Sequence record: PZ452584.1
Direction: 5' to 3' (one strand)
DNA length: 64,000 nt
Origin: a phage
Shown: piece by piece, positions 1 through 64,000 of the stretch
How positions within the stretch are numbered: position 1 is the first letter of the stretch
Layout: each line of letters opens with the position of its first letter
The notes under the pieces: model-generated
Databases searched by the model: none
What the model was told of the DNA's origin: nothing
Seen by the model: only the letters and a program-made list of their open reading frames with translations
Position numbers and translations under genes: made by a program

Positions 1-194
1 GAATTACGTAGAAATATCCTGCTTTTGAGAGGTCTTTATAAGTTCCAATCAAGAAATCGTTATTCTCAAGATGTAGTTCTTCAACTAATTCATTAACAAT
101 TGAGTGGTATAAATTTGGTAGAAACTTATATAGCTTTTCTAGAATATCAATTTTGATTGTATATTGAACCGCAGATTGAGAATCAATAATCATA
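1..194 (-). CDS. hypothetical protein, N-terminal fragment (gene runs off window start)
   Basis: ATG near 192-194 with purine-rich RBS upstream on minus strand; frame open to window edge; read from text, approximate. Confidence 0.3.
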
Positions 195-276
195 GACCTT
201 CCCCTTATGTTTCTGTTTGCGATTAGATTCTTTAAACGCTTTCTTCTTATCTTTATGGACAGAAGCTTTATTAAAA

Positions 277-495
277 TTATGTTTTGCGACTAAATTGTTC
301 ATAATGCTGAATTACCTCTCTTAAACATTTGCATGTGAATGAAAACTTTTTAGCTACACCACATTCAAATATATGTTCTCTTAAATCACGTGTATCAGTA
401 TATTCCATCTCAACAATAAAATGCCGTATTAGATTTTTATCTTTATCATTGAGAGAATTAAAATAATCCGACTTTGAATTAATTTCCCTGGCCAA
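277..495 (-). CDS. hypothetical protein (72 aa as listed; start uncertain)
   Basis: ORF track; first codon appears to be TTG, an internal ATG would give 43 aa. Confidence 0.4.
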   Translation of the reverse strand: MAREINSKSDYFNSLNDKDKNLIRHFIVEMEYTDTRDLREHIFECGVAKKFSFTCKCLREVIQHYEQFSRKT

Positions 496-775
496 ATTGA
501 ATCACCTTCAGTTGACGTTTTAGCTCTTTTATCATCTCTTCGTTCATCGCAATATAAAGATCACGTAAAGCAGGTTTTAGCATTCCATTTATTGGGGAAC
601 TAAATGGACATACATAATCTTTTCCTACGAGCTTTTTAGTGAATTCCATGTCACAAAACTGAAATGCAGGTTCATTAGCATAAATTCCCCAATTGGTTGA
701 CATCATTTTATTGGCATATTCCAATGCTTGGATTTGATTAGTAATTCCATCAATTTGAAACTTTTTAATATTCAT
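479..775 (-). CDS. hypothetical protein 98 aa
   Basis: ORF track; ATG start with GAGGA RBS; stop/start overlap with upstream gene. Confidence 0.55.
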   Translation of the reverse strand: MNIKKFQIDGITNQIQALEYANKMMSTNWGIYANEPAFQFCDMEFTKKLVGKDYVCPFSSPINGMLKPALRDLYIAMNEEMIKELKRQLKVIQFGQGN

Positions 776-1236
776 TAGTAAAGGTCCTCAGAGTAAAGTT
801 CTTTTTCACTACCACCGCGTTCAATACGTACTTGTCCAGCGTAAGTTGCAATAATCATTGCTTCTTCACGTGTCCAATAATTACTATATTGGTCAATAAA
901 CCCTTGGTCATCATCACAAACTTGCTGAGTAACTAATTGGGGTTTAACTACATCTAAAACTTCTGCCATATCTTTAGAATAATGACGAGCACCCGGAATA
1001 ATAAGAGTTCGTCCATCTTTTAATTTAAAACGGTTGGCTGCGCAAACAATTCGTCGTTGATACTTTTGGTTTTCATCCCAGTATGCAGACTGCCAGCAAA
1101 TTTCAGGAACTTCTTTCAGAATATCTTCTTCTGTGCATTTATAACCATGTGCTTTAAATTTTTGAACAAGACTTTCTGGAGTCTCACGAGATAAAGGAAC
1201 ATTCAACATTTTTAAACGATTAATAAATGGGTTCAT
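775..1236 (-). CDS. hypothetical protein 153 aa
   Basis: ORF track; ATG overlaps stop of upstream gene; AAGGATGG RBS. Confidence 0.55.
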
Positions 1237-1562
1237 TTAAACCATCCTTTAATACGCTGCCACAAAGTTTTCTGTTGAGCTTTGTTAACACCAATCGAGC
1301 GAATAACTGGTTGAGATTCCTGGAATTCTTTATAATCAGCAAGATAAATTTCGTAAGCTGCATCTGTAAAGGAACTTATCGCTGCCATAAAATTATTGCG
1401 AATACCTACTGGAGCATCTTTACTTTCACGAATAATCATGTATTTACCAGTCTTAATCTTTACGATAGTTCCAAGATAAGCTCCATGGTACCAAATATCC
1501 CAACCCTCTTGAGTAGGTTCTGCACAACGACGAAGTTCATTAACAATTTCTAACTTGTTCAT
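1233..1562 (-). CDS. hypothetical protein 109 aa (motA.1 position)
   Basis: ORF track; ATG with GAGGAA RBS; directly downstream of motA. Confidence 0.6.
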
Positions 1563-1572
1563 TATTTATTCC

Positions 1573-2208
1573 TCACAGTTCAGATGCTACAGTGATTACA
1601 GCTTCAATGTTTTCTGCCGAGCGTTTAATGTCAAGATATACATTACCATTTTTAGCGATTTTACATGACATACCGATATCAGTAAATTTCTGAATATGAT
1701 GTTCCATCATTTTGTATCCAAAAATTCGCATATTTCCATTATTGTTAATTTCAAAATTACGAATTCCGTGAGTGCGTTTTTCTAAAATAGCGAGATAGTT
1801 ACTACGGTAAGTTTCAACTTTTTTAAGAACAAATCCATTTTCATCTAAAAGTTTTAGCATGAGGTCTTTATCTTCTTCCATATCGGAAGTAATCTCGCGA
1901 GCTTTACGAGTTGCTCGTTTTTTCAGCAGTTCCGGAGCATTTTCCTGTGCGTATAAAGTTGCTGCATTTGAAATAATATCCTGAGCTTCACCAGTAATGA
2001 TTAATCCATCACCAGATTTCTCCACCAGGCCTTTTTTAATCAATACCCCAATATTACTATTAACTACTGCATTACCTAAATCTGGATGCACCTCACGAAC
2101 TTCTGCAGCTGTAATGAAATCTTTCTTAGCAATAGTAATTAAAATCGCAGCAGTTTTTTCATTCAGAACATCGTTAGAAGCTTTGATGATGTAAGTTACT
2201 TTAGACAT
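1573..2208 (-). CDS. motA: MotA, activator of middle transcription
   Basis: 211 aa, same length as T4 MotA; sequence recognised; conserved position next to gene 52; own early promoter upstream. Confidence 0.9.
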   Translation of the reverse strand: MSKVTYIIKASNDVLNEKTAAILITIAKKDFITAAEVREVHPDLGNAVVNSNIGVLIKKGLVEKSGDGLIITGEAQDIISNAATLYAQENAPELLKKRATRKAREITSDMEEDKDLMLKLLDENGFVLKKVETYRSNYLAILEKRTHGIRNFEINNNGNMRIFGYKMMEHHIQKFTDIGMSCKIAKNGNVYLDIKRSAENIEAVITVASEL

Positions 2209-2214
2209 TTTCTA

Positions 2215-2300
2215 ATCTCCGTAATTCTGTATCAGTAGTTGATAGTTGTATAGTACCACAGTATGCTTTGGTTGTAAACCGTTTTGTGAAAAAAATTTTG
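2215..2300 (-). repeat. PeSL-like cassette copy 1 (early promoter, conserved leader stem-loop, RBS) upstream of motA
   Basis: Minus strand reads GTTTAC-N18-TACTAT, then CAACTATCAACTACTGATACAG and GGAG before the ATG; same about 75-nt block recurs at six other sites; approximate. Confidence 0.7.
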
Positions 2301-2310
2301 AAATAAAAAA

Positions 2311-2330
2311 GGGAGAGCCTCGGCTCTCCC
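2311..2330 (-). terminator. intrinsic terminator after gene 52 unit
   Basis: GGGAGAGCC...GGCTCTCCC perfect inverted repeat followed on the minus strand by a T-run; approximate. Confidence 0.6.
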
Positions 2331-2335
2331 TAAAA

Positions 2336-2485
2336 TTACTGCATGACTGTGATAACTGTCATGATAACACGTTGAATTCCGAACGCAAGAAGACCTCCTG
2401 CTACGGCTGGAACAACGCCTAAACCCGCCAGTAAAATGCTACCGGATACTAATGCAGCGCTTGTAATACCAATGAATGGACTCAT
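2336..2485 (-). CDS. small hydrophobic protein about 49 aa
   Basis: ATG overlaps gene 52 stop (ATGA); predicted single TM helix; below ORF-track size cutoff; read from text, approximate. Confidence 0.3.
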   Translation of the reverse strand: MSPFIGITSAALVSGSILLAGLGVVPAVAGGLLAFGIQRVIMTVITVMQ

Positions 2486-3810
2486 TTGATTTCCTCTAAA
2501 TCTTTAGTGTATTCTGTAACTACATCAGTAGTTTTCCAATATTCGTTTTCTTCTTTTTTGGCTTTAGCTTCTTCAGCAAGTTTCTTCGCTTCATCGGAAG
2601 TCATATGAAAAATATTCATTCCAACCAGTTTATCAACATAAGAAGAATACATATTGATTTTCGAAAGTTCTTCGGTCAGTTCTTTACGAGTTTTACCCTG
2701 TACAACAATTTCACCTGAAATTACTTTCTTAATGAAATGTGCCTTGGCAAAGGCTAAACGAAAAGCGGACTCAGTTTCTTTAATTTTGTTATCAATTCGT
2801 TTTTGGACATAAGTTTTACGAACTTCAACAAAGTCTTTAATTAAATCAACTACGTTATCGTAAACTTGTAGTTTTCCTTTCTCATTAATAACCGTAATAT
2901 TCTGAGAACGACGCTCAATCAACCCGAAGTCTTTCATAATTTTTGCATGACGTTCTTCTTCATTATCGCTCAAAGAATATTCTTTGCGGAATTTAACTTT
3001 GAATCCAAAACCATGCTCACCACAAGCATCATCCCATGTAATGAAGCCTTTATCTTCAAGTGGGTCTAAGATTTTACTCACATAAGTTTCACGATCATAC
3101 TTATACGGAATCTCAGTGATATTCATTTGAGTTCGTGAAGTAAACTTGTACGTTCCACGAATTTCATATTGCCCATCAATTTCAACGACTTCACCACGAA
3201 ATTCTGGGAATTCTACCTTCGGTTTAGTTACTTTCTTTCCTTGAAGAGCTTGTAATACAGCTTTCTTGACAGAAGAAACACTATGAGGAAGAATGTAAGT
3301 TGCATAACCAGTTGCAATACCGGAAACGCCATTAAGAAGAACAGTAGGAATAATAGGCAAATAGAAAGCAGGCGGAATGTGTTCTTTATCTTGATGTACC
3401 GGAGCATATTCAGTATCTTTATATACGTTATAGAAATTTTTACTTACACGAGCAAAAATATAACGACTTGCTGCTGCTTTTTGGACGGTACGAGAACCAA
3501 AGTTTCCTTGACCATCTAACAGAGGAAAGTTATTATTCCAAGTGTTAGCCATCAAAGCACCTGCGTCTTGCGCAGAGTTTTCACCATGATGATATCCAAG
3601 GTCCGCTACACCACCTGCAATAGAAGCGAGTTTGTGAAACTTATCTTTATTTCCTCGTGCCAAATCAAGAGCTCGAGCAATAACAAATCGTTGAACTGGC
3701 TTAAATCCGTCAATCATATTTGGGATAGCACGATTTTCAACCGTGTACATAGCATAAGCCAATGCTTCATTATCAATGATACTTTTTAAATCGCGATTAT
3801 TCAGTTGCAT
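2482..3810 (-). CDS. 52: DNA topoisomerase II medium subunit (GyrA-like)
   Basis: 442 aa, same length as T4 gp52; sequence recognised. Confidence 0.95.
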   Translation of the reverse strand: MQLNNRDLKSIIDNEALAYAMYTVENRAIPNMIDGFKPVQRFVIARALDLARGNKDKFHKLASIAGGVADLGYHHGENSAQDAGALMANTWNNNFPLLDGQGNFGSRTVQKAAASRYIFARVSKNFYNVYKDTEYAPVHQDKEHIPPAFYLPIIPTVLLNGVSGIATGYATYILPHSVSSVKKAVLQALQGKKVTKPKVEFPEFRGEVVEIDGQYEIRGTYKFTSRTQMNITEIPYKYDRETYVSKILDPLEDKGFITWDDACGEHGFGFKVKFRKEYSLSDNEEERHAKIMKDFGLIERRSQNITVINEKGKLQVYDNVVDLIKDFVEVRKTYVQKRIDNKIKETESAFRLAFAKAHFIKKVISGEIVVQGKTRKELTEELSKINMYSSYVDKLVGMNIFHMTSDEAKKLAEEAKAKKEENEYWKTTDVVTEYTKDLEEIK

Positions 3811-3814
3811 AAAT

Positions 3815-3955
3815 TTACCATACTAGTGAATGTAGTGCCATAATAACATCAGAAATGAAAAGCACGACTTGAATTAATCCGAACATTACTCCATAATATA
3901 GTGCTACCAATAAAGTAGCAAGGGATAATGAATAGCCCAAGATTTTCTTAATCAT
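3815..3955 (-). CDS. small membrane protein about 46 aa (T4 52.1 position)
   Basis: ATG-initiated hydrophobic micro-ORF ending just upstream of gene 52 start; read from text, approximate. Confidence 0.4.
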   Translation of the reverse strand: MIKKILGYSLSLATLLVALYYGVMFGLIQVVLFISDVIMALHSLVW

Positions 3956-4106
3956 TAGTAGATAACAACACAAATGTTAAATATGCACACATACCCTGGG
4001 CTAAAGCTTGTGAAAACACACTGCTAGCATCGATACAGATAGTTAAAACACATGCTACTATCCAACAAATAAATGAAATAACTCCTAATAATTTTGCGAT
4101 ATTCAT
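3948..4106 (-). CDS. Ac-like small membrane protein, 52 aa
   Basis: ORF track trimmed to internal ATG (M11) preceded by GAGGAG; paralog of the adjacent 51-aa ORF (shared ...SVF.QA.AQG... core). Confidence 0.5.
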   Translation of the reverse strand: MNIAKLLGVISFICWIVACVLTICIDASSVFSQALAQGMCAYLTFVLLSTND

Positions 4107-4116
4107 AATATTCTCC

Positions 4117-4272
4117 TCAACTATTTTTAGAACCAATGTACGCGAATAATGATAAAATCGCTAATACGCCCTGAGCTGATGCTTGCAAAAATACTGAAGT
4201 TTCTCCAGTTATTACTGTTCCGATGCATAAAAAGAACCAACAGAAAAAGGCTATACCGTGAACAAATTTCAT
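4117..4272 (-). CDS. ac: Ac-like small membrane protein, 51 aa (acridine-resistance protein position)
   Basis: ATG-initiated 51-aa hydrophobic ORF immediately downstream of stp, the T4 ac position and size; read from text, approximate. Confidence 0.4.
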   Translation of the reverse strand: MKFVHGIAFFCWFFLCIGTVITGETSVFLQASAQGVLAILSLFAYIGSKNS

Positions 4273-4279
4273 ATTTTCC

Positions 4280-4360
4280 TCACTGGCGTCCGAAGACGCC
4301 TTTGGTTTTAAGATTGTTACGATAGAACTGCATCACATGTTCGTTATGGAAATTACTCAT
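4280..4360 (-). CDS. stp: Stp peptide (26 aa), activator of host PrrC anticodon nuclease
   Basis: Translation [26 protein letters not shown] matches T4 Stp as I recall it; ATG overlaps ndd stop (TAATG); below ORF-track size cutoff. Confidence 0.8.
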
Positions 4361-4803
4361 TAATATGCCTGCAAAACAAATTTAAAGTTATCAGCCAACA
4401 TACGGTTCATTTCTTCAAGTGTTTGATACTCAGAATGATGATTACGAGTAAACGCTAAAGCTAACTGACCTTTTCCAAATCCTGTCGTCAGAGGTTTCAT
4501 CTTAGAAGCAGGCAGATAAAATACTGTGTATACCATATTGTTATTTGCAATAGTACGCGCAAGTTGAGACCGGCGTTGACGAATATGACTTAAAACCGCA
4601 CTAAATCCTTGCTTAGAACGCTGATTACCTACATAAAATCGTGCAGATACGCATGAACCATCGAATTCACTTACTAAAAAGTAAAATCCAGGTTTAGACA
4701 AAATGTCTTTATGCGGGGTTCCCAAAAACCATTCACCACCCTTAATTGTACCAATAACAGTTGCGCCTGCATTATTCAGATCAGTAACAGTCATATATTT
4801 CAT
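4360..4803 (-). CDS. ndd: Ndd, nucleoid disruption protein
   Basis: ORF track trimmed to internal ATG (M17, MKYMTVTDL...) with AGGAAA RBS; sequence recognised as T4 Ndd. Confidence 0.85.
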
Positions 4804-4863
4804 TTTAATTTCCTCTAAATTATTTTCTACTCCAAGGCCGCATGAATACACACGGCCGATAAA

Positions 4864-4980
4864 TTAATCGTCGCAGTCGACGCTCAATTCCCAAAACTCT
4901 TCTACGGTATAAGTTTCAGTATCATTTTCAATACAGAAACGTTCATTACTGTTATTTGCTAAAGTAGCGTTAACTGTCAT
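4864..4980 (-). CDS. micro-ORF about 38 aa
   Basis: ATG overlaps stop of upstream micro-ORF (ATGA); read from text, approximate. Confidence 0.25.
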   Translation of the reverse strand: MTVNATLANNSNERFCIENDTETYTVEEFWELSVDCDD

Positions 4981-5078
4981 TTTCTCGCTAGTCTCTTAAG
5001 AGGTGAAATACGAATTAACTGATCACCATTATCTAAACAAAAAATTTCACCAACTTTTACATCTTTAAAAATTTTCAT
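4977..5078 (-). CDS. micro-ORF about 33 aa
   Basis: ATG with GAGGTG RBS; read from text, approximate. Confidence 0.25.
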   Translation of the reverse strand: MKIFKDVKVGEIFCLDNGDQLIRISPLKRLARK

Positions 5079-5086
5079 AATTCACC

Positions 5087-5194
5087 TCAGGGAGTATAAA
5101 ATCCAAATGCAGTTGTTGACCATCCCATCCAATATGGGATATTTGCGCCAATGTAAAATACAAGAATATAAAACCAAATGCTTAGTAAATTCAT
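5087..5194 (-). CDS. hydrophobic micro-ORF about 35 aa
   Basis: ATG overlaps stop of upstream ORF (TAATG); predicted TM peptide; read from text, approximate. Confidence 0.25.
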   Translation of the reverse strand: MNLLSIWFYILVFYIGANIPYWMGWSTTAFGFYTP

Positions 5195-5391
5195 TATTTT
5201 ACACCATTCCAAATTGTTTCAACCACAGATTTCAAACCATTTTGGTGAATATCCATTCCGACAACTGCCATCAAATAAATTCCAACTACAACTGAACCTA
5301 AGGCAAAAATCAGCATGAAAATGAATAAAGCCGGAAAAATATTATCGAAAAACCATTCAATAAATGTAAAAGCACTACGTTTACGCTTCAT
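5194..5391 (-). CDS. small membrane protein 65 aa
   Basis: ORF track trimmed to internal ATG (M8, MKRKRSAF...) with GAGGAAA RBS. Confidence 0.45.
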   Translation of the reverse strand: MKRKRSAFTFIEWFFDNIFPALFIFMLIFALGSVVVGIYLMAVVGMDIHQNGLKSVVETIWNGVK

Positions 5392-5398
5392 ATTTTCC

Positions 5399-5512
5399 TC
5401 ACATAAATCCAAAATAAGCGTTTAATACATCAATCATTAAAACGATTGGGAATATACTCAAAACTATTAGTATTATAACTACATTCCATATAGCTTTAAT
5501 AATCTTTTTCAT
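5399..5512 (-). CDS. small membrane protein 37 aa
   Basis: ORF track trimmed to internal ATG (M46) that follows the PeSL leader and GGAGG RBS; the listed N-terminal extension is read through the leader. Confidence 0.4.
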   Translation of the reverse strand: MKKIIKAIWNVVIILIVLSIFPIVLMIDVLNAYFGFM

Positions 5513-5514
5513 TT

Positions 5515-5590
5515 TCTGTTCCTCCATAGTTGATAGGGTAATAGTACCACGGAGGAACAGTCTTGTAAACCACTTTTTTAAAAATATTCG
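5515..5590 (-). repeat. PeSL-like cassette copy 2
   Basis: GTTTAC-N18-TACTAT plus CCCTATCAACTATGGAGG leader variant; approximate. Confidence 0.65.
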
Positions 5591-5787
5591 TAATAAATGT
5601 GAATACCAATCACTACCGCCGAAACTTGCGCAACCCACCACGCACAAGCAATAAGTACAGAATTCAAAATTTTCATAATAACCTCATTACAAAAGTAAAT
5701 GTTAAACAAATTACTGGAATACTAATTAACCAAATAAAACACCACCATAGTGAACTCATAGTTCAATCTCAACGATTTTCATTTTAC

Positions 5788-5994
5788 TCAATAATCCGCT
5801 AAAAGATCGACGATTGCATCACGAAGACACTTATTCGCAATACGTTTAAGAGCAATTTCAGTTTCTGGAGCATTTTGAATAATCATTGAATTCAATTCAG
5901 CCTCAGCAAACTGAAGTTCTTTAACTAATTCAGCTTTATATTTTCCTTGCCCTTTCTTAGCTTTTGCTCGTTTTAATTCAGCTGTAGTAAACAT
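5788..5994 (-). CDS. hypothetical protein 68 aa
   Basis: ORF track trimmed to internal ATG (M34) following PeSL leader and GGAGAA RBS. Confidence 0.5.
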   Translation of the reverse strand: MFTTAELKRAKAKKGQGKYKAELVKELQFAEAELNSMIIQNAPETEIALKRIANKCLRDAIVDLLADY

Positions 5995-5996
5995 TT

Positions 5997-6080
5997 TATT
6001 CTCCAAATCCGTATCAGTTGATAGTTGTATAGTACCACGGTCCTTGTGGTATGTAAACTGTTTTGTGAAAATTTTTAAAT
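5997..6080 (-). repeat. PeSL-like cassette copy 3
   Basis: GTTTAC-N18-TACTATACAACTATCAACTGATACGGATTTGGAGAATAAAATG; approximate. Confidence 0.7.
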
Positions 6081-6632
6081 GGAAAGATACCATCCGTTGT
6101 AGTTGCTTTTTCTTACAACCTTACGAAGGTCTTCTCTATCACCGATGAACTTCGGAGTGTACTGGATGACACCTGGATGAATTTCTTTAGTGTTGAATAT
6201 AATTATACAGTCAGCGACTTGATGATTCAGAATGGGCCCTAGATTTATTCCAGAGCCATATGGATACTCTCCGCTGCATCCGGTTGTTACCGAAATCCAA
6301 CGCGAGTCAGTTTGATGTGTTTTGACTTCTACACGAAGCCCACAGTATTTTGGATGCGCCAATACATCCCATGCATATGTATATGGGTCATTAACATCCT
6401 CTTGGCCTTTGTTAACATACCCACTCAACCAATCTGCTACCACATACTCGGCATACACAGCAATACGACATCTTTCGATAACTTCTGCCTTATCCTGATT
6501 TGGATTTTGTTTTAAAGAGTATCTTGCAGTATCAGCAATTTTGGCCTTCATTTCACTAGTCAAGTCACTGTTAGATAGGGTAAATAACGGAATCTGAAAT
6601 AGTCTCTGCAAACCCGGATTCGTTTTCTGCAT
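6075..6632 (-). CDS. denB: DenB, endonuclease IV
   Basis: 185 aa, same length as T4 DenB; position between rIIB and ndd. Confidence 0.8.
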   Translation of the reverse strand: MQKTNPGLQRLFQIPLFTLSNSDLTSEMKAKIADTARYSLKQNPNQDKAEVIERCRIAVYAEYVVADWLSGYVNKGQEDVNDPYTYAWDVLAHPKYCGLRVEVKTHQTDSRWISVTTGCSGEYPYGSGINLGPILNHQVADCIIIFNTKEIHPGVIQYTPKFIGDREDLRKVVRKSNYNGWYLSI

Positions 6633-6698
6633 TTAAACTTTCCTTTATGTCGGAATCACTGATATTCATATAATAAATCATAATTTCTCTTAAAACAA

Positions 6699-6714
6699 AA
6701 GGGCCGAAGCCCTT
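6699..6714 (-). other. C(UUCG)G intercistronic RNA hairpin
   Basis: AAGGGC-UUCG-GCCCUU on the minus-strand transcript; same motif near 6927-6942, 34567-34584, 36739-36752, 42920-42937, 44189-44208 and 46296-46311, several overlapping stop codons; approximate. Confidence 0.6.
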
Positions 6715-6717
6715 ATT

Positions 6718-6912
6718 TTATTTGAATTGTGCAATTCTTTTCTCTAGACATTCAGCATAAGATTTCATTGAGATGAATTGTGAAAGCAGCAGTTCTTGCT
6801 CAACTGCACTAACCGTTAGAAACTTTGCGCTTTCTAAAAATTTGCTCAGTGCATTAATTTTGAGCATTAATTGATCGTATTCTTCTTTTACTCGTGCTTG
6901 ATAACCTAACAT
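6718..6912 (-). CDS. hypothetical protein 64 aa
   Basis: ORF track; ATG preceded by GAGGAAA; immediately downstream of rIIB. Confidence 0.55.
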   Translation of the reverse strand: MLGYQARVKEEYDQLMLKINALSKFLESAKFLTVSAVEQELLLSQFISMKSYAECLEKRIAQFK

Positions 6913-6940
6913 AATTTTCCTCAGTTAAGGGCCGAAGCCC

Positions 6941-7879
6941 TTATTTAAATTGTTCAGTAACGTCTTCAACTACTTCGTATTGGCAGGTACGCATTTTAGC
7001 ATCGTTGTAATCAATCGGAATTGATACTACATCACGTGGATGTACTTTAACTTTTACAACTCGGCTGGTTGAACTGCCAAAGTGACGAATATAAGATTTA
7101 GAACACACATGCAGACCACGAGAACAAGTTTGTGTATCATCGTCATTCACACGAGTACGTGGCATTTTAACTACTTTACCCGGACTGTTATCAAAGGTAT
7201 TTGAGTGACAGTCAAAGTAATTGCTGCGAACTACTTTCCAAGCATAGAAGTAACCATCTTCTGTAATTTCAATATCGTTTGCTACTAAGAAATCAAAGAG
7301 TCGAGATACCGCTTTTTGGCTTGGGTTTTCCAACAGATTTTCCAGGAACGGAAAATAAAATTCAAAGTTTTCACCTTTTTCCATCGAATCGAGAATACGA
7401 TCAACCAAACCAGACCGCAATTCAATATTTTGATAGAACAAGCTTCCACCTTCAATTCGAACATCACCGGAAATATATTTTTCAACAGCGCGACGAACAT
7501 TAATTTTTTGTGCCGCTTCTTCTAACTTATCTGCTACGAGCAGATTAAGAATTTCCTGGAAGTTTGAATGAGTATTAGGAGTTGCGTTATAAGTTACACC
7601 ATCGACAGTAATTGAAATGAATTTTTTAGATGCATTCCAAATAATGTCAGATTTAGCAACTGGAGCAATAACTGCATCGCTATTAACTTTAACTGTAATA
7701 TCACCGCTAATAGTAACTTTAGAGTGTTTAGCTTCTTCAGCATTTTTCAAAACACGACGGATTGTGTCAACCGATACACCTTGCCAATCAGCCAATTCCT
7801 GTTGGGTGTAATTACCACTTGAATACAGCTTAACAATTTCAGCTTGTTCGTTTTTGGTCAGGCATTTAATATTGTACAT
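6941..7879 (-). CDS. rIIB: rIIB, rapid-lysis/membrane protein
   Basis: 312 aa, same length as T4 rIIB; sequence recognised; start and stop verified in text. Confidence 0.95.
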   Translation of the reverse strand: MYNIKCLTKNEQAEIVKLYSSGNYTQQELADWQGVSVDTIRRVLKNAEEAKHSKVTISGDITVKVNSDAVIAPVAKSDIIWNASKKFISITVDGVTYNATPNTHSNFQEILNLLVADKLEEAAQKINVRRAVEKYISGDVRIEGGSLFYQNIELRSGLVDRILDSMEKGENFEFYFPFLENLLENPSQKAVSRLFDFLVANDIEITEDGYFYAWKVVRSNYFDCHSNTFDNSPGKVVKMPRTRVNDDDTQTCSRGLHVCSKSYIRHFGSSTSRVVKVKVHPRDVVSIPIDYNDAKMRTCQYEVVEDVTEQFK

Positions 7880-7890
7880 AATTTTCCTTA

Positions 7891-10068
7891 TTAGGCCGCA
7901 AGGGCCTTCATAGTTTTAGCGATTTGGGAAACTTCATCATCACTTAAAGAGTTGCGATAACCGATGAAGTCGGAAACAATACGGAATTTCTTGGTAAACT
8001 CAGCAACCATTTTATCACTATTTTTTGAAGCATTATTTGATAATACATCAAAAAGATTAGTTACTGTCCAGATGTCATGACCGATGGTATCTTTTCCACC
8101 GTTGAAATATACACCCTGTAATGAACTAACCATATTAGCGAGTCGTGTATATTCTTCAGAAACTTCATCTACACTGAAGTACTTCATCATAAAATCTAAC
8201 TCAGGATACTTGATAATTTTATCAATATATCGTTTAGCTGAACTTGAATAACCTACATACTTATCATAATCTACATCATCAAAAGCATCTACATATAAAT
8301 CACGCAGAGTTTCAAAAATACATTGGCACTGACCAAGTTCTTTTACCTTTTTCTGTAAAAGCGGACGAATAACATAAAATTCATTAATGCCAATAAGATT
8401 AGCCATACGAATCAAAATATTCATAGATGGATGACAAAGAGATGTAGTACCATCCATAGAGAAAATATCAGAACGATGCATGTATGCTACATAACCAGTA
8501 ATTTCATCTGCTTCTGATGTGAGCGTAAATAGTTCCTCTTTTTCCCATCGCCCATCTTTAATTTCAAACTTAAATGCTGTAGCAGCTTTAGGACGAGGAG
8601 CTTTACTTTTAACTACCTTTGGAATATAGCTTTTAACTAAAGCTTCGATTTCTGACAAATAATGAATGTTAACTTCATCACTTTCAAACATCGCCATAAT
8701 ATCAGGAAGCAAATCAATCTGCGATTCTACTTCCGGATTAATAAACAGAAGACGCTCATTGTGATGAATATTTAAAGTGTTATTAAATTCACTATCATCT
8801 AACGCATGTGCTAATCCACGGACAATATTAACACGATTTTTAATATTATCAATAACAATATTAATTTTTGTCGTATTAATACCAAACAGACGATAACTTG
8901 ATGCAACGGCTGAAGTTTCATGACTTTGTTTAATGCGTTTCAGTCGAGGGTCAAGATTTACTTCATACACAACTCCTGCATTGCATAACTTACTATCAGG
9001 TTCAAACATACTCTGCATCTTCTTATATGACAGATTTTTAGTCGTGAATTTGACTGAATTACTAATCATATAATCTCGAGCAGAATACCCCATCTTCATC
9101 AATTCACGATATGTATGACGGGGAGATGTAGATTCTTTAAATCGTTTTACATCTTCATTAAATGCTTTCTCACTGAGTTCTTTAACTCGTTCAATAATAT
9201 TTTTACGAGTACGATCATCCAATGAAAGAGCCTCACGAGATGGAGCAATATCAAGTGAACCCATTGGAAACTTAATGTAATTCACTTCATTACGGATGCT
9301 TAGCCAGTTACGGTCTCTAATAACACCGTCGATAGGATAAACAATACCGCCATAGATAGCATATAATCCACCACGATCAGGCCAGTATCTTTCTGGATTT
9401 ACGCCGTAATAATCATCAAAATCCGGAAAATAATCAATTTCGCGGTCAAGACCATTAATGATAGCCAAATCTTTGAACGGTCGCATGATATAAGAAACTT
9501 CATAAGCAAAGTTTCTAAAGTCTTTTTCTTCAACTGGAACTACGATTTCAATACCAGTTTTATCATCTGGACCCATTTCTTTTACGAATGTAGGTTTAAT
9601 CTGCGGACCGTCACCATCCATGTAAGCTACATAACCACGAATTTCGCCTTTATGATATGAAGTAATACTAAATGTATCAGTATAACTAAACGGAGATTTA
9701 GAACCTAAACCAAATCCGCCAATGAAATCGTTAGATTCAGCCTTAGATGAACTGAAGTATGAATTATACAGACCAGGAGAATTATCATCACCCTGAATAT
9801 CAAAATCACTCATACCCGGACCAAAATCTCGGCAAACAAATCGTGGATCTAAACGTCCAGGAACTTGAATGATAAATTTTTCAGGATTTCCATTGAGAGC
9901 ATGGGCATCAATCATGTTGGTAATCAATTCACGGACTACTGCGCGAATTTTGTTTGTATACAAATCAGATGACAGAATTTTAAATACTTTAGGAGATGCT
10001 GTGATGCTAAATGCTTTTGATTTAGAACCATTACCAAGAATTGTTTCTTTTTCAGTGGTGATAATCAT
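7891..10068 (-). CDS. rIIA: rIIA
   Basis: 725 aa, same length as T4 rIIA; sequence recognised. Confidence 0.95.
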
Positions 10069-10078
10069 AATTTCCTCA

Positions 10079-10282
10079 TTAATTCATATTACGCTTAATA
10101 ACTTCAGCAACTTCTAGTAGTTCGTCTTTAGTTGCGGTGTCGGATTGAATTTTATCTCTAATATCTTTAAAGCGGTTTTTAAATTCTTCGGCTTCTCCCA
10201 TATCGAAAAAGCGTTGAATGATTCTATATTCTCGATGAACTGCTTTATCAAAAAGTTCTAAATTTACTTTATATGATTTCAT
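10079..10282 (-). CDS. hypothetical protein 67 aa (rIIA.1 position)
   Basis: ORF track; lies between early promoter and rIIA. Confidence 0.65.
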
Positions 10283-10307
10283 TTCAATATCCTCATTTGC
10301 CCAATTA

Positions 10308-10337
10308 ATTATACCACATCCTTGTGGTAAAGTAAAC
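10308..10337 (-). promoter_or_regulatory. early promoter (GTTTAC -35, TATAAT -10) for rIIA.1/rIIA
   Basis: Minus strand GTTTAC-N17/18-TATAAT overlapping the 3' end of gene 39; approximate. Confidence 0.6.
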
Positions 10338-12157
10338 TACTGGCTCATCCATTCTTTACGAAGGTCAGCATTATCTCCCATGAGCATTTCAAAAAGCTCT
10401 TTCCAGTTCTCAGGAAGTTTAACAACATCATATACTGGGTTTTGAATCATCTCACGATATTCAGATTTTTCCAAAGAGCCAAGTCCTTTAATATAACGGA
10501 TGCTATGTTTAGGTAGAGCATCTTTGGCACTCTCATATTCAGCGACTGTATAAAACCATTCTTGTTTTTTACCGACCTGAGCGATGATTACAGGAGTTTT
10601 GACAAAGCGAATTCGTCCTTGCTCAAACAATTCTGGCCAATTACTAAAAAATCCGAGCAGAGAAGGATAAATGCTTCCTAAACCATCATGGTCAGCATCA
10701 GTCATAATAGCAATATTATGATAATTCAAGTTTTCAGCTTTTTCACCAAGAACTAATCCAGTGATTGCGCAAATATCAAACAATTCTTTGTTTTTAAGCA
10801 TATCGGCATATGACATACCCCAGCTATTAAGAACTTTACCGCGCAATGGATAACCACCATGAAGTTCTTTATCACGAACATCAATAAGATATCCGATAGC
10901 AGAATCACCCTCAGTCAAGAAAAGAGTAGTATCAGCATCTTTACCACAAAGATTCGCTTTAATATGTTTATGAACCTTAGCTTTAGAAGCCTTTTTAGCT
11001 GCTTTAGTTTCTGCTGCTTTTTCTGCCGCCAATTTACGAGCCAAGGCAGCTTCAATAATTGGCATTAAAATTGCTTCATTATTTAGAATAGCACGTGAAA
11101 TCTTTTTAGCATCAAGCTGAATATGACTACGAATTTCACCAAATGGAGAAGTAAGTCGTTCTTTAGTTTGAGAATCAAATCGCATGTTTTTCATATCACG
11201 AACAAACATAACGATAGTCAAACATTCTTTAACGCGTGCTTTAGTTACATCAATTTTGAACTTACGTTTGATTTGTGGAATAAGGTCTTCACAAATATCA
11301 TCCATAACACAATCAATGTGATGGCCACCATTCTTAGTATGAATGTTATTCACATAAGTTAATTGACGAAATCCATCAGGTGAACGACCAACCGCAATAG
11401 AACAATTTTCTTGTTCTTGAACGATAGCATGTTCATCATACTGCCGTGCATATTTCTTAAAATTACCCTGAACCTTTTTACCATTAAAGGTAAATTGAAT
11501 ATCAGGATAAACAACAGCAAGTGTCTGGAGACGATCTAGTGTAATGTCAAGATAAACTTGGGACAGCTCATTAGTTTCAAATGACATAAAATCAGGAATG
11601 AAAGTAACACGGGTTCCTTTCCATTTTCCAGGAATAGTTTCCCAGGATTTATTTTCCATGCCATTTGAACAACGAACTACAATATTATTTTGACCATCGC
11701 CAGTTTCACCGACAAACATCACAGAAAAAATGTTAGTTAAACTAGAACCAACACCATTCATACCACCGGTGACACGTTCTTTATCATCACCAAAGTTACC
11801 ACCCGCTTTTGGAATAGTCCAAGCAGCAACTGGACCAGGAATTTCTTCACCGGTAGGTGTTTTAACCATCGCTTGTGGAATACCACGACCGTTATCTTCA
11901 ACTGTTACTTGATTGTTTTTGATAGTAACATTAATTTTATTTGCGAATTTAAACTTAGTACGAATACCTTCATCTACTGAGTTATCGATAATTTCATCAA
12001 TAAGCTTAACAAGACCAGGTACATACTGAACACTTTCCCATTTACCAAACAGAAAGCGCTCATGCATTTCATTAGCTGAAGAGCCAATGTACATGCCACT
12101 ACGCTTTTTGATATGTTCAATATCGCTCAGAATTTTAATTTCATTCTTAATCATCAC
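10337..12157 (-). CDS. 39: DNA topoisomerase II large subunit, unsplit (GyrB-like ATPase plus Toprim)
   Basis: 606 aa single ORF covering what T4 encodes as gp39 plus gp60; T2/T6-type arrangement. Confidence 0.95.
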   Translation of the reverse strand: MMIKNEIKILSDIEHIKKRSGMYIGSSANEMHERFLFGKWESVQYVPGLVKLIDEIIDNSVDEGIRTKFKFANKINVTIKNNQVTVEDNGRGIPQAMVKTPTGEEIPGPVAAWTIPKAGGNFGDDKERVTGGMNGVGSSLTNIFSVMFVGETGDGQNNIVVRCSNGMENKSWETIPGKWKGTRVTFIPDFMSFETNELSQVYLDITLDRLQTLAVVYPDIQFTFNGKKVQGNFKKYARQYDEHAIVQEQENCSIAVGRSPDGFRQLTYVNNIHTKNGGHHIDCVMDDICEDLIPQIKRKFKIDVTKARVKECLTIVMFVRDMKNMRFDSQTKERLTSPFGEIRSHIQLDAKKISRAILNNEAILMPIIEAALARKLAAEKAAETKAAKKASKAKVHKHIKANLCGKDADTTLFLTEGDSAIGYLIDVRDKELHGGYPLRGKVLNSWGMSYADMLKNKELFDICAITGLVLGEKAENLNYHNIAIMTDADHDGLGSIYPSLLGFFSNWPELFEQGRIRFVKTPVIIAQVGKKQEWFYTVAEYESAKDALPKHSIRYIKGLGSLEKSEYREMIQNPVYDVVKLPENWKELFEMLMGDNADLRKEWMSQ

Positions 12158-12182
12158 TTATCCTCGTTTGGTTTCGGGAATA

Positions 12183-12207
12183 TTATACTCCGGTAATCAT
12201 AAAGCTA
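12183..12207 (-). promoter_or_regulatory. middle (MotA-dependent) promoter candidate for gene 39
   Basis: Minus strand AGCTTTA (near-MotA box) 12 nt upstream of TATAAT; approximate. Confidence 0.45.
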
Positions 12208-12224
12208 AAGGCCCGAAGGCCTTT
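12207..12224 (-). terminator. C(UUCG)G hairpin upstream of gene 39 promoter
   Basis: AAAGGCC-UUCG-GGCCUUU on minus-strand RNA; approximate. Confidence 0.5.
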
Positions 12225-12484
12225 TATTTAAAACGAATAGTTGAATCCTTAAAGAACAGCCCAGAACATACTGTTCCTTCTACTTTCTGCCCAGTAGGTC
12301 CAATAGCACGAAATCCAGTATGCTGGAAATCATTTTCAGAGCAACCGAACCAATTATATCCAGTGATTTCAATATTAGTAAAACCGCTTGAAGACAAAAC
12401 TTTAGTTGCATTATCAGCATCAGTACATCCTACTAAAGACACTACTAATACTAATGCTGCAATAGAACGATTAATATATTTCAT
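12224..12484 (-). CDS. putative lipoprotein 86 aa
   Basis: ORF track; N-terminal signal peptide with lipobox LVGC. Confidence 0.6.
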   Translation of the reverse strand: MKYINRSIAALVLVVSLVGCTDADNATKVLSSSGFTNIEITGYNWFGCSENDFQHTGFRAIGPTGQKVEGTVCSGLFFKDSTIRFK

Positions 12485-12486
12485 AA

Positions 12487-12663
12487 TTACCCTTTAAGCA
12501 AGTCGTAAAATCCGCCATTCACATGCTTAGGAGCGGAAACTAACCGAATAGCAATCCGATGACAATCAGGACATACATCAGTATCCCTTTCAGAAATTTT
12601 CTTGATTTTTTCGTATTCTTTTGCACAGTCTTTGGATTGACATTTATAATCATAAAGAGGCAT
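12487..12663 (-). CDS. FmdB-like zinc-ribbon protein about 58 aa
   Basis: MPLYDYKCQSKDC...CPDC pattern (two CxxC pairs); ATG start, TAATTATG junction with downstream gene; read from text, approximate. Confidence 0.45.
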   Translation of the reverse strand: MPLYDYKCQSKDCAKEYEKIKKISERDTDVCPDCHRIAIRLVSAPKHVNGGFYDLLKG

Positions 12664-12665
12664 AA

Positions 12666-13085
12666 TTATTCCTTAAAGTGAGCTTTCAACATCTGATACA
12701 AGGACCATGCCTGTTCATTATTTTCAATAGTAACTTTCATGACCGGGAATTCTGTGAAATCTTCTATTTGTTCTTGCTCTTCCTGTTCTTGCTCTTCAGC
12801 TGCCTGATATGGATTTTCCACTTCATCAAAGAACCCAGCTTCGTTAGTAGAAAGCCAGATAAAGTTTTCGTCAAGGATATCAGCGCCGGCACAACGTTTG
12901 AGTACACCTGTGGATGTCATAATTTTAGTAGGACGCCCAAGATAATCAGCATCTAAAATTTTAAAAGGTTTCATACCTAAACGCCGTGCGTAGATTCCGT
13001 TATCAGTATGGTCTTTAATAAAATTTTCTTGAGCTTGTTTATTTTTAAATTGATACCATTTATTAACTTCAAATTTAATAGCCAT
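12666..13085 (-). CDS. hypothetical protein 139 aa with acidic EQEQEEQEQ tract (T4 goF position)
   Basis: ORF track; position between cef and gene 39 as for T4 goF (141 aa); identity not verified. Confidence 0.65.
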
Positions 13086-13300
13086 TAATAAATTTCCTTC
13101 CAGTAAGTTGTGCCATCTTCAGTAATTTCACGAAATACACCGTAAATTGGTTGTTTATCACCAACCTTTTCATACACATAAACCGAAGTCAAGTGAGTAA
13201 ACTTAACGGTATGTTCCTTTTGAACTACTACCAAATCTGGATCGAATAATACATCTTCAAATTCGTCATTAGTACAATTCTGAACAATTTTACGTTTCAT
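13085..13300 (-). CDS. cef: Cef-like protein (tRNA processing modifier)
   Basis: 71 aa, same length and position as T4 cef. Confidence 0.65.
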
Positions 13301-13313
13301 TACAATTTCCTCA

Positions 13314-13583
13314 TTAATTGAACAGTGGAGCGATGCGTTTCAGAAGAGCAGCAGCACCTTTGGCAAATTTTACATCATGAAAAACAGTTTCTTCTTCCGT
13401 TACAACACGAGCTTTAATGTTTTCACAATCCCAATTTTTGCGAACAATCTTCAAAAGCTGCAGTAAATCTTTACATTCAGCAATATCGATAACACATCCA
13501 CGAGAATCTTCCATTATCGCACGATAACCGTAAGCCATACCATAATCGTTGAAAGATTGCTCGATGATAATTAAGTTTTCCAT
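13314..13583 (-). CDS. hypothetical protein 89 aa
   Basis: ORF track trimmed to internal ATG (M5) after a degenerate PeSL leader. Confidence 0.55.
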   Translation of the reverse strand: MENLIIIEQSFNDYGMAYGYRAIMEDSRGCVIDIAECKDLLQLLKIVRKNWDCENIKARVVTEEETVFHDVKFAKGAAALLKRIAPLFN

Positions 13584-13585
13584 TT

Positions 13586-13680
13586 TATTCTCCAAGTTGT
13601 TTTCTGTATCAGTAGTTGATATTGATATAGTACCATAATCAACTACTGATGTATATAGTTTTATGAAAAATTTTAAACTT
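13586..13680 (-). repeat. PeSL-like cassette copy 4 (degenerate -35)
   Basis: Conserved leader GGTACTATATCAATATCAACTACTGATACAG and GGAGAATAAAATG present, -35 region diverged; approximate. Confidence 0.5.
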
Positions 13681-14168
13681 TATGCATAGAGAGCATTGCT
13701 ATAGTGTTTAATCCAACTTTCAGGAATGACTTTGTATGTTCCTAAAAATACCACGTTGTACAACTTAACGCCATCTTCTACCCATTGATCGGTAATGTAT
13801 CCACACATAGCGCGAGTATAAACAGCCTTTCCATCATCTTTGATAAATTTAAATTCGCAAGGAGCAATGAACTTAATAGCTTGACCGAGTTTCCACTTAA
13901 AGTCTACACCTACATGCGAAGTATCAATCGTTTCAATTCCTTTAGCGGGAACAGCTTTCAAAAACGCAGATTCAAGAAATTTCGCGCGAACATAACCAAA
14001 CTGAGGTTTAGACTTTCCATCTTTAGGAATGATACGAACTTTTACTTCAGAATCTTCATCTTTAACACCATGTTTAAGCTGAATGCTTACAATTTCAACC
14101 AATTTTCCTGCTGCTTTAGAGCGGGATTTATCAGATACACGAGCTAATTCACCAATATTAATAATCAT
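13680..14168 (-). CDS. motB: MotB-like protein
   Basis: 162 aa, same length and position as T4 MotB; early promoter upstream. Confidence 0.75.
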   Translation of the reverse strand: MIINIGELARVSDKSRSKAAGKLVEIVSIQLKHGVKDEDSEVKVRIIPKDGKSKPQFGYVRAKFLESAFLKAVPAKGIETIDTSHVGVDFKWKLGQAIKFIAPCEFKFIKDDGKAVYTRAMCGYITDQWVEDGVKLYNVVFLGTYKVIPESWIKHYSNALYA

Positions 14169-14212
14169 AGTTATCTCTCACTTGTTAAAAAGATTTTATA
14201 CTCCATAGGACC

Positions 14213-14242
14213 ATTATACTCTGGTCCCAAGAGTTTGTAAAC
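14213..14242 (-). promoter_or_regulatory. early promoter for motB
   Basis: Minus strand GTTTAC-N17-GTATAAT; approximate. Confidence 0.6.
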
Positions 14243-14244
14243 TA

Positions 14245-14784
14245 TTAATTTAAAATAGCTACCACCGCACTACGAGGTACTACGCTAAAATCACCTGCAT
14301 GAACAACGTTCAGAAGTTCAACACCATCTTCAATCCATTGGTCTGTTACCCAACCACAGACCGAAATAAATGGAGTCTTGATAGCTACCGCATGAGTTAG
14401 AAGGTCAGTAGGATCGCATTCTTGAAAGAGGATGAACTCTGCTTCAAAAACTATAGTTTTAATTACTTCATCATTATCTAAACGGCGTACTCGAATCACG
14501 TAAGCTTTATTCTTATCATACCAGTTACTTTTTGAAAAGCTTTTAACCACAAACTCGCCTTCACCAAAAACATTAGTCAATGCTTTATAACCCAAATTTA
14601 GTTCAGTAGTTTTAATTTCAGTTTCAACCAGTTTGTAGGTTTTGCCGATTTCAATAGCGGTAGTCATAGTAGGTTCCTTAATTTCCAGTGGTTTAACAGG
14701 GCATACATAAGTGCTTACAACATCAAAATCAATCAGTTTAGCTACCGGATTTGGTATGTATTCAGGATTATAATTAAATTTCAT
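14245..14784 (-). CDS. MotB paralog 179 aa
   Basis: C-terminal third aligns with the adjacent MotB-like protein (..TDQW[IV]EDGV.L.NVV..G...V[IV]P..). Confidence 0.7.
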   Translation of the reverse strand: MKFNYNPEYIPNPVAKLIDFDVVSTYVCPVKPLEIKEPTMTTAIEIGKTYKLVETEIKTTELNLGYKALTNVFGEGEFVVKSFSKSNWYDKNKAYVIRVRRLDNDEVIKTIVFEAEFILFQECDPTDLLTHAVAIKTPFISVCGWVTDQWIEDGVELLNVVHAGDFSVVPRSAVVAILN

Positions 14785-14786
14785 AA

Positions 14787-15287
14787 TTATCTCATTTCAA
14801 TAAAATCTACGAGTTCAGCATGCGATTTGCGGAACATTACTTGATGCCCACCAATGATAACTTCATCTTCAGGAACTTCGTATACAGCGAGATAAAATCC
14901 TTTAGAAGATAATTCTTCCCGCTCTTCTTGTGTGAACCATCTCATCATATCATATTCGCTAGCGAAAGCAAAATGATAAAGAGCTATAAACCATCCTGGA
15001 ATATGATATTCTACTCCAACATAATCTTTCTTGAACTTAGTATTAATTACTATATTAGCGTTTTTAACTAATAGTTTATCTTCGTGTGGTAAAGGAATTC
15101 TTTTATTATTATCGCTATGATGCATAAAATTAGGTCTGTCATAACCTACGTGTAATAACCACTCTTCGCTCCATGAATCTATTATACTCCTGTACGGCGT
15201 TATTTGAACACAAAGATTTCGACGTATTGTTATAGCATCTTCATAATCAAGAATACTAAACGATGATTCAACACGATAAATTTTCAT
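14787..15287 (-). CDS. hypothetical protein 166 aa
   Basis: ORF track; early promoter immediately upstream. Confidence 0.65.
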   Translation of the reverse strand: MKIYRVESSFSILDYEDAITIRRNLCVQITPYRSIIDSWSEEWLLHVGYDRPNFMHHSDNNKRIPLPHEDKLLVKNANIVINTKFKKDYVGVEYHIPGWFIALYHFAFASEYDMMRWFTQEEREELSSKGFYLAVYEVPEDEVIIGGHQVMFRKSHAELVDFIEMR

Positions 15288-15314
15288 TTTATTATCCTCA
15301 GTAGCTATGGTGTT

Positions 15315-15344
15315 ATAATACCATAACTAACCGAGGAAGTAAAC
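15315..15344 (-). promoter_or_regulatory. early promoter for gene at 14787-15287
   Basis: Minus strand GTTTAC-N18-TATTAT; -10 sits inside a short inverted repeat; approximate. Confidence 0.5.
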
Positions 15345-15350
15345 AACTTT

Positions 15351-16034
15351 TTATCGTTTAGTTGGAAGAGATAGAGGATCGCATTCTTCCTCTGATGGAG
15401 CGTCTTCAAGACCCATAGCATATCGCAAAGCATACTTCATCATCAGGATGTCTTTCGCACAGTCATGAATAGAATCATGTGCAACGAATCCATCTAAAGT
15501 TCCCTTTGGAAGAGGACACGTGGTCATATCACGAACAAGCAGAAGTGCTTCAATTCTGGTACGAATATCACGCTGATTCCAGAATTTACACGGTTCTAAC
15601 TTAAATGTGTCAAGCTCATTCTCAGAAACACCATTAAAACGTTGAATATCACGAATAAGATCGACTAAAATTGGAAAATCAAACGACATTCCACGGCACC
15701 AGCCTTGAGATTTCCAAGGATCGATATTATGTGCATTGATGTAATCATTAAATTTTGCAATACCATCGATAGTGCTTACATCTTCATCTGATGGTGCAAT
15801 ATTTTTTCTAGCTTCAGGTGATTGATTTTTCCACCATTCGATAGTGCTTTTAGTAAAAAGACGATGTCCTTTTTGGCTTTTTAAATCAAATTTGATTTTA
15901 ATGCCACGTGAAACTAATTCATCAAACGTTTCAACGACTTCTGGATTAGGGTCAAAAGCAATTACAGCCAAATCAATAACAGCTGCTTTTTCACCACTTC
16001 CCATTGTTTCAAAATCTATAATAAAATCAAACAT
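15351..16034 (-). CDS. dexA: DexA, exonuclease A (DnaQ-like 3'-5' exonuclease)
   Basis: 227 aa, same length and position as T4 DexA. Confidence 0.85.
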   Translation of the reverse strand: MFDFIIDFETMGSGEKAAVIDLAVIAFDPNPEVVETFDELVSRGIKIKFDLKSQKGHRLFTKSTIEWWKNQSPEARKNIAPSDEDVSTIDGIAKFNDYINAHNIDPWKSQGWCRGMSFDFPILVDLIRDIQRFNGVSENELDTFKLEPCKFWNQRDIRTRIEALLLVRDMTTCPLPKGTLDGFVAHDSIHDCAKDILMMKYALRYAMGLEDAPSEEECDPLSLPTKR

Positions 16035-16276
16035 TAAACTTTCCTCGCTAAATCGCGAATTTGGCCTACAGTATAGTCTTGAATATAAACTTTATTAATA
16101 GGTTCATCAATAAATTTTGCCATAGATTCAATATCTTTTTGCATCTCTTCAAGACTGTATATTATCTTTAAAGCTTTTTCGCGAATAGTAATATTTTCAG
16201 GACCAGAATTTTTCTCAATGACAGCTTTAACATTTGTCATAAGAGATTTAAACTGACACCAACTTAATTCAATCAT
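16034..16276 (-). CDS. hypothetical protein about 80 aa (dexA.1 position)
   Basis: ORF track; listed first codon is GTG, trimmed to internal ATG (M12). Confidence 0.5.
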   Translation of the reverse strand: MIELSWCQFKSLMTNVKAVIEKNSGPENITIREKALKIIYSLEEMQKDIESMAKFIDEPINKVYIQDYTVGQIRDLARKV

Positions 16277-16514
16277 TAATAACCGCCTTATAAAGATGGC
16301 TAATTTCACCTAAAATGTAATCACTGATTGTAACAGTTTTTACTTCACCACAAAAGAATTCTAACGCAATCAAATCTCGTTCAATTTCTTCCAATTGAAG
16401 CATTAACTTGCCTGATTCAGTTTTCACATTTTTGCGATTTTTGCTATAAGCTATTTCATAAATTTCGCTTACTTTATCTTGAAGAAGATAAAACTGATCT
16501 TTAGTTATTTCCAC
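16269..16514 (-). CDS. hypothetical protein about 81 aa (dexA.2 position)
   Basis: ORF track; listed TTG start has no RBS, a GTG five codons in has GAGGAAG six nt upstream; start uncertain. Confidence 0.45.
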   Translation of the reverse strand: MEITKDQFYLLQDKVSEIYEIAYSKNRKNVKTESGKLMLQLEEIERDLIALEFFCGEVKTVTISDYILGEISHLYKAVIND

Positions 16515-16535
16515 GAATAGCTTCCTCAAATTTAA

Positions 16536-17855
16536 TCATACATAAAATACATCATAACGACCACGTGTTACACCAACATAAAGAAGCTGCTGAGCTAGTT
16601 CAACATCTGCATAATGAATACAAGGCGTATAAATGAAAGCACGGTCTACAGACATGCCCTGCGCTTTATGGAATGTTGATGCAGGAAGTGCTTTCACTTT
16701 ACTAAACTGTGATTTAGCATCCCAAAAATCACTCCATGGAGCTTTTCCGCCTTTGTTCCAATTTTTATAAGTTTCTGCCGTTTTACCTAAAAATAAGTTA
16801 AACTTATACAGTTCTTCATCAGATGAAATTATTTTAATCTTTTCACGATAATATTCATCATCACCGTAAGTTTCTACTGTTAAATCCCAATGACGAATTA
16901 GATATTCCCCAGAAACACCACGAGCTTTAACAAAGGTTGATGTATACTTTGCTTCTATAATACGAACTAATTGTCCGTTATTAAAAATAATTTCTGACAC
17001 AGGCTTTCCATCAATTTTATATGTTTTAATTAATGGTTCCTGCATTACAATAATTTCACCGACAATAAAATCTTTATCAGTTTCAAAAATCTTTTTACGA
17101 ATAATGCTATTTAACTTGTCAACAGATTTATTCGTAAATGCCATTACGCGATTTTCAAACAAATCATCTAGAGATTTGACGATTGAAAAATAATTTACCA
17201 TAAAATCGCGTAAAGCGGTATCACCAGTAAATCCACGTACTCCATGCCCGTCAACAACTTTATCATAAATCCACTTACCGTTACGAACGTCAGTAGCTAC
17301 ATCAATAATAGGAGCATTACTGCGTTTAACTTCAGTGAGTTCACACTGATAAAAATCTTTATGTGTAAAGAATGGACTGATATAAGCAGTGTTTTCTCCT
17401 GGGTCAACAGGTCTGATTTGCTTATTATCCCCTATTCCAATTATAGTACACCAAGGTGGAATAGTTGAAAGCAGAATTTTAAATAGCTTTCTATCATACA
17501 TTGACACTTCGTCGCAGATTAATACCCTGCATTTAGCTAAATCTGGTACTTCTTTTTGTTCAAAAAGAACATTTTCTTCATATGTTACCGGGTTAATTTT
17601 AAGAATACTATGAATAGTACTCGCTTCTTTCCCTGATAGTTTTGAAAGAATCTTTTTAGCCGCATGTGTAGGAGCTGCTAAAATAATACCAGTTTCACCC
17701 GTAGATATTAAAGCTTCAATGATGAACTTAGTAAGAGTAGTCTTACCAGTACCAGCAGGTCCATTAATAGTTACATGATGTTTCTTTTCTTTAATAGCCT
17801 TCATAACAATGTTAAAGGCATTTTTCTGGCCTTCGGTCAAATCATCAAATGTCAT
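16536..17855 (-). CDS. dda: Dda DNA helicase (SF1)
   Basis: 439 aa, same length as T4 Dda; Walker A GPAGTGKT. Confidence 0.95.
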   Translation of the reverse strand: MTFDDLTEGQKNAFNIVMKAIKEKKHHVTINGPAGTGKTTLTKFIIEALISTGETGIILAAPTHAAKKILSKLSGKEASTIHSILKINPVTYEENVLFEQKEVPDLAKCRVLICDEVSMYDRKLFKILLSTIPPWCTIIGIGDNKQIRPVDPGENTAYISPFFTHKDFYQCELTEVKRSNAPIIDVATDVRNGKWIYDKVVDGHGVRGFTGDTALRDFMVNYFSIVKSLDDLFENRVMAFTNKSVDKLNSIIRKKIFETDKDFIVGEIIVMQEPLIKTYKIDGKPVSEIIFNNGQLVRIIEAKYTSTFVKARGVSGEYLIRHWDLTVETYGDDEYYREKIKIISSDEELYKFNLFLGKTAETYKNWNKGGKAPWSDFWDAKSQFSKVKALPASTFHKAQGMSVDRAFIYTPCIHYADVELAQQLLYVGVTRGRYDVFYV

Positions 17856-18163
17856 CGGAAAGTCCCTGCAATTGGAATACTAACAATACGACCAGTATCT
17901 AAAATTCGCTGATATAATCTTTGTGTGTCTACGTCAGGCTTAACATGTTTAACTTCTATTTTATTAAACCAAAATTTACGTGGAGTCTCAACTAATCTTG
18001 GAATTCCCTTACCTAAAGCTAGTTGATACTGCTCTTTAAGAGTGGTAAATACTTTATCAGCAATCTTCCATTCAAAAAATACAGCAGGACGATGTTCATC
18101 AAGCGGAACTGGCGCAGTAAATCCGTCTTTGTCTCGGTAAACTATCGCATATACATAAACCAT
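17852..18163 (-). CDS. hypothetical protein 103 aa (dda.1 position)
   Basis: ORF track; start overlaps dda stop. Confidence 0.6.
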   Translation of the reverse strand: MVYVYAIVYRDKDGFTAPVPLDEHRPAVFFEWKIADKVFTTLKEQYQLALGKGIPRLVETPRKFWFNKIEVKHVKPDVDTQRLYQRILDTGRIVSIPIAGTFR

Positions 18164-18164
18164 A

Positions 18165-18911
18165 TTATCCTCGGATAAGTTTAAAAATTGAACAATTTAG
18201 CGGGTATCCTCTTTTCAGTTTAAGTTTATCAATAAAAGACAAATTTTGATACCGCTCTACACCTTGAATAATTTTATCACACATATCATATTGCATTTCT
18301 GCTTCTGACAACTTTTTCACAATTTTCCAATCCGAACCTTTAAGAAGAACGTTCAGTTTAACAACTTCAGCGCCTTCTGCTATGCGAGAACCATCAATAC
18401 GAGCTTTAAGTGCTATAATTCTTAGCTTAATGTCAGAGGTCTGTTTTGATTTAGAAAGCTGAGAAATGTGTTCAATTCGGTTTTCACGTTTTTTCTGTAT
18501 AGCTTTAATTTGATTATAAGTCTTTTTGATTTTAGCCCATTTCTTTTCATCTAAATTTAGTTTATGAACTTTTTTCGCAGATGAACGACCAATTCGCAAA
18601 GCAAATAAATCACGCTTTTCAATCAACTCTTCTAAAGTATAATCAGAACGAAATGTATTATACTTTTTCTTTACTGCAATAACATTCCCTTTAATGTATC
18701 CAACGTTATTATCAAAACGTTCTAATGATAATTTCTCTCCTTCAATACGATTATCAAAAGGTTCTCCCGAGTAAGCGCAAACTTTTTGGTCTAAAATGTT
18801 CTTAATGTAATTGAAGTCTAAGTTAAAATCTTTAGAACGTCTTTTTGCAGATGCCTGAGTGTGCTCTAAACGACGTTTAATTTTACGAATTTGATTATTA
18901 GACAGTTTCAT
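18165..18911 (-). CDS. srd: Srd-like protein, 248 aa
   Basis: Position between dda and modA as in T4; early promoter upstream; identity by synteny only. Confidence 0.55.
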   Translation of the reverse strand: MKLSNNQIRKIKRRLEHTQASAKRRSKDFNLDFNYIKNILDQKVCAYSGEPFDNRIEGEKLSLERFDNNVGYIKGNVIAVKKKYNTFRSDYTLEELIEKRDLFALRIGRSSAKKVHKLNLDEKKWAKIKKTYNQIKAIQKKRENRIEHISQLSKSKQTSDIKLRIIALKARIDGSRIAEGAEVVKLNVLLKGSDWKIVKKLSEAEMQYDMCDKIIQGVERYQNLSFIDKLKLKRGYPLNCSIFKLIRG

Positions 18912-18949
18912 ATTTTTCTCACATCTTACGGACGATTTAATACTTTATT

Positions 18950-18979
18950 ACTATAACATTTTTACCTTAACTTGTAAAC
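18950..18979 (-). promoter_or_regulatory. early promoter for srd
   Basis: Minus strand GTTTAC-N18-TATAGT; approximate. Confidence 0.55.
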
Positions 18980-18991
18980 AACTTTATGTAA

Positions 18992-19016
18992 AAATGCTTT
19001 AAAAATTTCATGGTAT
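18992..19016 (+). promoter_or_regulatory. plus-strand middle-promoter-like element (MotA box plus extended -10)
   Basis: Plus strand aaaATGCTTTAaaaatttcaTGgTATAATg: TGCTTTA box 12 nt upstream of TGnTATAAT; would fire antisense into modA; approximate. Confidence 0.3.
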
Positions 19017-19036
19017 AATGAATCTAAGTCCTTCCA

Positions 19037-19639
19037 TTATAGATTAAATCCTTCAAAATCAAGAGTATAGATAGTGTATGTTGAATACTTTTTGTACTCA
19101 TATCTATCTGCAATTCTAAATACACTTCCAGCTGGTATCATTACTTCTTGTTCATCTGAAACTAATTCCATATTACGATAACGATGACTATCCGGAAACT
19201 TAAAGTTTGGATTGTATTCTTTACAGCGTAGAGCTTTTATAGCATACTCCTGGAAATTGAATACCATAGGAGCTTTGAATTCAAAAATAACTTGTGTGTT
19301 ATACTCTAAACCGGAAGCAAAATGTAGAGCTATATTTTTATCATATGAAGCTGATACGACTTTATCAAATGTAATAATATCAATTCCTTGATTTAACACT
19401 TGCTTAGTCTCGACTGGAACACCTCTCCAAAGAGGTTTATCGTTTGGGACCAAACGAGATTTGATTATTTCATTTAACCAAGAATGATCGTCTGGTTTAT
19501 TAGTAATACAATGAATTAAAAGTTCAATTTCAGATAAATTAAACCCTTCAGAAAGTAATTCTTCACGAATAGAAGCACGCACCGATGCATCCATTGATTT
19601 TATTTTAAAATCTTTTAGTTGTATTACTGAGTATTTCAT
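19037..19639 (-). CDS. modA: ModA ADP-ribosyltransferase
   Basis: 200 aa, same length and position as T4 ModA. Confidence 0.8.
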   Translation of the reverse strand: MKYSVIQLKDFKIKSMDASVRASIREELLSEGFNLSEIELLIHCITNKPDDHSWLNEIIKSRLVPNDKPLWRGVPVETKQVLNQGIDIITFDKVVSASYDKNIALHFASGLEYNTQVIFEFKAPMVFNFQEYAIKALRCKEYNPNFKFPDSHRYRNMELVSDEQEVMIPAGSVFRIADRYEYKKYSTYTIYTLDFEGFNL

Positions 19640-20259
19640 TCAACTACCTCAATATCATAAACTTTAAATGTTCCAAATGAATCGTGTAATTTTTCTTTTG
19701 AAATAGAAGTTATTCTATACTTTCCAATTGGAATCATCCATTCTTGTTCATGCACAATCATCATTAAGTTATCAGTACGCTCTGAATCTAGCCCATCAGT
19801 ATCTTCATACGTGTACTTAAACTCAGTATTAGGAGAAGAAAGTATAATATCGCTGATATGGTCAGAGTAATTAAAAGCTTTATCAGTTTTTAAACGAAGT
19901 ATTGTTTCAGTGAAATATTCAGCATAAGAAAAAGAACATGCTGTGTGCAAACTAGTAGTAAATGAATCTACCCTGTTCGTTGAAAACACTTCTCCAACTT
20001 GTAAATCTTTAATAAGTTCTTTTGTCGATTTTGATATACCACGATATAACTGATAAGGCGATTTAGTTAAATGCTTTTTAATGATTTTATTCAATTGCCG
20101 ATGAAGAGCTTCATTCTTTTTAGCTTCCATACATTGCCAAAGAATTGACTGCTCAAAGTCAGTAAATTTTTCACAGACTTTTTTATACATATCATATTGA
20201 AAATCAACGCTTTCAGCTTTTATAGATAACTGTTCAACATCTGCAGGATTAATAATCAT
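19636..20259 (-). CDS. modB: ModB ADP-ribosyltransferase
   Basis: 207 aa, same length and position as T4 ModB; overlaps modA start. Confidence 0.8.
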   Translation of the reverse strand: MIINPADVEQLSIKAESVDFQYDMYKKVCEKFTDFEQSILWQCMEAKKNEALHRQLNKIIKKHLTKSPYQLYRGISKSTKELIKDLQVGEVFSTNRVDSFTTSLHTACSFSYAEYFTETILRLKTDKAFNYSDHISDIILSSPNTEFKYTYEDTDGLDSERTDNLMMIVHEQEWMIPIGKYRITSISKEKLHDSFGTFKVYDIEVVE

Positions 20260-20284
20260 GATAGCCTCCGTATACTTCAGAAGC

Positions 20285-20315
20285 TATCATATCATCGTTA
20301 GAAAGGAAAGTAAAC
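20285..20315 (-). promoter_or_regulatory. early promoter candidate for modB
   Basis: Minus strand GTTTAC-N17-ATATGAT; approximate. Confidence 0.45.
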
Positions 20316-20326
20316 AACTTTTTGAA

Positions 20327-20509
20327 TTATTTTGCCCAGGGAGCCCAGGGCGGAGGGTCAAGATGGTATGAAGCTAGTTCTTCTAGAAGAGCATCTGGGG
20401 CTTCAATTCCATAATTCTGTAATACTATACGGTATTCTTTCTTATAATCACTAGAATCATTCTGGATATTCGTAGAATGATTATCTTCTAACATCTCAAA
20501 TAAATCCAT
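20327..20509 (-). CDS. hypothetical protein 60 aa
   Basis: ORF track; ATG with AGGAAT RBS. Confidence 0.5.
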   Translation of the reverse strand: MDLFEMLEDNHSTNIQNDSSDYKKEYRIVLQNYGIEAPDALLEELASYHLDPPPWAPWAK

Positions 20510-20517
20510 ATTAATTC

Positions 20518-20988
20518 CTAGCGATAAAAACCAAAGTGACGATTAGCTTCAACAATCTTTCTTTCTTCTTCAGACATTCTCCAGCGTAGTCCAACATCAA
20601 AATGAGCCCAGACCATCCTAACAAATGCATTTATATCTTTAATATCTTCAATAATGAATGTTTTACTTTTGGAAGGCTGACTTGCCAATTTAACTTTATC
20701 GTCTTCAAACATGTCAAAAAGACCATATTCATGAGCTCTTTTATAGCCTTTAATAGTTAAAGCTTCAGAAGAAGAAAACGGTGAATCAGTATTCTGCAAA
20801 ATATCTTCAGTATGCTTTATAATTAGAATAACATTTTCTGGATATTTTCTTTCTTTTATATCTTTAATTAAAAAATCCGGATTTTCTGCTAAAGGAATAA
20901 TTAATGAGCAGTTTTTATCAAGTGTATTTACTGATTTACCTTCTTTAGACATAAATTCTATTGAATAATGTTTTGCTACTTCAATCAT
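20518..20988 (-). CDS. hypothetical protein 156 aa
   Basis: ORF track; ATG start. Confidence 0.6.
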
Positions 20989-21145
20989 GGGATTTCCTTT
21001 TGCCTACTAATGGACCATCAGGAATTTTGTTTTCCTGGATATATTTCTCATTTTCTTCCATCATTTTACTACCTATTTTAAGAAGCAAATCCATTGCTTC
21101 ATTTGCTTTTGCTTTAGCCTCTTCCAATGTTATATCTTTGTTCAT
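20981..21145 (-). CDS. micro-ORF about 54 aa, charged
   Basis: ATG overlaps upstream stop (ATGA) and its stop overlaps the downstream start; read from text, approximate. Confidence 0.3.
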
Positions 21146-21345
21146 GATTTATCACCATAGATGTCTCTCATCAATTTAAGCGCTGAGCGTTCTAATTTCT
21201 TTTCTTTCTCAGCACTAATCATTGATTTCATCCATTCTTCCGATTCGTTCTGCATTTCTTTATTTGCCTGTTCAACCCAACCATCATCAATATACATTGA
21301 GTTTGGTCTACTGAACCATTCAAGAATCTTCTTGAGAGCTTTCAT
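21142..21345 (-). CDS. hypothetical protein 67 aa
   Basis: ORF track; ATG start. Confidence 0.5.
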
Positions 21346-21805
21346 TTATTTTACCTAAAACAATAGTAGGAGCATCGTCAAATTTATGAATTTTTAGCAA
21401 ATTTGGATTTAAATTATTCCATAAAGAGGTAATAAAATATGATAGCGCACTTTCGTCTGTAATTATAAATTTATTTCCTTTATCTATTTTCCAATCATAT
21501 ATTGAATCATATGAATAGAAGGACAATGGTTTATTATTATAATACGCTTCACTAACATCAATATAGTTAGATTTAGTAAATGCTTGAATTGACATAAATG
21601 GAGAATTTTGTACAGTTTCAATAATTCCGATCTTTTTGAGTTTTATTTCAACATCTTCTGGAACTGGCATTGAAATAAAATCTTCTACTAGATACATGTT
21701 ATTGTCATATCTTTTATCAATCATTACTGCTACGGTAATTGGAACATCCTTGACAAACGCCATACTAATACTATTGATAGACATTTCAAACAAAATTGCT
21801 TCCAT
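21320..21805 (-). CDS. hypothetical protein 161 aa
   Basis: ORF track trimmed to internal ATG (M5) preceded by GAGGAAAATT. Confidence 0.6.
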
Positions 21806-21813
21806 AATTTTCC

Positions 21814-22146
21814 TCAATCACAAGATGTAGATGAACAACTAGAATCACAAGAACTTCCGCATGAATCACCTGCCCATATGTGAACAGGGACATTTGTATC
21901 ATATGAAGAATTAGAACTTTTAACTTCGTTAGAAGATGCAGGTACTGACCAGCGCCAAGGATTTTTATAATATTCTTGGGCTTCTTCATAAGTCATAGTG
22001 ACTGCTTCTACTGTTCCATCTCCCATATAAACATATTCAACTACAGTTAAAGGAAGGTAGTCATTTGAAATAGGAACTACACCTTCTCCAGGAGTCGTAG
22101 AGAAAAAATTCGTAAAGAAACTTTTAAACCAATTAAAGATAAACAT
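21814..22146 (-). CDS. hypothetical protein 110 aa with Cys/Ser-rich C-terminus
   Basis: ORF track; ATG start; C-terminal ...[15 protein letters not shown]. Confidence 0.55.
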
Positions 22147-22358
22147 TACAAAAAGCCTCTTTGAAATTCGACTCTTTGAAATCCATCCCAGTCAGTGTAT
22201 CGCATTTCAGCATTGAACTCGACTGAACCATCTGCATGCATCATGAATGAATGCGTGACGATATCACAATCCCAGCTTTTCATACCCCATTTATCAGAGA
22301 TAGCTTTATCAAGAACCTTCTGGAGGTCTTCATTTGGTTTAATCCAACGATTTAACAT
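22146..22358 (-). CDS. hypothetical protein 70 aa
   Basis: ORF track; ATG with AGAGGAG RBS and early promoter upstream. Confidence 0.55.
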   Translation of the reverse strand: MLNRWIKPNEDLQKVLDKAISDKWGMKSWDCDIVTHSFMMHADGSVEFNAEMRYTDWDGFQRVEFQRGFL

Positions 22359-22383
22359 GGTGTTCTCCTCTATAAGATATTTT

Positions 22384-22414
22384 TATTATACCATACTCAT
22401 TTTGGAAAGTAAAC
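22384..22414 (-). promoter_or_regulatory. early promoter for gene at 22146-22358
   Basis: Minus strand GTTTAC-N17-GTATAAT; approximate. Confidence 0.55.
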
Positions 22415-22426
22415 CATAAAATGAAA

Positions 22427-22448
22427 AAGGACTCCCGAAGGAGTCCTT
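22427..22448 (-). terminator. intrinsic terminator after soc
   Basis: AAGGACUCC-UUCG-GGAGUCCUU followed by UUUUCAUUUU on the minus strand; approximate. Confidence 0.65.
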
Positions 22449-22454
22449 GAATTA

Positions 22455-22700
22455 TTAACCACCAGTTACTTTCCACAAATCTTCGTTTGCAGCAATCCAT
22501 TCAGTACGCTGATTTTCTTCATATACAGTAGTATATGCTGCTTTTTCTGAAGGGAACGTCTGGTAATGAGCACCAGAAATTTTGTGAACGTCAGAATAAA
22601 GAGGGAAAGCTACTGAAATTTCCTTTCCTTCAATTTTCTTATTTCCATCTAATTTCTGCTCAAATGTTTTGATATTAACATAACCGCGAGTACTAGCCAT
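22455..22700 (-). CDS. soc: Soc, small outer capsid protein
   Basis: 81-aa ORF (T4 Soc is 80 aa after Met removal); sequence recognised; late promoter TATAAATA upstream, terminator downstream. Confidence 0.9.
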   Translation of the reverse strand: MASTRGYVNIKTFEQKLDGNKKIEGKEISVAFPLYSDVHKISGAHYQTFPSEKAAYTTVYEENQRTEWIAANEDLWKVTGG

Positions 22701-22730
22701 GTAATTCTCCTTTTATTTAAATTACATGAT

Positions 22731-22738
22731 TATTTATA
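22731..22738 (-). promoter_or_regulatory. late promoter TATAAATA upstream of soc
   Basis: Exact T4 late consensus TATAAATA on minus strand about 30 nt upstream of soc ATG; approximate. Confidence 0.7.
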
Positions 22739-22768
22739 ATAAATTCTCGCGGCTTTTAAGACGAGCTG

Positions 22769-23287
22769 TTAATAACCTCGGTCTTGACGAGCGAAATTTT
22801 CAGCATTTTTCAGATAATAAAGTTTAAAGATTTCTTCAGCTGTAAGACCAAGACCCTGGAACATATTCAGAACGAAATGAAGAATATCAATCATTTCAAA
22901 TTTAATTTCTAACTGGTCTTGCGGAGACAAATCAGTAATCAGAGTTTCACGACGTTCACCATGCTGCGACTTCCAAGGTTTCCATACAGCAGATGCATCT
23001 TTTTCGCCATTGCTCATACCACCAAGAGAAGTCAGAAGTTCGCGGAATTCATCATCAATATAATCTTTCTGATTACGCAGCCAATCAACAACTTCACCTG
23101 CAGTAGCCAAATCATCAGGATGACGGTTATATTCAGGTTTATCTTTAGCTAAACGAATCTGTAGAGATTTCTGCATATCAAGCATTACCTGCAGCGGGTC
23201 TTTTTCATCACCGAGAATATCCCAATATTCATTTTGAGCTTTATCAGCGCCTTCAATCAGTTGTGAACATTCATTAAAGTATGCCAT
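22769..23287 (-). CDS. 56: dCTPase/dUTPase gp56 (MazG-like NTP pyrophosphatase)
   Basis: ORF track trimmed to internal ATG (M32, MAYFNEC...), about 172 aa like T4 gp56; the listed N-terminal extension is non-coding read-through. Confidence 0.85.
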   Translation of the reverse strand: MAYFNECSQLIEGADKAQNEYWDILGDEKDPLQVMLDMQKSLQIRLAKDKPEYNRHPDDLATAGEVVDWLRNQKDYIDDEFRELLTSLGGMSNGEKDASAVWKPWKSQHGERRETLITDLSPQDQLEIKFEMIDILHFVLNMFQGLGLTAEEIFKLYYLKNAENFARQDRGY

Positions 23288-23321
23288 TATTTTTCCTTTC
23301 AATTCATGGGTTAGTAGATTA

Positions 23322-23345
23322 ATTATACAATAAATATATAAAGCA
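23322..23345 (-). promoter_or_regulatory. middle (MotA-dependent) promoter candidate for gene 56
   Basis: Minus strand TTGCTTTA (MotA box) 11 nt upstream of TATAAT; approximate. Confidence 0.5.
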
Positions 23346-23358
23346 ATAAGGAGGACAT

Positions 23359-23559
23359 ATGGTACAAAAATTAATGGCACTTGTTAATGCCATAAAAGGT
23401 AATAAAAAACGTATAGCTTTTACTATTTCTGCTATGATAGGAATTTTACTCTGGAATTTTGTTTTATCACCAATTGCTATTGCTCATGGTGTTAATATTC
23501 CAGTAATTACTCTTGATACATTCGTAGATTTAGCATTTGCTTTGGTTGGGTTAATTTAA
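23359..23559 (+). CDS. candidate small membrane protein 66 aa on the opposite strand
   Basis: Only plus-strand ORF not inside a minus-strand gene; ATG preceded by AAGGAGG at optimal spacing; two predicted TM helices; no homolog known to me. Confidence 0.3.
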   Translation: MVQKLMALVNAIKGNKKRIAFTISAMIGILLWNFVLSPIAIAHGVNIPVITLDTFVDLAFALVGLI

Positions 23560-24584
23560 ATCTTAGCATATTTAGATAGCCGCATTTTAGCCATCAACCC
23601 TTGGGCAATATTATTTTTCATATATTCCATAATTTGTTTAGGGGTTGCACCTTCCTTTCTAATCATATCATTAACATCTTTTGATTTCCAGGGAGATTTA
23701 TCCCAAAACATAACCCTTTCTCCTGCATCAACTAATTTAGTCATTCGCTTAATAGTGTCAGGGTGACGAGGTTCATTATCTAAAACCCACACTCGTCTAT
23801 CTTTAAATGGAACAACTTCTAGGTCTAATTGACCACCCGTAATAGCTATACCATTTTCAATAAAAAGTGAATCTATAGGTCCTTCTAGAACATATACATC
23901 GCCATCTTTAACTCGTTCGACTCCATATATTTTTGTTGCCTCAGGATAAGCTTTAATGGTGATATATTTTTGAGGAGCATCTTTCTTTAATGCGCGTCCT
24001 TGAAAAGACTCAGCCTTTCCGTCAGCATTATAAATTGGAATAACAAGACGAGGCTCAGAAATTTCCTTTTTATATGTTCCCGGTACTATGCTATTAACTA
24101 ATTTAGGCCATTCGGTTGTAAACCAAAGATATTTCCATTTATCCTTTGGAATACAACGAGCTTTTACATATTTTATAATTGGATGGTCTTCCGCCAGTTT
24201 ATCTAATCTAACACATGACGGAAGAGATTTAATTATTTTCTTCTCAGGTTGTTTAGGAAGTTCTTTAGGTTTTTCTACTGGACGACTTTTACCTTTTTCT
24301 TTTCTTATTTCAAAGATATACTCACGATATAAATCAGGTTCAAACTCCTTTAAATATATTCCGATTGGTGCATGATAGTTACAGTTATAACAATGAATAT
24401 TTCCTTCATTATTATCACCATAATACCATCCACGCGCTTTATTTTGGTCGGTTTTTGAATCTCCACATACTGGACATCTAAACCGCAATTTAAAAGTTGA
24501 ACTATTATTTACTTGTGTGAATTTAGGTAAATGAGCTAATGCACGATACGCAAACTCATTATCAATCCAAGGTATTGATGACAT
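23556..24584 (-). CDS. 61: DNA primase gp61
   Basis: 342 aa, same length as T4 gp61; N-terminal zinc-binding CPVCGDS...CYNC. Confidence 0.95.
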   Translation of the reverse strand: MSSIPWIDNEFAYRALAHLPKFTQVNNSSTFKLRFRCPVCGDSKTDQNKARGWYYGDNNEGNIHCYNCNYHAPIGIYLKEFEPDLYREYIFEIRKEKGKSRPVEKPKELPKQPEKKIIKSLPSCVRLDKLAEDHPIIKYVKARCIPKDKWKYLWFTTEWPKLVNSIVPGTYKKEISEPRLVIPIYNADGKAESFQGRALKKDAPQKYITIKAYPEATKIYGVERVKDGDVYVLEGPIDSLFIENGIAITGGQLDLEVVPFKDRRVWVLDNEPRHPDTIKRMTKLVDAGERVMFWDKSPWKSKDVNDMIRKEGATPKQIMEYMKNNIAQGLMAKMRLSKYAKI

Positions 24585-24586
24585 TT

Positions 24587-24751
24587 TTACTCTTCTTTTT
24601 CTTTAGATTCCTCTTTTTTCTTTTTAGGAATCTGTTCAGGACCTTTATTTACTACAGCACCTGATGTTGTTCCAGTAGAGATATTTTCAGGATTACCACC
24701 TGAATCTCCAGCAACCATATCTTCTTTGATAAATTCTTTATATGTTTTCAT
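24587..24751 (-). CDS. micro-ORF about 54 aa, Lys/Glu-rich (61.1 position)
   Basis: ATG with GAGG RBS; stop three nt before gene 61 start; read from text, approximate. Confidence 0.35.
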   Translation of the reverse strand: MKTYKEFIKEDMVAGDSGGNPENISTGTTSGAVVNKGPEQIPKKKKEESKEKEE

Positions 24752-24752
24752 A

Positions 24753-25109
24753 TTAACCTCTATTCATAAAAGCATTAAAAATTTGGTCATCAATAGATGG
24801 AATAACAACCTTTTCGGCATCATTTAGCAAATCATTAATTTCATCAGATAGCATAACACATGTACCTTTATTTCCTGTAATTGTTACTGCGCAATTACGA
24901 ACGTTTTCTTTATTAAATTTTAGGTTAATATTTTCGTAATGAAAATCCTTTAATGCTGAATATATTTTTAAAATGAAATTGTCTTTTACTACAATAAACC
25001 CAACCTCACTATTAAAACGCGGTTCATGGAAACTGTAATAAACCTTTTCATCTATAAAATCGTATGAAATTTTTTCCATTTTTAAATATGAAAATTCAGA
25101 ACTATACAT
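24753..25109 (-). CDS. hypothetical protein 118 aa
   Basis: ORF track; ATG with AGAGGT RBS. Confidence 0.6.
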   Translation of the reverse strand: MYSSEFSYLKMEKISYDFIDEKVYYSFHEPRFNSEVGFIVVKDNFILKIYSALKDFHYENINLKFNKENVRNCAVTITGNKGTCVMLSDEINDLLNDAEKVVIPSIDDQIFNAFMNRG

Positions 25110-25121
25110 ATTAACCTCTAA

Positions 25122-25415
25122 TTATTCACCTACCACTTCAGTGATGATATTTTTATTATTAAAGTTTTTATCGCAATACAAAACATAATTATACTGCATT
25201 ACACCACCAGACTTAAGCTGTTTTTGTACTTCAGCTTTCATTTCAGGGCGATCACGCTCAACGATATTCATAATATCTGCTTCAATCTGAGTTTCAACTT
25301 CAGTCTGATCCGCAGTCATAGACCATTCACACAAATCTTTATCATAACCTGCCATAGCAGGCTGAGCAGCACAAGAAGCTAAAGCAAAAATTGCAGCAAA
25401 AACAAATTTTTTCAT
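25122..25415 (-). CDS. sp: Sp (spackle), periplasmic superinfection-exclusion protein
   Basis: 97 aa with N-terminal signal peptide; position between 61 and dmd; sequence recognised. Confidence 0.75.
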   Translation of the reverse strand: MKKFVFAAIFALASCAAQPAMAGYDKDLCEWSMTADQTEVETQIEADIMNIVERDRPEMKAEVQKQLKSGGVMQYNYVLYCDKNFNNKNIITEVVGE

Positions 25416-25443
25416 GATAATCTCCTCAGTAGTTTATGTTTAT

Positions 25444-25473
25444 ATAGTATCTCAATTTCCAACAAAAGTAAAC
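25444..25473 (-). promoter_or_regulatory. early promoter for sp
   Basis: Minus strand GTTTAC-N18-TACTAT then GAGGAG RBS; approximate. Confidence 0.5.
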
Positions 25474-25475
25474 AG

Positions 25476-25733
25476 TTATTTTAAAACTTCTGCATAATCA
25501 CATGTTACAAACTGTTTCTCTAACTTGACGATTTTACGAAAGTATCTTTTGCATTGACGAATCTGTCGCTTCGTAGGGCGCACAGCAAACTTAATAAATT
25601 CCACTCGACCAAATGGAGGACTTTCTTCTGGTGGAATATCTAACACCAATTCCCACGTATCTGCAATAAGTGCTTTGAATTGCGTATTTTTCCTGACGTT
25701 ATACGGAGTAGGTTTAAATAAAACAATATGCAT
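25476..25733 (-). CDS. hypothetical basic protein 85 aa (61.4 position)
   Basis: ORF track; ATG start. Confidence 0.55.
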   Translation of the reverse strand: MHIVLFKPTPYNVRKNTQFKALIADTWELVLDIPPEESPPFGRVEFIKFAVRPTKRQIRQCKRYFRKIVKLEKQFVTCDYAEVLK

Positions 25734-25734
25734 A

Positions 25735-25917
25735 TTATCCTCGGCAATCTACTTCACATACTTGCTTGTCATCAACGAAAGCTTTAACTAATGCTTTATT
25801 AACTTCAGCATATTGAGTAGTAGCCCATTGAACGTCATCTTTCATCATTGTGATTTCTTTAGTAAACATGCTTTCATTCTTAAACCACCCCATAAAAACT
25901 ACCTTTACCAATTCCAT
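25735..25917 (-). CDS. dmd: Dmd, antitoxin against host RnlA/LsoA RNases
   Basis: 60 aa, same length as T4 Dmd; sequence recognised; immediately downstream of gene 41. Confidence 0.85.
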   Translation of the reverse strand: MELVKVVFMGWFKNESMFTKEITMMKDDVQWATTQYAEVNKALVKAFVDDKQVCEVDCRG

Positions 25918-25946
25918 AACAATCTCCTTATTTAACCAACAAGACT

Positions 25947-25976
25947 ACTATACCATAGTCTTGTCAGCTTGTAAAC
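25947..25976 (-). promoter_or_regulatory. early promoter for dmd
   Basis: Minus strand GTTTAC-N17-GTATAGT, spacer palindromic (CAAGACTA...TAGTCTTG); approximate. Confidence 0.55.
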
Positions 25977-27403
25977 TAAAATTTTAATTCATTTGCCAAA
26001 GCATCTAACTGAGCTCGAGTGGATTCATTTCTTTGATAGCGATTCTGTTCAGCTTGAATCTGTTGTGAACCTGCTACTTCACTCACTTCAGTTGGAGTAG
26101 AATCTTGTTCAATTTCTACCCATTTCTGATTTCCTTTTTGAACACCCATCAAAAACTTATTCCACTTATTCTTATCACCATATCGTGATTTGATTTGCTT
26201 AATGAGTTGTTGTTCAGCAGCTGCTAGCTCCTCGGTTTCAATGACCGCAAGCATAAAATCAGCTGTTGCTGGAAGACCAGCAGATTCTGCGATATCACTC
26301 ATGTTAACATCAGAAGAGTCCCAAGCTTGTTTACCGACCTGTGCCGCAGTCCAAAGAACAGTTTCTGTTTCAACAGCCAAAGCACGCAATTCCTCTGCAA
26401 TAGCTTTAACAGTTGTATAACTATTTTCTGAATAAACTCTAATGCGGCAAGATTTACAAATACCTAGATAGTCGACAATAATGATTGTTGGAACAAAATT
26501 CTTTTTGAGCTTCAATTCATTCAAGAGAGACCTGAATGTATTAGCGTCTGCTCCACCAGTAGGATACTGTTTAACGATTAAACGACCGAGAGTAGATTTC
26601 TCACGCCATTTTTCCATTTTTCCTTTATACTCAGCGTAAGAAATATGCCCATCATCAATGTCATCAAGAGAAACATCGAGCATATTAGCGTCAATACGTT
26701 TAGCACAGACTTCTTCTGCCATTTCCATGGAGATATAAAGAACGTTATGTCCGAGCTGTAAATAATCTGCTGCTAATGAACAAAGTCCTAATGATTTACC
26801 AACGTTAACGCCAGCCATTAAAACGTTCAGTGTTCCAGTCTCAGCTCCGCCTTTAGTAATTTTGTTTAGAATTCTGAGTTTAAATGGAACCTTACGAGCT
26901 TTATTCATATAAGATAGCCAACGTGCTTCATAGTCATCCATCCAATCATGGCCAACGTAGCTATCAAATGAAATTGATAATGCTTGGCGCATGATGTCAG
27001 GAATAGCACCTACATCTGGCATTTTCTTATTTCGTTTTTCCGGAGGAAGCTCAGCATTAGTTTGAATTTCGATTATTTTAGAAGTAGCATTAAACATCGC
27101 CCTTTGCTGAACATATTTTTCTGTTTCTTTTACTAACCAACTGTGGTCTTCTGGAGAATCGGCTAGTTTTGAAATAAGTGTTTTTACACCAGAATATTCC
27201 GTTTCAGTAAATGAACTATTTTCTAATGCAACATTTAACGCATTAATAGATGGAACGCTATGATACTCATTAACATGAGATTTAATTAATTTGAACGTAT
27301 TTTTAGCTGGACCACTTTCAAAATATTCTGAATCCATATATGGCCAAACTTTTGAAAAATAAGCTTGATCAAATATGAGATGAGAAAGAATAATTTCTAC
27401 CAC
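25976..27403 (-). CDS. 41: replicative DNA helicase gp41 (DnaB-like)
   Basis: 475 aa, same length as T4 gp41; Walker A GVNVGKS. Confidence 0.95.
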   Translation of the reverse strand: MVEIILSHLIFDQAYFSKVWPYMDSEYFESGPAKNTFKLIKSHVNEYHSVPSINALNVALENSSFTETEYSGVKTLISKLADSPEDHSWLVKETEKYVQQRAMFNATSKIIEIQTNAELPPEKRNKKMPDVGAIPDIMRQALSISFDSYVGHDWMDDYEARWLSYMNKARKVPFKLRILNKITKGGAETGTLNVLMAGVNVGKSLGLCSLAADYLQLGHNVLYISMEMAEEVCAKRIDANMLDVSLDDIDDGHISYAEYKGKMEKWREKSTLGRLIVKQYPTGGADANTFRSLLNELKLKKNFVPTIIIVDYLGICKSCRIRVYSENSYTTVKAIAEELRALAVETETVLWTAAQVGKQAWDSSDVNMSDIAESAGLPATADFMLAVIETEELAAAEQQLIKQIKSRYGDKNKWNKFLMGVQKGNQKWVEIEQDSTPTEVSEVAGSQQIQAEQNRYQRNESTRAQLDALANELKF

Positions 27404-27412
27404 ACTTACTCC

Positions 27413-27757
27413 TTAAAAGAATTTAAACTTTTTCTTTGACCTTTTATTAAATGCATCTTGTAGTTGCATTGTAATACATTTTTCTACATGAGGAGCTAAC
27501 TCAGCTTTTCTTTCTTGGTCAAGAACAGCAAAGTCCATTACAACCTTTCCATTAACCCAATCTAATTTTGTCACATACACAATGTGTGTAGAACCATCTT
27601 CTAGTTTAATGACAATCTCCTGGATAACATTTTCCATAGCGGATTTAATTATCTTAAGAGACTCATTAAAAAGACGTTCTTTTCTTTCTTCTTCCCCCTC
27701 CGAAGAGGGGGATTCATCGATAATTTCTAGATCTAAATCTAAATCATCTTTATTCAT
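27413..27757 (-). CDS. 40: gp40-like protein (head vertex assembly)
   Basis: ORF track trimmed to internal ATG (M7), giving 114 aa; position between uvsX and 41. Confidence 0.65.
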   Translation of the reverse strand: MNKDDLDLDLEIIDESPSSEGEEERKERLFNESLKIIKSAMENVIQEIVIKLEDGSTHIVYVTKLDWVNGKVVMDFAVLDQERKAELAPHVEKCITMQLQDAFNKRSKKKFKFF

Positions 27758-28931
27758 TAAATTCTTCCATATCACTTAGCTGATCTAGGTCAGTTTCTAA
27801 ATCAGCCGCTGATTTACTTTTACTTTCTGGAGATTTAAATTTTTCAACTTTTGAGTTAATTAATTCATCAACTTCCGCTTCAACAATTTCATTACTATCA
27901 ATAGCACCTAACTGATAAGCACGTTTAATAGCATCTCGGAATGGTTGATGCTTAAATAAAGGACCCCAGAATGTAGTGCAGTTAGTATCTTTTGCACGCC
28001 AAGATTTTTCTTCGCGAATCATCTCGCCGGTTTCTTCGTCAAGAAATTCACGAGCATACCAACCATTCTTAGGTTTTACAACAAATCCTAATTCTAGAGC
28101 CATATCTAACAATCCAGAATAAGGATCGATACCACCGTCAAATTTAACATCAATAAAGAATTTACTTTTTTCTTTAACGGTACGAGATTTTTCTACATTT
28201 AGAACAAATTGATACCCCTGAAGATCAGAACCATCTTTAATCTGACGTTTACCGATAATGAATACAGTATCAGCCGAATACATTACGCCTGTACCACCTG
28301 TCATCACGGTTTTACTAAACATTTCAATTGTTTCAATTGTATGGTTAACCGCAACACATGGAATATTTTTAATGCTAAAGTAAGGAGTAACAATACGGAA
28401 TAATGACTTCAGTGATTTAGCACGAGTCATATCTGCCACAGATTTTTCATTCAAGGCATCTTCCGTTTCTTTCTTAGAAGCCATATTACCGATTGAGTCG
28501 ATGAATACAATAACTTTTTCACCGCGCTCAATAGCTTCAAGCTGATTCACCATATCAATTTTCAGCTGTTCAACTGACTGGATTGGCGTATGAATTACTC
28601 GTTCCGGGTCAACTCCCATGGATCGCAAATAAGCTGGAGTAATACCAAATTCACTATCATAGAATAGACAAACCGCGTCAGGATATTTGTTTAAATATGC
28701 CGCAACCATAGTCAAAGACATATTTGATTTAAAGTGTTTAGAAGGACCTGCAAAAATGGTTAAACCAGACTGCATACCGCCATCAATCGCACCAGAAATA
28801 GCGATATTAAGCATTGGGATTTTTGTACGGATTACATCCTTTTCATTAAAGAATTTAGATGTAGTCAGTTCAGCAGTCATTTTAGAAGTGGAAGCTTTAA
28901 TCAAACGGGATTTTAAATCTGCAATAGACAT
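27750..28931 (-). CDS. uvsX: UvsX recombinase (RecA-like)
   Basis: 393 aa; near-identical to T4 UvsX across the length as I recall it. Confidence 0.95.
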   Translation of the reverse strand: MSIADLKSRLIKASTSKMTAELTTSKFFNEKDVIRTKIPMLNIAISGAIDGGMQSGLTIFAGPSKHFKSNMSLTMVAAYLNKYPDAVCLFYDSEFGITPAYLRSMGVDPERVIHTPIQSVEQLKIDMVNQLEAIERGEKVIVFIDSIGNMASKKETEDALNEKSVADMTRAKSLKSLFRIVTPYFSIKNIPCVAVNHTIETIEMFSKTVMTGGTGVMYSADTVFIIGKRQIKDGSDLQGYQFVLNVEKSRTVKEKSKFFIDVKFDGGIDPYSGLLDMALELGFVVKPKNGWYAREFLDEETGEMIREEKSWRAKDTNCTTFWGPLFKHQPFRDAIKRAYQLGAIDSNEIVEAEVDELINSKVEKFKSPESKSKSAADLETDLDQLSDMEEFNE

Positions 28932-29008
28932 TCATTTTTTCCATAGGCATCATTATATTTTCCTCACTGGTTAAAGATAGAGTAATTATAACACAATAAA
29001 TTTAGGCA

Positions 29009-29851
29009 TTAATCAACTGCTATTGGATGAATAGCATTAAACTTATGAAATGCTTCTGATTTTTCTTTACGCGAAACACACATGCGAAGAACCTTTAATG
29101 GCTCGTCTTCTTCACCCAACGATTTTCGTTTTTCAATATTAGAAGTTTTCCAACGAGCTTGCTCTGGAAACTCTCTATTGATTTGCTCAAGCGCTCTATT
29201 ATGTTTAGAATTACTACGAATTGAACTACACCCACCAGGAGCTTGTGCTTTTCCAGATACAACCAGATATTTGAACAAGGCCAAATGCGGATAACCTTGA
29301 TTAATTAAATTGAGAAATGCATACATATCTTCGCACAAATCAATTTTTCCATACCCAATTTGTTCTGTCGTAAGTTTTCCAAGGTCATACCATGTATTCG
29401 TGAATCCATATGAATTTTCACGATAATTACCCCAAGATGAAGTAATTTTAAAAATTGGTAGGCGAGCATGACCGTGATAATACCCGCAATCCATGGCATC
29501 TTCGACGTATTGAATCAATTCATAGAACTGTTCATGAGTCAATTGATTGACTTTATCCACGCAACGACGGTCATCTCTTTTTCGCATTGAACTCATACGA
29601 ATAGTAGTATCATCGTCAATCATCCAGATTCGTTGGCCTGCATACATATCAGTAATTGCTTTACGAGTACCGGCAATTCCGTTTACATCATCAGGAATAG
29701 TTATAATTTTAGCTCTAGACCCATAGGCATCATAATAAGCTTTTTCTTCATGTTCACGCACTACAATATGGGGTTCATAATCAGTCGGAAACATATCAAG
29801 GGCAGAAACTGCCCCGACACGCTGATAACTTGGAATTACGAATTGAATCAT
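29009..29851 (-). CDS. putative glucosyltransferase, DxD (GT-A-like); candidate beta-glucosyl-HMC alpha-glucosyltransferase
   Basis: ORF track trimmed to internal ATG (M3), 280 aa; occupies the T4 beta-gt slot between uvsX and 42 but is not T4 beta-gt; WMIDDD motif. Confidence 0.55.
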   Translation of the reverse strand: MIQFVIPSYQRVGAVSALDMFPTDYEPHIVVREHEEKAYYDAYGSRAKIITIPDDVNGIAGTRKAITDMYAGQRIWMIDDDTTIRMSSMRKRDDRRCVDKVNQLTHEQFYELIQYVEDAMDCGYYHGHARLPIFKITSSWGNYRENSYGFTNTWYDLGKLTTEQIGYGKIDLCEDMYAFLNLINQGYPHLALFKYLVVSGKAQAPGGCSSIRSNSKHNRALEQINREFPEQARWKTSNIEKRKSLGEEDEPLKVLRMCVSRKEKSEAFHKFNAIHPIAVD

Positions 29852-30588
29852 TTCCACTCACCTTTATAGTCTTTTTTCACAATATGAGTTTCGCCAGTAT
29901 TCCACCAATGATCAACCAAGTAAAAATGACGAGAATATACATGAAGACTTCCAACATTCCATATAATAGAACCTGCTTTATACTGACGAGTTGAATCGCC
30001 GACATTCAAATCAGATACTAATTTATCTAATACGTATTTTTGCCATGCATAATCATTACGGAATCCGAAGACCACGTCATTTGAGCGCATGCTTACTACT
30101 GCATTGACTTTCTTATCACGAATCAGGTACTGTACTGTATTAGTACACATGAAATCTGACATACCATCTTTATTGTAGTCAAATTGCATGGATGGACGAG
30201 TATAAATCATGATACCACGTCGAGAATCAGGATTTTGACCAAGTTCAGCTAAACACATATCATACTGGGCATAGTTATCTTCTGACCAAATAGCCCAACC
30301 ATAATTCGAGTTAATTTCGCCTTTAGAAGATGCTACCTGCTGCCAAATCTTTGGTGTTTCGCCTGGAATATCTTTAACAAACAAGCTCTTAGATTTATAC
30401 CATTCAAGTTCACGCTGAATGTATTCATCATTAAGAGCGCCAAAAATAAACGGTTCATCTGCTACAAATGATGCGCCAATAATTTCAATAGTTTTAACAC
30501 CAGTTTTATCAACTACGAAATCTTTTTCTTTTAATGCAAGCCCCAAATGAAGACGGATTTCTTCAACTGTCATAGAGTCACTAATCAT
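29848..30588 (-). CDS. 42: dCMP hydroxymethylase gp42
   Basis: 246 aa, same length as T4 gp42; thymidylate-synthase-like fold. Confidence 0.95.
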   Translation of the reverse strand: MISDSMTVEEIRLHLGLALKEKDFVVDKTGVKTIEIIGASFVADEPFIFGALNDEYIQRELEWYKSKSLFVKDIPGETPKIWQQVASSKGEINSNYGWAIWSEDNYAQYDMCLAELGQNPDSRRGIMIYTRPSMQFDYNKDGMSDFMCTNTVQYLIRDKKVNAVVSMRSNDVVFGFRNDYAWQKYVLDKLVSDLNVGDSTRQYKAGSIIWNVGSLHVYSRHFYLVDHWWNTGETHIVKKDYKGEWK

Positions 30589-30595
30589 TTAAACC

Positions 30596-30745
30596 TCAAT
30601 TGATACATTCATATTTAAATTGTAACAGTAATAAACCCCAACCTAAAATAATAGTTGGAATCATAAGAGGAACCGTTACACTATAGTATATACTTATTAT
30701 AATCATCAAGATTAAAAGCAACACTGTTATAATTTTGCTTTTCAT
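30596..30745 (-). CDS. hydrophobic micro-ORF about 49 aa
   Basis: ATG overlaps imm stop (ATGA); two predicted TM segments; read from text, approximate. Confidence 0.35.
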   Translation of the reverse strand: MKSKIITVLLLILMIIISIYYSVTVPLMIPTIILGWGLLLLQFKYECIN

Positions 30746-30993
30746 TCCTTCTCTCTGATGATAATTACCTGATTTGGCTGTGCAGACTTTTTAGTTTCAC
30801 CCGCAATTGACCAAATAAATGTAATAAACCAACCAATAATTGACCAGTTAAACAGTAAAGATGTGAAAAAGATTCCTACTGTCGATTTTGACCCACGCAT
30901 CAAGGCGATAAACCATGGAAGCATGTATATAATAATAGCCAACACACCTGAAACTAAAACCATAAAAATTGAACCTGCTACTAAAGTTTCCAT
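30742..30993 (-). CDS. imm: Imm, superinfection immunity membrane protein
   Basis: 83 aa, same length and position as T4 Imm; two TM helices. Confidence 0.8.
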   Translation of the reverse strand: METLVAGSIFMVLVSGVLAIIIYMLPWFIALMRGSKSTVGIFFTSLLFNWSIIGWFITFIWSIAGETKKSAQPNQVIIIREKE

Positions 30994-31000
30994 GTTTTCC

Positions 31001-31381
31001 TCACTTAATCAAATTTTTTACACATGAATTATAAGAATTCACTACATACTCCATCGGAGCATTTTTACCAGTACGCCATTGGTAATTATTAGCCCAATTT
31101 GCCCAAAGCTCGGCGCAGTAGTTTTCAATTTTTTCTTCGCGTGTAATTACATCCGAATTACGATATGCTTGAGCAGATTCATCTGGACGAATAGCTTCGT
31201 CAAAATTCGCCTGCATTTGTTCTACTGTTTGCTTTGGAGCTTCTTTATAACACTTGACATTAGGATTATAAAATTTGCTTGAACAGTTTACAATTTTTCC
31301 TACATCAGACTGATTTACTACCGGTCCTTGAGCTACACAACCAGTAAGACCTAATGCAATAACCAAAATAGCGATTTTCAT
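31001..31381 (-). CDS. putative lipoprotein 126 aa
   Basis: ORF track; signal peptide with lipobox LTGC. Confidence 0.65.
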   Translation of the reverse strand: MKIAILVIALGLTGCVAQGPVVNQSDVGKIVNCSSKFYNPNVKCYKEAPKQTVEQMQANFDEAIRPDESAQAYRNSDVITREEKIENYCAELWANWANNYQWRTGKNAPMEYVVNSYNSCVKNLIK

Positions 31382-31391
31382 AATAATTTCC

Positions 31392-31628
31392 TCAAATGCA
31401 AGTAGTAATTACTCCAGTAGTGCTTATGCAGGTATTACCCATTTGCACACCTAAAGATCCATTTGTATTCACATGAAGATTATCATCAATTTTAACTGAT
31501 ATTTTACCATTAGTGTGAATAACGGTGCTAGATTCAATCACAGGTTGAGTATCATTTTCAACACTAACAAATGGAACTGCTGCTAATGCAACTAAACAAA
31601 CTGCTAAGCATCCCATAACAATTTTCAT
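31392..31628 (-). CDS. small secreted protein 78 aa
   Basis: ORF track trimmed to internal ATG (M5) after PeSL leader; N-terminal signal peptide. Confidence 0.55.
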   Translation of the reverse strand: MKIVMGCLAVCLVALAAVPFVSVENDTQPVIESSTVIHTNGKISVKIDDNLHVNTNGSLGVQMGNTCISTTGVITTCI

Positions 31629-31629
31629 T

Positions 31630-31715
31630 TTATTCTCCAAATCTGTATCAGTAGTTGATAGTTGTATAGTACCATGGAAGAACAGTCTTGTAAACAGTTT
31701 TGTGAAAATTTTTTA
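31630..31715 (-). repeat. PeSL-like cassette copy 5
   Basis: GTTTAC-N18-TACTATACAACTATCAACTACTGATACAGATTTGGAGAATAAAATG; approximate. Confidence 0.7.
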
Positions 31716-31781
31716 GGGAATTCTAAAGGTCCAGAATCATCTGTTTTTCATAAGTATAGATTTATATTACTTGTATGAAAA

Positions 31782-31799
31782 AGGGACCCGGAGGTCCCT
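31782..31799 (-). terminator. intrinsic terminator after gene 43
   Basis: AGGGACC-UCCG-GGUCCCU followed by UUUUUCAUAC on the minus strand; approximate. Confidence 0.6.
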
Positions 31800-31811
31800 A
31801 GATTTATTCTA

Positions 31812-34508
31812 TCAGCCAAACAGGAAGTCTAACGAAGCTTTTTCTTCATAGTCCATACCAGCCGATTCACACATGCCTGCAAGCGGTTTAACAAACGATT
31901 TTTGGAACAAAGTTGAGTAGTCAATCCAAGACAGTACGTCAGAACGAATTTCTTTTGGAAGTTCTGTACCCGATGGCCAAGCAATGCACTTGTCACCAAA
32001 TGGATTTCCTTCACGCAATGGAAGAACCATTACTTTATTTCCATCCAAAATTGGAGCTACACCCAGACCACTAACAGCTCGACGATAAGTTAGCACACCA
32101 CGAATATGGAACGGGCATTTAAATCCTGGCCAACCTTTATCATCATATTTCGCTATATCGTTCGCAGTTTTTACTTCAGCAATAACTTTATAGTCAAGTT
32201 GACGATATTCTTTCTCGAAGTTCTTGTAATATTCTTGGACAGACTCTTCACCTTCCTGAAGAATACGACGAATACTTTCTTCAAGAGCTTCTTGGACCGC
32301 TTTAGGCGTTGAACTCTGCTGAGTTTCCATACCCATGATTTTTAGATGCGGTTCAGCAAATCGCTTATCTTCCATATCATAAACGTTCAGAGCATAACGC
32401 TTTTTCGCTTTCCAAAATCCACCAACGCCCTTTGAACCAAGTGGAGGGCAAGAAATAGCTTCACGGTCCATATGCATCAGATGCTCGCGGTTATTCATAT
32501 AATCACATAACTCACGATATGCAACATCAATCATAGGTTCCATCTTTTTCTTACCGAACTGATTCATGAATTCAACTAAATCGTTCTGCTCTTTGAATCG
32601 GTCAAGACCAACTTTTTCAATAACTTTATCTACACAAACATATACCGAATCAGTATCACCTGCTGCGATGAAATCTTCGCCATTAGTTCCGCATACTTTA
32701 TTCAGATACTCATTAATTTTACGAGCAATCCACTGAATACCAACTTGACCAAAAATTGTGATAGCAGTAGCATTTCGCAAATCATAGTAACGGAAATGAA
32801 TATTACCAAGAGCACCATAAAGACTGTTAATAAGAATTTTACGGTTCAGCTGATTTGTGTTAGCAAGTGTAGCTGCTTTTTCACATTCTTCGATCAGACT
32901 ATTAAGAACAGATTCAGTATAATTCGATAGTTCATTTAAGAAATCATCACTGAACTTGACATATCGTTCAACTTCAGGTTTAGTTGAACAAGATCCTGCG
33001 CCTTTCATAATAATCTTTTTAATAGCTTCGGCATTCATTTCTTCAGCGAACATTTTCTTTTTCCAATCTTTACGCTGGAAAAATACTTTAGCGATTTCCT
33101 TTGGAATGATACCTTCTTGATGCTTATCGTACATCCATCCATTCGGAGAACAAGAATATTCATCACTCGGTTTAGGAGCTGTTCCTGCGATATATTCATG
33201 AATTGGATGAACTTTAAACTGACCACGAATAGTCTCAGGACTAATGTTAACCTGACGAATAATGCTCGGATACAGAGACGTCAAGTCAAAACTCATAATA
33301 TATCGACGAGCAATTGGTTTAGGTTCAAACACAAATGCACCCGGAAAACTCTGTTTAACATGCGAACCTTGTTGAGGAATAACTTTATGTTCACCTTTCA
33401 ATGAGTTAAAAATAATAGCATCCCAGGTTTTAATAGGACTCATTACACCAGAAAAAGGCATTTTAGCGTAATAAGACATACTTAAAACTAGATCGATAAA
33501 CCCGCGAATTTTATCAATTGCTTGAACTGATTCTACGTCAATGATGTTATAACTAATGTATCGTTGATGATTAGTCTCACGAAGTTTATTAATAGGACCG
33601 TCGTATGGTAATTTACCTTTTTTGGTTTCGTGTTGAGCAACTGATTCCAATGAGAATGATGGTAAATTAGTAAATGCAAATTTCTTGTACAAATCTAAAT
33701 AATCAAGAATAGATACGCCATCAATAGAATAAATTTCTTTGCTACCGTACATATTTTGGATAAGTTTAGATTTTACTCGACCGATTGGAGAGAAGCGTTT
33801 CATACTACGTTCACCGAGAACCATTTTAACGCGATTCATGATATATGGAACGTCAAATCCCTCAATATTCCAACCAGTAAAAATAGCAGGTCGTTTCTGT
33901 TCCCAAAGATTAATATATTCCATGAGCATATCACGCTCATTATCGAATGGCATATAAATTACTCGGTCAAGAATTTCTTGAGGAACTTCATCACCACCTT
34001 CACAGTCAAGCTTAGCAGCTAACTTTGCATCCCATTTTGATACTGAACCATACATTGAATTCAAAAGGTCGAAAACATAAAAACGATCATCAATTGAATC
34101 GTAATGAGTGATAGCATCAATTTCATATTCAGCTTTCATTGGGTCCGGAAATTTATCACCAGTAACCTCAATGTCACAGTTAGCTACACGAACAAATTTT
34201 CGGTCATAAACAATTTCTGAACCATACGTATCACTGATATAAGCGAGTTTAAAATCGTTCATACCGAGAGCTTCGAGACCGATGTCTTCCATTCGCTTCA
34301 TCCAATCTCGAGCATCTTTCATTGATGGAAATTTTTGAGGAGCGCAATTTTTACCATAGATGTCTTTGTATTTTGACTCTTCCTTACAATGCCTAAACAT
34401 AGTCGGAAGATATTCTACTTCACGAGTACGTTCCTTTCCGTTTTCATCAATATAACGTTCAACAATGTTATTTCCGACTGTTTCAATAGAGATATAAAAT
34501 TCTTTCAT
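31812..34508 (-). CDS. 43: DNA polymerase gp43 (family B)
   Basis: 898 aa, same length as T4 gp43; sequence recognised; translational operator hairpin upstream. Confidence 0.97.
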   Translation of the reverse strand: MKEFYISIETVGNNIVERYIDENGKERTREVEYLPTMFRHCKEESKYKDIYGKNCAPQKFPSMKDARDWMKRMEDIGLEALGMNDFKLAYISDTYGSEIVYDRKFVRVANCDIEVTGDKFPDPMKAEYEIDAITHYDSIDDRFYVFDLLNSMYGSVSKWDAKLAAKLDCEGGDEVPQEILDRVIYMPFDNERDMLMEYINLWEQKRPAIFTGWNIEGFDVPYIMNRVKMVLGERSMKRFSPIGRVKSKLIQNMYGSKEIYSIDGVSILDYLDLYKKFAFTNLPSFSLESVAQHETKKGKLPYDGPINKLRETNHQRYISYNIIDVESVQAIDKIRGFIDLVLSMSYYAKMPFSGVMSPIKTWDAIIFNSLKGEHKVIPQQGSHVKQSFPGAFVFEPKPIARRYIMSFDLTSLYPSIIRQVNISPETIRGQFKVHPIHEYIAGTAPKPSDEYSCSPNGWMYDKHQEGIIPKEIAKVFFQRKDWKKKMFAEEMNAEAIKKIIMKGAGSCSTKPEVERYVKFSDDFLNELSNYTESVLNSLIEECEKAATLANTNQLNRKILINSLYGALGNIHFRYYDLRNATAITIFGQVGIQWIARKINEYLNKVCGTNGEDFIAAGDTDSVYVCVDKVIEKVGLDRFKEQNDLVEFMNQFGKKKMEPMIDVAYRELCDYMNNREHLMHMDREAISCPPLGSKGVGGFWKAKKRYALNVYDMEDKRFAEPHLKIMGMETQQSSTPKAVQEALEESIRRILQEGEESVQEYYKNFEKEYRQLDYKVIAEVKTANDIAKYDDKGWPGFKCPFHIRGVLTYRRAVSGLGVAPILDGNKVMVLPLREGNPFGDKCIAWPSGTELPKEIRSDVLSWIDYSTLFQKSFVKPLAGMCESAGMDYEEKASLDFLFG

Positions 34509-34511
34509 AGA

Positions 34512-34546
34512 TATTCCTTAGTTTATAGCCCGAGTTATTAGGCTCT
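34512..34546 (-). promoter_or_regulatory. gene 43 translational operator hairpin
   Basis: Minus strand GAGCCUAAUAACUCGGGCUAUAAACUAAGGAAUAUCUAUG: hairpin with loop AAUAACUC next to the gp43 RBS, matching the classical T4 operator as I recall it; approximate. Confidence 0.6.
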
Positions 34547-34586
34547 TGATATATTATACTCCAAATAAGGGGCCGAAGCCCCTTGC

Positions 34587-34808
34587 TTAAATTAGTACTA
34601 TTTGTCGGTGAAAAATTGTCATTCCATCTGCATTAATTGACTTAACGACTGCGGTAAAGTGTTTTTGTTCTGGATGAATTAATTTTTGAAATTCTACCTG
34701 AAATTTTAGTTGGAGGTTTTCTGGTAAATCAAAAAGTGTTTCTGTTGCAGAAAGATTATATTTTTCTTTAAGAGACGCCATGTATTCTTGTGGAGTTATA
34801 GCAGTCAT
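34587..34808 (-). CDS. hypothetical protein about 73 aa between regA and 43
   Basis: ORF track trimmed to internal ATG (M15) to avoid a 41-nt overlap with regA; start uncertain. Confidence 0.45.
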   Translation of the reverse strand: MTAITPQEYMASLKEKYNLSATETLFDLPENLQLKFQVEFQKLIHPEQKHFTAVVKSINADGMTIFHRQIVLI

Positions 34809-34809
34809 A

Positions 34810-35178
34810 TTAATTACCAATCGTATATTTAGGAACGAGTTTCCATTCATGTTTTTGTTTAAAAGAAATAACTCGGAAGTTATTAGTTAAATCTTTCATA
34901 AAAGTTCTTTGACCGGGAACGATTTCAATCAGTCCCCAATCTTCTAACAGCCATGCAATCGAATCACGACGAACTTCATCTTCTTCTGTCATTTCAACTT
35001 GACGGCCATCCATACGAAGCATTTCTTTAAAATGAACGATATAGTATAGTCCTTTTTTCTGAAGAATATGACAGGACTGATACAGAACTTTATCTTTATT
35101 ATTAGCAATTCCCATACGAGTCAAAGTTTCTTTTACTTTCAGAAAATCTTCAGGTTTTTTAAGAGTAATTTCAATCAT
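34810..35178 (-). CDS. regA: RegA translational repressor
   Basis: 122 aa, same length and position as T4 RegA. Confidence 0.9.
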   Translation of the reverse strand: MIEITLKKPEDFLKVKETLTRMGIANNKDKVLYQSCHILQKKGLYYIVHFKEMLRMDGRQVEMTEEDEVRRDSIAWLLEDWGLIEIVPGQRTFMKDLTNNFRVISFKQKHEWKLVPKYTIGN

Positions 35179-35179
35179 T

Positions 35180-35743
35180 TTACCATTCCAATGCTAGTTT
35201 TTTGAGTTGTTTCTGTTCTTTTACGTTCTTAGTCACTTCTTTCAAAAAATCATCCGTGACTAATCCTTTAAGTTCTTTTAATACTAAAGGTAGTTTTCCA
35301 TTTTTAGTAAGAATTGATTTATAGTTAATTGCATCATTTGTGTTAACTTGATACCGCTTAGCAAGTAACTTAATAATCAATACTTCGGTGGAATCTTCAA
35401 CTAGTTTTGCCCATTTACCATATCTTTTACCACGAGGAACAGCAGCCATCAGATAATTAAAATGGGCTTCATCGCTTAAGCCTGATCCAATTAAATTCAT
35501 AGCATATACAGCTGGCATGCACTCTGGAAATTGTGATAATGCATTTTCAACCATGAATTTTGAATAATCTTTTTGAGCAATAGAGCATTTAGTTTTATTA
35601 TTAATAGCTCCAATTATTTCAAAAAATTCATTTTCAGCTTTTTCTTTAAAAGAATCAGCAGCGGATTGGACAGCTGTCCAATCTTTTGAATACCAAGCAA
35701 CTTGATGCTCGTTTAATTGAATATCATCTTCAAATAAGCTCAT
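35180..35743 (-). CDS. 62: clamp loader small subunit gp62
   Basis: 187 aa, same length and position as T4 gp62. Confidence 0.9.
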
Positions 35744-35744
35744 A

Positions 35745-36704
35745 TCACTTCCACTGCATTTCGCATGCTAATTGAATGAAAAGATAAGCTAAATGTAATT
35801 CAGTATTAGCTGCAATACCATGATACTGATTATTTTCGCCGACAATTTCGTACATACGAATAATACTCTGTGGAGTTACACGTGAATAGATTTCTTCGGC
35901 AAGTTTACCCACGAACCACGAATAATCGGCTGCATATTTTGGTGCTAAAGCTCTGAGTTGTTTAACATCTTTATTTTTGAGAGACTCAAGAACATCATCA
36001 ATAGCACCACGATCGTTAGTAACCAGTGATAAAATACCAGCATCCAAAACACCTTTAGATGAATAACTATCGAGCTCGCCAATAGTTTTACGAAAATCAG
36101 GAAAATTCTTTTTAACCAAAGCTGCTACAACTTTCATATCAGCTATAGCAATACCTTCATGTTTACAGATTTCAGTCAATCGACGAATCATCTGCTTCAT
36201 CATTTCAATTTTATCTTCATCGGTCGGTTGACCGAACGTAATAACTCGGCAGCGTGACTGAAGTGGTTTAATAATACCATCAATATTGTTAGCAGTAATA
36301 ATAATACTACAGTTTGAACTATAAGCTTCCATAAAGGAACGAAGATGTCGCTGAGATTCTGCTAAACCTGAACGGTCAAATTCATCAATAACGATTACTT
36401 TTTGACGACCATCAAATGAAGCGGCGCTGGCAAAATTAGTCAAAGGACCACGAACGAAATCAATTTTACAGTCTGATCCATTTACAAACATCATATCAGC
36501 ATTTACATCATGACACAATGCTTTTGCTACAGTTGTTTTACCTGTTCCTGGAGAAGGAGAATGAAGAATAATATGTGGAATCTTACCTTTACTTGTAATA
36601 GATTTAAAGGTTTCTTTATCAAAGGCGGGAAGAATACATTCATCGATAGTAGATGGACGATATTTCTGTTCAAGAATGTGTTCTTTTTCATTTACGGTAA
36701 TCAT
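35745..36704 (-). CDS. 44: clamp loader ATPase gp44 (RFC-like AAA+)
   Basis: ORF track trimmed to internal ATG (M6, MITVNEKEH...), 319 aa as T4 gp44; GAGGAAATT RBS; Walker A SPGTGKT. Confidence 0.95.
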
Positions 36705-36755
36705 AATTTCCTCATTCAAGTTTTAGTGTAAATTATAAAGGGCCGAAGCCCTCTA

Positions 36756-37442
36756 TTAAAAATCGTGGGTAGAATCAGCTTCAAGAGCTACTACATAATT
36801 CGCATGTTCACCTTCAAATTTAGCAGCACCTTGTTTACCTTTTGCCCAGAGCAGAAGTTTATAATTTCCTGGTTGCATTTTCATATTTGCCATATTGATA
36901 ATGAAATTAAATGTATTTTCACCATCATAATCACCAAGAGTCAAAGAATATTTAACACGGGTCAGAGCAGAATCTTCTACTTTATTAAAACCGTTAATTA
37001 CGATTTTACCTTCTTTTACTGTGATAGCAATTGTATCAATTTGCAGACCACGAGATACACGCAACAGTTGTTGAAGGTCTTCAGCTTTAATTTCAGTAAC
37101 AACAGATGCTACCGGGAATGGAATTGGTTTATTAGGAGCAACTACTGTACTCGGATCGGCTGCTGGCCAAAAAATTGTTGAGCGGGCATCAGCAATTTTA
37201 ATATTTCCATCTTCTGACTGGGAAATTTCTGCATCATCATTAACTAGAGACAGAATACCGAGAAAACCGTTCAAATCGTAAATTGCTACATCAAAATCAA
37301 TAACGTCAGAAATATTCGCTTCCGCATAAGTTGTACCATTAACTGCGCGAGTCATAATAAATTGACCGGATTTAAGCATAATACCAGAGTTAATAGTAGC
37401 GAAATTTTTCAGCAGAGCAGTAGTATCTTTAGACAGTTTCAT
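36756..37442 (-). CDS. 45: sliding clamp gp45
   Basis: 228 aa, same length as T4 gp45. Confidence 0.95.
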   Translation of the reverse strand: MKLSKDTTALLKNFATINSGIMLKSGQFIMTRAVNGTTYAEANISDVIDFDVAIYDLNGFLGILSLVNDDAEISQSEDGNIKIADARSTIFWPAADPSTVVAPNKPIPFPVASVVTEIKAEDLQQLLRVSRGLQIDTIAITVKEGKIVINGFNKVEDSALTRVKYSLTLGDYDGENTFNFIINMANMKMQPGNYKLLLWAKGKQGAAKFEGEHANYVVALEADSTHDF

Positions 37443-37497
37443 GTAATTTCCTTCAATTCAAATGAGATTTAATTTTATAACTAATTTAATAAAGCAA

Positions 37498-37887
37498 TTA
37501 ACGATTAAAATCAGCCGCAATTGTTTCCGCAACAATTTGAGCAGCAACAATTAGACGTTCATCTGCATTACCGCAATAATCATCTTCAAGGCGTTCACCA
37601 CATGAAGTCATAATAAATTTAGCACCAGCATTTAAAGATTCTGTCGTATGTTTGCGCATTAGTTCAATCCATTTATCACTCACTTCGCGATCGATAGCTT
37701 CATAATACGCATGACGAGCAGGTGCAGATTTAATTTTGTTCTGAATAACTTCCATTGCGTTATCAGAAAGAGACAAAACCCATGCTCGACGAATTTTATT
37801 TTGGTTTTGTGGATTTGATTCAGAACGCACGTGTTTTGGCTGAATATCTTTTACATCAACAGTATAATTCACAGTAATTTTAGTCAT
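37498..37887 (-). CDS. rpbA: RpbA, RNA polymerase-binding protein
   Basis: 129 aa, same length and position as T4 RpbA. Confidence 0.75.
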
Positions 37888-37896
37888 AATACACCT

Positions 37897-38085
37897 TTAG
37901 TCATAATAATCAGTAACAGTCCAAGCTTCATTTCTATTGGACATTATTTTTGTATATTCTGCTTTAAATGCATTCCTAAGCATAGATTCAGTAACTATAT
38001 GCTCTTCATTAGAAAAATTATTTCTCAGAATATATCGTTTTATTTCAGGAATAGTTAATAGATGCTGTCCAGTTGAATATTCCAT
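37897..38085 (-). CDS. hypothetical protein 62 aa (45.2 position)
   Basis: ORF track; ATG with GGAGGAAAAAC RBS; MotA-box middle promoter upstream. Confidence 0.5.
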   Translation of the reverse strand: MEYSTGQHLLTIPEIKRYILRNNFSNEEHIVTESMLRNAFKAEYTKIMSNRNEAWTVTDYYD

Positions 38086-38102
38086 GTTTTTCCTCCATAG
38101 AG

Positions 38103-38126
38103 ATTATACTCTAATAAATTAAAGCA
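38103..38126 (-). promoter_or_regulatory. middle (MotA-dependent) promoter candidate upstream of 45.2/rpbA/45
   Basis: Minus strand ATGCTTTA (MotA box) 11 nt upstream of TATAAT; approximate. Confidence 0.5.
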
Positions 38127-38140
38127 TAATCTCTTATAAA

Positions 38141-39823
38141 TTAAACCATTACAGTAAATCGACCAACTTTCTTCATTTGAAGATGCTGACCATATTCTTG
38201 CGGGTCATGGTCTTTATGCGAAATTATAAAAACATTAGTGTTTTTCATTGAATTTATAATATTAGCTACACCTTTAATACCTTCGGCATCAAATGACCCG
38301 TCAAACACTTCATCAAGAATTAATGTACTAATACTAACACCAGATACGATAGAAGCAATATCACGCCAAGTAAATAAAAGAGCAATATCAATTCGTGCCT
38401 TTTCACCTTCACTAAATGAAGCATAACTAAAATCTTCACGACCACGGGATTTAATTGTCTCATTAAATTCTTCATCTAATGTAAACACATAATCCGCTTC
38501 CATTATTTTAAGATAATGGTTAATCTGCTTATTAAATAATGGAATGTACTTTTTAATAATAGCACCTTTAATACCAGAATCTTTGAGCATATCAGTCAAA
38601 ATTCCTCGGTGGTATTTTTCCATTACTAAATTAGTTTTTGTCTTAACAATTTTATCAAGTTCTTCTTGAAGCAGTGCTATTTCATCAGCATGGTCAATAA
38701 ACTCAGAAGATGCTTTTTCTATAGCTGCTTTAACTTTTTTAGCTTTATCTACCGTCGTGATTAGAGATTGCTTTTTATTGCGAATATCATTTGCCAACGA
38801 CTGCTGGGTTTTAATATTATCTCGGTATTCATCAACAAGAACTTTTAAATTATCACGATGTGTTGAAAGCTGTTCAAACGAATGCGTACATTCAGAAACT
38901 TTATCTTTAATTTTAGAAACAACTTTATCACCGGAACTTAATTGTGACAGACAGGTTGGACATAATCCGCCTTCGTGATACATATTAATGACTTTATTAT
39001 ACGAGTCAATTTTTGATTTAATTAAAACTGCTTCTTGACCGATTTTATTAAATGCATCAGTCGGGTCTTCATCCAAAACAATATTAACTAATCTTTCATT
39101 AGCTTCTTCTATTTCCGATTTTAGCGTTCTAGCTTCTTTTGCCAAATCATCATACATATTTTGCAGACGAGTAAGATTGTCACCCGTTAATTTTTTCTGG
39201 CGTTCAACGTTATCATTATATATTTTAATTTGTTGGATAATACTATCTTTTTTAACATCAAGCACTTGGTTTTGTGAATTTAATTCACGTATTAGTGCTT
39301 TATTAAGCTTATCCATTTCAGCTAATGTTCCTACCTCAAGCAGGTCTTCCACAAGCTTTCTTCGTGCAGGGGTCGACAAACCCATGAAAGGGGTATACCC
39401 TGCTGTACCAAGGACAACAATCTGCTTGAAACTGGCATATGACATTCCGATAAGCTGTTCAAATTCTGCTTGGAAATCTTTACTGCTGGCAGATTCATTA
39501 AGACGTGTACCGTTAACGGTGATTTCGAAAACGTTTGGTTTTTGTCCTCTTTTGATATAGTACTTTTTCTCATCATATTCCATCCACAGTTCAACTAAAA
39601 GTTCTTTCTTATTTGTGCTGTTTATTAATTGACCTTTCTTTACATCACGAAATGGCTTGCCAAAAAGCCCAAATGTGATGGCTTCTAACATAGTAGACTT
39701 ACCACCGCCATTTCGTCCAGTAATAAGAGTTTTTTGAACCTTATCTAATTGAATGTCAACTCCATTTTGACCAACTGACATTATATTTTTATATTTTACT
39801 CTATTAAGTTTAAATGATTTCAT
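38141..39823 (-). CDS. 46: recombination endonuclease subunit gp46 (Rad50/SbcC-like ATPase)
   Basis: 560 aa, same length as T4 gp46; Walker A GRNGGGKST. Confidence 0.95.
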   Translation of the reverse strand: MKSFKLNRVKYKNIMSVGQNGVDIQLDKVQKTLITGRNGGGKSTMLEAITFGLFGKPFRDVKKGQLINSTNKKELLVELWMEYDEKKYYIKRGQKPNVFEITVNGTRLNESASSKDFQAEFEQLIGMSYASFKQIVVLGTAGYTPFMGLSTPARRKLVEDLLEVGTLAEMDKLNKALIRELNSQNQVLDVKKDSIIQQIKIYNDNVERQKKLTGDNLTRLQNMYDDLAKEARTLKSEIEEANERLVNIVLDEDPTDAFNKIGQEAVLIKSKIDSYNKVINMYHEGGLCPTCLSQLSSGDKVVSKIKDKVSECTHSFEQLSTHRDNLKVLVDEYRDNIKTQQSLANDIRNKKQSLITTVDKAKKVKAAIEKASSEFIDHADEIALLQEELDKIVKTKTNLVMEKYHRGILTDMLKDSGIKGAIIKKYIPLFNKQINHYLKIMEADYVFTLDEEFNETIKSRGREDFSYASFSEGEKARIDIALLFTWRDIASIVSGVSISTLILDEVFDGSFDAEGIKGVANIINSMKNTNVFIISHKDHDPQEYGQHLQMKKVGRFTVMV

Positions 39824-39838
39824 TTTGTATCCAATTGT

Positions 39839-40693
39839 TCACAATGAAGAAAATTCTTTAACTAAAGCCTGTAATGAAGCCTCTATTGGATATCCATTCT
39901 TAACTAACATTTTCCTAAACATCACATGTTTAGGACGATTATATGATATCCACAATTCATACAATTTATCTTTATTATCCCAATGATAGCCTTTTCGTCG
40001 AGATGCTATATGAGCTTTTCTAATCTCCGGATTTTTCCAACTAGCAGCTACTGAATTTGATATAGCTATTTTATATTCAGGTTTTGATAAAGCAGCACGA
40101 ACAGCCTTTTGGTGTTTAATTTTATTTTCTTCGTTATTAAACCATTCCCTTGAAGCCATTGAAATTTTTTGTTTTGTTTTAAAATTATTTAATCTTTCTT
40201 TGTTATCTTTCCTATTTTTTGCTACTGAAAAATATTTTAATGCCCTTTCTCTAGCAGCATTTCTATTTTGCGGATTTGAATAATATTGTTGAAGCCTTTT
40301 TGATATTGTGTCACTTACATCTTGTTTTATAAAACTATATTCAGCAGCTATTAAATCAACTTCGGCTAAAGATAAATTTTTATATGTTTTTCCTGACATC
40401 ATTCTATTTAAAGCATTTAGCATTTTTCCATTTTTACCTTTTGCTAATAAGAAATGTGCTTTAAAATGATTAAAATGACTTAAATTAACTAAATTCCATG
40501 TAGATTTTAAATATTCAGGAAATATTGATTTAGGAAGCACGTGATGTGCTTCCGTTTTACCTGGAGTTTTAACAGTTGAATTCATAGAAATAAAATTAAT
40601 GTAAGACTTGGCGTCTTCTTCACTCAACGCTAATTTTTCAACTAATTCCTTTATTAAAAATTCATCATTAATGTCAAGTTTAAAATTCTTCAC
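39839..40693 (-). CDS. putative HNH homing endonuclease (Mob-like) 284 aa
   Basis: HH...N...H pattern (EAHHVLPKSIFPEY...NLVNLSHFNHFKAH) plus repeated basic DNA-binding modules; paralog of the ORF at 48376-49215; inserted between 46 and 47. Confidence 0.7.
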   Translation of the reverse strand: MKNFKLDINDEFLIKELVEKLALSEEDAKSYINFISMNSTVKTPGKTEAHHVLPKSIFPEYLKSTWNLVNLSHFNHFKAHFLLAKGKNGKMLNALNRMMSGKTYKNLSLAEVDLIAAEYSFIKQDVSDTISKRLQQYYSNPQNRNAARERALKYFSVAKNRKDNKERLNNFKTKQKISMASREWFNNEENKIKHQKAVRAALSKPEYKIAISNSVAASWKNPEIRKAHIASRRKGYHWDNKDKLYELWISYNRPKHVMFRKMLVKNGYPIEASLQALVKEFSSL

Positions 40694-40905
40694 AAAAGAT
40701 TCCTTTTAATGTATCTTTTAGACCATTCTATCATATCATCATAATCTAAAAAGTATTCATCAAATTCAGCCATGCAAACAACGCCTTGTGCTGCTTTTGA
40801 TGTGATATAAATTATTCCAACATATCTAGAATCTTCTTCGGTATAATCAATGTTTGCTATGAATTCATCATTGATGTCAAATGTCGAAAACTTCACAGTA
40901 TGCAT
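40690..40905 (-). CDS. hypothetical protein about 71 aa
   Basis: ORF track trimmed to internal ATG (M17) to reduce overlap with upstream ORF; start uncertain. Confidence 0.4.
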   Translation of the reverse strand: MHTVKFSTFDINDEFIANIDYTEEDSRYVGIIYITSKAAQGVVCMAEFDEYFLDYDDMIEWSKRYIKRNLL

Positions 40906-41140
40906 CCTTAATACAAGATACAGCCATATCTCGTAATGATTTAGGTGTGTCATTATCTAAAATGTTGAAGTTAAAAGATACAGCCCAGTCAGTGCAGACC
41001 GTAACCTTTTTAATACAATTATCTTCAACCTCTAGCGGTTCAAACCAATATTCAATAATTTCTTTATGCCCAATATCATCTTTTACTTCGCATTCAAAAT
41101 GCTGACTCATCATAACATTTTTAAATTCATCAAAAGTCAT
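40877..41140 (-). CDS. hypothetical protein 87 aa
   Basis: ORF track; ATG overlaps gene 47 stop (ATGA). Confidence 0.45.
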   Translation of the reverse strand: MTFDEFKNVMMSQHFECEVKDDIGHKEIIEYWFEPLEVEDNCIKKVTVCTDWAVSFNFNILDNDTPKSLRDMAVSCIKDAYCEVFDI

Positions 41141-42156
41141 TGTGTTGCCTCTACATATAACTGATTTGCATATTGAATAAGTGCTTCACGGTCAGAATCA
41201 GTGATGTCTGGAATTGCATTAATGTATTCTTCCATCAACGTCTGAAGAGATTGAACTTCAACTTCTTCACTGTCATCTGACTCGACAGAGTTATCAATCT
41301 TTGACACAACTCGTAATGAATGCACAACTTTTTCTAGTTCAGATTCGAACTTCGTCAGATTTTTGTCTACTTCAGTTACTATAACACGTACTGATAGATT
41401 TGTAAAATCTTTATAGTCAATTTTTCCTTTAAATGGATAATGAATTCTACGATGCCAGGTAGTATTGTTTGGAATAAATTCCATTCGTTCTGTTTCTGTA
41501 TCAAACATCCAGAACCCGCGAGGGTCATTCTCGTCACCTGCAGTTAGTGTCCATGGTGTCCCAATATATCTGACGTTAGCAGCCTCAGAGATAGTATGGA
41601 AGTGACCAGACCACACCTCTTTATAAGTCTTAAGGAAATCAGGTTCAAGACCATGAGATTTCATTCCTTTATAAAAATAAAATCCATTCAGTTCCCAGTG
41701 ACCAACACAAAAAGAAGCAGAAGAAGTTTTTATGTGCTCGAGAATTTCACCAGTATTTTCTTCACACATCCAAGGAATTAAATCAATTAAACATCCGTCA
41801 AAATCTACTGTAGTAGGCTTATCATATACTTTAACATTAGGATATTTAGCCAAAAGCTCAGTAGAGGCATTTGGATGCATTACATTTTTGTAGTGGAGAT
41901 CGTGATTTCCTACAATAGTATGTAATGTGATTCCAGCGTCATCAAGCATTTGAACTATTTCACGGGCAAACTCCATAGTTTTATGTGTGATTGCTTTTCG
42001 CACATCAAAAATATCACCATATTGAATCCATACAGTAATTCCATTTTTCTTAGAATATTCTATCGCTTGCTTAATTCCATCAATTTGAATACCGCGAATC
42101 CACTCATCATCAGCTTTAACGCCTAAATGCCAATCACCCGAGTTTAGTATTTTCAT
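41137..42156 (-). CDS. 47: recombination exonuclease gp47 (Mre11/SbcD-like phosphoesterase)
   Basis: 339 aa, same length as T4 gp47; metallophosphatase motifs DWHLG, GDIFD, GNHD. Confidence 0.95.
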   Translation of the reverse strand: MKILNSGDWHLGVKADDEWIRGIQIDGIKQAIEYSKKNGITVWIQYGDIFDVRKAITHKTMEFAREIVQMLDDAGITLHTIVGNHDLHYKNVMHPNASTELLAKYPNVKVYDKPTTVDFDGCLIDLIPWMCEENTGEILEHIKTSSASFCVGHWELNGFYFYKGMKSHGLEPDFLKTYKEVWSGHFHTISEAANVRYIGTPWTLTAGDENDPRGFWMFDTETERMEFIPNNTTWHRRIHYPFKGKIDYKDFTNLSVRVIVTEVDKNLTKFESELEKVVHSLRVVSKIDNSVESDDSEEVEVQSLQTLMEEYINAIPDITDSDREALIQYANQLYVEATQ

Positions 42157-42766
42157 GGTGTCTTTTCCATCCTAATTTAGCTGCTTTTGAAACTAGTTCT
42201 TTAATTTTTCCTTTTGTCCATTCAGGACCAGGAGGTTCATGACATAACATTTGCTTAACTCCGTTATTATACCATTTTTTACCTTTATTATGTGATGAAG
42301 CTTTAAATTTATTTGACCTTCCTTTTACATAACCTTCTGGAATATAAGGCAAAAAGGCAGATTTTCCTGTTAATGGATCATGTGAATGTATATTTCCTTT
42401 ACAATTATGAGAACCATATAATGGATGATTTTGTCCTTTATTATCTCTTCCAAATGAACCTTTTGGAGCAGCATATGACATATTAAAGAATAATGGATTT
42501 TTAACTGCATCATGCAATCGTTGATAATATAACTCGCATTTAATAGCTTCTTCACGCGTATCAAATTCAGCTAAAATGCATGAATCAAATAAGTGAGGAT
42601 TATCTGAAAGCTCTTTATTATAAATTTTCTTATACTTTTTAGATAAAACTGAACCATGATATCCAGCTAAATGCCTATCTAAAGACGTAGATCCAATATA
42701 AAAAGGAGGAAGTTTATCTCCACTATATATATTGTTAAATAAGTTATATATTTTTTCATATATCAA
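42134..42766 (-). CDS. GIY-YIG-like homing endonuclease (Seg-like), possibly degenerate
   Basis: N-terminal NIY-x8-YIG with downstream R and E, then N.P.YG linker motif typical of free-standing phage endonucleases; no in-frame ATG before the catalytic motif (TTG start listed). Confidence 0.5.
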   Translation of the reverse strand: MIYEKIYNLFNNIYSGDKLPPFYIGSTSLDRHLAGYHGSVLSKKYKKIYNKELSDNPHLFDSCILAEFDTREEAIKCELYYQRLHDAVKNPLFFNMSYAAPKGSFGRDNKGQNHPLYGSHNCKGNIHSHDPLTGKSAFLPYIPEGYVKGRSNKFKASSHNKGKKWYNNGVKQMLCHEPPGPEWTKGKIKELVSKAAKLGWKRHHENTKLG

Positions 42767-42896
42767 GAACCGTCATTGAAATGCAAAATAAAATTATTGA
42801 AATAAACCCATCTGGTGTGCTAAAGAACCCAATCCAACATGCTTTAGTGAATAGATAAAATGCAAGAAAAAGTATCACATATCCAAGAAATATCAT
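42756..42896 (-). CDS. hydrophobic micro-ORF about 46 aa
   Basis: ATG with GGAG RBS; stop overlaps the TTG start region of the GIY-YIG-like ORF; read from text, approximate. Confidence 0.3.
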   Translation of the reverse strand: MIFLGYVILFLAFYLFTKACWIGFFSTPDGFISIILFCISMTVLDI

Positions 42897-42935
42897 TATA
42901 TCAAACTCCGTATAAAGCTAAAGGGCCGAAGCCCT

Positions 42936-44138
42936 TTATTTTGTAATAATGTCAAACTGTTCTTTAAAGCAGAAGCTTGAATCTTGATGCTGATACAAAA
43001 ATTCATAAGCTTTTTCACGTTCACGGTCATAAAGAGCTCGGTCAGATGACAGTTCTTTAATACGTTCAAATGTTGATTCCATGTCATTTTCATCAAACCA
43101 AACGATACCGCTATCATGTGAAATTAACGGAGTATTATCAACACGGAATTTTAAATTTTCGCCAGTAGATTTCCAAAATACCGGAATTGTTCCACATGCA
43201 CCAAGCTCGAGATGAGTATATTCTAAAGAACGTTGTAGATATTTTTTATCCAACTTACTCAACTGATAACCAAAACCGGATTTACTCATACGTTCAAGCA
43301 TTTCGCTATTTACATAACGGTCAAGAATTTGCGTTGGTAAATTAGGAGCAATTTTAATTTGGTCTACTTGATGAAGACGATAATACTCGTATGGAATTCC
43401 TTTTTCTTTAATAGGAATGAACGCTGGAGAACGTTCCAGACCTTCCATAATAGTACTTAGTCCTGCAGGTTTAAGATGTTTTTCGTGAAAATCAAACATC
43501 TGATAAAAACCTTTCCATGTAGTCGTACGACCAATCCAACGGTTGATATTCATGTTAATTTCAGAAACATCTTTCCAGTAGGTTGATCGAACCTTCGCAA
43601 TATCCATAGGAGGCTGAAAGTTGTATACGGTCGGTGCTTCTTCAATGTCATCAAACAGAGAAACTGTTTCAGGATACCATTCTTTCATCAGAACTTTATT
43701 AAAATCGCCATTATCAGAATGACTAAAAATAACATCAGCTCGACGAACAGTTTCTTCTAATCCCAAATTTCGACGCAAAGAAAGAGAAGAATGGTCATGC
43801 TGATAAACTACAACACGAACCGAAGGTTTAATGTTATCAATAATTTTTTTATAGTTATTAATAGTGTCTTCTTCAACTGAAGTAGCAGGAACTGAATTGA
43901 TAATTAGAATATCACAATCATTTACCAGCTTAAGTGTTTTATCGTATTCTTTTGCCAATAAAACCGGAATTGAAAATGATTTATAATCATGTGCACAGTT
44001 ACGAGTAAATGATTTATCTTTAGCATAAACCAAAGTTACTTCATGACCATTTTTAATAAACCAATCACGTTGCTCAAGAGAAAATTTAGTTACACCACAA
44101 CCTTCAAGACCTCGAGCCATAAAAATACATACTTTCAT
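42936..44138 (-). CDS. agt: alpha-glucosyltransferase
   Basis: 400 aa, same length as T4 alpha-gt; N-terminus recognised. Confidence 0.9.
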   Translation of the reverse strand: MKVCIFMARGLEGCGVTKFSLEQRDWFIKNGHEVTLVYAKDKSFTRNCAHDYKSFSIPVLLAKEYDKTLKLVNDCDILIINSVPATSVEEDTINNYKKIIDNIKPSVRVVVYQHDHSSLSLRRNLGLEETVRRADVIFSHSDNGDFNKVLMKEWYPETVSLFDDIEEAPTVYNFQPPMDIAKVRSTYWKDVSEINMNINRWIGRTTTWKGFYQMFDFHEKHLKPAGLSTIMEGLERSPAFIPIKEKGIPYEYYRLHQVDQIKIAPNLPTQILDRYVNSEMLERMSKSGFGYQLSKLDKKYLQRSLEYTHLELGACGTIPVFWKSTGENLKFRVDNTPLISHDSGIVWFDENDMESTFERIKELSSDRALYDREREKAYEFLYQHQDSSFCFKEQFDIITK

Positions 44139-44204
44139 TTAATATCCTCTTTGTTTTGGTTTATTTTACCAAAAATTTATAAAGCAATATAGGAGCCGAA
44201 GCTC

Positions 44205-44396
44205 CTATCCGCATAATACACCATACAAAGGCTCATTAGAGCTTCTAAATTTTATGCGCTTATATGTTATAGTTCCTTCTGCTTTAGCTTTATCATGAGA
44301 CTCTTTAAAGCGTCTCATCATTTCCTCTTTAGAGGAACGAATTTTATTATAATCTATTTCAGAAGTCTGGTGTTCATCTTTCACAGTTGCCACCAT
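44205..44396 (-). CDS. hypothetical protein 63 aa
   Basis: ORF track; ATG start. Confidence 0.45.
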   Translation of the reverse strand: MVATVKDEHQTSEIDYNKIRSSKEEMMRRFKESHDKAKAEGTITYKRIKFRSSNEPLYGVLCG

Positions 44397-44584
44397 TTTT
44401 TGACTTGATAAGAATCAACCCACACTTTCATATTAGGGTCTGCTCTTACAATAGGAGGATTAACTTCTTTAATTGAACTATCATGGTATTCTTTTTCAGA
44501 AATTTTCACACAAAGATGACCATTCAAAGATTCAGTAAATCCTGCATTAATTTTAAGACGCTTGAATTTTACGTGTGTAAGCAT
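44381..44584 (-). CDS. hypothetical protein about 67 aa
   Basis: ORF track trimmed to second codon ATG (listed first codon TTG). Confidence 0.4.
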   Translation of the reverse strand: MLTHVKFKRLKINAGFTESLNGHLCVKISEKEYHDSSIKEVNPPIVRADPNMKVWVDSYQVKKWWQL

Positions 44585-44870
44585 CAATCATATCCTCAAT
44601 TTGCGATCTAGTAGTCTTCCAAAGAATACTAATGAGTTCATCGTTATATGGCTGTTTTAGAATATCCCGACTTTTCTTGATAGCATATTCGTATTGAGCA
44701 AAATTATTATTTTCAGCTGCGATCTGAGCGTGCTTATAAAGACGATTCAGTTCGCGTTTGTTTTTAGACAATAACTTGTTTGCTTTTCTTTCTGCTTCAA
44801 GACGGTTCTTTTCTTCAATAGAAGAAATAAGCTTTTCCACTTCATCATTAATTTCGGGTTTATCAGTCAT
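44553..44870 (-). CDS. hypothetical protein 105 aa
   Basis: ORF track. Confidence 0.5.
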   Translation of the reverse strand: MTDKPEINDEVEKLISSIEEKNRLEAERKANKLLSKNKRELNRLYKHAQIAAENNNFAQYEYAIKKSRDILKQPYNDELISILWKTTRSQIEDMIDAYTRKIQAS

Positions 44871-44871
44871 A

Positions 44872-45090
44872 TTATTTCTCTAATATAAAATAAAAATCAT
44901 CATCTGTTAAATGATACCGATAGTTTAATTCTACACCATTAGATTTAAAAGCGGTATCATACGGATTTTCTGGATCAATATCAATGTCAAGAGCTAAAAC
45001 TTCCCTGAGATACATTTTAAGTAAATAGGGAATAGCTTCAACTTCAGGTATTTCTTCCAAGAATCCGGAGAGGTTAATCGTTAGCCTCAT
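44872..45090 (-). CDS. hypothetical protein 72 aa
   Basis: ORF track; immediately downstream of gene 55. Confidence 0.5.
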
Positions 45091-45631
45091 ATAAAAAATC
45101 CAAACTAGGAGAATCGTCTACAACACTTTTCTTTTCAGCCCCCGGTGTTCTATAGGTTGATTCTTCGTAATGCGTCATTTTATCGTAGATGTCTTGAATA
45201 AAAGTTTCATCTACTAACGCAACCATATCGTCGTCACGGCTGTCATAGACATTGTGAACGAAGTAACTATATTTCTTTGCAACTTCCTTACGTTCTTTTT
45301 TAATACGTTGGACGAATGCATTAAAACAAGCTTGAGTTATATACGCATGTGGGTTTTTATATTTCGTTTCATCAAAATTATGAAGCCCCTTAATAGAAGC
45401 TTCTATACCATCTGCAATCATTTCTTGTTTCCAAGACTGGGTGTATCCTGAAAAGTTGAAACGTTTAGATAAGCCTTCTGCAATAAGCATAATGGCTAAT
45501 CCAATAGTATCATTCTGACGAACTACTTTATTTGGGTCTTTATTATTTGCTAATTCTGTTTTCCAATCAATAATAGCTTGTAAAAGCTCTTTATTGTTTA
45601 CGTAATTATATTTAGGCTTAGTTTCTGACAT
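45074..45631 (-). CDS. 55: late sigma factor gp55
   Basis: ORF track trimmed to internal ATG (M3, [10 protein letters not shown]...), 185 aa as T4 gp55; AAGAGGTGAAA RBS. Confidence 0.9.
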
Positions 45632-45713
45632 TTTCACCTCTTAGCTCAATTCATAGATCTATTATATCATAATATTTGAAGATCTATCTTAAAGCACAGA
45701 GGATGAATCAATT

Positions 45714-45929
45714 TCAAGCATTCATCAGCTTAGCTGCTCCAAGAGCTGCATCTAGTGAATCAAATTGGTCAACATATTCAATCAATTCGCCGTAATTAGC
45801 ATATAACCACCATTGGCTAAATTCATACTCAAGGATGAATCCGTTTCCTTCAATTTGAGTTAAACCAATGCCATTTGTATTTACTTCATATCCAGCAAGA
45901 CGCAAATCGTTAATAAGAGCTTCGTTCAT
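45714..45929 (-). CDS. hypothetical protein 71 aa
   Basis: ORF track; ATG start. Confidence 0.5.
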   Translation of the reverse strand: MNEALINDLRLAGYEVNTNGIGLTQIEGNGFILEYEFSQWWLYANYGELIEYVDQFDSLDAALGAAKLMNA

Positions 45930-45931
45930 AA

Positions 45932-46258
45932 TTATACCTTAGTAATTTTCAGGTCTGCAAATTTTTTCTTGCGTTGATTTTTCATGCGACGAATAGTTTT
46001 ATCGGAAATTTCATGCTTTTGATAAGCTTTAGATTCTACACCAAAAGCTTTAACATCAAATTCTGACAAGATATATTGAACCAACAATTCACGGACAGTA
46101 TTGCGTCCAATCTTCTGATCATTCTGTTTCATCGTCTGATGAAGCTCTTTTTCCCATTTATCCAAAATTTGAGGAGTTACAATATCGCCTTTTTCTAGCA
46201 AAGAAACTACTTTATCATATGCGTAAGAATTAATGACGTTTTTAATTTGAATAGTCAT
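45932..46258 (-). CDS. hypothetical protein 108 aa
   Basis: ORF track; ATG start. Confidence 0.55.
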   Translation of the reverse strand: MTIQIKNVINSYAYDKVVSLLEKGDIVTPQILDKWEKELHQTMKQNDQKIGRNTVRELLVQYILSEFDVKAFGVESKAYQKHEISDKTIRRMKNQRKKKFADLKITKV

Positions 46259-46309
46259 ACATTATCCTCAATTACGTTAAAATTTTATTATCCAAAAGGG
46301 CCGAAGCCC

Positions 46310-46510
46310 TTAGCTAAACTTTTTGGCACCCTTCCAGCCTTCGTACATCATTGCGACTGACAATGACAAAGCTCCTTCGCATGCTGCATACTTATTATTC
46401 CAGAACCAATTTAGAAAAACTTCATCCTCAATACCATTGTGTTTCATGTTCTGGAAAAATTTGGCGCGTTCTTCAGCAATTCGCTGCGATAATTTAGATT
46501 CAGGATTCAT
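46310..46510 (-). CDS. hypothetical protein 66 aa
   Basis: ORF track; ATG start. Confidence 0.5.
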   Translation of the reverse strand: MNPESKLSQRIAEERAKFFQNMKHNGIEDEVFLNWFWNNKYAACEGALSLSVAMMYEGWKGAKKFS

Positions 46511-46642
46511 TTAAATTTTCCAGTTACCGTTTTCATCAATAAATTTAATCCAGTCATTTACTGACCACTTAGTTGTATCGCCTTTTGGGGCAGAATTTAA
46601 AGTGTAGAACCCTTGCTTAAAAAGCCAGCGTTTGATATTCAT
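46511..46642 (-). CDS. hypothetical protein about 43 aa
   Basis: ORF track trimmed to internal ATG (M29) preceded by GAGGAAAAT; the listed extension overlaps the upstream gene by 77 nt. Confidence 0.4.
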   Translation of the reverse strand: MNIKRWLFKQGFYTLNSAPKGDTTKWSVNDWIKFIDENGNWKI

Positions 46643-46649
46643 ATTTTCC

Positions 46650-46943
46650 TCAGCTGTAACGATAACACTCGTTTGATTTACGTTTAGCAACTCGTTGAGA
46701 AGTATTATAATCAAAATCATCATCAATGTAAACTGATTTTTTCAACTTTCTTACTTCACCGCGTAATTGACGATTTAACTCATCTTTAACTTCTGAATCA
46801 ATACCTTTCATTCTACGCCATTTATCTGAGCGAAAAATGTTTTTAACCATATCTTTATGACTTACACCATCAGGAGCTTTACGCTTTCCGAAATAGTCAT
46901 AATCACGCACTTTTAAGTCTTTACGACGATACGTTTTACCCAT
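46650..46943 (-). CDS. hypothetical basic protein about 97 aa
   Basis: ORF track trimmed to internal ATG (M16); listed first codon is GTG. Confidence 0.5.
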   Translation of the reverse strand: MGKTYRRKDLKVRDYDYFGKRKAPDGVSHKDMVKNIFRSDKWRRMKGIDSEVKDELNRQLRGEVRKLKKSVYIDDDFDYNTSQRVAKRKSNECYRYS

Positions 46944-47118
46944 GGAGTTTAATTTCCTTAGCAACTGAACTAAATACAGCACGGTCACAAATCATCTGTT
47001 TATGTAACTTAAGTATAAGATAATAAACTTCAAAACCGTTTACATAAGTAACACGAACAACATTACCATTAATAAAATAATATTGTCCCTTTTTAATTTC
47101 TTTATCAACCACAACCAT
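46936..47118 (-). CDS. hypothetical protein 60 aa
   Basis: ORF track; ATG start; early promoter upstream. Confidence 0.5.
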   Translation of the reverse strand: MVVVDKEIKKGQYYFINGNVVRVTYVNGFEVYYLILKLHKQMICDRAVFSSVAKEIKLHG

Positions 47119-47148
47119 ATCAAATCCTCAAAGGCAATTCATGTGTTA

Positions 47149-47178
47149 ATAATACCACAGTTTGAACTTCTTGTAAAC
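47149..47178 (-). promoter_or_regulatory. early promoter for gene at 46936-47118
   Basis: Minus strand GTTTAC-N17-GTATTAT; approximate. Confidence 0.5.
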
Positions 47179-47239
47179 AACTTTGTGAAAATTATTTTAG
47201 GGAATGATAAGAAGGGAACGATAGCTTAGAATGGTAATA

Positions 47240-47262
47240 TACAGAATGCGAGAAAGAAAGGC
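47240..47262 (-). terminator. hairpin terminator candidate after nrdH
   Basis: GGCCC-AGA-GGGCC stem-loop then U-rich tract on the minus strand; approximate. Confidence 0.45.
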
Positions 47263-47276
47263 CCAGAGGGCCCGTC

Positions 47277-47585
47277 TTAATCTTCTATGATATCTCTATC
47301 ATATCCAAGTGAAATGAGAGTTTCTTTGAAGTGTTTAATGTTCTTTTGTCTAGAATCATTAATGAAAATGACCGGATAACGAATGTTAAGAGATGTGAAT
47401 CCAGCGCGTTTAGCAAGAGATACAATCAGCGGACGATCATACTCAATCTTACCGTTATTTGTAAGAACTTTATAGAAAGTAAAAGGAGCATTGAGCTCCT
47501 TTAGAAGTTTTGTAACTGATTGACATCCAGGACAACGACCTACTTCATCTGGAATTCCATAGACTTCAATCTTATTTTGTTTCAC
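47277..47585 (-). CDS. nrdH: NrdH glutaredoxin-like protein
   Basis: 102 aa thioredoxin-fold with CPGC active site; apparent GTG start six nt after AAGGA; position next to nrdG. Confidence 0.8.
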   Translation of the reverse strand: MKQNKIEVYGIPDEVGRCPGCQSVTKLLKELNAPFTFYKVLTNNGKIEYDRPLIVSLAKRAGFTSLNIRYPVIFINDSRQKNIKHFKETLISLGYDRDIIED

Positions 47586-47587
47586 AA

Positions 47588-47800
47588 CTATTCCTTACTA
47601 AGAGCAGCATTCAGCTTGTTAGTAATTTTATCCAGACGCTCATTGAACTCACTAGAAGATAAGCCCTTTTCTGGAGAAATCAAACTAATTACGAAAAATA
47701 TAACAATAAAAGGAATAAGGAAAATAGCTCCAACTGCCATGAACAAAAAGAATGTTACAGTTGTAAGAAAATCAGCTAAACCTTTACGAAATTTATACAT
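47588..47800 (-). CDS. small membrane protein 70 aa
   Basis: ORF track; ATG with AAGGGTAAAAT RBS; central hydrophobic helix. Confidence 0.55.
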   Translation of the reverse strand: MYKFRKGLADFLTTVTFFLFMAVGAIFLIPFIVIFFVISLISPEKGLSSSEFNERLDKITNKLNAALSKE

Positions 47801-47915
47801 ATTTTACCCTTAATTGATTAACCAAGCATTGATAAGCACTAAACTATATTGCGAATAAAATTCTGGACCAAAATGAAAAATCATATCATTTATAGTATCC
47901 ATAATGTAATTCAAT

Positions 47916-48386
47916 TTAATCATGTTTCCACACCCCATCGGTATTTGACCAAAGTCGCTGATTATCTGATCCTCGCCACAGCTTTTTGGTCGGAAGATTT
48001 TTCTCATACTTCCCATCAATAATAACATCAACATATTTAAGCATTTCTAGTTGTTTAATATCTTCAAACTTATATCCTGTCCACAACCAAATGCTTTTAT
48101 TGGGATAAAGATTTTTTACTGTTTGAACAATGCAATGAATAACATCTCGATTGTCAGGATAAAGAGGGTCACCTCCGGTTATAGTTAATCCTTCTATATA
48201 ATCATTATTCAAACATTCAATTAATTGTTCTAGTGTTTCACCAGTGAATGGAATACCATTTCTAGCATTCCATGTTGATTTATTATAACACCCTTCGCAT
48301 TTATGCAAACAACCTGTAACGAAAAGAACTGTCCTGCATCCAGGACCATTAACAAAGCAGCACGGGTATATTCTGTCATAATTCAT
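47916..48386 (-). CDS. nrdG: NrdG, anaerobic ribonucleotide reductase activase (radical SAM)
   Basis: 156 aa, same length as T4 NrdG; Cys cluster C..GC......GC.KCEGC. Confidence 0.9.
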   Translation of the reverse strand: MNYDRIYPCCFVNGPGCRTVLFVTGCLHKCEGCYNKSTWNARNGIPFTGETLEQLIECLNNDYIEGLTITGGDPLYPDNRDVIHCIVQTVKNLYPNKSIWLWTGYKFEDIKQLEMLKYVDVIIDGKYEKNLPTKKLWRGSDNQRLWSNTDGVWKHD

Positions 48387-49215
48387 TTATATATTTCCAA
48401 TTATAGCCTTCAACACTTTTACGTTCGCCATTTAAACATTTTAAAATATTTCCTTTGCTAGAAATATTAAAATATTTTGCTGCGTCTGGTATATAATTAA
48501 ATGTTTTTAAAAGAACACCATCTTTATATGCGCCAAATAAATTAAGAGTATATTTTTCTCGAAGACGCTGATGTTTCCTTTTCATAACCTCAGGATTTGC
48601 ATACGCCAACTTCAATGAATTTCTGTGTTTTTCTTTTACTTCAGGTTTTTGCATTGCTAACTTAGTTAGCCTGGAAATTTTATTTCTAACTTCGTCAGTT
48701 TTCATTGCATTTGACAAATTTAATAAAGTTTTATTTCTAACTTCAGGTTTTTGCATTGCTAACTTAGTTAGTTCTCTATGTCTTTTTCTAAAATCGTCAT
48801 CCTTCCATATATTTTTCGATAATTTTGACATAGAGCGGTGAAATAATTCCTTTTCACTGGAATACAATTTAAAAATTTCATCCAATTCATCCGCATTAAA
48901 TCTATCGGTATTCGAGTTTATCATTCTATGAAAGGCATAACACATTTTACTATTGCTTGTTTTAGCTAAATAGTAATGAGCTAACGCATGGTCATAATAT
49001 GACAAATTAACAATATTCCATTTATCTGTTTTATATTCAGGAAATATAGATTTGGGAAGCACGTGATGTGCTTCCGTTTTTCCTTTTATTTTAGGATTAT
49101 TATAATTTTTTGTTATCAAATCAACATATGACAATAGTAAATCATTATTTTCTTCAAATATTAAAGCTAATTTATCATTCACAAAATCGCAAGGATAAAA
49201 TCTATCATAATTCAT
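48376..49215 (-). CDS. putative HNH homing endonuclease (MobD-like) 279 aa
   Basis: KTEAHHVLPKSIFPEY...NIVNLSYYDHALAH HNH-like motif plus repeated KLAMQKPEV modules; first 9-10 residues mirror the nrdG N-terminus; sits between nrdD and nrdG. Confidence 0.75.
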   Translation of the reverse strand: MNYDRFYPCDFVNDKLALIFEENNDLLLSYVDLITKNYNNPKIKGKTEAHHVLPKSIFPEYKTDKWNIVNLSYYDHALAHYYLAKTSNSKMCYAFHRMINSNTDRFNADELDEIFKLYSSEKELFHRSMSKLSKNIWKDDDFRKRHRELTKLAMQKPEVRNKTLLNLSNAMKTDEVRNKISRLTKLAMQKPEVKEKHRNSLKLAYANPEVMKRKHQRLREKYTLNLFGAYKDGVLLKTFNYIPDAAKYFNISSKGNILKCLNGERKSVEGYNWKYINEL

Positions 49216-51029
49216 TGGTGTTTAACCCTATGCATGATTTCTTTATTTTTACCGAGATTAAATCCGCGTTCGTTCGGGTTTCCAAGATATCCGCATGTTC
49301 TTCTTATTGTATTCATCTTTTTAGGATCAGTTTCTCCACAAATAGAACAAACAAATCCGTTTTCAGTAGGAGTCATTTCATGGGTACTTCCACATGTAAA
49401 ACATTTATCTACTGGCATATTAACACCAAAATAATCTAAATGTTGTGCAGCATAATCCCATACGGCCTCAAGGCCTTTTAGGTTATTTTTCATATCAGGA
49501 AGTTCAACATAAGAAATGTGACCACCTGTCGCAATGAAATGATATGGTGCTTCACGAGAAATTTTTTCAAACGGAGTAATATTTTCTTCTACTGAAACGT
49601 GGAAACTGTTAGTGTACCATCCTTTATCAGTAACATCCTTTACACTTCCATATTTTTCGGTATCGAGTTTACAGAAGCGATAACAAAGGTTTTCAGCAGG
49701 AGTAGAATACAAACTAAAAGCAAATCCGGTTCTTTCAGTCCACTGTTTAAGATGGGCATTCATTTTAGTTAAAATTTCTTGTCCAATATCACGACCGGCA
49801 AGAATATTCAATTCGTGAATACCAATGTATCCTAGAGACACTGAACTTCTACCGTTTTTAAATAACTCAATTATGTCGTCATCAGGTTTAAGACGAACCC
49901 CGAATGCACCTTCTTGGTAAAGAATAGGAGCAACAGTAGCTTTAACTCCTTTTAAGGAACTAATTCTACACATCAAGGCTTCAAAACATAAATCCATTCG
50001 TTCATTGAACAATTCGATAAATTTCTGTTCATTGAACTGTGTTCCAATATAAGAATCTAACGCAATACGAGGAAGATTCAGTGTTACAACACCGAGATTA
50101 TTACGTCCATCAAGAATTTCATTGCCAGTCGAATCTTTCCATACGCTCAAGAAACTACGACAACCCATTGGAGAAACAGGAATAGATGAGCCGGTGATAG
50201 CTTTATTGTTCTTAGCTGAAATAATATCAGGATACATTCTTTTGCTTGCGCACTCTAGAGCAAGCTGTTTAATATCATAGTTCGGATCGTCTTTATAAAG
50301 ATTAACACCTTCTTCAACGAACATAACAAGCTTAGGGAAAATAGGAGTTATCCCATCACGACCGAGACCTTTAATACGATTTTTCAGAATTGCTTTCTGA
50401 ATCATTCGTTCAGTCCAGTCAGTTCCTGTACCAAATGTAATTGTTACAAAAGGTGTTTGTCCGTTTGAACTAAAGAGAGTATTTACTTCATATTCATAAG
50501 CTTGGAATGCATCGTATACGTCTTTTTCTGTTTTAGATTGGGCATAATTCAGTGCATCGGCGATTTGCCATTTTTCTGCGTCCTCGATATGTTTTGCATA
50601 GGTGCGTTTAACATAAGGAGAAAGTACTTTATCTACATTCGCAAAAGTCGTTCCGCCGTATTGGTGAGAAGCAACCTGTGCGGTAATTTGTGCCATAATT
50701 GCAGTAGCAACGCCAATTGATTTAGGAGTTTCAATCTGCGCATTACCAAGCTTAAATCCGTTCTCAAGCATTCCTTTTAAATCTACTAAACAGCAATTAG
50801 TAAATGGAAGAGCAGGGGAATAATCAATATCATGAAAATGAATAATTCCGCTTTCATGCGCTTTCATAATAAAAGACGGGACCATATTTTTGGCAATGTG
50901 TTTAGACACAATACCAGCCATAAGGTCCCGTTGAGTTGGAAAAACACGAGAATCTTTGTTAGCATTCTCGTTTAAAAGGTCTTTATTAGTTTTATGAATC
51001 AATCCTTCAATTTCTTTTTCAATTGTCAT
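49212..51029 (-). CDS. nrdD: NrdD, anaerobic ribonucleotide reductase (glycyl radical enzyme)
   Basis: 605 aa uninterrupted; C-terminal glycyl radical motif RRTCGYLG; same length as spliced T4 NrdD. Confidence 0.97.
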   Translation of the reverse strand: MTIEKEIEGLIHKTNKDLLNENANKDSRVFPTQRDLMAGIVSKHIAKNMVPSFIMKAHESGIIHFHDIDYSPALPFTNCCLVDLKGMLENGFKLGNAQIETPKSIGVATAIMAQITAQVASHQYGGTTFANVDKVLSPYVKRTYAKHIEDAEKWQIADALNYAQSKTEKDVYDAFQAYEYEVNTLFSSNGQTPFVTITFGTGTDWTERMIQKAILKNRIKGLGRDGITPIFPKLVMFVEEGVNLYKDDPNYDIKQLALECASKRMYPDIISAKNNKAITGSSIPVSPMGCRSFLSVWKDSTGNEILDGRNNLGVVTLNLPRIALDSYIGTQFNEQKFIELFNERMDLCFEALMCRISSLKGVKATVAPILYQEGAFGVRLKPDDDIIELFKNGRSSVSLGYIGIHELNILAGRDIGQEILTKMNAHLKQWTERTGFAFSLYSTPAENLCYRFCKLDTEKYGSVKDVTDKGWYTNSFHVSVEENITPFEKISREAPYHFIATGGHISYVELPDMKNNLKGLEAVWDYAAQHLDYFGVNMPVDKCFTCGSTHEMTPTENGFVCSICGETDPKKMNTIRRTCGYLGNPNERGFNLGKNKEIMHRVKHQ

Positions 51030-51499
51030 TTTAAACTCTTTCTAAGCTGCTTCTTAAATGAAGCTATTAATTGTGTTTTGGTGTCAGATTCATTATATTC
51101 AAATCCTCTTTGAAGCATCTCGGCCATCATTTCCTCTTTTCCTAAACGAGAAAATTCCTTTGATTTATCTCCAACAAAGTTAGGGTGAATATTATTTTGG
51201 GTGTAATCGGATTTTAAATAAGTAAGTAAATTTTCTAACCATTCAAGATAATCAACACCTTGTCCCTTTAAGCCAGAACGATTAAATTTATGCTTCATTT
51301 GACCTTCTGCGGCATTGCAGAGATTACAAAGCAATCCACGCACCTTTCCTGCTTTTGGTCCATTTAATTCATGGTCATGGTCGAGGTGATTAGCTTGAAC
51401 GTCAGGATTTAGTTCTCGTTGGCAAATTAAGCATTTACCGTTTTGTGCATCATAAAATTTCTGTTTTTCTTCTTTATATAATTTGCCAGTCAATAACAT
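51026..51499 (-). CDS. 49: endonuclease VII (Holliday junction resolvase) gp49
   Basis: 157 aa; sequence recognised as T4 endo VII; zinc-binding CLIC...H-N-H region. Confidence 0.95.
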   Translation of the reverse strand: MLLTGKLYKEEKQKFYDAQNGKCLICQRELNPDVQANHLDHDHELNGPKAGKVRGLLCNLCNAAEGQMKHKFNRSGLKGQGVDYLEWLENLLTYLKSDYTQNNIHPNFVGDKSKEFSRLGKEEMMAEMLQRGFEYNESDTKTQLIASFKKQLRKSLK

Positions 51500-51540
51500 A
51501 ATAAACCCTTACCTTAAATAGATAAGGGTATTTATTATTT

Positions 51541-52026
51541 TCAAGTATTGTAAAACATTTGATTCAATCGCTTATATTGCCGAATCTTTTGGTCAGAAAA
51601 AGAAATTTGAGTTTCAAGCCATTCAATATATTCTGCCGCAGCTTGCATCAAATTTCCTTCATAACCATCGTTATTTTCTTGTGCAGCTAATTTAGCTAAT
51701 GCATATGAAATACGTTCACCTTGAAAATCGGCTTTAGGCTTCTGAACAACTTGATTAGTTCGCTCTACAACTTCTTCAATTTCGCCATTTTCGACTGATT
51801 CAGTATTCCACAAGCACCAATACGTAATTGGCTTATCGTAGATGTTAATAATCTTTCCATCAGAAAGTTCAATTTCAATAATTCCAGTATCAGGCTCTAT
51901 ATCATCTTCACATTCTTTTGCAAGTTCACGAACTTTAAAGACAGTACCTGCACTAAGTTCCGGCCAGTAATTACATAGCCCTGTATCAGCACGATTAATT
52001 CTAAACCACTTATCTACTGTAATCAT
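51541..52026 (-). CDS. pin: Pin-like protein (inhibitor of host Lon protease), 161 aa
   Basis: ORF track trimmed to internal ATG (M7) with GGAG RBS; size and position downstream of gene 49 match T4 pin; identity by synteny. Confidence 0.55.
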   Translation of the reverse strand: MITVDKWFRINRADTGLCNYWPELSAGTVFKVRELAKECEDDIEPDTGIIEIELSDGKIINIYDKPITYWCLWNTESVENGEIEEVVERTNQVVQKPKADFQGERISYALAKLAAQENNDGYEGNLMQAAAEYIEWLETQISFSDQKIRQYKRLNQMFYNT

Positions 52027-52148
52027 GTCCCATCTCCATATCAATTAAGTCATTTATCGTTGGTTCATTATATACTGTTTCTTCATCAGTGTAAACCGGT
52101 TCTTCCGGCTCTGGCTCTACAGTTTCCCATCTAACCGCCCACCAGGGT

Positions 52149-52319
52149 TTAACCCCGAAGCTTATTAAGTTCTTCATAATCAATCCAGGATTCTAATCCT
52201 GATGGCAAATCAGATTCAATTTCCCAAAGAAGTTCTTCAATTTTCTGAAGACGATCTAATTCTTCAGCTGGAATAGTAACCATTGATGGAGTTCTTGATA
52301 CACTAATATCGTAAATCAT
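52149..52319 (-). CDS. hypothetical acidic protein about 56 aa
   Basis: ORF track trimmed to internal ATG (M9); listed first codon TTG. Confidence 0.45.
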   Translation of the reverse strand: MIYDISVSRTPSMVTIPAEELDRLQKIEELLWEIESDLPSGLESWIDYEELNKLRG

Positions 52320-52321
52320 AT

Positions 52322-52537
52322 TTACCCCAGCTTGACCATGCAATCACCGTATTTCCACTTAGAAATAGACTTTTCGCCATTAGAATAATAAACTTCAAGT
52401 TTAGCACGGTTATTTTTAATTTGAATAACCTTGGCTGTCATCAAAGTTCCATACCCATAGTAAACTGCAACTTCATCACCTACATATACCGCGCTTCCGC
52501 GGTAATCGTGAATATAGTCAGTTCCTTCGAGCATCAT
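52322..52537 (-). CDS. hypothetical protein 71 aa
   Basis: ORF track; ATG overlaps nrdC stop (ATGA). Confidence 0.5.
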   Translation of the reverse strand: MMLEGTDYIHDYRGSAVYVGDEVAVYYGYGTLMTAKVIQIKNNRAKLEVYYSNGEKSISKWKYGDCMVKLG

Positions 52538-52797
52538 TTAAAATATTCCCGCAATTGGTCAAAGCCGCCAATATGACTTCCATCAGGAGCAAATACCTGA
52601 GGCATTGTCAAGCCGATTTGAGTATCACGACCTAGTTTAGTCAGAAGCTCAGCGATTTTCTCATCATCAAAAACACCTTTTTCCGGCATAATGTTGATAA
52701 ATTCAAACGGCTGTTTCTTCACGGTCAAAAGACGTTTTGCATTATCGCAATACACACATTTATGGATGTTGCTATCATAACCATATACTTTAAACAT
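52534..52797 (-). CDS. nrdC: NrdC thioredoxin/glutaredoxin
   Basis: 87 aa; sequence recognised as T4 thioredoxin; CVYC active site. Confidence 0.9.
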   Translation of the reverse strand: MFKVYGYDSNIHKCVYCDNAKRLLTVKKQPFEFINIMPEKGVFDDEKIAELLTKLGRDTQIGLTMPQVFAPDGSHIGGFDQLREYFK

Positions 52798-52798
52798 A

Positions 52799-53041
52799 TT
52801 ATTCCTTAATTCCTAGTACTTGTTTAAAAGTCTCGTCGTAATCAAGACTTTGGCCCGTTTGTTCTTTATGTTTGTATATAATATCACTTACTTCTGATAG
52901 CATATTTTTATATGAACGAGTTAAAGCAGATTTAAGCACGCTGTATCTATCAGGAAATTTACCGTGTTCATTATAATAAGCTATTGCTAATTCACGGACT
53001 GCCTTTTCGGCAGTCTCCATATATTCTTTACGCTTTGTCAT
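52799..53041 (-). CDS. hypothetical protein about 80 aa
   Basis: ORF track trimmed to internal ATG (M6); listed first codon TTG. Confidence 0.5.
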
Positions 53042-53345
53042 TTTCTTCTCGGTCAAATCGGTGTTTACAATGGCGACATTTATAACGAAGATTATTAGTC
53101 TGCCAATGGACTAATTGCACCTGTTCAGTTCCACATTCAGGGCAATTAGGAACGTTTTTAGAAGCTCTTTCACGTCGCTCAACCATAACCATAATAGCGT
53201 CCCAGGCTGGCGGTTTAAAATCTAAATCGTCACAACCATGAATCTTTCCACGCATTTCCAAATCGTCTTCTTCACCAGCCATAATAATTTTAATTAGACT
53301 AGAATTACTTGAAGCTGCAATATCTTCTAATAAACGCTTTTTCAT
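53028..53345 (-). CDS. zinc-ribbon protein 105 aa
   Basis: ORF track; C-terminal CPECG...CRHC four-Cys ribbon. Confidence 0.55.
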
Positions 53346-54268
53346 TTCAATACCTCAATAGCATTACGTAAACCATTTGCTTTGGCGGTTAAAGTCTTAA
53401 GAACTTTAGTATGCTCTTCAATCTGTTTTTCAACTTCAATCAAACGGGCACTGAGATATTCGCGTTCTTCTTTCATATTATCATTCCCATGATTGGGCTT
53501 TGGCGTAGGTTTAAATTTATTAGGGTCCTTTAACTTAATAACAACTTTAGTTTCAAACAGTGAAAGACCATAATTCGTATTATCATCAAAGGATTCAACT
53601 ACGTCCATTTTAGACAATAACGTATGAAGATTATAAGTCAAAGAACGAATCGTTTTATTATGTTTATTAGCTTCACATGGTTTCATATATGGAAGATTTT
53701 TATATATTTCATGCGGAGCACAAACAATAATTGACAATTCAAATGGTCCATTCTGTGATGATGGAATGAATTTAGCCGTAACCCAATCTTTTACATTTAC
53801 ATTAATAGTACGATCATCGCCATGACAAAACAGTCTACGAGAATGCTTAAAAAGCATATTCACATTATTATTAAATTCGTGTGAAAACTCACTGGCAAAT
53901 TTTTCTTTACTATTTTTAGAAAACCATTCTTCTAAATAAGTTCTTTTCACGTCATTAATAATATTAAATGTAACAACATTATCATTTGATACATTAGTCT
54001 CAATGTAGCTTGGATACATAAATTTTTTAACATTATTAACAGCTATCACAGAAGATAGTAATCGGGAACGTTTGAACCACTCGAGCAAAGAACCAAGAGA
54101 ATGTGAATACGCATTTTGTGTATCTTTACAAATATGGTTTTCCCATCCAATATAGTCTAAAAAATCACGAAGAATATTATTGATTACTGCTCTGTGTCCT
54201 ATCTGATAATTACGATGTTTAGTAATAAGACTGTCAAAATAATCAATATAATGTTTACGAGTTTTCAT
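53342..54268 (-). CDS. coiled-coil protein, tandem paralog family member 1 (308 aa)
   Basis: ORF track; starts MKTRK; C-terminal about 45 aa predicted coiled coil; shares architecture with the next three genes. Confidence 0.7.
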   Translation of the reverse strand: MKTRKHYIDYFDSLITKHRNYQIGHRAVINNILRDFLDYIGWENHICKDTQNAYSHSLGSLLEWFKRSRLLSSVIAVNNVKKFMYPSYIETNVSNDNVVTFNIINDVKRTYLEEWFSKNSKEKFASEFSHEFNNNVNMLFKHSRRLFCHGDDRTINVNVKDWVTAKFIPSSQNGPFELSIIVCAPHEIYKNLPYMKPCEANKHNKTIRSLTYNLHTLLSKMDVVESFDDNTNYGLSLFETKVVIKLKDPNKFKPTPKPNHGNDNMKEEREYLSARLIEVEKQIEEHTKVLKTLTAKANGLRNAIEVLK

Positions 54269-54320
54269 GTTCTTCTCACTTGGTTAATGATTTATACTCC
54301 GAGCCATCCTTGGCTTTAAA

Positions 54321-55322
54321 TTACTTAATTAACTGTAAAGCTTGTTCCAAACTATCAAGACGATTAACAGATTCTTCCCAAATCCTTTTAGCCTGCTCAT
54401 ATTCTTTCTGCGCTTTATTAGAAATTTCTAGAGCTTCTTTATAAGCTTTTTCTAATGCAATAACTTCTGGACGAATTTCTACCGGTTCAGGTGAATCATC
54501 AAGATTATCCATTAGTTCCTCAAGGGTAGTTTCTTCTTTAGGAGTATTCACAATTTCATCACATTTTTGTTGGTAAATTTCTTTATCAGTAGGTGAGTAC
54601 GCGCACTTTACTTCACGAAGACTAATTACAATTTTATATCCTTCCCAGCCGCATATATTCTTAAAAGGATATGTATGAATATTTTCTACTGTTTCCATAC
54701 AAAGTAATGCGGTCTCTAATTGACGAGTTATAGTGCTAGCAATTGAGAAAAATTTATTAATGTTCTTTTGGTTAGTTTCTGGTGTAAAAAATCCATAATT
54801 CACAAAAATAGATACTTTATTTTTATCAAGTTCATATTCTTTTATGATAATCATATCAGAAGCCAAAGGATGAATTTGACGATAATCGCCATAACATAAT
54901 TTAGAAGCTGATTTTAGAATCTGTCCTTTGAAAAGTCTGAAATTACTAATCCAACGACGAGTAAAAATATTCTCAGGGTCTTCTTTATTATTAAGATGAT
55001 AAGAATTAACATCACCGAACCAATTATATCCTACTACATCTTTGGTTCGTTTAATTTCTTTCCCAAAATTACCAAGAATATCCCGATTAACCAAATATGA
55101 AAGAAGACGAGACTCTTTAAAGGTTTTCTTGATAACATCTTTATCTACACGGCTAGAAATTTTACGAATTTCATGAATAAATTTAGTAGAAGAAACAATA
55201 CTTGCATCAACACTATTGAGCCATTGATTGATAATAGAAAGAACGATATTTTGACCAAACATCGGTATAGCTTTATCATCAATAACGCTATTGAATGATT
55301 TGATATATTCGTTACGAGTCAT
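54321..55322 (-). CDS. coiled-coil protein, tandem paralog family member 2 (about 333 aa)
   Basis: ORF track trimmed to internal ATG (M18, MTRNEY...) with GAGGAG RBS and early promoter upstream; C-terminal coiled coil. Confidence 0.7.
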   Translation of the reverse strand: MTRNEYIKSFNSVIDDKAIPMFGQNIVLSIINQWLNSVDASIVSSTKFIHEIRKISSRVDKDVIKKTFKESRLLSYLVNRDILGNFGKEIKRTKDVVGYNWFGDVNSYHLNNKEDPENIFTRRWISNFRLFKGQILKSASKLCYGDYRQIHPLASDMIIIKEYELDKNKVSIFVNYGFFTPETNQKNINKFFSIASTITRQLETALLCMETVENIHTYPFKNICGWEGYKIVISLREVKCAYSPTDKEIYQQKCDEIVNTPKEETTLEELMDNLDDSPEPVEIRPEVIALEKAYKEALEISNKAQKEYEQAKRIWEESVNRLDSLEQALQLIK

Positions 55323-55351
55323 ATTAATCTCCTCAGTAGAAAGTAAGAACA

Positions 55352-55380
55352 TTATACCACATCCTTGTGGCAAAGTAAAC
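55352..55380 (-). promoter_or_regulatory. early promoter for coiled-coil paralog 2
   Basis: Minus strand GTTTAC-N17-GTATAAT with palindromic spacer CCACAAGGATGTGG; approximate. Confidence 0.55.
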
Positions 55381-56399
55381 TAGTTCAGTGCATTTAGTGC
55401 ATTGTTCAGTTTAGAACGTTGCTTTGTCAGATTTTGAACCCTTGACTGAGCTTGTTCTAACACCTTTTCAGCTTCTAGCACTTCATTGGTCGCTTTAACG
55501 AGTTCATCATCTACTGCCTTAAGAGACTTCTCAATCGCGTCAGCGTGCCATTTTTCTACAGGTTTAAAATTTGAATTTTCAGTAGGAAGAAAACTCACTT
55601 TATTAAGTTTACATGCATCTATATTGCTTGAGCTATACATCCAAAATTTAGGATCGTTTGATAAGTAATTGGATAAATTTAAGTTATCTTGCACTTCCTG
55701 CTTTTTCTCTTGCGGGACTTCGTCCTTTCTCAAAAAATCGTATTTAAATGAAACGATCATATCAAGTTCATATGATGTTGTATCTAACTTAAATCGTTCA
55801 AAACGAGGTAAAATCTTAGATTGAACAGCAGCAACAACATCCATATACTTAAATGCTTCTGTCAATTGTGATTTAAGGCATTCACAAATTGAAAGAGAAT
55901 TTTTTGTATTAGGTTTAAAGCTAATTCGTGCAGTTCTATTATTTTCTTTTAACGGTCTTACTTCCATCTGAAGAGTATAACCATCAAATTTCAGGTTCTT
56001 TAAGTTAATATCAGAGCCTTTTAATCGACTAGCAGTAGACAAAATTTGCTTTAATTGTCTACGGAACAGAGCAATAAATCTCCATTCAATACGATAATGA
56101 TTTGGATTGAAAAATCCAGATGATAAATCGACCTTACTTTGACCAACGCCTTGAACAAATAGAGGATTTTTATAATCAATAGTTTTACAGAAATCGGTGA
56201 GCTGCTCACGAGCAGTTATTTGTGTAATATACCCCGCTTTACTAAAATGACGTAACCATTCACTGTTGTTCATATATTTAAAGTGAATATCACGATTAAC
56301 TTTATCAGGGTCTAAATTATTTTGGCACAAAAATGTCATAACATCACGAGTATAGCTGGCATTACGAACCATATCTTCAATTTGAGAACGAGTTTTCAT
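55380..56399 (-). CDS. coiled-coil protein, tandem paralog family member 3 (339 aa)
   Basis: ORF track; starts MKTRSQ; C-terminal coiled coil ...LEAEKVLEQAQSRVQNLTKQRSKLNNALNALN. Confidence 0.7.
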   Translation of the reverse strand: MKTRSQIEDMVRNASYTRDVMTFLCQNNLDPDKVNRDIHFKYMNNSEWLRHFSKAGYITQITAREQLTDFCKTIDYKNPLFVQGVGQSKVDLSSGFFNPNHYRIEWRFIALFRRQLKQILSTASRLKGSDINLKNLKFDGYTLQMEVRPLKENNRTARISFKPNTKNSLSICECLKSQLTEAFKYMDVVAAVQSKILPRFERFKLDTTSYELDMIVSFKYDFLRKDEVPQEKKQEVQDNLNLSNYLSNDPKFWMYSSSNIDACKLNKVSFLPTENSNFKPVEKWHADAIEKSLKAVDDELVKATNEVLEAEKVLEQAQSRVQNLTKQRSKLNNALNALN

Positions 56400-56407
56400 G
56401 GTGTTCC

Positions 56408-57322
56408 TTAAGATTTAAGTAAATCAACAATTTTAATTAACTTTTCACGCTCAGATTTAGCTTTACTACTCAATCCAGATAGTCTGAAAATTTCATCATC
56501 ATATTGTTGAATAGAAATATTCAGCTCTTCAATTTGCTTATTAAAATAATCAATTTGTTCAGAATGTTTTTCGTTACTACGAACTGGTACAGGTTTTGTA
56601 GGCAATTTAGTTGAACTGAATTCATCCGGGTGATAAATTAAAATACAACTTGAACCAATAGGGCATTTTGCACCAGATGAATATTCTAATGTTCCGGCTT
56701 CTTTTAAAACTTCAAAAGCTAAACAGAGATGATGCCCCATATTAACATAATCTGTAGAGTGAGCTCTGACGTAATAATCATCTCCACGAGTGCTAAATTT
56801 AAAGCATTTAAGGTCTTCTGTATTATTAGTTTTAAAAATCATTTGTTTATCTAGACCTTTAGCCAATCGAGCACCTAATGCTAATAATCGTCGTTGATTT
56901 TCCCACAAATCCGCAATCATTTGATCGAATGATAATTTTGGCATTAGTCGACCATAAAGGTCATATCCTTTATTATAATTACGAAGGATTTCACTCGCGT
57001 TAATACGAGACAATGCTCCAATTTTATTAAGGGCTTTCATAATGCGATTAGATAAACTCATTCCAGATCCGTTTGTTCGCTGTAAATGTTTTTCTAATCC
57101 AAATCCAATATCAACTTTAAACTTATCTAAAATTTCGGCGTGAACATCTCTGTCAATAACATTCAAATCCAAAGTTGTGTTAAATCTATGAAAAAATTTA
57201 TCTGGCTCTCCACGACGAAATACAGTCCATTCATTCATCATTTTTTTATTAACTAAAGATTTAATTACTGCATTGACATTATTAATTACTACTGACATAT
57301 TTTCCTCACTCAATTTTACCAA
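56408..57322 (-). CDS. coiled-coil protein, tandem paralog family member 4 (about 300 aa)
   Basis: ORF track; C-terminal coiled coil; start may be internal (M9). Confidence 0.65.
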   Translation of the reverse strand: MVKLSEENMSVVINNVNAVIKSLVNKKMMNEWTVFRRGEPDKFFHRFNTTLDLNVIDRDVHAEILDKFKVDIGFGLEKHLQRTNGSGMSLSNRIMKALNKIGALSRINASEILRNYNKGYDLYGRLMPKLSFDQMIADLWENQRRLLALGARLAKGLDKQMIFKTNNTEDLKCFKFSTRGDDYYVRAHSTDYVNMGHHLCLAFEVLKEAGTLEYSSGAKCPIGSSCILIYHPDEFSSTKLPTKPVPVRSNEKHSEQIDYFNKQIEELNISIQQYDDEIFRLSGLSSKAKSEREKLIKIVDLLKS

Positions 57323-57707
57323 TTACGCGGAATAAGATTGAACAGACTATATAAGTACCACATATAGATTGAACTAATGCCATTCCAAAGAACCAAACAA
57401 TATTATCAAACCATGTCTGTTTTACGTCGAAAGGACGTAAACTTACAGTAATATTATCACCTTTTTCTATTGAAGAATACATCTCTGGGGAAATATATTC
57501 ACTAAATCTATAACCGTCTTTGAGTTCATATACAGCAATAAACGATAAACTAGACCCCTTTCCTTGAGTTCCTGTAAGGGTATTAACTACAGTAACATCA
57601 TAATCTTTATAATGCATATAATCATTAATTGCGTAATAACCATATGCAATTACTATACATAAACAACATATCAATAAATTCAATCTTTTAATTATCAACT
57701 GTTTCAT
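57306..57707 (-). CDS. membrane protein 133 aa
   Basis: ORF track; N- and C-terminal hydrophobic helices. Confidence 0.55.
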   Translation of the reverse strand: MKQLIIKRLNLLICCLCIVIAYGYYAINDYMHYKDYDVTVVNTLTGTQGKGSSLSFIAVYELKDGYRFSEYISPEMYSSIEKGDNITVSLRPFDVKQTWFDNIVWFFGMALVQSICGTYIVCSILFRVIGKIE

Positions 57708-57762
57708 AATAATCTCAATTAAAAGGGCTTAGAACCATTATACCATCCTTGGTATAAAGCGG

Positions 57763-58290
57763 TTATGCGAGTACCGTCTTTAACCGTTCTTCAAACTTCC
57801 GAAGAGTGTTCTGGCGTTCAGCTCTTTGCTTTTTGTAAGTTTCAATACGCTCTGAAATGAGAGTGTATCGTTCATTTACTGATTCTTTCATAAAATCAGG
57901 AATTTCACGAGAAGCTTTAATCTCGTCAAATTTATCAATAACAGCTTGCTCTTCAGCAATTAAGTTATCATACATCAAAATATCTTTCTTGATGAACTCA
58001 ATATCTTCTTGAGTTACACGAGATAATTTAGATGCTTTATCCTTTTTGTACTGTTCGTTAGTATCACGAGACCAGTGTAATGTACGATTTTTATTCGTAT
58101 TTTTGTAAATTTCTACAATACCAATCTCATCGATAATAACGATCCAATTCCAACGGGATTTATAAATTTGTCCTCCATCAACCGTGATTTCACCTCCGAT
58201 TGAGATGTCATTAAAGAACTTGCTTTGTGCTTCAGATTTAAATTTACCATCGTTGTAATTTACCAGGTTGAAAATATCTTTAGCATTCAT
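57763..58290 (-). CDS. hypothetical protein about 175 aa
   Basis: ORF track trimmed to internal ATG (M21) following PeSL leader and GGAGGAACAG RBS. Confidence 0.6.
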   Translation of the reverse strand: MNAKDIFNLVNYNDGKFKSEAQSKFFNDISIGGEITVDGGQIYKSRWNWIVIIDEIGIVEIYKNTNKNRTLHWSRDTNEQYKKDKASKLSRVTQEDIEFIKKDILMYDNLIAEEQAVIDKFDEIKASREIPDFMKESVNERYTLISERIETYKKQRAERQNTLRKFEERLKTVLA

Positions 58291-58291
58291 T

Positions 58292-58370
58292 TTCTGTTCC
58301 TCCGTAGTTGATAGTTGTATAGTACCACAGAGGAACGGTCTTGTAAACAACTAAAAGAAACTTCTTTCAC
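58292..58370 (-). repeat. PeSL-like cassette copy 6
   Basis: GTTTAC-N18-TACTATACAACTATCAACTACGGAGGAACAGAAAATG; approximate. Confidence 0.7.
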
Positions 58371-58665
58371 AATTTTTTCCACTGAACCAAGCGCTCACTG
58401 CTTTCTTAGTCTCAGGAGCAGTATTATCCATAAACCATTCAAAGGCAGCCTTTTTATGATTCTGGAGGGCTTCTCGGGCTTTAATCTGCTCACGGTCTAT
58501 TAACACTAACATATGAGCCTTTCTTGTCACCAGGGGCTTCTTATGATTTTTTGAATATTCCCAATCATTTGTCCATCGCATCGTTGTTGCGAATTGAAGT
58601 ACAGCTTCTTTAATCTTAGTTTCGTAAATTTCACGAGCCTTTGAGTATAACATCATTACCTCCAT
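58351..58665 (-). CDS. hypothetical protein 104 aa
   Basis: ORF track; start among ATG GAG GTA ATG ATG uncertain. Confidence 0.5.
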   Translation of the reverse strand: MEVMMLYSKAREIYETKIKEAVLQFATTMRWTNDWEYSKNHKKPLVTRKAHMLVLIDREQIKAREALQNHKKAAFEWFMDNTAPETKKAVSAWFSGKNCERSFF

Positions 58666-58755
58666 TTACCAGTTTAATTCTAGTCATCTTTTTAATGGCA
58701 GTCCATATAATCTATTTCTGAACTGCCTTTTTGTCTTAGAAGTCCTCTTATGAAT

Positions 58756-59724
58756 TTATTTCAGAAGAGTAACCTCAGCGATTTCTTCCCAGCCGTTTTT
58801 GTCGGTCATAATAAAGTCAGCAAGATAAAGAGCAGTACGCAGTGAAACATTGCGTAAACGATTAACATTGACTTTCATCCATGATAATGCTTTATAAGTT
58901 TCTTCATCAGAAAGACCACGCTTTTGCATCATGTCGGTTGAAAGAATAACATCTTCAACCCTGACCATAATTTCTTCATTAGTGTGAACACCCAAATCCA
59001 AATAAACTGAGCGGGACACTAATGCTTGTAAATGTGGAGCAAGTTTAGTACCACGGTCTAATTCGCGGTCAATGTCAACGTTTGTGATAAAAACAATCGT
59101 TCCTTTAAATTCAAACTCACGCTCAATGCCTTTTTCTTCTAAGTAAGAAGATGCAGTGCTCCAGCAGACTTTACGGGTCTCTCCAGTGTCCAGAGCGGCT
59201 TTTAGAAGATTAAGAATATCCATATCAGAGAAAACATCCACATCATCAATCAAAAGGACAGAATTCTCTTCACGATTATTCCAAAGCTGCTCATAAAGAC
59301 CGATACCGGAGATTTTACCGTTAATGCTTTTATATTCAATGTATCCATTATCATTTGCTTTATTTAAAGCTTTATCTAAAGAATACGTTTTACCAATACC
59401 CGCCGCACCAGAGATAATTAATGAACGAATGTTTCCGTTAATAATACCATTCGTCATCATTCCCATAACATTAAATCTTTTATTAATGCGGGTTTTCATA
59501 TCTTCATATGATTCTTTAACTTCTTCAACTTTTACACCATCATATGAAATGTCTGATTTGTAAACCCAAACACCGCGACGTTTACCGTCAATTTCAACAA
59601 AAACTTTACCATCTCCTTGTGCATCTACCGGAGCATTATCTGGGAACCATTCACCTAAGAGCTCAAAAGTTCCAGAGATTTCTTTACCAAAGTAGATACC
59701 CTTATTGATAGTTACAGTTTTCAT
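58756..59724 (-). CDS. P-loop NTPase (Walker A/B) 322 aa
   Basis: ORF track trimmed to internal ATG (M5) after PeSL leader; Walker A GAAGIGKT, Walker B-like VLLIDDVD; own promoter, terminator hairpin upstream. Confidence 0.7.
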   Translation of the reverse strand: MKTVTINKGIYFGKEISGTFELLGEWFPDNAPVDAQGDGKVFVEIDGKRRGVWVYKSDISYDGVKVEEVKESYEDMKTRINKRFNVMGMMTNGIINGNIRSLIISGAAGIGKTYSLDKALNKANDNGYIEYKSINGKISGIGLYEQLWNNREENSVLLIDDVDVFSDMDILNLLKAALDTGETRKVCWSTASSYLEEKGIEREFEFKGTIVFITNVDIDRELDRGTKLAPHLQALVSRSVYLDLGVHTNEEIMVRVEDVILSTDMMQKRGLSDEETYKALSWMKVNVNRLRNVSLRTALYLADFIMTDKNGWEEIAEVTLLK

Positions 59725-59725
59725 T

Positions 59726-59810
59726 TTATTCTCCAAATCCGTATCAGTTGATAGTTGTATAGTACCATAAAGCTTTATGCTTGTAAACAGTTTTGTGAAA
59801 AAATTTTTGA
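59726..59810 (-). repeat. PeSL-like cassette copy 7
   Basis: GTTTAC-N18-TACTATACAACTATCAACTGATACGGATTTGGAGAATAAAATG, preceded by a terminator hairpin; approximate. Confidence 0.7.
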
Positions 59811-59816
59811 AATAAA

Positions 59817-59840
59817 AAGGGGGACCTCTAGGGCCCCCTT
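59817..59840 (-). terminator. intrinsic terminator between the 59848 gene and the ATPase cassette
   Basis: GGGGGCCC...GGUCCCCC hairpin followed by UUUUUAUUUC on the minus strand; approximate. Confidence 0.6.
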
Positions 59841-59847
59841 TATGCTT

Positions 59848-60333
59848 TTATTCCATTTCTATTATATGCATGTTCTTTTTGCTATCAAAATATATGTTTT
59901 TAACTGTTAACTCCGAATTAATTGGCAATAAAAACTCTCTTTCATAATCTACCATACAAAGGTTATCATAAAGCTTGTTAAGCTTATCATCGTCAGTTTG
60001 GCCAGATTCTTCAATTGCGATTAAATTTTCTAAAATGTCAATCATAGCAGTCGAATAGTCAAAAACGTTTGCATTTTTTAACACTACTAAAACATTAGTC
60101 ATATAGCGTTCTGCAGCAAACGTTTCAGCTATATGAGACTCACTGCTAAAGGAAGTTATTCTTTTAAATTTGATTCTCCTATTAACTTCAAACTTATAAG
60201 ATAGTACTTCCTCTATTGTAAGTCCTCTAAAAAGCACGTCTTTAATCTCAAGTTTGTCTTTAATGTAATCATTAACACGCTTATGATTAAAATCATTAAT
60301 TTTGTTGCCAAGGCATTTCATTAAAATATGCAT
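59848..60333 (-). CDS. hypothetical protein about 161 aa
   Basis: ORF track trimmed to internal ATG (M11); listed first codon TTG; own early promoter after a terminator hairpin. Confidence 0.55.
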   Translation of the reverse strand: MHILMKCLGNKINDFNHKRVNDYIKDKLEIKDVLFRGLTIEEVLSYKFEVNRRIKFKRITSFSSESHIAETFAAERYMTNVLVVLKNANVFDYSTAMIDILENLIAIEESGQTDDDKLNKLYDNLCMVDYEREFLLPINSELTVKNIYFDSKKNMHIIEME

Positions 60334-60381
60334 TGTGTTTCTCTTCAATTTTTTAAAGAACAATTAATTAACTACAAATAT

Positions 60382-60411
60382 ATTATAATATGCTTTATGA
60401 TAGAAGTAAAC
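60382..60411 (-). promoter_or_regulatory. early promoter for gene at 59848-60333
   Basis: Minus strand GTTTAC-N17-TTATAAT immediately after the terminator hairpin that follows the nucleotidyltransferase gene; approximate. Confidence 0.5.
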
Positions 60412-60440
60412 AACTTTGTGAAAAATTTTTGAAATAAAAA

Positions 60441-60458
60441 GGGAGCCCGAAGGCTCCC
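60441..60458 (-). terminator. intrinsic terminator after the nucleotidyltransferase gene
   Basis: GGGAGCC-UUCG-GGCUCCC followed by UUUUUAUUUC on the minus strand; approximate. Confidence 0.65.
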
Positions 60459-60460
60459 TA

Positions 60461-61474
60461 TCATTTATAATAACTTCGGTGGTTTTCAAGATACACCTTC
60501 TCAAGGAAGTCATCCCAGAAACCCATGTCTACTTTTTGCTGCATACCGTTCTTAGAAGCTTCAGTAGATGCTGCTTCTACTTGATCGACCACATCTTCCA
60601 AAAACTCTTGAACTGTTTTAAATGGATGCTTACCCAACTTCACGTCGAGAATAAATGGAGCATCTTGGAGTGGATAAACCAAGTCACCAGTTTTGTAAAT
60701 TTCCAATAGTTGGAGTCCACCACGACAAGCATGACTCAGAGCTTTCCAGTCAATACCTTCATTGGCTTCGGCCTTACGAGCACGTTCACCGTATTCAGCA
60801 TCAAGTTTATTCAAAGACTGCTTAAGCTCAATAAGAGAAAGCGTTGTCTGATATTTACGACCCAACACAGTGTAGAACGTTTGTGGGCCTGTTTTCTCAT
60901 GATTATGGAACACCCATTCACAGAATTCGTTTTCTGGAAGACGATGCTTAATATCTTCAACTTTAGTACGACGCTGCTTAATGGAACCGTCTTCTTGGTA
61001 ATCAACCCATTGCTCAGGGATTTGATTAACTACTTTCAATACATCGCGTAATGCAGCCAAACGAGAACCCTTGACACCGTATTTAGAAGCTTGCTTGCGA
61101 ACATATCCTAAATAAGATTTCATGTTAGTCGTATAAAAACGAGAACGGTTGTCTTGAATAAACTTCCACACATCAGGCAAATCAGATTTAACCACTAATT
61201 CAGGTGGAGTGTGAAGCATATCCAATGCTACAGTTTCACCATCTGCTGCTAATTTAAAGAAATACTTAAGACTATACAATTCGTGGTCAATATCATCTTT
61301 AGTGTTTTTAGATGATGTGTTGTTGGTGTTTTTACTCATGTGCTCTTTGACATTTCCGATAAGAATATCGCGAGCAGGAGGAACAAAAATTTCTTTAAAA
61401 TCTACATCAGATTCTGGGGTAGAAGTTCCATAAAGATGACTACCAAAATAGCTTTTCATTACTGTTTTCATCAT
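60461..61474 (-). CDS. Pol-beta-superfamily nucleotidyltransferase domain protein 337 aa
   Basis: N-terminal GS-x11-DVD motif (FGSHLYGTSTPESDVDF) with a downstream hDh carboxylate (VALDML), the minimal nucleotidyltransferase signature; C-terminal 200 aa unassigned. Confidence 0.7.
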   Translation of the reverse strand: MMKTVMKSYFGSHLYGTSTPESDVDFKEIFVPPARDILIGNVKEHMSKNTNNTSSKNTKDDIDHELYSLKYFFKLAADGETVALDMLHTPPELVVKSDLPDVWKFIQDNRSRFYTTNMKSYLGYVRKQASKYGVKGSRLAALRDVLKVVNQIPEQWVDYQEDGSIKQRRTKVEDIKHRLPENEFCEWVFHNHEKTGPQTFYTVLGRKYQTTLSLIELKQSLNKLDAEYGERARKAEANEGIDWKALSHACRGGLQLLEIYKTGDLVYPLQDAPFILDVKLGKHPFKTVQEFLEDVVDQVEAASTEASKNGMQQKVDMGFWDDFLEKVYLENHRSYYK

Positions 61475-61592
61475 TCAGCCTTATATTCAATAACAGGACA
61501 TACTTTAGCTTTACGGGCTTTTAAAAATTCGACGATAATAGATTTCTTGGGTTGAATAGGAGGTAAACCTTTATACGCCCTATCAATATTTT

Positions 61593-61931
61593 CTACATGT
61601 AAAGCATAATCCTTTTCCATTTATAATCTTTATATTTTTCATGCAGTTGTGCAGGAATAACAAATGAACCGATAATAAGTAAAACAAGCAAAATGGCAAG
61701 TATAAATGCTGATGGAATAAGAGTCCATAAACTACCAAAAATAAGCCATTTCTGTATGATTTCTGCACAGATGATAGTTAGCCCTACGAGTATAGCACAT
61801 CCGAAAAAAGAAACGAAAAATGTAGGAATAACAATAGACCAAAAATATGCACATAGTGTCTTAGGTCGTTGCCATTCATCGTTAAACAATTTGAATAATT
61901 TATAGTGCCAAGAGTTTTCATTAATAATCAT
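61593..61931 (-). CDS. polytopic membrane protein 112 aa
   Basis: ORF track; about three predicted TM helices. Confidence 0.55.
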   Translation of the reverse strand: MIINENSWHYKLFKLFNDEWQRPKTLCAYFWSIVIPTFFVSFFGCAILVGLTIICAEIIQKWLIFGSLWTLIPSAFILAILLVLLIIGSFVIPAQLHEKYKDYKWKRIMLYM

Positions 61932-61933
61932 AA

Positions 61934-62455
61934 TTATCCTTTCATTGAAGGCGTAACGGTTGTTAAATATTTAATCATAGCTTCAGCTTCTGATTTTGAT
62001 AATGAAATTTCTCCATTGTTTTGACGAATAGAAATAAAATCCGGATGACGGTCACCACCAGCTTTTAAAACACACATATAAGTATCAACTTCGCCTTCAA
62101 TATTTGAAATGATTGAAGCAGTTCCACATGAATGCGGTTTTTGATAAATCAACACAGCTTTTCTTCCGCCATTTGACTGCTCATAGGCTTTTAATACATC
62201 AAGCAAATCAGTTCTTTTATCAATAGCTAAAATGTTATTTTCATCTTCAATGTTAAATCCTTCGGATACTTCATAAAGCGTTACCCATAAATCACCAATG
62301 TCAATAACAGCATTTACTTTTCCACGGCTTTCAAGAGTATGACAAATTTTCTTGATTTCGTCATAACTCATTTTAATAATATCATCTCCTTGACTAAGAA
62401 AGATGTCATTTTTAAATTCAACACGAATTAAACCGCTTCCACTTGAAATAAACAT
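61934..62455 (-). CDS. hypothetical protein 173 aa (paralog pair member)
   Basis: ORF track; shares GFNIE core and C-terminal ...YL.[ST]V.P[ST]M... with the next gene. Confidence 0.55.
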   Translation of the reverse strand: MFISSGSGLIRVEFKNDIFLSQGDDIIKMSYDEIKKICHTLESRGKVNAVIDIGDLWVTLYEVSEGFNIEDENNILAIDKRTDLLDVLKAYEQSNGGRKAVLIYQKPHSCGTASIISNIEGEVDTYMCVLKAGGDRHPDFISIRQNNGEISLSKSEAEAMIKYLTTVTPSMKG

Positions 62456-62461
62456 ATTTCC

Positions 62462-62995
62462 TCACTTTGAAATCATAGTTGGAATAACAGAATCAAGATA
62501 AGTCTTTAGTGCAATAGCTTCGTCTTTGGTAAATGTGACAATATGTGCTCGAAAATCATCAATTTGACGAATAGTTAAGACATCTCCATCTTCATAACAT
62601 TTTGATACGTTTAAAACAGTTTCATCATTCTGATTGCAAGCGTTAGTAATAATAGCATTGCAATTTTTAAACCATTTTAAACTATGTTTTCTTTCATTAG
62701 AATAATAAAAATATTTAATCTTATCTATAAAACTGTCCCAATGGATAACTGATAAGCATATTGACTCGCTTTCAATATTAAATCCTGGGCATGAAGAATA
62801 AAAATGAATTTTATGCTCATCATTAATGCTTACAATTTTATCAGTATAAGGATATTCAATTTGGGTTAAATGAATAATTTCACTAGGTGTAAAATACAGC
62901 ATATCGTCTTCTTGCGTCAAACGATACATATTATTTACTTTTTCTATAGCCAATTCGCCAAAAAGCGGACTAACTTCTAATACTAATCGTTTCAT
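62462..62995 (-). CDS. hypothetical protein about 177 aa (paralog pair member)
   Basis: ORF track trimmed to internal ATG (M8). Confidence 0.55.
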   Translation of the reverse strand: MKRLVLEVSPLFGELAIEKVNNMYRLTQEDDMLYFTPSEIIHLTQIEYPYTDKIVSINDEHKIHFYSSCPGFNIESESICLSVIHWDSFIDKIKYFYYSNERKHSLKWFKNCNAIITNACNQNDETVLNVSKCYEDGDVLTIRQIDDFRAHIVTFTKDEAIALKTYLDSVIPTMISK

Positions 62996-62996
62996 A

Positions 62997-63263
62997 TTAA
63001 TCCTTTTTAATGGCATGAATTTGTTCTAAAATTTTAGAGTATTCCTTTATATCAGATTTACGTACAATCGATACACTATAAGGCATACTATCGGTGTCTT
63101 TTATAAAGCGTTCCAAATGACACTCTAACAAAATTTCTGGATTATAAATCGTGTACATCAAATTACCTGTTGCTCCACGATATTGACAGATTTCTACTGA
63201 TTGAGCATCATTCCACAATTTTGTTAAGACTAAATCACCTACTTCTAATTTAGGAAAGCCCAT
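62997..63263 (-). CDS. hypothetical protein about 88 aa
   Basis: ORF track trimmed to internal ATG (M5); listed first codon TTG. Confidence 0.5.
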   Translation of the reverse strand: MGFPKLEVGDLVLTKLWNDAQSVEICQYRGATGNLMYTIYNPEILLECHLERFIKDTDSMPYSVSIVRKSDIKEYSKILEQIHAIKKD

Positions 63264-63264
63264 G

Positions 63265-63450
63265 TTATTCACCAATTAAAGTTTCAATATAAGAATCAAG
63301 ATTTACTTTAGCTTCTTCCATAAGAGTTTTGTATTTAATCTTGTTAGCATGTCCGGAGAAAGCTGATTCATCAATAACTGTTGCTGTATGAACAGCTTTG
63401 CTATATGTTTCAATTAATTCTCTTAATTTAAAAGCCTGCTCACTTGTCAT
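63265..63450 (-). CDS. hypothetical protein 61 aa
   Basis: ORF track; ATG start. Confidence 0.45.
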   Translation of the reverse strand: MTSEQAFKLRELIETYSKAVHTATVIDESAFSGHANKIKYKTLMEEAKVNLDSYIETLIGE

Positions 63451-63574
63451 TACATACTCCTCTGAATCATATCAATAATATTGTTCACCAGATTATAAGT
63501 AAACATTGGGTAATTATATTGAATCATCACATACACAACAAACAAAACTTTCATTCTCTTCTCCTTGGCAGTTG

Positions 63575-63612
63575 ACAAGATTACTATACCATAACCTTGC
63601 CAACTTGTAAAC
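63575..63612 (-). promoter_or_regulatory. early promoter candidate
   Basis: Minus strand GTTTAC-N17-GTATAGT followed by AAGGAGAAGAGA RBS and a 34-codon micro-ORF; approximate. Confidence 0.45.
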
Positions 63613-63777
63613 CATTAAATGACGTTTTCAATAAAATTCTGGAGTTTTGTGTGAGCATCAACCATGATTTTCATTTCTTCCTTTGCGAAAGCTATGCCTC
63701 TTTCCCGAGAAGAACACTCATAGTCAGAAACTGCATTAGCATATTCTTCAATTAGCTTCATTAAAAACATCTGCTTT

Positions 63778-63972
63778 TCAGTTTTCATTATTCCACCTAA
63801 TCATTTCAAGATATTGAACTAACTTAGCTTTGGATTTATCCAAATCCTTTTTAGCTGCTTCTATACCGTCGTATGAATATCCTTCACAATGCTCAACTGC
63901 TAATTGATATGAATCTATTTCAATATCACGTGCTAATTTAATGATTTTTTCAAACTGTTCGCGTGTTAGCAT
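63778..63972 (-). CDS. hypothetical protein 64 aa
   Basis: ORF track; ATG start. Confidence 0.45.
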   Translation of the reverse strand: MLTREQFEKIIKLARDIEIDSYQLAVEHCEGYSYDGIEAAKKDLDKSKAKLVQYLEMIRWNNEN

Positions 63973-64000
63973 ACTTAAACTCTCGTATTATGATCGATAA

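Follow-up and report, generated by a model that had tools for sequence, protein, structure and literature searches.

The window, the whole 64,000-nucleotide stretch of phage DNA analysed here, contains two genes for Mob-family proteins, which we refer to as mob46 and mobNrdG (Table 1). The first is an insertion between 46.1 and gene 46 that leaves both neighbours intact, flanked on one side by gp46 (38141-39823) and on the other by the 46.1/DUF5487 ORF (40690-40953), beyond which lie 46.2 and then gp47 (41137-42156). A sequence-only reading of this DNA had described a 284-residue ORF between gp46 and gp47, and that ORF is indeed present. The second gene occupies the mobC locus of T4 exactly, but as a different allele; T4 MobC itself is of the HHIIPRSMGG type and 210 amino acids long.

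Table 1. Positions of the two endonuclease genes, their captured and rebuilt host sequences, and the shared motif and palindrome
Feature	Position	Strand	Basis
Rebuilt start of gene 46 behind mob46: 15-nt spacer, then ATG AAA TCA TTT AAA CTT	39806..39838	-	T4 alignment
mob46, Mob-family HNH homing endonuclease gene, 284 aa, GTG start	39839..40693	-	ORF, PHROGs, motif
51 nt encoding GKTEAHHVLPKSIFPEY in mob46 (codons 45-61)	40511..40561	-	
Palindrome copy 1: 8-bp stem (GGAAGCAC / GTGCTTCC), 5-nt loop	40533..40553	.	
First 6 codons of mob46 (GTGAAGAATTTTAAACTT, MKNFKL)	40676..40693	-	T4 alignment and T4 gene 46 start translation
Recoded 5' end of nrdG behind mobNrdG	48346..48386	-	alignment
mobNrdG, second Mob-family HNH homing endonuclease gene, 279 aa, between nrdD and nrdG	48376..49215	-	
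51 nt encoding GKTEAHHVLPKSIFPEY in mobNrdG	49033..49083	-	
Palindrome copy 2, identical to copy 1	49055..49075	.	
First 41 nt of mobNrdG, equal to the nrdG 5' end of mob-less T2 (MNYDRFYPCDFVN)	49175..49215	-	T2 alignment

The two proteins are paralogs, as had been proposed, with 36% identity over 233 amino acids in BLASTP (E=4e-30). Both match phrog_655, annotated as 'homing endonuclease' (E=8e-45 for mob46 and 7e-37 for mobNrdG), and phrog_12434, annotated as 'HNH endonuclease' (E=4e-15 and 7e-15). Five residues, H50, H51, N67, H76 and H80, are invariant across 16 aligned family members, including T4 MobA and RB43 'mobE', and together with the PHROGs matches they bear out the earlier assignment of both genes to the HNH endonucleases. 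A profile search of the PDB with the family alignment gave five matches, all to HNH domains and all weak (E=0.016-0.48), among them Cas8f-HNH, a group II intron maturase and McrA, which aligned over HH...N...H. Pfam and NCBIfam returned no HNH match for either protein, so PHROGs, the motif and the weak PDB profile match carry the family assignment. Elsewhere in the family Pfam recognises NUMOD3, NUMOD1, I-HmuI NUMOD-like and HNH domains, with HNH (PF01844) matching one of the 16 members (E=3.4e-4). The large protein search returned six clusters and one extra informative homolog (P0006 / L028), and an AlphaFold2 model of mob46 built from a six-sequence alignment was of low confidence (mean pLDDT 50.6, pTM 0.35, residues 40-58 below 50).

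The carboxy-terminal regions differ between the two proteins. That of mobNrdG gives a weak NUMOD1 / I-HmuI-like match below the Pfam cut-off (E=2.4e-4, 21.1 vs 27 bits), whereas for that of mob46 no Pfam match was detected, its only counterparts being in the gene-46-associated Mobs of other genera. In Mosigvirus pEK20 and Gelderlandvirus LG358, too, a Mob gene is found immediately upstream of gene 46, and across genera these proteins are 42% identical over their full length, with the carboxy-terminal domain in common. Judged by sequence, mob46 and mobNrdG are two homing endonuclease genes of the Mob (HNH) family, both free-standing, in a Tequatrovirus (T-even phage). Public records, those of T2, T6 and PST among many, already list them as homing endonucleases, and in this respect they are ordinary and largely known. 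Mob-type endonuclease genes that stand free in T-even genomes are textbook knowledge.

Insertion sites and distribution

Both genes are free-standing, as the sequence-only reading had it, each lying between conserved genes with the host genes intact on either side. mob46 is carried at 99-100% identity by 71 records in all, T2 and T6 among them, where it is annotated 'homing endonuclease'; T4 lacks it, and there 46 and 46.1 abut. Full-length mobNrdG is found in 32 records, of which 22 are phages of E. coli, Shigella, Yersinia and Salmonella (96.9-100% identity) and 10 are Klebsiella phages (about 84-85% identity). The Yersinia phage PST record names this gene mobC, and T2 is without it. Set against some 477 records in which 80% or more of the 14-kb region is covered, both genes are patchy in their presence, a distribution that fits the intron-less homing suggested for this lineage. 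Both copies occur together in only 2 of 113 records, so interplay between them cannot be under selection.

Each endonuclease gene has captured the start and first codons of the host gene downstream of it, gene 46 in one case and nrdG in the other, and behind each insert that host gene has been rebuilt with a recoded 5' end. Over its first 6 codons mob46 is identical to gene 46 of T4, down to the GTGA in which the start overlaps the stop of 46.1, and in the rebuilt gene 46 codons 2-3 are recoded relative to T4 from AAG AAT to AAA TCA (N3S). The start of mobNrdG overlaps the nrdD stop codon as ATGA, its own stop codon falls inside the recoded nrdG 5' end, and that recoded end differs from the captured copy at 9 of 41 nucleotides (F6I, D10C).

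Recoding of this kind in gene 46 and nrdG fits a protected target, the activity itself being predicted. No promoter is apparent for either endonuclease gene, and each start overlaps the stop of the upstream gene. By analogy with T4 MobE, each enzyme would presumably nick or cut the insert-less allele in a mixed infection, after which recombinational repair would bring in the endonuclease gene along with the DNA beside it. The capture and recoding at both inserts point to the probable location of the target sites and of the immunity polymorphisms. A literature search returned no paper characterising mob46 or mobNrdG; both are apparently uncharacterised, and a cross of T2 or T6 with T4 would thus be a ready test of homing at the gene 46 junction.

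The shared motif and its palindrome

At residues 45-61 both proteins carry GKTEAHHVLPKSIFPEY, the common motif that had been noted, and the invariant residues of the HNH motif begin within it, with H50 and H51. The DNA encoding it is identical between the two genes at 48 of 51 nucleotides and 14 of 17 codons, and nucleotide alignment of the genes with BLASTN gave 46 of 48 identical positions; outside the motif the median identity in 17-codon windows of the codon alignment is 47%. The palindrome reported as near-identical proved to be an identical 21-mer, GGAAGCACGTGATGTGCTTCC, which occurs exactly twice in the window and gave zero matches in shuffles. Both copies begin 141 nt into their own ORF, and since they lie inside one homologous stretch they are not independent events.

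As RNA the palindrome forms a hairpin with a perfect 8-bp stem and a 5-nt loop (-12.2 kcal/mol; z = -5.4 for the 21-mer alone), and the minimum-energy folds of the two 101-nt contexts contain it whichever strand is folded (z = -3.6 and -5.6 for the two sense-strand contexts). Random synonymous codons for the motif peptide yield an 8-bp stem with p = 6e-4. Because the inverted-repeat listing was dominated by overlapping, A/T-rich palindromes it was replaced by a dedicated hairpin scan, in which six loci had a perfect hairpin of eight or more stem base pairs, five or more of them G-C, against 0.17 expected per 64-kb shuffle. The other four of these loci have the CGAA/UUCG-tetraloop form.

The sequence-only reading had suggested that the palindrome could be an RNA hairpin or a recombination site, and this suggestion did not hold up among homologs that keep the protein motif, from which the palindrome is absent. 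Degenerate-pattern scans for TEAHHVLPK gave one locus in IMG/VR, three in metagenomes and two in GTDB genomes. Only L001 and L018 proved to be real relatives; L017, L019, L025 and L026 were set aside as unrelated or as encoding HHVF. L001 encodes TEAHHVLPK as ACA GAA GCT CAT CAT GTC CTT, L018 encodes it as ACT GAA GCA CAC CAC GTA TTA, and L028 has ERHHVLPKSIFPEY with GTA CTC; despite HHVLP, none of these three independent homologs has the palindrome. It is likewise missing from SHGT, which has TEAHHILP, and the Mosigvirus and Gelderlandvirus positional orthologs of mob46 are without the hairpin. The equivalent 21-mers in SHGT, L001, L018, L028, pEK20, LG358 and VR7 fold at -2.4 kcal/mol or weaker, compared with -12.2 to -12.6 kcal/mol in the three carrier lineages. 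Every one of the six alleles of the two Tequatrovirus lineages has perfect stems, and so do the Klebsiella-phage orthologs. Identity outside the motif is also low, at about 18-42% for amino acids and 37-60% for nucleotides, and each of these two results, absence from motif-keeping homologs and low outside identity, had been named beforehand as counting against the proposal.

We also asked how far the shared codons of the motif exceed those of the genes around it. Codon identity is 14 of 17 in the motif and 48 of 72 at identical residues elsewhere, a difference that is not significant (p = 0.065-0.093, the chance of 14 or more under a model whose excess of shared codons was fitted to the sequence beyond the motif). 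Most motif codons are common to distant family pairs as well, for example AAA, GAA, TTT, CCT and TAT. Codon identity as proof of nucleotide-level selection was rejected after this comparison with the rest of the gene. Against coincidence, 14 of 17 matches would be improbable under independent draws (p = 0.006), the shared codons include rare ones (ACG and GTG, at 9% and 8% of their families), and the probability that all five stem codons are shared, given the sharing elsewhere in the genes, is 0.005-0.024.

Origin and possible roles of the palindrome

We consider it probable that these are ordinary Mob HNH genes in which the palindrome is a by-product of descent, neither a feature of the family nor a demonstrated signal. 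The shared 51 nt encode the most conserved part of the family, which would be the strand-turn with the two invariant HNH histidines, and most of the nucleotide identity would follow from common descent, a strong A/T bias in codon choice and the identity of all 17 amino acids. To form the palindrome the synonymous set ACG, GAA, GCA, GTG and CTT is needed, together with a Val in place of the usual Ile of the family; this codon set would have arisen once and then been inherited by the carrier lineages. The palindrome is real, and an inherited codon coincidence is its most likely explanation, rather than a signal. With the motif excluded, however, the catalytic domain of mob46 is closer to pEK20 (51% identity) than to mobNrdG (37%), so simple vertical descent of the motif is not the sole reading.

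It is conceivable, if unlikely, that a stretch of about 50 nt, comprising the motif and its palindrome, was copied between the two Mob genes in the Tequatrovirus pool after their catalytic domains had diverged, probably from mobNrdG to mob46, the palindrome again being without function. The affinity of the mob46 catalytic domain to pEK20 would be expected from such a conversion, and site patterns in a quartet of mob46, pEK20, mobNrdG and VR7 point the same way, the motif grouping mob46 with mobNrdG (8:0:1) and the carboxy-terminal two thirds grouping it with pEK20 (30:9:6). The rest of the amino-terminal domain settles on neither grouping (8:5:2), and the contrast with the motif is therefore not significant. 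Both genes also have a GTG-encoded Val where the family consensus is Ile, and over the 51 nt mob46 differs from the mobNrdG of E. coli phages at three positions while the Klebsiella mobNrdG ortholog differs at six, although 3 against 6-7 differences are too few for dating. Two further observations tell against copying: the motif does not significantly exceed the genes as a whole in shared codons, and the flanks of the motif are 55-58% identical in nucleotides, which leaves almost no homology to initiate exchange.

That the stem-loop is a selected cis element, acting either as an mRNA brake on the endonuclease (through pausing, processing or stability) or as an antisense intrinsic terminator, we regard as improbable. 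Among the six distinct alleles (113 records) we counted about 11 synonymous changes in the motif from the alignments; none falls at the five synonymous stem positions, whereas both loop positions and 8 of the 12 non-stem motif codons vary (p = 0.008-0.022). The invariant stems and varying loop are a weak hint that the hairpin may have a function within the carrier clade. On the only independent branch, however, between the E. coli and Klebsiella mobNrdG genes, the probability of no stem change is 0.11-0.18, and since each stem site free to change synonymously is paired with a fixed one, the stems leave no room for compensatory change. The hairpin depends on rare codons, is stable, lies at an equal offset in the two genes and has precedents in the internal terminator of T4 mobE and in segF (PMC2790892, PMC2988022), but it is missing in the positional orthologs and in all other homologs.

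The form of the hairpin also bears on what it could do. On the + (antisense) strand GTTTTACC follows copy 1 and GTTTTTCC follows copy 2, and there the two palindromes are the top two terminator-like sites of a 14-kb scan. On the sense strand the hairpins are followed by UAAAUCAAUAUUU and CAAAUCUAUAUUU, GUUUU(A/U)CC being confined to the antisense strand, and the G+C stem with a U-tract that marks an intrinsic terminator is absent. Nor does the hairpin cover the Shine-Dalgarno sequence or start codon, as it would in sequestering the ribosome-binding site, from which it is distant, beginning 141 nt inside the ORF. No late promoter was found on the + strand; the sole TATAAATA of the 64 kb is at 22731 and on the opposite (-) strand, which ruled out an antisense RNA from a late promoter ending at the hairpin, and sigma-70-like matches are at chance level (72 vs 65.8). 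A programmed frameshift signal was rejected as well, there being no X XXY YYZ heptamer and no spacer ahead of the stem, and Rfam gave no family match at E up to 1 over 38-52 kb. If the hairpin were functional, it would be the second regulatory RNA structure in a Mob coding sequence after the mobE terminator, and one embedded in the codons of the catalytic motif themselves. A combination of the two preceding ideas, in which a selected RNA element was moved between non-sister Mob genes by a conversion patch of about 50 nt, would explain why stems built from rare codons and an Ile-to-Val change stay invariant as the loop and nearby synonymous sites vary, and we find it very doubtful.

SegB-triggered segmental amplification via microhomologies was recently reported in T6 (PMC13096335), and the two genes share a 26-nt run of perfect identity, in direct orientation and 8,522 bp apart. 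Even so, it is hardly credible that this run or the palindrome is a recombination site or endonuclease target, serving inter-gene exchange or 8.5-kb segmental amplification, given that just 2 of 113 records have both copies, that exchange between direct repeats would remove genes 47, a-gt, 55 (the late sigma factor, 45074-45637) and nrdG, that neither insertion junction has a third palindrome copy or half-site nearby, and that an 8-bp arm is, in our judgement, too short for cruciform extrusion. Under T4 headful packaging the reciprocal product, a duplication of 8.5 kb, would be longer than the terminal redundancy, which also counts against a DNA-level site.

Comparison with known systems

RNA structures that restrain the expression of homing endonucleases are known from T-even phages, and the hairpin in mob46 and mobNrdG would resemble them if it acted in this way. 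The structures of I-TevI, I-TevII, I-TevIII, segB and Aeh1 mobE sequester the ribosome-binding site (PMC2988022). Hairpins of the I-TevI/segB type include that site or the start codon, which the mob46/mobNrdG hairpin does not. Another parallel is the internal terminator of T4 mobE, which has a 9-bp stem, a 4-nt loop and poly(U), lies 27 nt after the AUG (PMC2790892) and ends about 30% of transcripts; such a hairpin is also present in segF (PMC2790892, PMC2988022). In both cases a G+C-rich hairpin sits in the 5' third of a Mob coding region. The mobE hairpin is found in every phage with that gene lineage, and the mob46/mobNrdG hairpin in all six Tequatrovirus alleles and the Klebsiella-phage orthologs but in neither the Mosigvirus nor the Gelderlandvirus ortholog. 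Unlike the mobE terminator, the mob46/mobNrdG hairpin lies 141 nt from the start and within catalytic-motif codons, and it has a 5-nt loop, lacks a sense U-tract and is terminator-like only in the antisense direction.

In domain order mobNrdG is similar to I-HmuI, with an amino-terminal HNH region and, at the carboxy-terminus, a NUMOD1 / I-HmuI-like helix-turn-helix that scores below the Pfam cut-off. I-HmuI differs in being intron-encoded, and mob46 in having a carboxy-terminal domain without a detectable Pfam match.

The nearest relatives are the T4 Mob proteins. MobA-MobE of T4 are free-standing HNH homing endonucleases, of which only MobE has been characterised (PMC2790892, PMC2988022). 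Both genes described here encode the same catalytic motif, E-x-HH-[IV]-[LI]-P ... N ... H-x3-H, and can be aligned with T4 MobA and RB43 'mobE'. Like the T4 genes they stand free between conserved genes, are oriented as their neighbours with a start that overlaps the upstream stop, and are sporadic among T-even genomes. In contrast, the proteins are just 25-30% or so identical to the T4 Mobs, and mob46 is without a T4 counterpart. By analogy with MobE, cleavage and homing are predicted for mob46 and mobNrdG as well.

Two Mob-family genes in a T-even early region

The window represents the early region of a Tequatrovirus, a T-even phage. Its 53 long ORFs are all on the minus strand, and the gene order (gp45, rpbA, 45.2, gp46, 46.1, 46.2, gp47, a-gt, gp55, nrdH, nrdG, nrdD, gp49) is that of T4. 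No record of the phage collection fully covers 38-52 kb (best: 94% coverage, 97.4% identity), which makes the window a mosaic built from known T-even modules. Two of its genes, mob46 and mobNrdG, are HNH homing endonuclease genes of the Mob family, both free-standing. The sequence-only reading had taken them for free-standing homing endonucleases, and their proteins are indeed paralogous (36% identity across 233 residues, E=4e-30). Neither protein has an HNH match in Pfam or NCBIfam; in PHROGs both hit phrog_655 'homing endonuclease' (E=8e-45 for mob46, 7e-37 for mobNrdG) and phrog_12434 'HNH endonuclease', and other family members match Pfam NUMOD3, NUMOD1, I-HmuI NUMOD-like and HNH. When 14 relatives found in other phages (T4 MobA and RB43 'mobE' among them) are aligned with the two proteins, H50, H51, P54, N67, H76 and H80 are invariant, which is an HNH pattern, and the alignment profile matched only HNH domains in the PDB, weakly (E from 0.016). 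The predicted structure (pLDDT 50.6) was too low in quality for use. Endonuclease activity and homing would follow from the family, with MobE as the basis (PMC2790892).

Features in and around the two endonuclease genes
Feature	Position	Strand	Remark
gp46	38141-39823
Rebuilt gene 46 start	39806-39838		3' of mob46
Second hairpin in mob46	39913-39935		RPKHVMFRK codons
mob46	39839-40693	-	284 aa, between gp46 and DUF5487/46.1 ORF
Palindromic 21-mer, mob46 copy	40533-40553
mob46 5' end	40676-40693
DUF5487/46.1 ORF	40690-40953
Third putative homing endonuclease gene	42134-42766	-	210 aa, GIY-YIG (seg-like), between gp47 and a-gt
nrdG	47916-48386
Recoded nrdG 5' end	48346-48386		3' of mobNrdG
mobNrdG	48376-49215	-	279 aa, between nrdD and nrdG
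42-nt direct repeats	48628-48669, 48730-48771		in mobNrdG
Palindromic 21-mer, mobNrdG copy	49055-49075
mobNrdG first 41 nt	49175-49215
nrdD	49212-51029	-	605 aa
Late-promoter core	22731-22738	-
CGAA-loop (+ strand) hairpins	2310-2331, 22427-22448, 27693-27712, 42919-42938, 44189-44208, 60440-60459		G+C-rich, perfect

Both genes are ordinary members of the Mob family with existing annotations. mob46 is 99-100% identical elsewhere (T2, T6; 71 records), in many annotated 'homing endonuclease', and is lacking in T4, where 46 and 46.1 abut. mobNrdG occupies the T4 mobC position as a different allele, T4 MobC having 210 aa and being of the HHIIPRSMGG type. It is full-length in 22 phage records (E. 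coli, Shigella, Yersinia, Salmonella; named mobC in Yersinia phage PST) and present in 10 Klebsiella phages at ~85% nucleotide identity. Since ~477 records have at least 80% of this 14-kb region covered, both genes are patchily distributed, and only 2 of 113 records carry the two together. The mob46-type C-terminal domain recurs (42% identity) in Mob genes directly 5' of gene 46 in pEK20 (Mosigvirus) and LG358 (Gelderlandvirus); this suggests that the lineage has been tied to the 5' junction of gene 46 for a long time, in three genera. The 3' ends of these Mob genes (L006 1126-1986 and L007 1141-1983, respectively) overlap the gene 46 start.

Relatives in other T4-like phages (L003, L004, L005, L008-L015) fall at a few recurrent sites: between genes 14 and 15 (Klebsiella, RB43 and ZZ1 phages), inside or adjoining gene 43 (POP12, AB-Navy), between 39 and 60 (S16; T4 mobA) and in the 49 region (VR7). 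The third putative endonuclease matches phrog_10820 (E=5e-91), with Pfam GIY-YIG under the cut-off (E=7.7e-4); its position holds 47.1 in T4 and merely a 177-nt gap in T6. nrdD is one unbroken ORF here, whereas T4 nrdD is annotated as split by a group I intron with I-TevII.

Architecture of the inserts

Both inserts have the same architecture. The 5' end of mob46, GTGAAGAATTTTAAACTT, reproduces codons 1-6 of T4 gene 46, and as there its start codon overlaps the stop codon of 46.1 (GTGA); downstream, the gene 46 start is rebuilt as a 15-nt spacer followed by ATG AAA TCA (N3S). Likewise, the first 41 nt of mobNrdG are identical to the nrdG 5' end in mob-less T2, and the nrdG 5' end beyond it is recoded (9/41 nt changed; F6I, D10C). 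T4 mobC shows a shorter version of this arrangement. These junctions suggest that each element entered the host gene a few codons from its beginning and captured its translation start, and that a variant, possibly cleavage-resistant, host 5' end travels with the element. The captured and recoded ends of gene 46 and nrdG are candidate target-site and immunity polymorphisms.

The direct repeats in mobNrdG are 90% identical, lie 102 nt apart and code LTKLAMQKPEV. P0004, a 242-aa variant in public assemblies, lacks one repeat unit, apparently through a deletion between the two copies.

The shared motif and its palindrome

Residues 45-61 read GKTEAHHVLPKSIFPEY in both proteins. Their DNA is identical at 48/51 nt (46/48 by BLASTN), against a median of 47% in 17-codon windows elsewhere along the codon alignment, and the 21-mer GGAAGCACGTGATGTGCTTCC occurs exactly twice in the window and has no match in shuffled sequences. 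The near-identical palindromic stretch described in the sequence-only reading is thus present in both genes. Under independent draws from window codon usage, the wrong null where genes are homologous, 14/17 identical codons gave p = 0.006 and three or fewer nucleotide differences p = 0.004. Outside the motif the codon is also identical at 48 of 72 identical residues (expected: 37 from genome usage, 44 from the genes' own usage). With that excess sharing fitted (0.12-0.27), P(>=14/17) was 0.065-0.093, and a Fisher test gave p = 0.23. Most motif codons are common to distant family members too, because AAA, GAA, TTT, CCT, TAT and CAT dominate. Seventeen identical residues in related genes with an A/T bias explain most of the near-identity.

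In RNA form the 21-mer gives a hairpin (8-bp stem, 5-nt loop) that is part of the MFE structure in both sequence contexts. It requires ACG, GAA, GCA, GTG and CTT, with Val instead of the family-consensus Ile, and would arise from random synonymous choices with p = 6e-4. Perfect hairpins whose stems have 8 or more bp and 5 or more G-C pairs occupy 6 loci (0.17 expected per shuffled window), 4 of them in CGAA/UUCG-tetraloop form. The strongest hairpins of the window are those of the CGAA/UUCG-loop set; on the minus strand, the transcribed one, their loop is a UUCG tetraloop, as in terminators or RNA stabilisers of the T4 type. The second perfect hairpin in mob46 (10-bp stem, 3-nt loop, -9.9 kcal/mol) is not formed by the corresponding pEK20 and LG358 sequences.

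Codons of homologs at the palindrome
Homolog	Peptide	Codons
L001	TEAHHVLPK	ACA GAA GCT CAT CAT GTC CTT
L018	TEAHHVLPK	ACT GAA GCA CAC CAC GTA TTA
L028	ERHHVLPKSIFPEY	GTA CTC
SHGT	TEAHHILP	ACA GAA GCC ... ATA CTT

The palindrome is absent from these four homologs, from the positional orthologs pEK20 and LG358, and from VR7, the equivalent 21-mers folding at -2.4 kcal/mol or weaker. Conservation in homologs, proposed as a check, clearly fails outside the immediate clade, where L001 and L018 keep the peptide. The palindrome is real and most likely an inherited codon configuration.

In quartet site patterns mob46 pairs with mobNrdG over the motif (8:0:1) and with pEK20 over the C-terminal two thirds (30:9:6), and the rest of the N-terminal domain favours no grouping clearly (8:5:2). 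Behind the shared motif there may be a short conversion patch or domain shuffling, though the patterns prove neither.

Candidate functions of the hairpin

The 113 records reduce to six distinct alleles: window-type and T6-type mob46, three mobNrdG variants from E. coli phages, and the Klebsiella orthologs. All six have the same stems, while the loop reads AUCAC, ACCAC or ACCAU and 8 of 12 non-stem motif codons vary, a pattern that would fit a regulatory hairpin limited to the carrier clade. Counting from the alignments, roughly 11 synonymous events struck the motif, and the five synonymous stem sites took none (p = 0.022 under uniform weighting, 0.008 degeneracy-weighted). Sharing of all five stem codons on the deep branch has P = 0.005-0.024, that branch being the original observation itself. 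On the sole independent branch, which separates E. coli-phage from Klebsiella-phage mobNrdG and has 29% of its synonymous codons changed, P(no stem change) is 0.11-0.18. Compensatory stem change is impossible because the pairing partner of every synonymous stem site is fixed. We consider a regulatory hairpin of this kind improbable. Of the suggested RNA hairpin, the stable fold (-12.2 kcal/mol) stands; the codon configuration is the likelier account of it, given its absence from homologs outside the clade.

On the antisense side GTTTTACC / GTTTTTCC come next, and the site was the top-ranked terminator-like site of the scan. No late promoter was found on the plus strand, sigma-70-like matches were no more than chance level, and no Rfam family matched. 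The T4 late-promoter core TATAAATA is present only once in 64 kb, where shuffles predict 11, and is strongly avoided outside real late promoters. A recombination site, the other suggested role, is implausible: the two copies lie 8,522 bp apart in direct orientation, exchange between them would therefore remove genes 47, a-gt, 55 and nrdG, and almost no genome has both.

Hairpins are known from related genes, T4 mobE having an internal hairpin terminator 27 nt after the AUG (PMC2790892) and other endonuclease genes having RBS-sequestering hairpins (PMC2988022). Unlike the mobE terminator, the hairpin here begins at nt 141 and its sense strand is without a U-tract, and in contrast to the sequestering hairpins it leaves the RBS untouched.

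Follow-up and report, generated by a model that had tools for sequence, protein, structure and literature searches.

A putative SegG-like GIY-YIG homing endonuclease gene at the 47.1/47 junction of a T4-like phage carries a private two-base insertion

We consider it very probable that the open reading frame (ORF) separating genes 47.1 and 47 in the T4-like phage analysed here derives from a SegG-like, free-standing GIY-YIG homing endonuclease gene inserted at the junction of these two genes, and that the copy found in the window (the whole stretch of 64,000 nucleotides analysed, sequence record PZ452584.1) is a very recent loss-of-function allele of this selfish gene or, less likely, the result of a two-base sequencing or assembly error. 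In a preliminary description, the ORF had attracted attention by its lack of an ATG start. The alignment with related phages shows that this lack reflects a private lesion: the ATG is present, and one extra TA dinucleotide is all that puts it out of frame. Because there is a single 2-bp insertion, and the protein obtained after its repair is 100% identical to that of three relatives, the lesion is either very recent or an error.

The source phage of the window is T4-like and belongs to the genus Tequatrovirus, with a best match of 98% over 12 kb in the phage collection, in which no record identical to the window was found. The features of the region are listed below, with the evidence on which each of them was placed.

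42936..44138, minus strand: a-gt (DNA alpha-glucosyltransferase), the upstream neighbour; a 400-aa ORF at the position annotated as a-gt in T4 and relatives
42919..42938, minus strand: GC-rich, terminator-like hairpin directly past the a-gt stop (terminator scan)
42756..42896, minus strand: micro-ORF corresponding to T4 gene 47.1 (46 aa, predicted membrane protein; ORF list and T4 annotation)
42758-42756, minus strand: stop codon TGA of 47.1
42757..42759, minus strand: ancestral start codon ATG of the endonuclease gene, joined with the 47.1 stop in an ATGA overlap (CDS start of the relatives and alignment)
42764..42766, minus strand: TTG, incidental and unconserved, where the shifted frame has its first start-like codon
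42134..42766, minus strand: 210-aa ORF starting at this TTG (ORF list)
42679..42759, minus strand: truncated frame from the ancestral ATG, 26 codons (MKKYITYLTIYIVEINFLLFILDLRL), with its stop at 42681-42679 (translation)
42724..42731, no strand assigned: (TA)4 run with the private 2-bp insertion, where the frame is shifted (codons 11-12 of the intact gene); (TA)3 in the relatives
42134..42723, minus strand: undamaged endonuclease body 3' of the frameshift (repaired translation 100% identical to the relatives)
41137..42156, minus strand: gene 47 (SbcD/Mre11-like nuclease subunit), the downstream neighbour (ORF list and T4 annotation)

The undamaged body contains the remaining part of the GIY-YIG domain, a NUMOD3-like stretch and the C-terminal DNA-binding region, and the final 23 nt of the endonuclease 3' end overlap the relocated start of gene 47. 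The micro-ORF was assigned to phrog_6693 (E 8.8e-30). At the hairpin downstream of a-gt, phages G2540 and GiZh have a putative terminator annotated at the equivalent position.

Several elements of the preliminary description were found again at these coordinates, namely the 210-aa, TTG-initiated ORF between alpha-gt and gene 47 at 42134-42766 on the minus strand, the lack of any in-frame ATG ahead of the conserved motifs at the N-terminus, and the hydrophobic micro-ORF of 46 codons at 42756-42896 on the minus strand, with a good ribosome-binding site in the form of a GGAG Shine-Dalgarno sequence 9 nt ahead of its ATG. The stop codon of the micro-ORF had also been said to overlap the TTG, which is not the case: the TGA lies 5 nt downstream of the TTG and the two ORFs share 11 nt. 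Instead, the TGA forms an ATGA overlap with an ATG (42759-42757) that is not in frame with the TTG. No Shine-Dalgarno sequence was detected in the sequence context ahead of this ancestral ATG (42757..42759).

The same endonuclease gene is present in about 66-69 Tequatrovirus records at 97.5-99.5% nucleotide identity. The length of the junction is 119 nt in all of the 60 matches listed, compared to 121 nt in the window. Three relatives, Bas45/PaulHMueller, teqhad and G2540, were read in detail, and in their annotations the endonuclease coding sequence measures 624 nt, corresponding to a 207-aa ORF. In Bas45 and G2540, for which 47.1 is annotated as well, the endonuclease ATG and the 47.1 stop share an overlap of 4 nt. 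When the start region of the window was aligned with that of the three relatives, a sole difference emerged, the one extra TA at the (TA)n run, where the window reads AACAATATATATAGTGG and the relatives read AACAATATATAGTGG. The comparison with intact relatives for frameshifts, which had been proposed as a check, thus gave a positive result, (TA)4 versus (TA)3.

When the extra TA was deleted in silico, the window encoded a 207-aa protein starting MKKYITYLTIYSGDKLPPFYIGS and 100% identical to its counterparts in Bas45, teqhad and G2540, so that the in-frame ATG whose discovery would overturn the reading as a gene without ATG was in effect found by comparison. With the TA kept, the frame opened by the ATG is MKKYITYLTIYIVEINFLLFILDLRL and halts after 26 codons. 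In the relatives the TTG frame hits a TAG after 13 codons, and in the window the nuclease frame stays open for 13 codons back to the TTG. The extra TA shifts the frame, and the 210-aa ORF thus represents the downstream frame with its chance extension back to a TTG. No second lesion was found in the window copy beyond the 2-bp insertion, and this copy does not hold a complete catalytic domain in one frame from a start codon. The earlier suggestion of a decaying pseudogene is thus essentially right, although the decay is minimal and amounts to one 2-bp insertion.

The assignment of the protein to the GIY-YIG group draws on several comparisons. The intact protein is a near miss of Pfam PF01541 (GIY-YIG), with 21.4 bits against a cut-off of 22.6 (E 3e-4), and the TTG-initiated ORF of the window scores 20.1 bits against the same cut-off. 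In PHROGs, the best family is phrog_10820 (E 1e-94), and the large homing-endonuclease family phrog_314 is matched at E 5e-18. No NCBIfam family was found for the endonuclease, and searches of the PDB sequences, with the single protein or with a profile of 40 sequences, gave no meaningful matches. A search of 5.8 billion proteins yielded 170 homologues. Many of these carry PF07460 (NUMOD3), for which the endonuclease itself has no Pfam match, and the precomputed PF01541 was present on 1 of the 120 homologues listed. In an alignment of 40 homologues the motif GxNHPxYG is conserved; in the window it appears as GQNHPLYG, a NUMOD3-like stretch that corresponds to the N.P.YG linker noticed earlier. 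Invariant positions in this alignment are Y7, Y11, G13, P17, Y20, I21, G22, S23, Y33, G35, S39, L56, F57, A71, E75 and N92, with R68 and T9 nearly invariant, and the position after strand β2 that corresponds to Arg27 of I-TevI is occupied by R or K in this family. Candidates for the conserved catalytic residues of GIY-YIG nucleases, namely a Tyr in β1, the Tyr of Y-I-G in β2, an Arg, a Glu and an Asn, would be Y7, Y20, R68, E75 and N92.

The AlphaFold2 model of the endonuclease has a mean pLDDT of 84.5, and its confidence is very high up to residue 90; strands β1 and β2 comprise residues 4-11 and 19-25. The best Foldseek match of the model is the catalytic domain of I-TevI (probability 0.99, target TM 0.60), and the predicted structure shows the alpha/beta fold of GIY-YIG enzymes, a three-stranded sheet with flanking helices. 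The fold assignment combines this predicted structure, with its moderate scores, and the profile match to SegG. The label "HNH endonuclease" that RefSeq and PHROGs attach to this family is wrong, GIY-YIG and SegG-like being the appropriate description.

Because the Pfam match of the intact protein starts at residue 4 (profile position 2), and because its N-terminus can be set by eye in register with that of SegG, the counterpart of the GIY tyrosine is most likely Tyr7 of the intact protein, upstream of the frameshift, and not the tyrosine of "NIY". The string NIY-x8-YIG reported in the preliminary description is indeed present, but its N is a product of the frameshift, the relatives having T-I-Y at this place. 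The frame is shifted where strand β1 ends, and in the TTG frame this strand would read ...Y-N-L-F-N-N-I-Y, with the replacements Y7F, I5N, L8N and T9N. The TTG product matches the Pfam profile from position 15 onward only. If made at all, the TTG product would probably be misfolded or inactive.

The present or absent character of the insert can be seen by comparison of phages that share the flanking genes: the ORF lies between the same conserved genes in ~66-69 carriers, versus ~448 Tequatrovirus records in which 47.1 and 47 are uninterrupted. The empty junction, found among others in T2, RB59 and phages of Yersinia and Salmonella, is typically 98.6-100% identical over 71 nt in these ~448 records. 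In T4, which is without the endonuclease gene, the 47.1 stop overlaps the ATG of gene 47 as ATGA. The junction sequence is ATGAAAATTTTAAATTTAGG in the T4 type and ATGAAAATACTAAACTTGGG in the carrier type, and the insert sits precisely after gene 47's own ATGAAAA; the endonuclease gene has therefore taken over the start context of gene 47. In addition, gene 47 differs from the empty site by four synonymous changes (42139-42148) within its first 18 nt in every carrier examined. These changes would be compatible with a cleavage target in gene 47, protected in carriers, or with a co-converted donor tract.

In T4, several homing endonuclease genes overlap upstream ORFs, and coupling or scanning has been proposed to limit their translation, with terminating ribosomes rescanning a range of roughly seven codons (PMC2988022). 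Of the free-standing endonuclease genes of T4, mobA has GUG as its start codon and all others have AUG (PMC2988022). The intact endonuclease gene, of 207 codons, has neither a promoter nor a ribosome-binding site of its own, and the intact alleles are most likely translated, through the ATGA, by ribosomes that have just terminated on 47.1. Such coupling would hold the level of the nuclease low. The 47.1/47 insert, which took over the ATGA signal of gene 47, is a tidy case of a promoter-less homing endonuclease cassette that borrows the expression signals of its host. The coupling to the micro-ORF put forward earlier is thus reasonable for the intact alleles, which have the ATGA and no Shine-Dalgarno sequence, but it is unsupported at the TTG. 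In the window as sequenced, the extra TA shifts the frame at codons 11-12, the product of the ATG is a peptide of 26 residues and the nuclease body is left without a proper start. The TTG-initiated ORF is then a by-product of the lesion and not a device for the control of translation.

The alternative that deserves most weight is that the insertion is an artefact of sequencing or assembly, the true phage having (TA)3 and an intact gene with its ATG; we regard this as somewhat unlikely but as a serious contender. It is favoured by the uniqueness of the (TA)4 allele in all the collections searched. A 47-mer centred on the insertion, which cannot seed on the (TA)3 allele, had no match in the phage collection, and a 28-mer containing the insertion had none in IMG/VR, metagenome contigs or genome contigs, although the exact-pattern scan of IMG/VR was blank for (TA)4 and (TA)3 alike and is uninformative either way. 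An exact look-up of the TTG product among called proteins was also negative. The lack of any further lesion and the full identity of the repaired protein to its relatives point in the same direction, as does the nature of the other damaged copies of the gene, which were seen only in records flagged UNVERIFIED, one with an additional A in an A-run (ESh34) and one with an N-filled gap (KNP1). The copies of GiZh and EO1 are intact and were merely left unannotated.

A generally poor assembly was rejected as an explanation: when ~12 kb were compared pairwise with F26, the closest relative, no indel other than the TA insertion was found in a coding region, the two further indels being single bases in A-runs between annotated or predicted genes, which argues against an error-prone assembly. 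Moreover, replication slippage gives clean 2-bp gains in dinucleotide runs, which also counts against the artefact. Finally, homing endonuclease genes, as selfish elements, are expected to lose their function (PMC2988022).

If the insertion is real, the altered gene might still have an effect, but we consider this very unlikely. Either rare reinitiation at the TTG would give a protein with an altered N-terminus that acts as a dead DNA binder at the 47.1/47 target, or the frameshift would break a translational relay and thereby alter the amount of gp47. In the first case, the protein would have kept its C-terminal DNA-binding half and lost the tyrosine of β1, and its binding would be site-specific at 47.1/47. 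In the second case, the relay would pass from 47.1 through the endonuclease gene and on to gene 47 by way of starts that overlap the preceding ORF, and the dose of an essential recombination nuclease would be changed.

According to the preliminary description, the nuclease might be kept deliberately at a low level through termination-reinitiation at the TTG after the micro-ORF. We judge this highly improbable. With the 47.1 stop 5 nt downstream, the TTG falls within the rescanning range of about seven codons (PMC2988022), and the frame is open from there to the normal stop. As no more than three codons separate the TTG from the 47.1 stop, some initiation may take place there at a low level. 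However, relatives do not share this arrangement: those examined that have an intact copy begin at an ATG lying in a different frame, and the frame of their TTG closes after 13 codons. The ATGA persists in the window and would draw reinitiating ribosomes into a dead end of 26 codons, and no usable Shine-Dalgarno sequence precedes the TTG. Furthermore, the product would carry Y7F, I5N, L8N and T9N in β1, of which Y7 is invariant and T9 nearly so among the 40 homologues. As for programmed frameshifting or transcriptional slippage that would rejoin the frames at the TA run or at the A6 run (ATGAAAAAAT), it was rejected and its likelihood is practically negligible, since, although both runs are situated downstream of the ATG and ahead of the nuclease body, the intact relatives have the gene as one uninterrupted frame and need no recoding, the A6 run is upstream of the lesion and identical in the intact alleles, and the +1 or -2 shift required past the TA run would have to occur where there is no recognised slippery site or stimulatory element.

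Taken as a recently inactivated or misread copy of a homing endonuclease gene, the window ORF is an ordinary finding, a known kind of gene with a private lesion. Annotations as a putative homing endonuclease already exist for the gene in several genomes, and coupling of the ATGA type has already been discussed for the homing endonucleases of T4 (PMC2988022); for the 47.1/47 site, literature searches revealed no article describing an endonuclease. The consequence is mainly one of annotation, in that the ORF should be described as a frameshifted (pseudo)gene, or its sequence rechecked, and not as a TTG-initiated protein.

Among characterised proteins, the closest relative by profile comparison is SegG of T4 (hhalign 95%, E 3e-8, residues 13-113), a free-standing GIY-YIG endonuclease encoded between genes 32 and 59 that cleaves gene 32. 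The two proteins are similar in size (210 aa for SegG, 207 aa for the endonuclease), although they share only ~26% identity (BLASTP E 1e-5), and their N-termini can be compared as I-V-Y-W-F-T-F...K-T-P-P-Y-Y-Y-I-G-S in SegG and I-T-Y-L-T-I-Y...K-L-P-P-F-Y-I-G-S in the endonuclease. Both genes are free-standing, lack a promoter of their own and lie beside an essential gene of DNA metabolism (PMC2988022). They differ in their insertion site, 32/59 for SegG and 47.1/47 for the endonuclease; unlike SegG, the window copy is frameshifted. I-TevI (PDB 1LN0, 1MK0) differs in that it is encoded by an intron and has its own ribosome-binding site under the regulation of an RNA hairpin (PMC2988022). With I-TevI, hhalign aligned a short NUMOD3-like stretch only, at 11% probability, and the sequence similarity is too low to be detected by profiles.

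With regard to expression, the intact alleles, with their ATGA shared with 47.1, resemble the overlaps of the mobE/nrdA type. In T4 the start of mobE overlaps nrdA (UAAUGA), and those of segC, segF, mobA and mobC likewise overlap the upstream ORF, for which weak coupled translation has been proposed (PMC2988022). The starts of mobE, segC, segF and mobC are AUG and that of mobA is GUG, all of them conserved, whereas the TTG of the window is unconserved and derives from the frameshift. The lesion itself has a parallel in I-TevIII of T4, an inactivated homing endonuclease in an otherwise healthy genome, described in the T4 record as 'defective DNA endonuclease ... deletion in proximal half'. I-TevIII is an intronic HNH enzyme that has lost a large segment, whereas the window copy is a free-standing GIY-YIG gene with a 2-bp insertion. 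Homing endonuclease genes go through a cycle of invasion, degeneration and loss, in which degeneration is the expected fate (PMC2988022), and I-TevIII of T4 fits this cycle.

The carriers, i.e. the Tequatrovirus genomes with the SegG-like endonuclease gene between 47.1 and gene 47, have in common four synonymous differences from the empty site, the uninterrupted 47.1/47 junction found in T4 (ATGAAAATACTAAACTTG vs ATGAAAATTTTAAATTTA), and the empty-site sequence is otherwise near-invariant. These differences and the other features of the window considered here are as follows.

39839-40693, minus strand: free-standing gene, homing-endonuclease-like, with a GTG start and a 284-aa product; phrog_655 match
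42139-42148: the four synonymous carrier differences compared with the empty site, confined to the initial 18 nt of gene 47
42140, minus strand: T-to-C change in gene 47 codon 6, private to the window among the carriers examined
42965-42971: weaker TGCTTTA, within the 3' end of a-gt
44180-44188, minus strand: MotA-box-like sequence ATTGCTTTA, preceding the a-gt RBS (AGAGGA)
~44171 and ~46294: at each position, deletion of one base from an A-run in comparison with phage F26

The carrier differences could mark a tract of co-conversion, or else a cleavage target that is protected in carriers. The T-to-C change replaces Leu (TTG) by Ser (TCG) directly before the GDWH metal-binding motif of the gene 47 product; in the endonuclease frame, which overlaps gene 47 here, it is silent (CTT to CTC). 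Leu is found at this codon in T4 and in all eight other carriers examined.

The endonuclease family (phrog_10820 in PHROGs) is labelled 'HNH endonuclease' by PHROGs and RefSeq, including the teqhad copy (L002, 1535-2158). Contrary to this label, fold and profile evidence point to a GIY-YIG (SegG-like) family. In Shigella phage ESh34 (L005), the same gene has an additional A in an A-run, near nt 614 of the stretch that comprises 47.1 and the endonuclease gene, and this truncates the C-terminal domain; this insertion may be an error, as the record is flagged UNVERIFIED.

Downstream of ATTGCTTTA, a TAAAAT is present at about the right spacing, and the two motifs likely form a middle promoter for the a-gt/47.1/endonuclease/47 transcription unit. 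Both A-run deletions lie between annotated or predicted genes, one after the a-gt start region and the other between two small ORFs.

The 284-aa gene, located between gene 46 and 46.1, is a second free-standing homing-endonuclease-like gene in the window. Its product matched phrog_655 'homing endonuclease' (E 7.8e-45), and no confident family was obtained from Pfam or NCBIfam. The 46/46.1 interval holds no gene in T4, Bas45, teqhad and G2540; in F26 the matching place is occupied by a gene of 855 nt that bears the annotation 'homing endonuclease'.

Follow-up and report, generated by a model that had tools for sequence, protein, structure and literature searches.

A probable homing-endonuclease gene at the nrdD/nrdG junction of a T4-like phage, with a captured nrdG start and a re-coded nrdG 5' end

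Introduction

The stretch of 64,000 nucleotides analysed in this study (sequence record PZ452584.1, referred to as the window) belongs to a Tequatrovirus, a T4-like phage, in which a 279-aa HNH-type open reading frame (ORF) lies between nrdD and nrdG and starts with codons resembling those of nrdG. This locus raises the question of how an endonuclease gene comes to begin as its downstream neighbor does, and which of the two nrdG-like 5' ends is the resident one. In T4-like phages, free-standing homing-endonuclease genes are commonly described as located between genes.

The site itself is already known: the nrdD/nrdG junction is the T4 mobC site, a hot spot that T4-type mobC and segH occupy as well, and relatives that are 98–99% identical annotate the window's gene as homing endonuclease or mobC (mobC in Yersinia phage PST). 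Capture of the nrdG start was not mentioned in the literature searched, which excluded the study of this locus by Sandegren et al. (2005). Based on the comparisons below, the ORF is most probably a free-standing Mob-type HNH homing-endonuclease gene that sits at the T4 mobC site, has captured the nrdG start and carries a re-coded nrdG 5' end; its activity and target are what we infer from these comparisons.

Results

All features at this junction lie on the minus strand, in the order nrdD, HNH ORF and nrdG, with overlaps of 4 nt and then 11 nt. The nrdD gene (49212..51029) encodes the 605-aa large subunit of the anaerobic ribonucleotide reductase (RNR) without an intron (Pfam NRDD, E = 2e-171; Gly_radical, E = 1.2e-25), and it ends with a TGA (49212-49214) that shares bases with the ATG of the HNH ORF (ATGA). 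This ORF (48376..49215; MNYDRFYPCDFVND...), probably of the Mob type, stops 8 nt past the nrdG ATG, resulting in the 11-nt overlap ATGAATTATGA (48376..48386), which contains the nrdG start codon and, out of frame, the TGA that ends the HNH ORF. The nrdG gene (47916..48386; MNYDRIYPCCFVNG...) encodes an intact anaerobic RNR activase of 156 aa (Pfam Fer4_12, E = 4.6e-48; Radical_SAM, E = 2.2e-7), the same length as in relatives with an empty site. A preliminary description of this DNA had reported a 279-aa HNH-type ORF overlapping nrdG by 11 nt, and the ORF list agrees with it on the ORFs and their overlaps.

The same description held that the HNH ORF start mirrors the NrdG start, and the nucleotide alignment supports this: 31 of the first 40 nt match (ATGAATTATGATAGATTTTATCCTTGCGATTTTGTGAATG in the HNH ORF, ATGAATTATGACAGAATATACCCGTGCTGCTTTGTTAATG in nrdG), with the first 11 nt identical. 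We refer to the upstream 5' end (49176..49215; MNYDRFYPCDFVN plus the G of codon 14) as copy A and to the downstream one (48347..48386; MNYDRIYPCCFVN) as copy A'; ATGAATTATGA is their longest exact common run, and past nt 40 their similarity is at background level (17/60). The nine differences of A' from A consist of F6I, D10C, which requires all three bases of the codon to change, and four synonymous changes. The pair was also found independently by a repeat search (48347-48387 and 49176-49216, 78% identity, spacing 829 nt). Among neighbouring ORF starts scanned across the 64-kb window, the A/A' pair and one other pair, also related to a homing-endonuclease gene, were the only ones above the threshold.

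Could the shared N-terminus have arisen by chance, or by convergence from the translation-initiation context? The AT-rich composition of the genome is all that speaks for this explanation, which we consider vanishingly improbable, since the 31/40 match has a binomial P of 8.5e-11, none of 2 million random 40-mer pairs drawn from the window matched at more than 28 positions, the similarity breaks off sharply at nt 40, and copy A agrees at 40/40 positions with the allele resident in a relative whose site is empty. Given the strong nucleotide match between A and A', the HNH gene therefore continues in frame after nrdG nt 40 and uses the nrdG start.

The close relative with this identical start is phage F1. 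In F1, and in nine additional Tequatrovirus loci taken from IMG/VR, the nrdG ATG begins within the nrdD stop, and empty-site relatives show the same ATGA overlap; the HNH ATG thus occupies the position that an nrdG start would have without the insertion, as had been claimed. Copy A is the resident nrdG 5' end (nt 1-40), now serving as the HNH ORF start. Past nt 40, the F1 nrdG reads GCCCTGGATGCAGG, with GCCCTGG where the window has ATAAATT. The insertion, proposed earlier to lie near the nrdG 5' end and to capture its start, is mapped by this comparison to the position after nrdG nt 40, in codon 14. It comprises 829 nt, namely a 789-nt endonuclease body (48387..49175), which is missing from the empty-site relatives, and the element-borne nrdG 5' end A' (nt 1-40), which restores a full nrdG. 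The body holds HNH codons 14-277, after which the ORF enters A' and ends at the TGA inside the nrdG start. The span is 772 nt in the empty relatives versus 1601 nt in the window, and the difference equals the 829-nt spacing of the copies. Relatives without the endonuclease have a single nrdG 5' end and no duplicated start, a result that leaves the insertion reading standing.

An empty nrdD/nrdG junction was found in about 580 GenBank phage records, and the element body in 32: 22 Tequatrovirus records, whose copies are 97–100% identical and not independent observations, and 10 Klebsiella phages (about 85%). These carriers were taken from GenBank phages because 0/29 nrdG loci fetched from IMG/VR carry the element; a degenerate pattern for the nrdG start MNYDRIYPCCFVNG, referred to as the CC variant, likewise gave no match in IMG/VR. 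The flanks are 95–99% identical and the junction is the same in the 10 Klebsiella phages, demonstrating a presence/absence polymorphism at one site. Such a patchy distribution of the body appears to be a signature of mobility.

Since a repeat flanks the insertion, a single genome cannot separate this description from one of reversed polarity, in which the downstream nrdG start would be resident and the mobile unit, inserted where nrdD meets nrdG, would be an nrdG-like start plus the body. The Klebsiella Jiaodaviruses, which have this element at this junction too, make the reversed description highly improbable. Empty Jiaodaviruses (Roth20 and two further loci) have an nrdG starting with ATGAATTTCGACAGAATCTACCCTTCTGACTTTGTGAATGGCC. 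The HNH gene of the Jiaodavirus carriers starts with the 40 nt of this resident allele (40/40 in Mexia, 39/40 in UTI-K1), and the downstream nrdG of Mexia and UTI-K1 starts with MNYDRIYPCCFVNG, as in the window. In Tequatrovirus and Jiaodavirus alike, the upstream copy therefore matches the allele resident in that genus, and the downstream copy encodes one and the same protein variant, which differs from both resident alleles; the element-borne nrdG 5' copies of the two genera differ at synonymous sites only. In addition, T4-type mobC behaves like the window's element: Klebsiella phage Wolf_ER13 has a T4-type mobC body that is 100% identical, and its start consists of the Jiaodavirus-type nrdG codons MNFDRIY.

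The nrdD side of the carriers is resident-like. On the nrdG side, carriers and empty relatives of both genera differ at 7-10 nt within nt 1-30 and at about 0-1 nt per 30 nt past nt 60, and the divergence is limited to about nt 1-57. Since the element occurs in two genera at the same junction with host-matched left flanks, we interpret its distribution as movement. The preliminary description's second intact nrdG 5' end downstream must be read accordingly: the gene is intact, but its 5' end is no simple duplicate, being a distinct variant that travels with the element between genera.

Concerning the protein, PHROG searches matched phrog_655 ('homing endonuclease', E = 7e-37) and phrog_12434 ('HNH endonuclease', E = 7e-15). 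For the 279-aa sequence, Pfam gave no HNH model match and NUMOD-type matches below the curated cut-offs, NCBIfam gave nothing relevant, and PDB sequence and fold searches gave nothing significant; matches to GerD and GltG were discarded as reflecting low-complexity, helical sequence. The putative HNH catalytic core comprises residues 47-84 (EAHHVLPKSIFPEY...WNIVNLSYYDHALAHYYL; 48964..49077) according to invariant residues, AlphaFold2 and the alignment with T4 MobC. Residues H50, H51, N67, H76 and H80 are invariant among 10 homologues, and the model places strands at 47-51 and 68-72 and a helix at 73-84 (block pLDDT 80-92), a predicted beta-beta-alpha core.

A predicted DNA-binding linker contains an internal 102-nt tandem duplication (48628..48771; KLAMQKPEV... 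modules), identified by the repeat search and TRF; exact 32-nt repeats lie 102 nt apart in it, and a database variant is without one unit. The C-terminal residues 235-272 (48400..48513) form a candidate NUMOD1 / I-HmuI-like helix-turn-helix region, based on the sub-cut-off Pfam matches PF22083 (E = 2.4e-4; 21.1 bits, cut-off 27) and PF07453 (E = 5.7e-3). Three homologues at other loci have unrelated N-termini and are alignable only from about residue 15, and the N-terminus of the window's protein is foreign to the endonuclease family. No other in-frame ATG precedes codon 91 of the ORF, which lies past the catalytic motif.

An intron- or intein-encoded endonuclease was rejected: no Rfam family reaches the threshold in 46500-51500, no host protein continues in the frame of the ORF, and the duplicated 5' end restores nrdG.

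The position of the nrdG ATG inside the end of the HNH ORF, without a good Shine-Dalgarno sequence, would also suit an inactive relic whose frame is kept open only since nrdG translation needs ribosomes reading through, and no activity has ever been shown for T4 mobC, a 2010 review giving its activity as not determined and its target as unknown (PMC2988022). However, comparison with the Jiaodavirus copy gave a dN/dS of 0.08 over 265 codons (dS 0.85), which demonstrates purifying selection on the amino-acid sequence, beyond reading-frame integrity. Invariant catalytic residues and the same junction in two genera with host-matched left flanks also argue against a relic, and we regard this explanation as unlikely. 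The purifying selection, the invariant residues, the predicted core and the PHROG matches together point to a protein that is functional and not decaying.

In promoter and terminator scans, sigma-70-like sites were fewer than the shuffled expectation, and no MotA-type promoter was found within the HNH gene. A site that matches 7/8 of the T4 late-promoter box lies across the nrdG ATG and cannot serve nrdG. RNA structure at the two starts (z of +0.3 and +0.5) gave no evidence of a regulatory fold. The only feature to stand out was a perfect 6-bp hairpin, GTCCTG-GATG-CAGGAC (48331..48346), detected by the terminator-like scan and the RNA fold centroid one base past the insertion junction; in the empty-site F1, a longer hairpin spans the junction (RNA fold, z = -2.2). 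The overlaps with nrdD and nrdG suggest that the expression of both genes is preserved.

The T4 mobC gene offers the closest comparison at this hot spot. It shares with the window's gene the locus, the strand, the 4-nt nrdD overlap, the 11-nt nrdG overlap (ATGAATTATGA), a start made of nrdG codons, the phrog_655 family and similar C-terminal ends (GYTWKYKDEL and GYNWKYINEL). It differs in length (210 aa for T4 MobC versus 279 aa) and junction: T4 mobC starts with nrdG nt 1-21 (MNYDRIY|SNLVN), versus nt 40 in the window. A T4 mobC junction at nt 40, with codons 8-13 as decayed nrdG, found no support, as only 9/21 positions match and a gap is needed. BLASTP of the two proteins gave one segment only, 60 residues surrounding the HNH motif with 38% identity, and Megablast with the T4 mobC body returned 32 records, all with at least 99% identity, the window's gene being too diverged for that group. 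The window's HNH gene represents a different endonuclease lineage at the T4 mobC site, and not an orthologue. A Klebsiella phage carries the T4 mobC body and about 90 nt of nrdG at 100% identity, and the nrdD/nrdG junction is a place where Escherichia and Klebsiella phages exchange DNA.

SegH, a GIY-YIG protein, is reported to replace mobC in T6, RB3-type phages and others (Sandegren et al. 2005, as cited in PMC2988022). The segH gene shares the hot spot, often has a CC-type nrdG start downstream, and in T6 is followed by an nrdG whose nt 1-56 equal those of the window. It belongs to another nuclease family (TIGR01453 group I intron endonuclease type), and its capture is the mirror image of that in the window: segH starts with ATGCATAGG, the nrdD codons Met-His-Arg of empty sites, has a re-coded nrdD tail upstream, and stops at the TGA of nrdG nt 2-4, thus borrowing the nrdD 3' end and not the nrdG 5' end.

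The CC variant occurs beside three different endonuclease genes, namely segH (T6, RB7), T4-type mobC (215Ecol030PP) and the window-type HNH gene, and in three empty sites (U5, ESh24 and ERS-1), which rule out that it occurs only next to an endonuclease gene. Therefore, it may be a linked passenger and not an adaptation. With the anatomy unchanged, the divergence of A' would then be functionless, the CC variant being an earlier host's nrdG allele carried in a co-conversion tract at most 40 nt from the endonuclease gene. The variant is missing from T4 (mobC) and C2-3 (segH), which have a D-type nrdG start downstream, and the purely synonymous differences between the element-borne copies of the two genera are as expected for co-divergence with the body under NrdG constraint.

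However, Asp10 is kept in 29/29 sampled empty-site loci, including those with an NrdG only 55–60% identical, and Cys is three base changes away from it; in two genera, the foreign tract has a sharp end at about nt 40-57, which passive linkage alone would not predict; and every copy of the element inspected or matched carries the variant. We consider a functionless A' a serious possibility, with a chance somewhat short of even.

Discussion

The anatomy suggests the following mechanism for a homing-endonuclease insertion. The HNH gene starts at the ATG overlapping the nrdD stop because its first 13 codons and one base are the resident nrdG 5' end, and it most likely depends on nrdD transcription and translational coupling. 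The mobile unit would consist of the 789-nt body and the 40-nt re-coded nrdG 5' end at its 3' side. This re-coded copy rebuilds a complete nrdG, whose translation is probably coupled to that of the endonuclease, since only 8 nt separate the nrdG ATG from the endonuclease stop downstream of it. The enzyme would nick or cut empty nrdG alleles near the junction, and repair from a carrier genome would copy the body and the re-coded end, while the recipient would keep its own first 40 nt. The divergence of A' might provide cleavage immunity, or protection from deletion between direct repeats.

The same junction in two genera, together with the host-matched left flank, may point to the place of the cut and provides a concrete prediction for MobC-site enzymes. 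Cutting at a distance from the insertion site, often a long one, is frequent among free-standing phage endonucleases, and therefore a target near nt 40 is not assured.

Several known systems resemble this organization in part. According to PMC2988022 and PMC2790892, MobE of T4 and I-HmuI, both HNH homing endonucleases that nick DNA and have DNA-binding modules of the NUMOD type, are, like the window's gene, promoterless cassettes whose start overlaps the stop of an upstream RNR gene and whose HNH core is followed by repeated modules and a C-terminal helix-turn-helix, the last of which corresponds to a sub-threshold NUMOD-like match in the window's protein. The activity of MobE has been demonstrated as a strand-specific nick in nrdB. 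MobE differs in its location between nrdA and nrdB, and no start made of host-gene codons is reported for it. The mobE of Aeromonas phage Aeh1 is likewise described as a free-standing HNH gene inside an RNR coding region, with no intron or intein and with host function kept (Friedrich et al. 2007, as cited in PMC3653736). The Aeh1 nrdA is in two pieces that assemble as proteins (PMC3653736), whereas the nrdG of the window is in one piece by means of its re-coded 5' end.

In fungal mitochondria, free-standing endonuclease genes also occur with a duplicated end of a neighbor (the atp9 N-terminus, atp6 and cox1; PMC7487136); these differ in belonging to the GIY-YIG and LAGLIDADG families, and the duplicates are mostly pseudogenes and not the endonuclease's own start (PMC7487136).

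Start capture was also seen elsewhere in the window, in an HNH paralogue (39839-40693) whose start consists of gene 46 nt 1-18 and which is followed by a re-coded gene 46 start. The window's gene, T4 mobC and this paralogue lie just inside the downstream host gene, borrow its start, and have the damage repaired by a spare 5' end. Start capture with a re-coded host 5' end might thus be a general insertion strategy of the Mob-type HNH genes of T4-like phages, in which the captured codons mark the cleavage position, A' gives immunity and blocks deletion, and coupling ties host-gene expression to the selfish gene. We offer this generalization tentatively and hold it to be rather doubtful; its cases would be two different elements at nrdG, the gene 46 paralogue and possibly a metagenomic relative at a dexA-like exonuclease gene. 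If true, it predicts targets near nrdG nt 21 for T4 MobC and near nt 40 for the window's enzyme.

Start capture is also a simple sequence signature for finding such insertions. In Klebsiella phage UTI-K1, the HNH gene is annotated as 'activating protein', a name that annotators sometimes give to the gene and that the start-capture pattern explains.

Organization of the nrdD–nrdG junction

In this region, the window is 98–99% identical to genomes of Tequatrovirus, among them those of Escherichia phage OMNI12 and Yersinia phage PST, and carries three overlapping genes on the minus strand: nrdD (49212-51029; 605 aa; Pfam NRDD, E=2e-171), the predicted HNH homing-endonuclease ORF (48376-49215; 279 aa), and nrdG (47916-48386; 156 aa; Fer4_12, E=4.6e-48). 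The nrdD stop is shared with the ATG of the HNH ORF (ATGA overlap), and the HNH ORF terminates at a TGA 8 nt past the nrdG ATG, so that the 11-nt overlap reported in the preliminary description was found as stated. No well-placed Shine–Dalgarno sequence was present at either the HNH ORF or the nrdG start; the HNH gene may be translated via coupling to nrdD, and nrdG via coupling to the HNH ORF. Window nrdD is uninterrupted, whereas that of T4, PST, and F1 (Escherichia phage vB_EcoM_F1) contains a group I intron with I-TevII; therefore, this genome combines an HNH gene at its nrdG junction with an nrdD lacking that intron.

The nucleotide alignment of the two 5' ends bore out the claim that the HNH ORF start mirrors that of nrdG, as 31 of 40 nt match, including the first 11, and identity beyond nt 40 falls to the background level (17/60). 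Chance is ruled out as the origin of this likeness by its binomial probability (8.5e-11), by a control of 2 million random 40-mer pairs drawn from the window, in which no pair exceeded 28 matches, and by an independent repeat search, which recovered the pair 48347-48387/49176-49216 at a spacing of 829 nt. The nine differing positions comprise F6I, D10C (all three codon bases), and four synonymous changes; Asp10 is present in 29/29 empty-site loci sampled, distant NrdG included.

The insertion point was located by comparison with F1, which lacks the HNH ORF and has flanks ~97% identical to the window. Its nrdG start overlaps the nrdD stop, as had been expected of a genome without the insertion, and nt 1-40 of its nrdG match the HNH ORF at 40/40 positions, after which F1 reads GCCCTGGATGCAGG and the window reads ATAAATTAGC. 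The same empty junction occurs in nine more Tequatrovirus loci (IMG/VR). Therefore, the HNH gene lies in frame after nrdG nt 40, and the inserted 829 nt consist of a 789-nt body plus 40 nt of a second nrdG 5' end. The initial observation is thus confirmed, and its interpretation, insertion within the nrdG 5' end with capture of the start, is supported and sharpened. Since the next in-frame ATG of the HNH ORF is codon 91, beyond the catalytic motif, the gene depends on this borrowed start. A perfect hairpin with a 6-bp stem (48331-48346, minus strand; nrdG codons 13-20) was also observed at the insertion junction, and a longer stem spans the same junction in the F1 empty site (positions 2027-2126 of locus L001; fold z = -2.2).

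Mobility of the downstream nrdG copy

The Klebsiella Jiaodaviruses settle which of the two copies is mobile. In empty genomes (Roth20 and IMG/VR loci L022 and L031), nrdD is followed by a small extra ORF and then by nrdG starting ATGAATTTCGACAGAATCTACCCTTCTGACTTTGTGAATGGCC (MNFDRIYPSDFVNG). The carriers Mexia and UTI-K1 have an endonuclease gene copy 85% identical to that of the window, which opens with the Jiaodavirus-type 40 nt and has its junction at the same position (…GTGAATG|ATAAG), and their downstream nrdG starts MNYDRIYPCCFVNG, the protein variant found in the window. Therefore, the upstream copy is resident, host-matched DNA, and it is the downstream re-coded copy (CC copy) that moves with the element. 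The differences between carriers and empty relatives amount, in each of the two genera, to 7-10 nt in nrdG nt 1-30, 1-6 nt in nt 31-60, and about 0-1 nt per 30 nt past nt 60, and the nrdD side of the carriers is resident-like. The extra Jiaodavirus ORF encodes 77 aa and overlaps both neighbours, namely nrdD and either nrdG or the HNH gene (UTI-K1, L003 3685-3918; Roth20, L040 2159-2392). The annotation of UTI-K1 wrongly lists the HNH gene as a second 'activating protein', probably on account of its nrdG-derived start.

Concerning the working of the element, the enzyme would nick or cut an empty nrdG near nt 40, and repair off a carrier genome would transfer the body and the re-coded end. In this scheme, nt 1-40 would remain those of the recipient, which would account for an upstream copy that follows the host. 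The borrowed-start design offers a testable prediction of the cut position for such enzymes.

The divergence of the CC copy possibly protects the rebuilt nrdG from cutting, or possibly stops deletion between direct repeats. It is also possible that the variant is a functionless linked passenger, as it also follows segH (T6 nrdG nt 1-56 equal those of the window) and some T4-type mobC copies, is missing from T4 and C2-3, and has its core (nt 12-30) in three empty junctions: U5 (L042), ESh24 (L043), and ERS-1 (H163). These three junctions may be resistant alleles, or they may have been left behind by loss of an endonuclease gene.

Properties of the HNH protein

The protein matched the phage homing-endonuclease families phrog_655 (E=7e-37) and phrog_12434 (E=7e-15), and residues H50, H51, N67, H76, and H80 are invariant among its homologues. 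The AlphaFold2 model places two strands and a helix over the HNH motif with high confidence, residues 1-8 being coil. Homologues at other loci (P0004, P0005, and P0008) have unrelated N-termini and align only from about residue 15; judged from these alignments, residues 1-14 are not native to the endonuclease family. C-terminal matches to NUMOD1 and I-HmuI-like domains were sub-threshold, and PDB searches by fold and by sequence were uninformative.

Between Tequatrovirus and Jiaodavirus, the gene shows a dN/dS of 0.08 at a dS of 0.85. Purifying selection acts on the protein, which is not a decaying relic. The 789-nt body was found in 32 GenBank phage records, 22 of Tequatrovirus (97-100%) and 10 of Klebsiella phages (~85%), a patchy distribution. 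The predicted DNA-binding linker contains a 102-nt tandem duplication (34 codons, KLAMQKPEV... modules; 48628-48771, minus strand) in which the 32-nt repeats are exact. One unit is missing from a database variant, P0002, which suggests recombination between linker modules.

Occupancy of the mobC site

The locus is the mobC site of phage T4, and the anaerobic RNR genes are targeted by both seg and mob genes (PMC2988022). In the same 2010 review, the free-standing HNH gene mobC is placed between nrdG and nrdD, and its activity is listed as not determined and its target as unknown (PMC2988022). Among GenBank phage records, the nrdD/nrdG junction is empty in about 580 and carries a segH body in 73, a T4-type mobC body in 32, and the present HNH body in 32. 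Although the window's gene is annotated as mobC in PST, T4 MobC shares only 38% identity over 60 residues with the HNH protein. The window gene is an uncharacterised, free-standing, predicted HNH homing-endonuclease gene of a kind already known at this hot spot. In the literature examined other than the locus's primary paper (Sandegren et al. 2005), the borrowed nrdG start is not mentioned.

T4 MobC likewise has a captured start, beginning MNYDRIY|SNLVN with nrdG nt 1-21 and a junction at nt 21, and its 4-nt and 11-nt overlaps are identical in size to those of the HNH ORF. Klebsiella phage Wolf_ER13 (L047) carries T4 mobC, 100% identical to T4 over the body and over ~90 nt at the nrdG start; its mobC opens with the Jiaodavirus-type codons MNFDRIY, and the DNA upstream is unrelated to that of T4. 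In T4 (L004), nrdG nt 1-330 are Jiaodavirus-like and the remainder is Tequatrovirus-like, which looks like a co-conversion tract from a recent exchange between genera.

Inversely, segH is a mirror image: it starts ATGCATAGG, identical to the Met-His-Arg codons found 7 codons before the nrdD stop of empty sites, and carriers have a re-coded nrdD tail upstream of it, VKRVKHA* versus MHRVKHQ* (T6, L037 1460-1530; RB7, L034; C2-3, L035). On this pattern, segH has captured sequence from the 3' end of nrdD, unlike the HNH gene with its nrdG-start capture. Escherichia phage 215Ecol030PP (L038, 820-1560) has a hybrid junction with, in this order, a segH-type re-coded nrdD tail, a 12-nt leftover of the normal tail, T4-type mobC, and a CC-type nrdG start, providing evidence that endonuclease genes replaced one another in succession at this site.

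Parallels at gene 46 and elsewhere

A paralogous HNH gene (39839-40693, minus strand; 284 aa, 36% identical to the HNH ORF) lies between 46.1 and gene 46 (38141-39823). Its start, GTGAAGAATTTTAAACTT, equals gene 46 nt 1-18 of T4, a phage in which this site is empty, and the downstream gene 46 is restored with the re-coded start ATGAAATCATTTAAACTT (MKSFKL), in which N3S is a three-base change, as is D10C in nrdG. About 70 GenBank phages have this paralogue, including T2, T6, and RB68. The metagenomic homologue P0004 and its downstream exonuclease gene have ATGAAAGATTT in common, which is no more than suggestive of another borrowed start. Fungal mitochondria provide a precedent, in that their free-standing endonuclease genes can be accompanied by duplicated ends of the genes next to them (PMC7487136). 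A borrowed start, combined with a re-coded host 5' end that the element itself carries, appears common to several such endonuclease genes.

The first 45 nt of 46.1 (40690-40896, minus strand; VKFSTFDINDEFIAN), which has the same start in T4 without the paralogous HNH gene, also resemble the paralogue over its initial 45 nt (40649-40693; VKNFKLDINDEFLIK), with 30/42 positions matching, start codon excluded, and a DINDEF stretch common to both.
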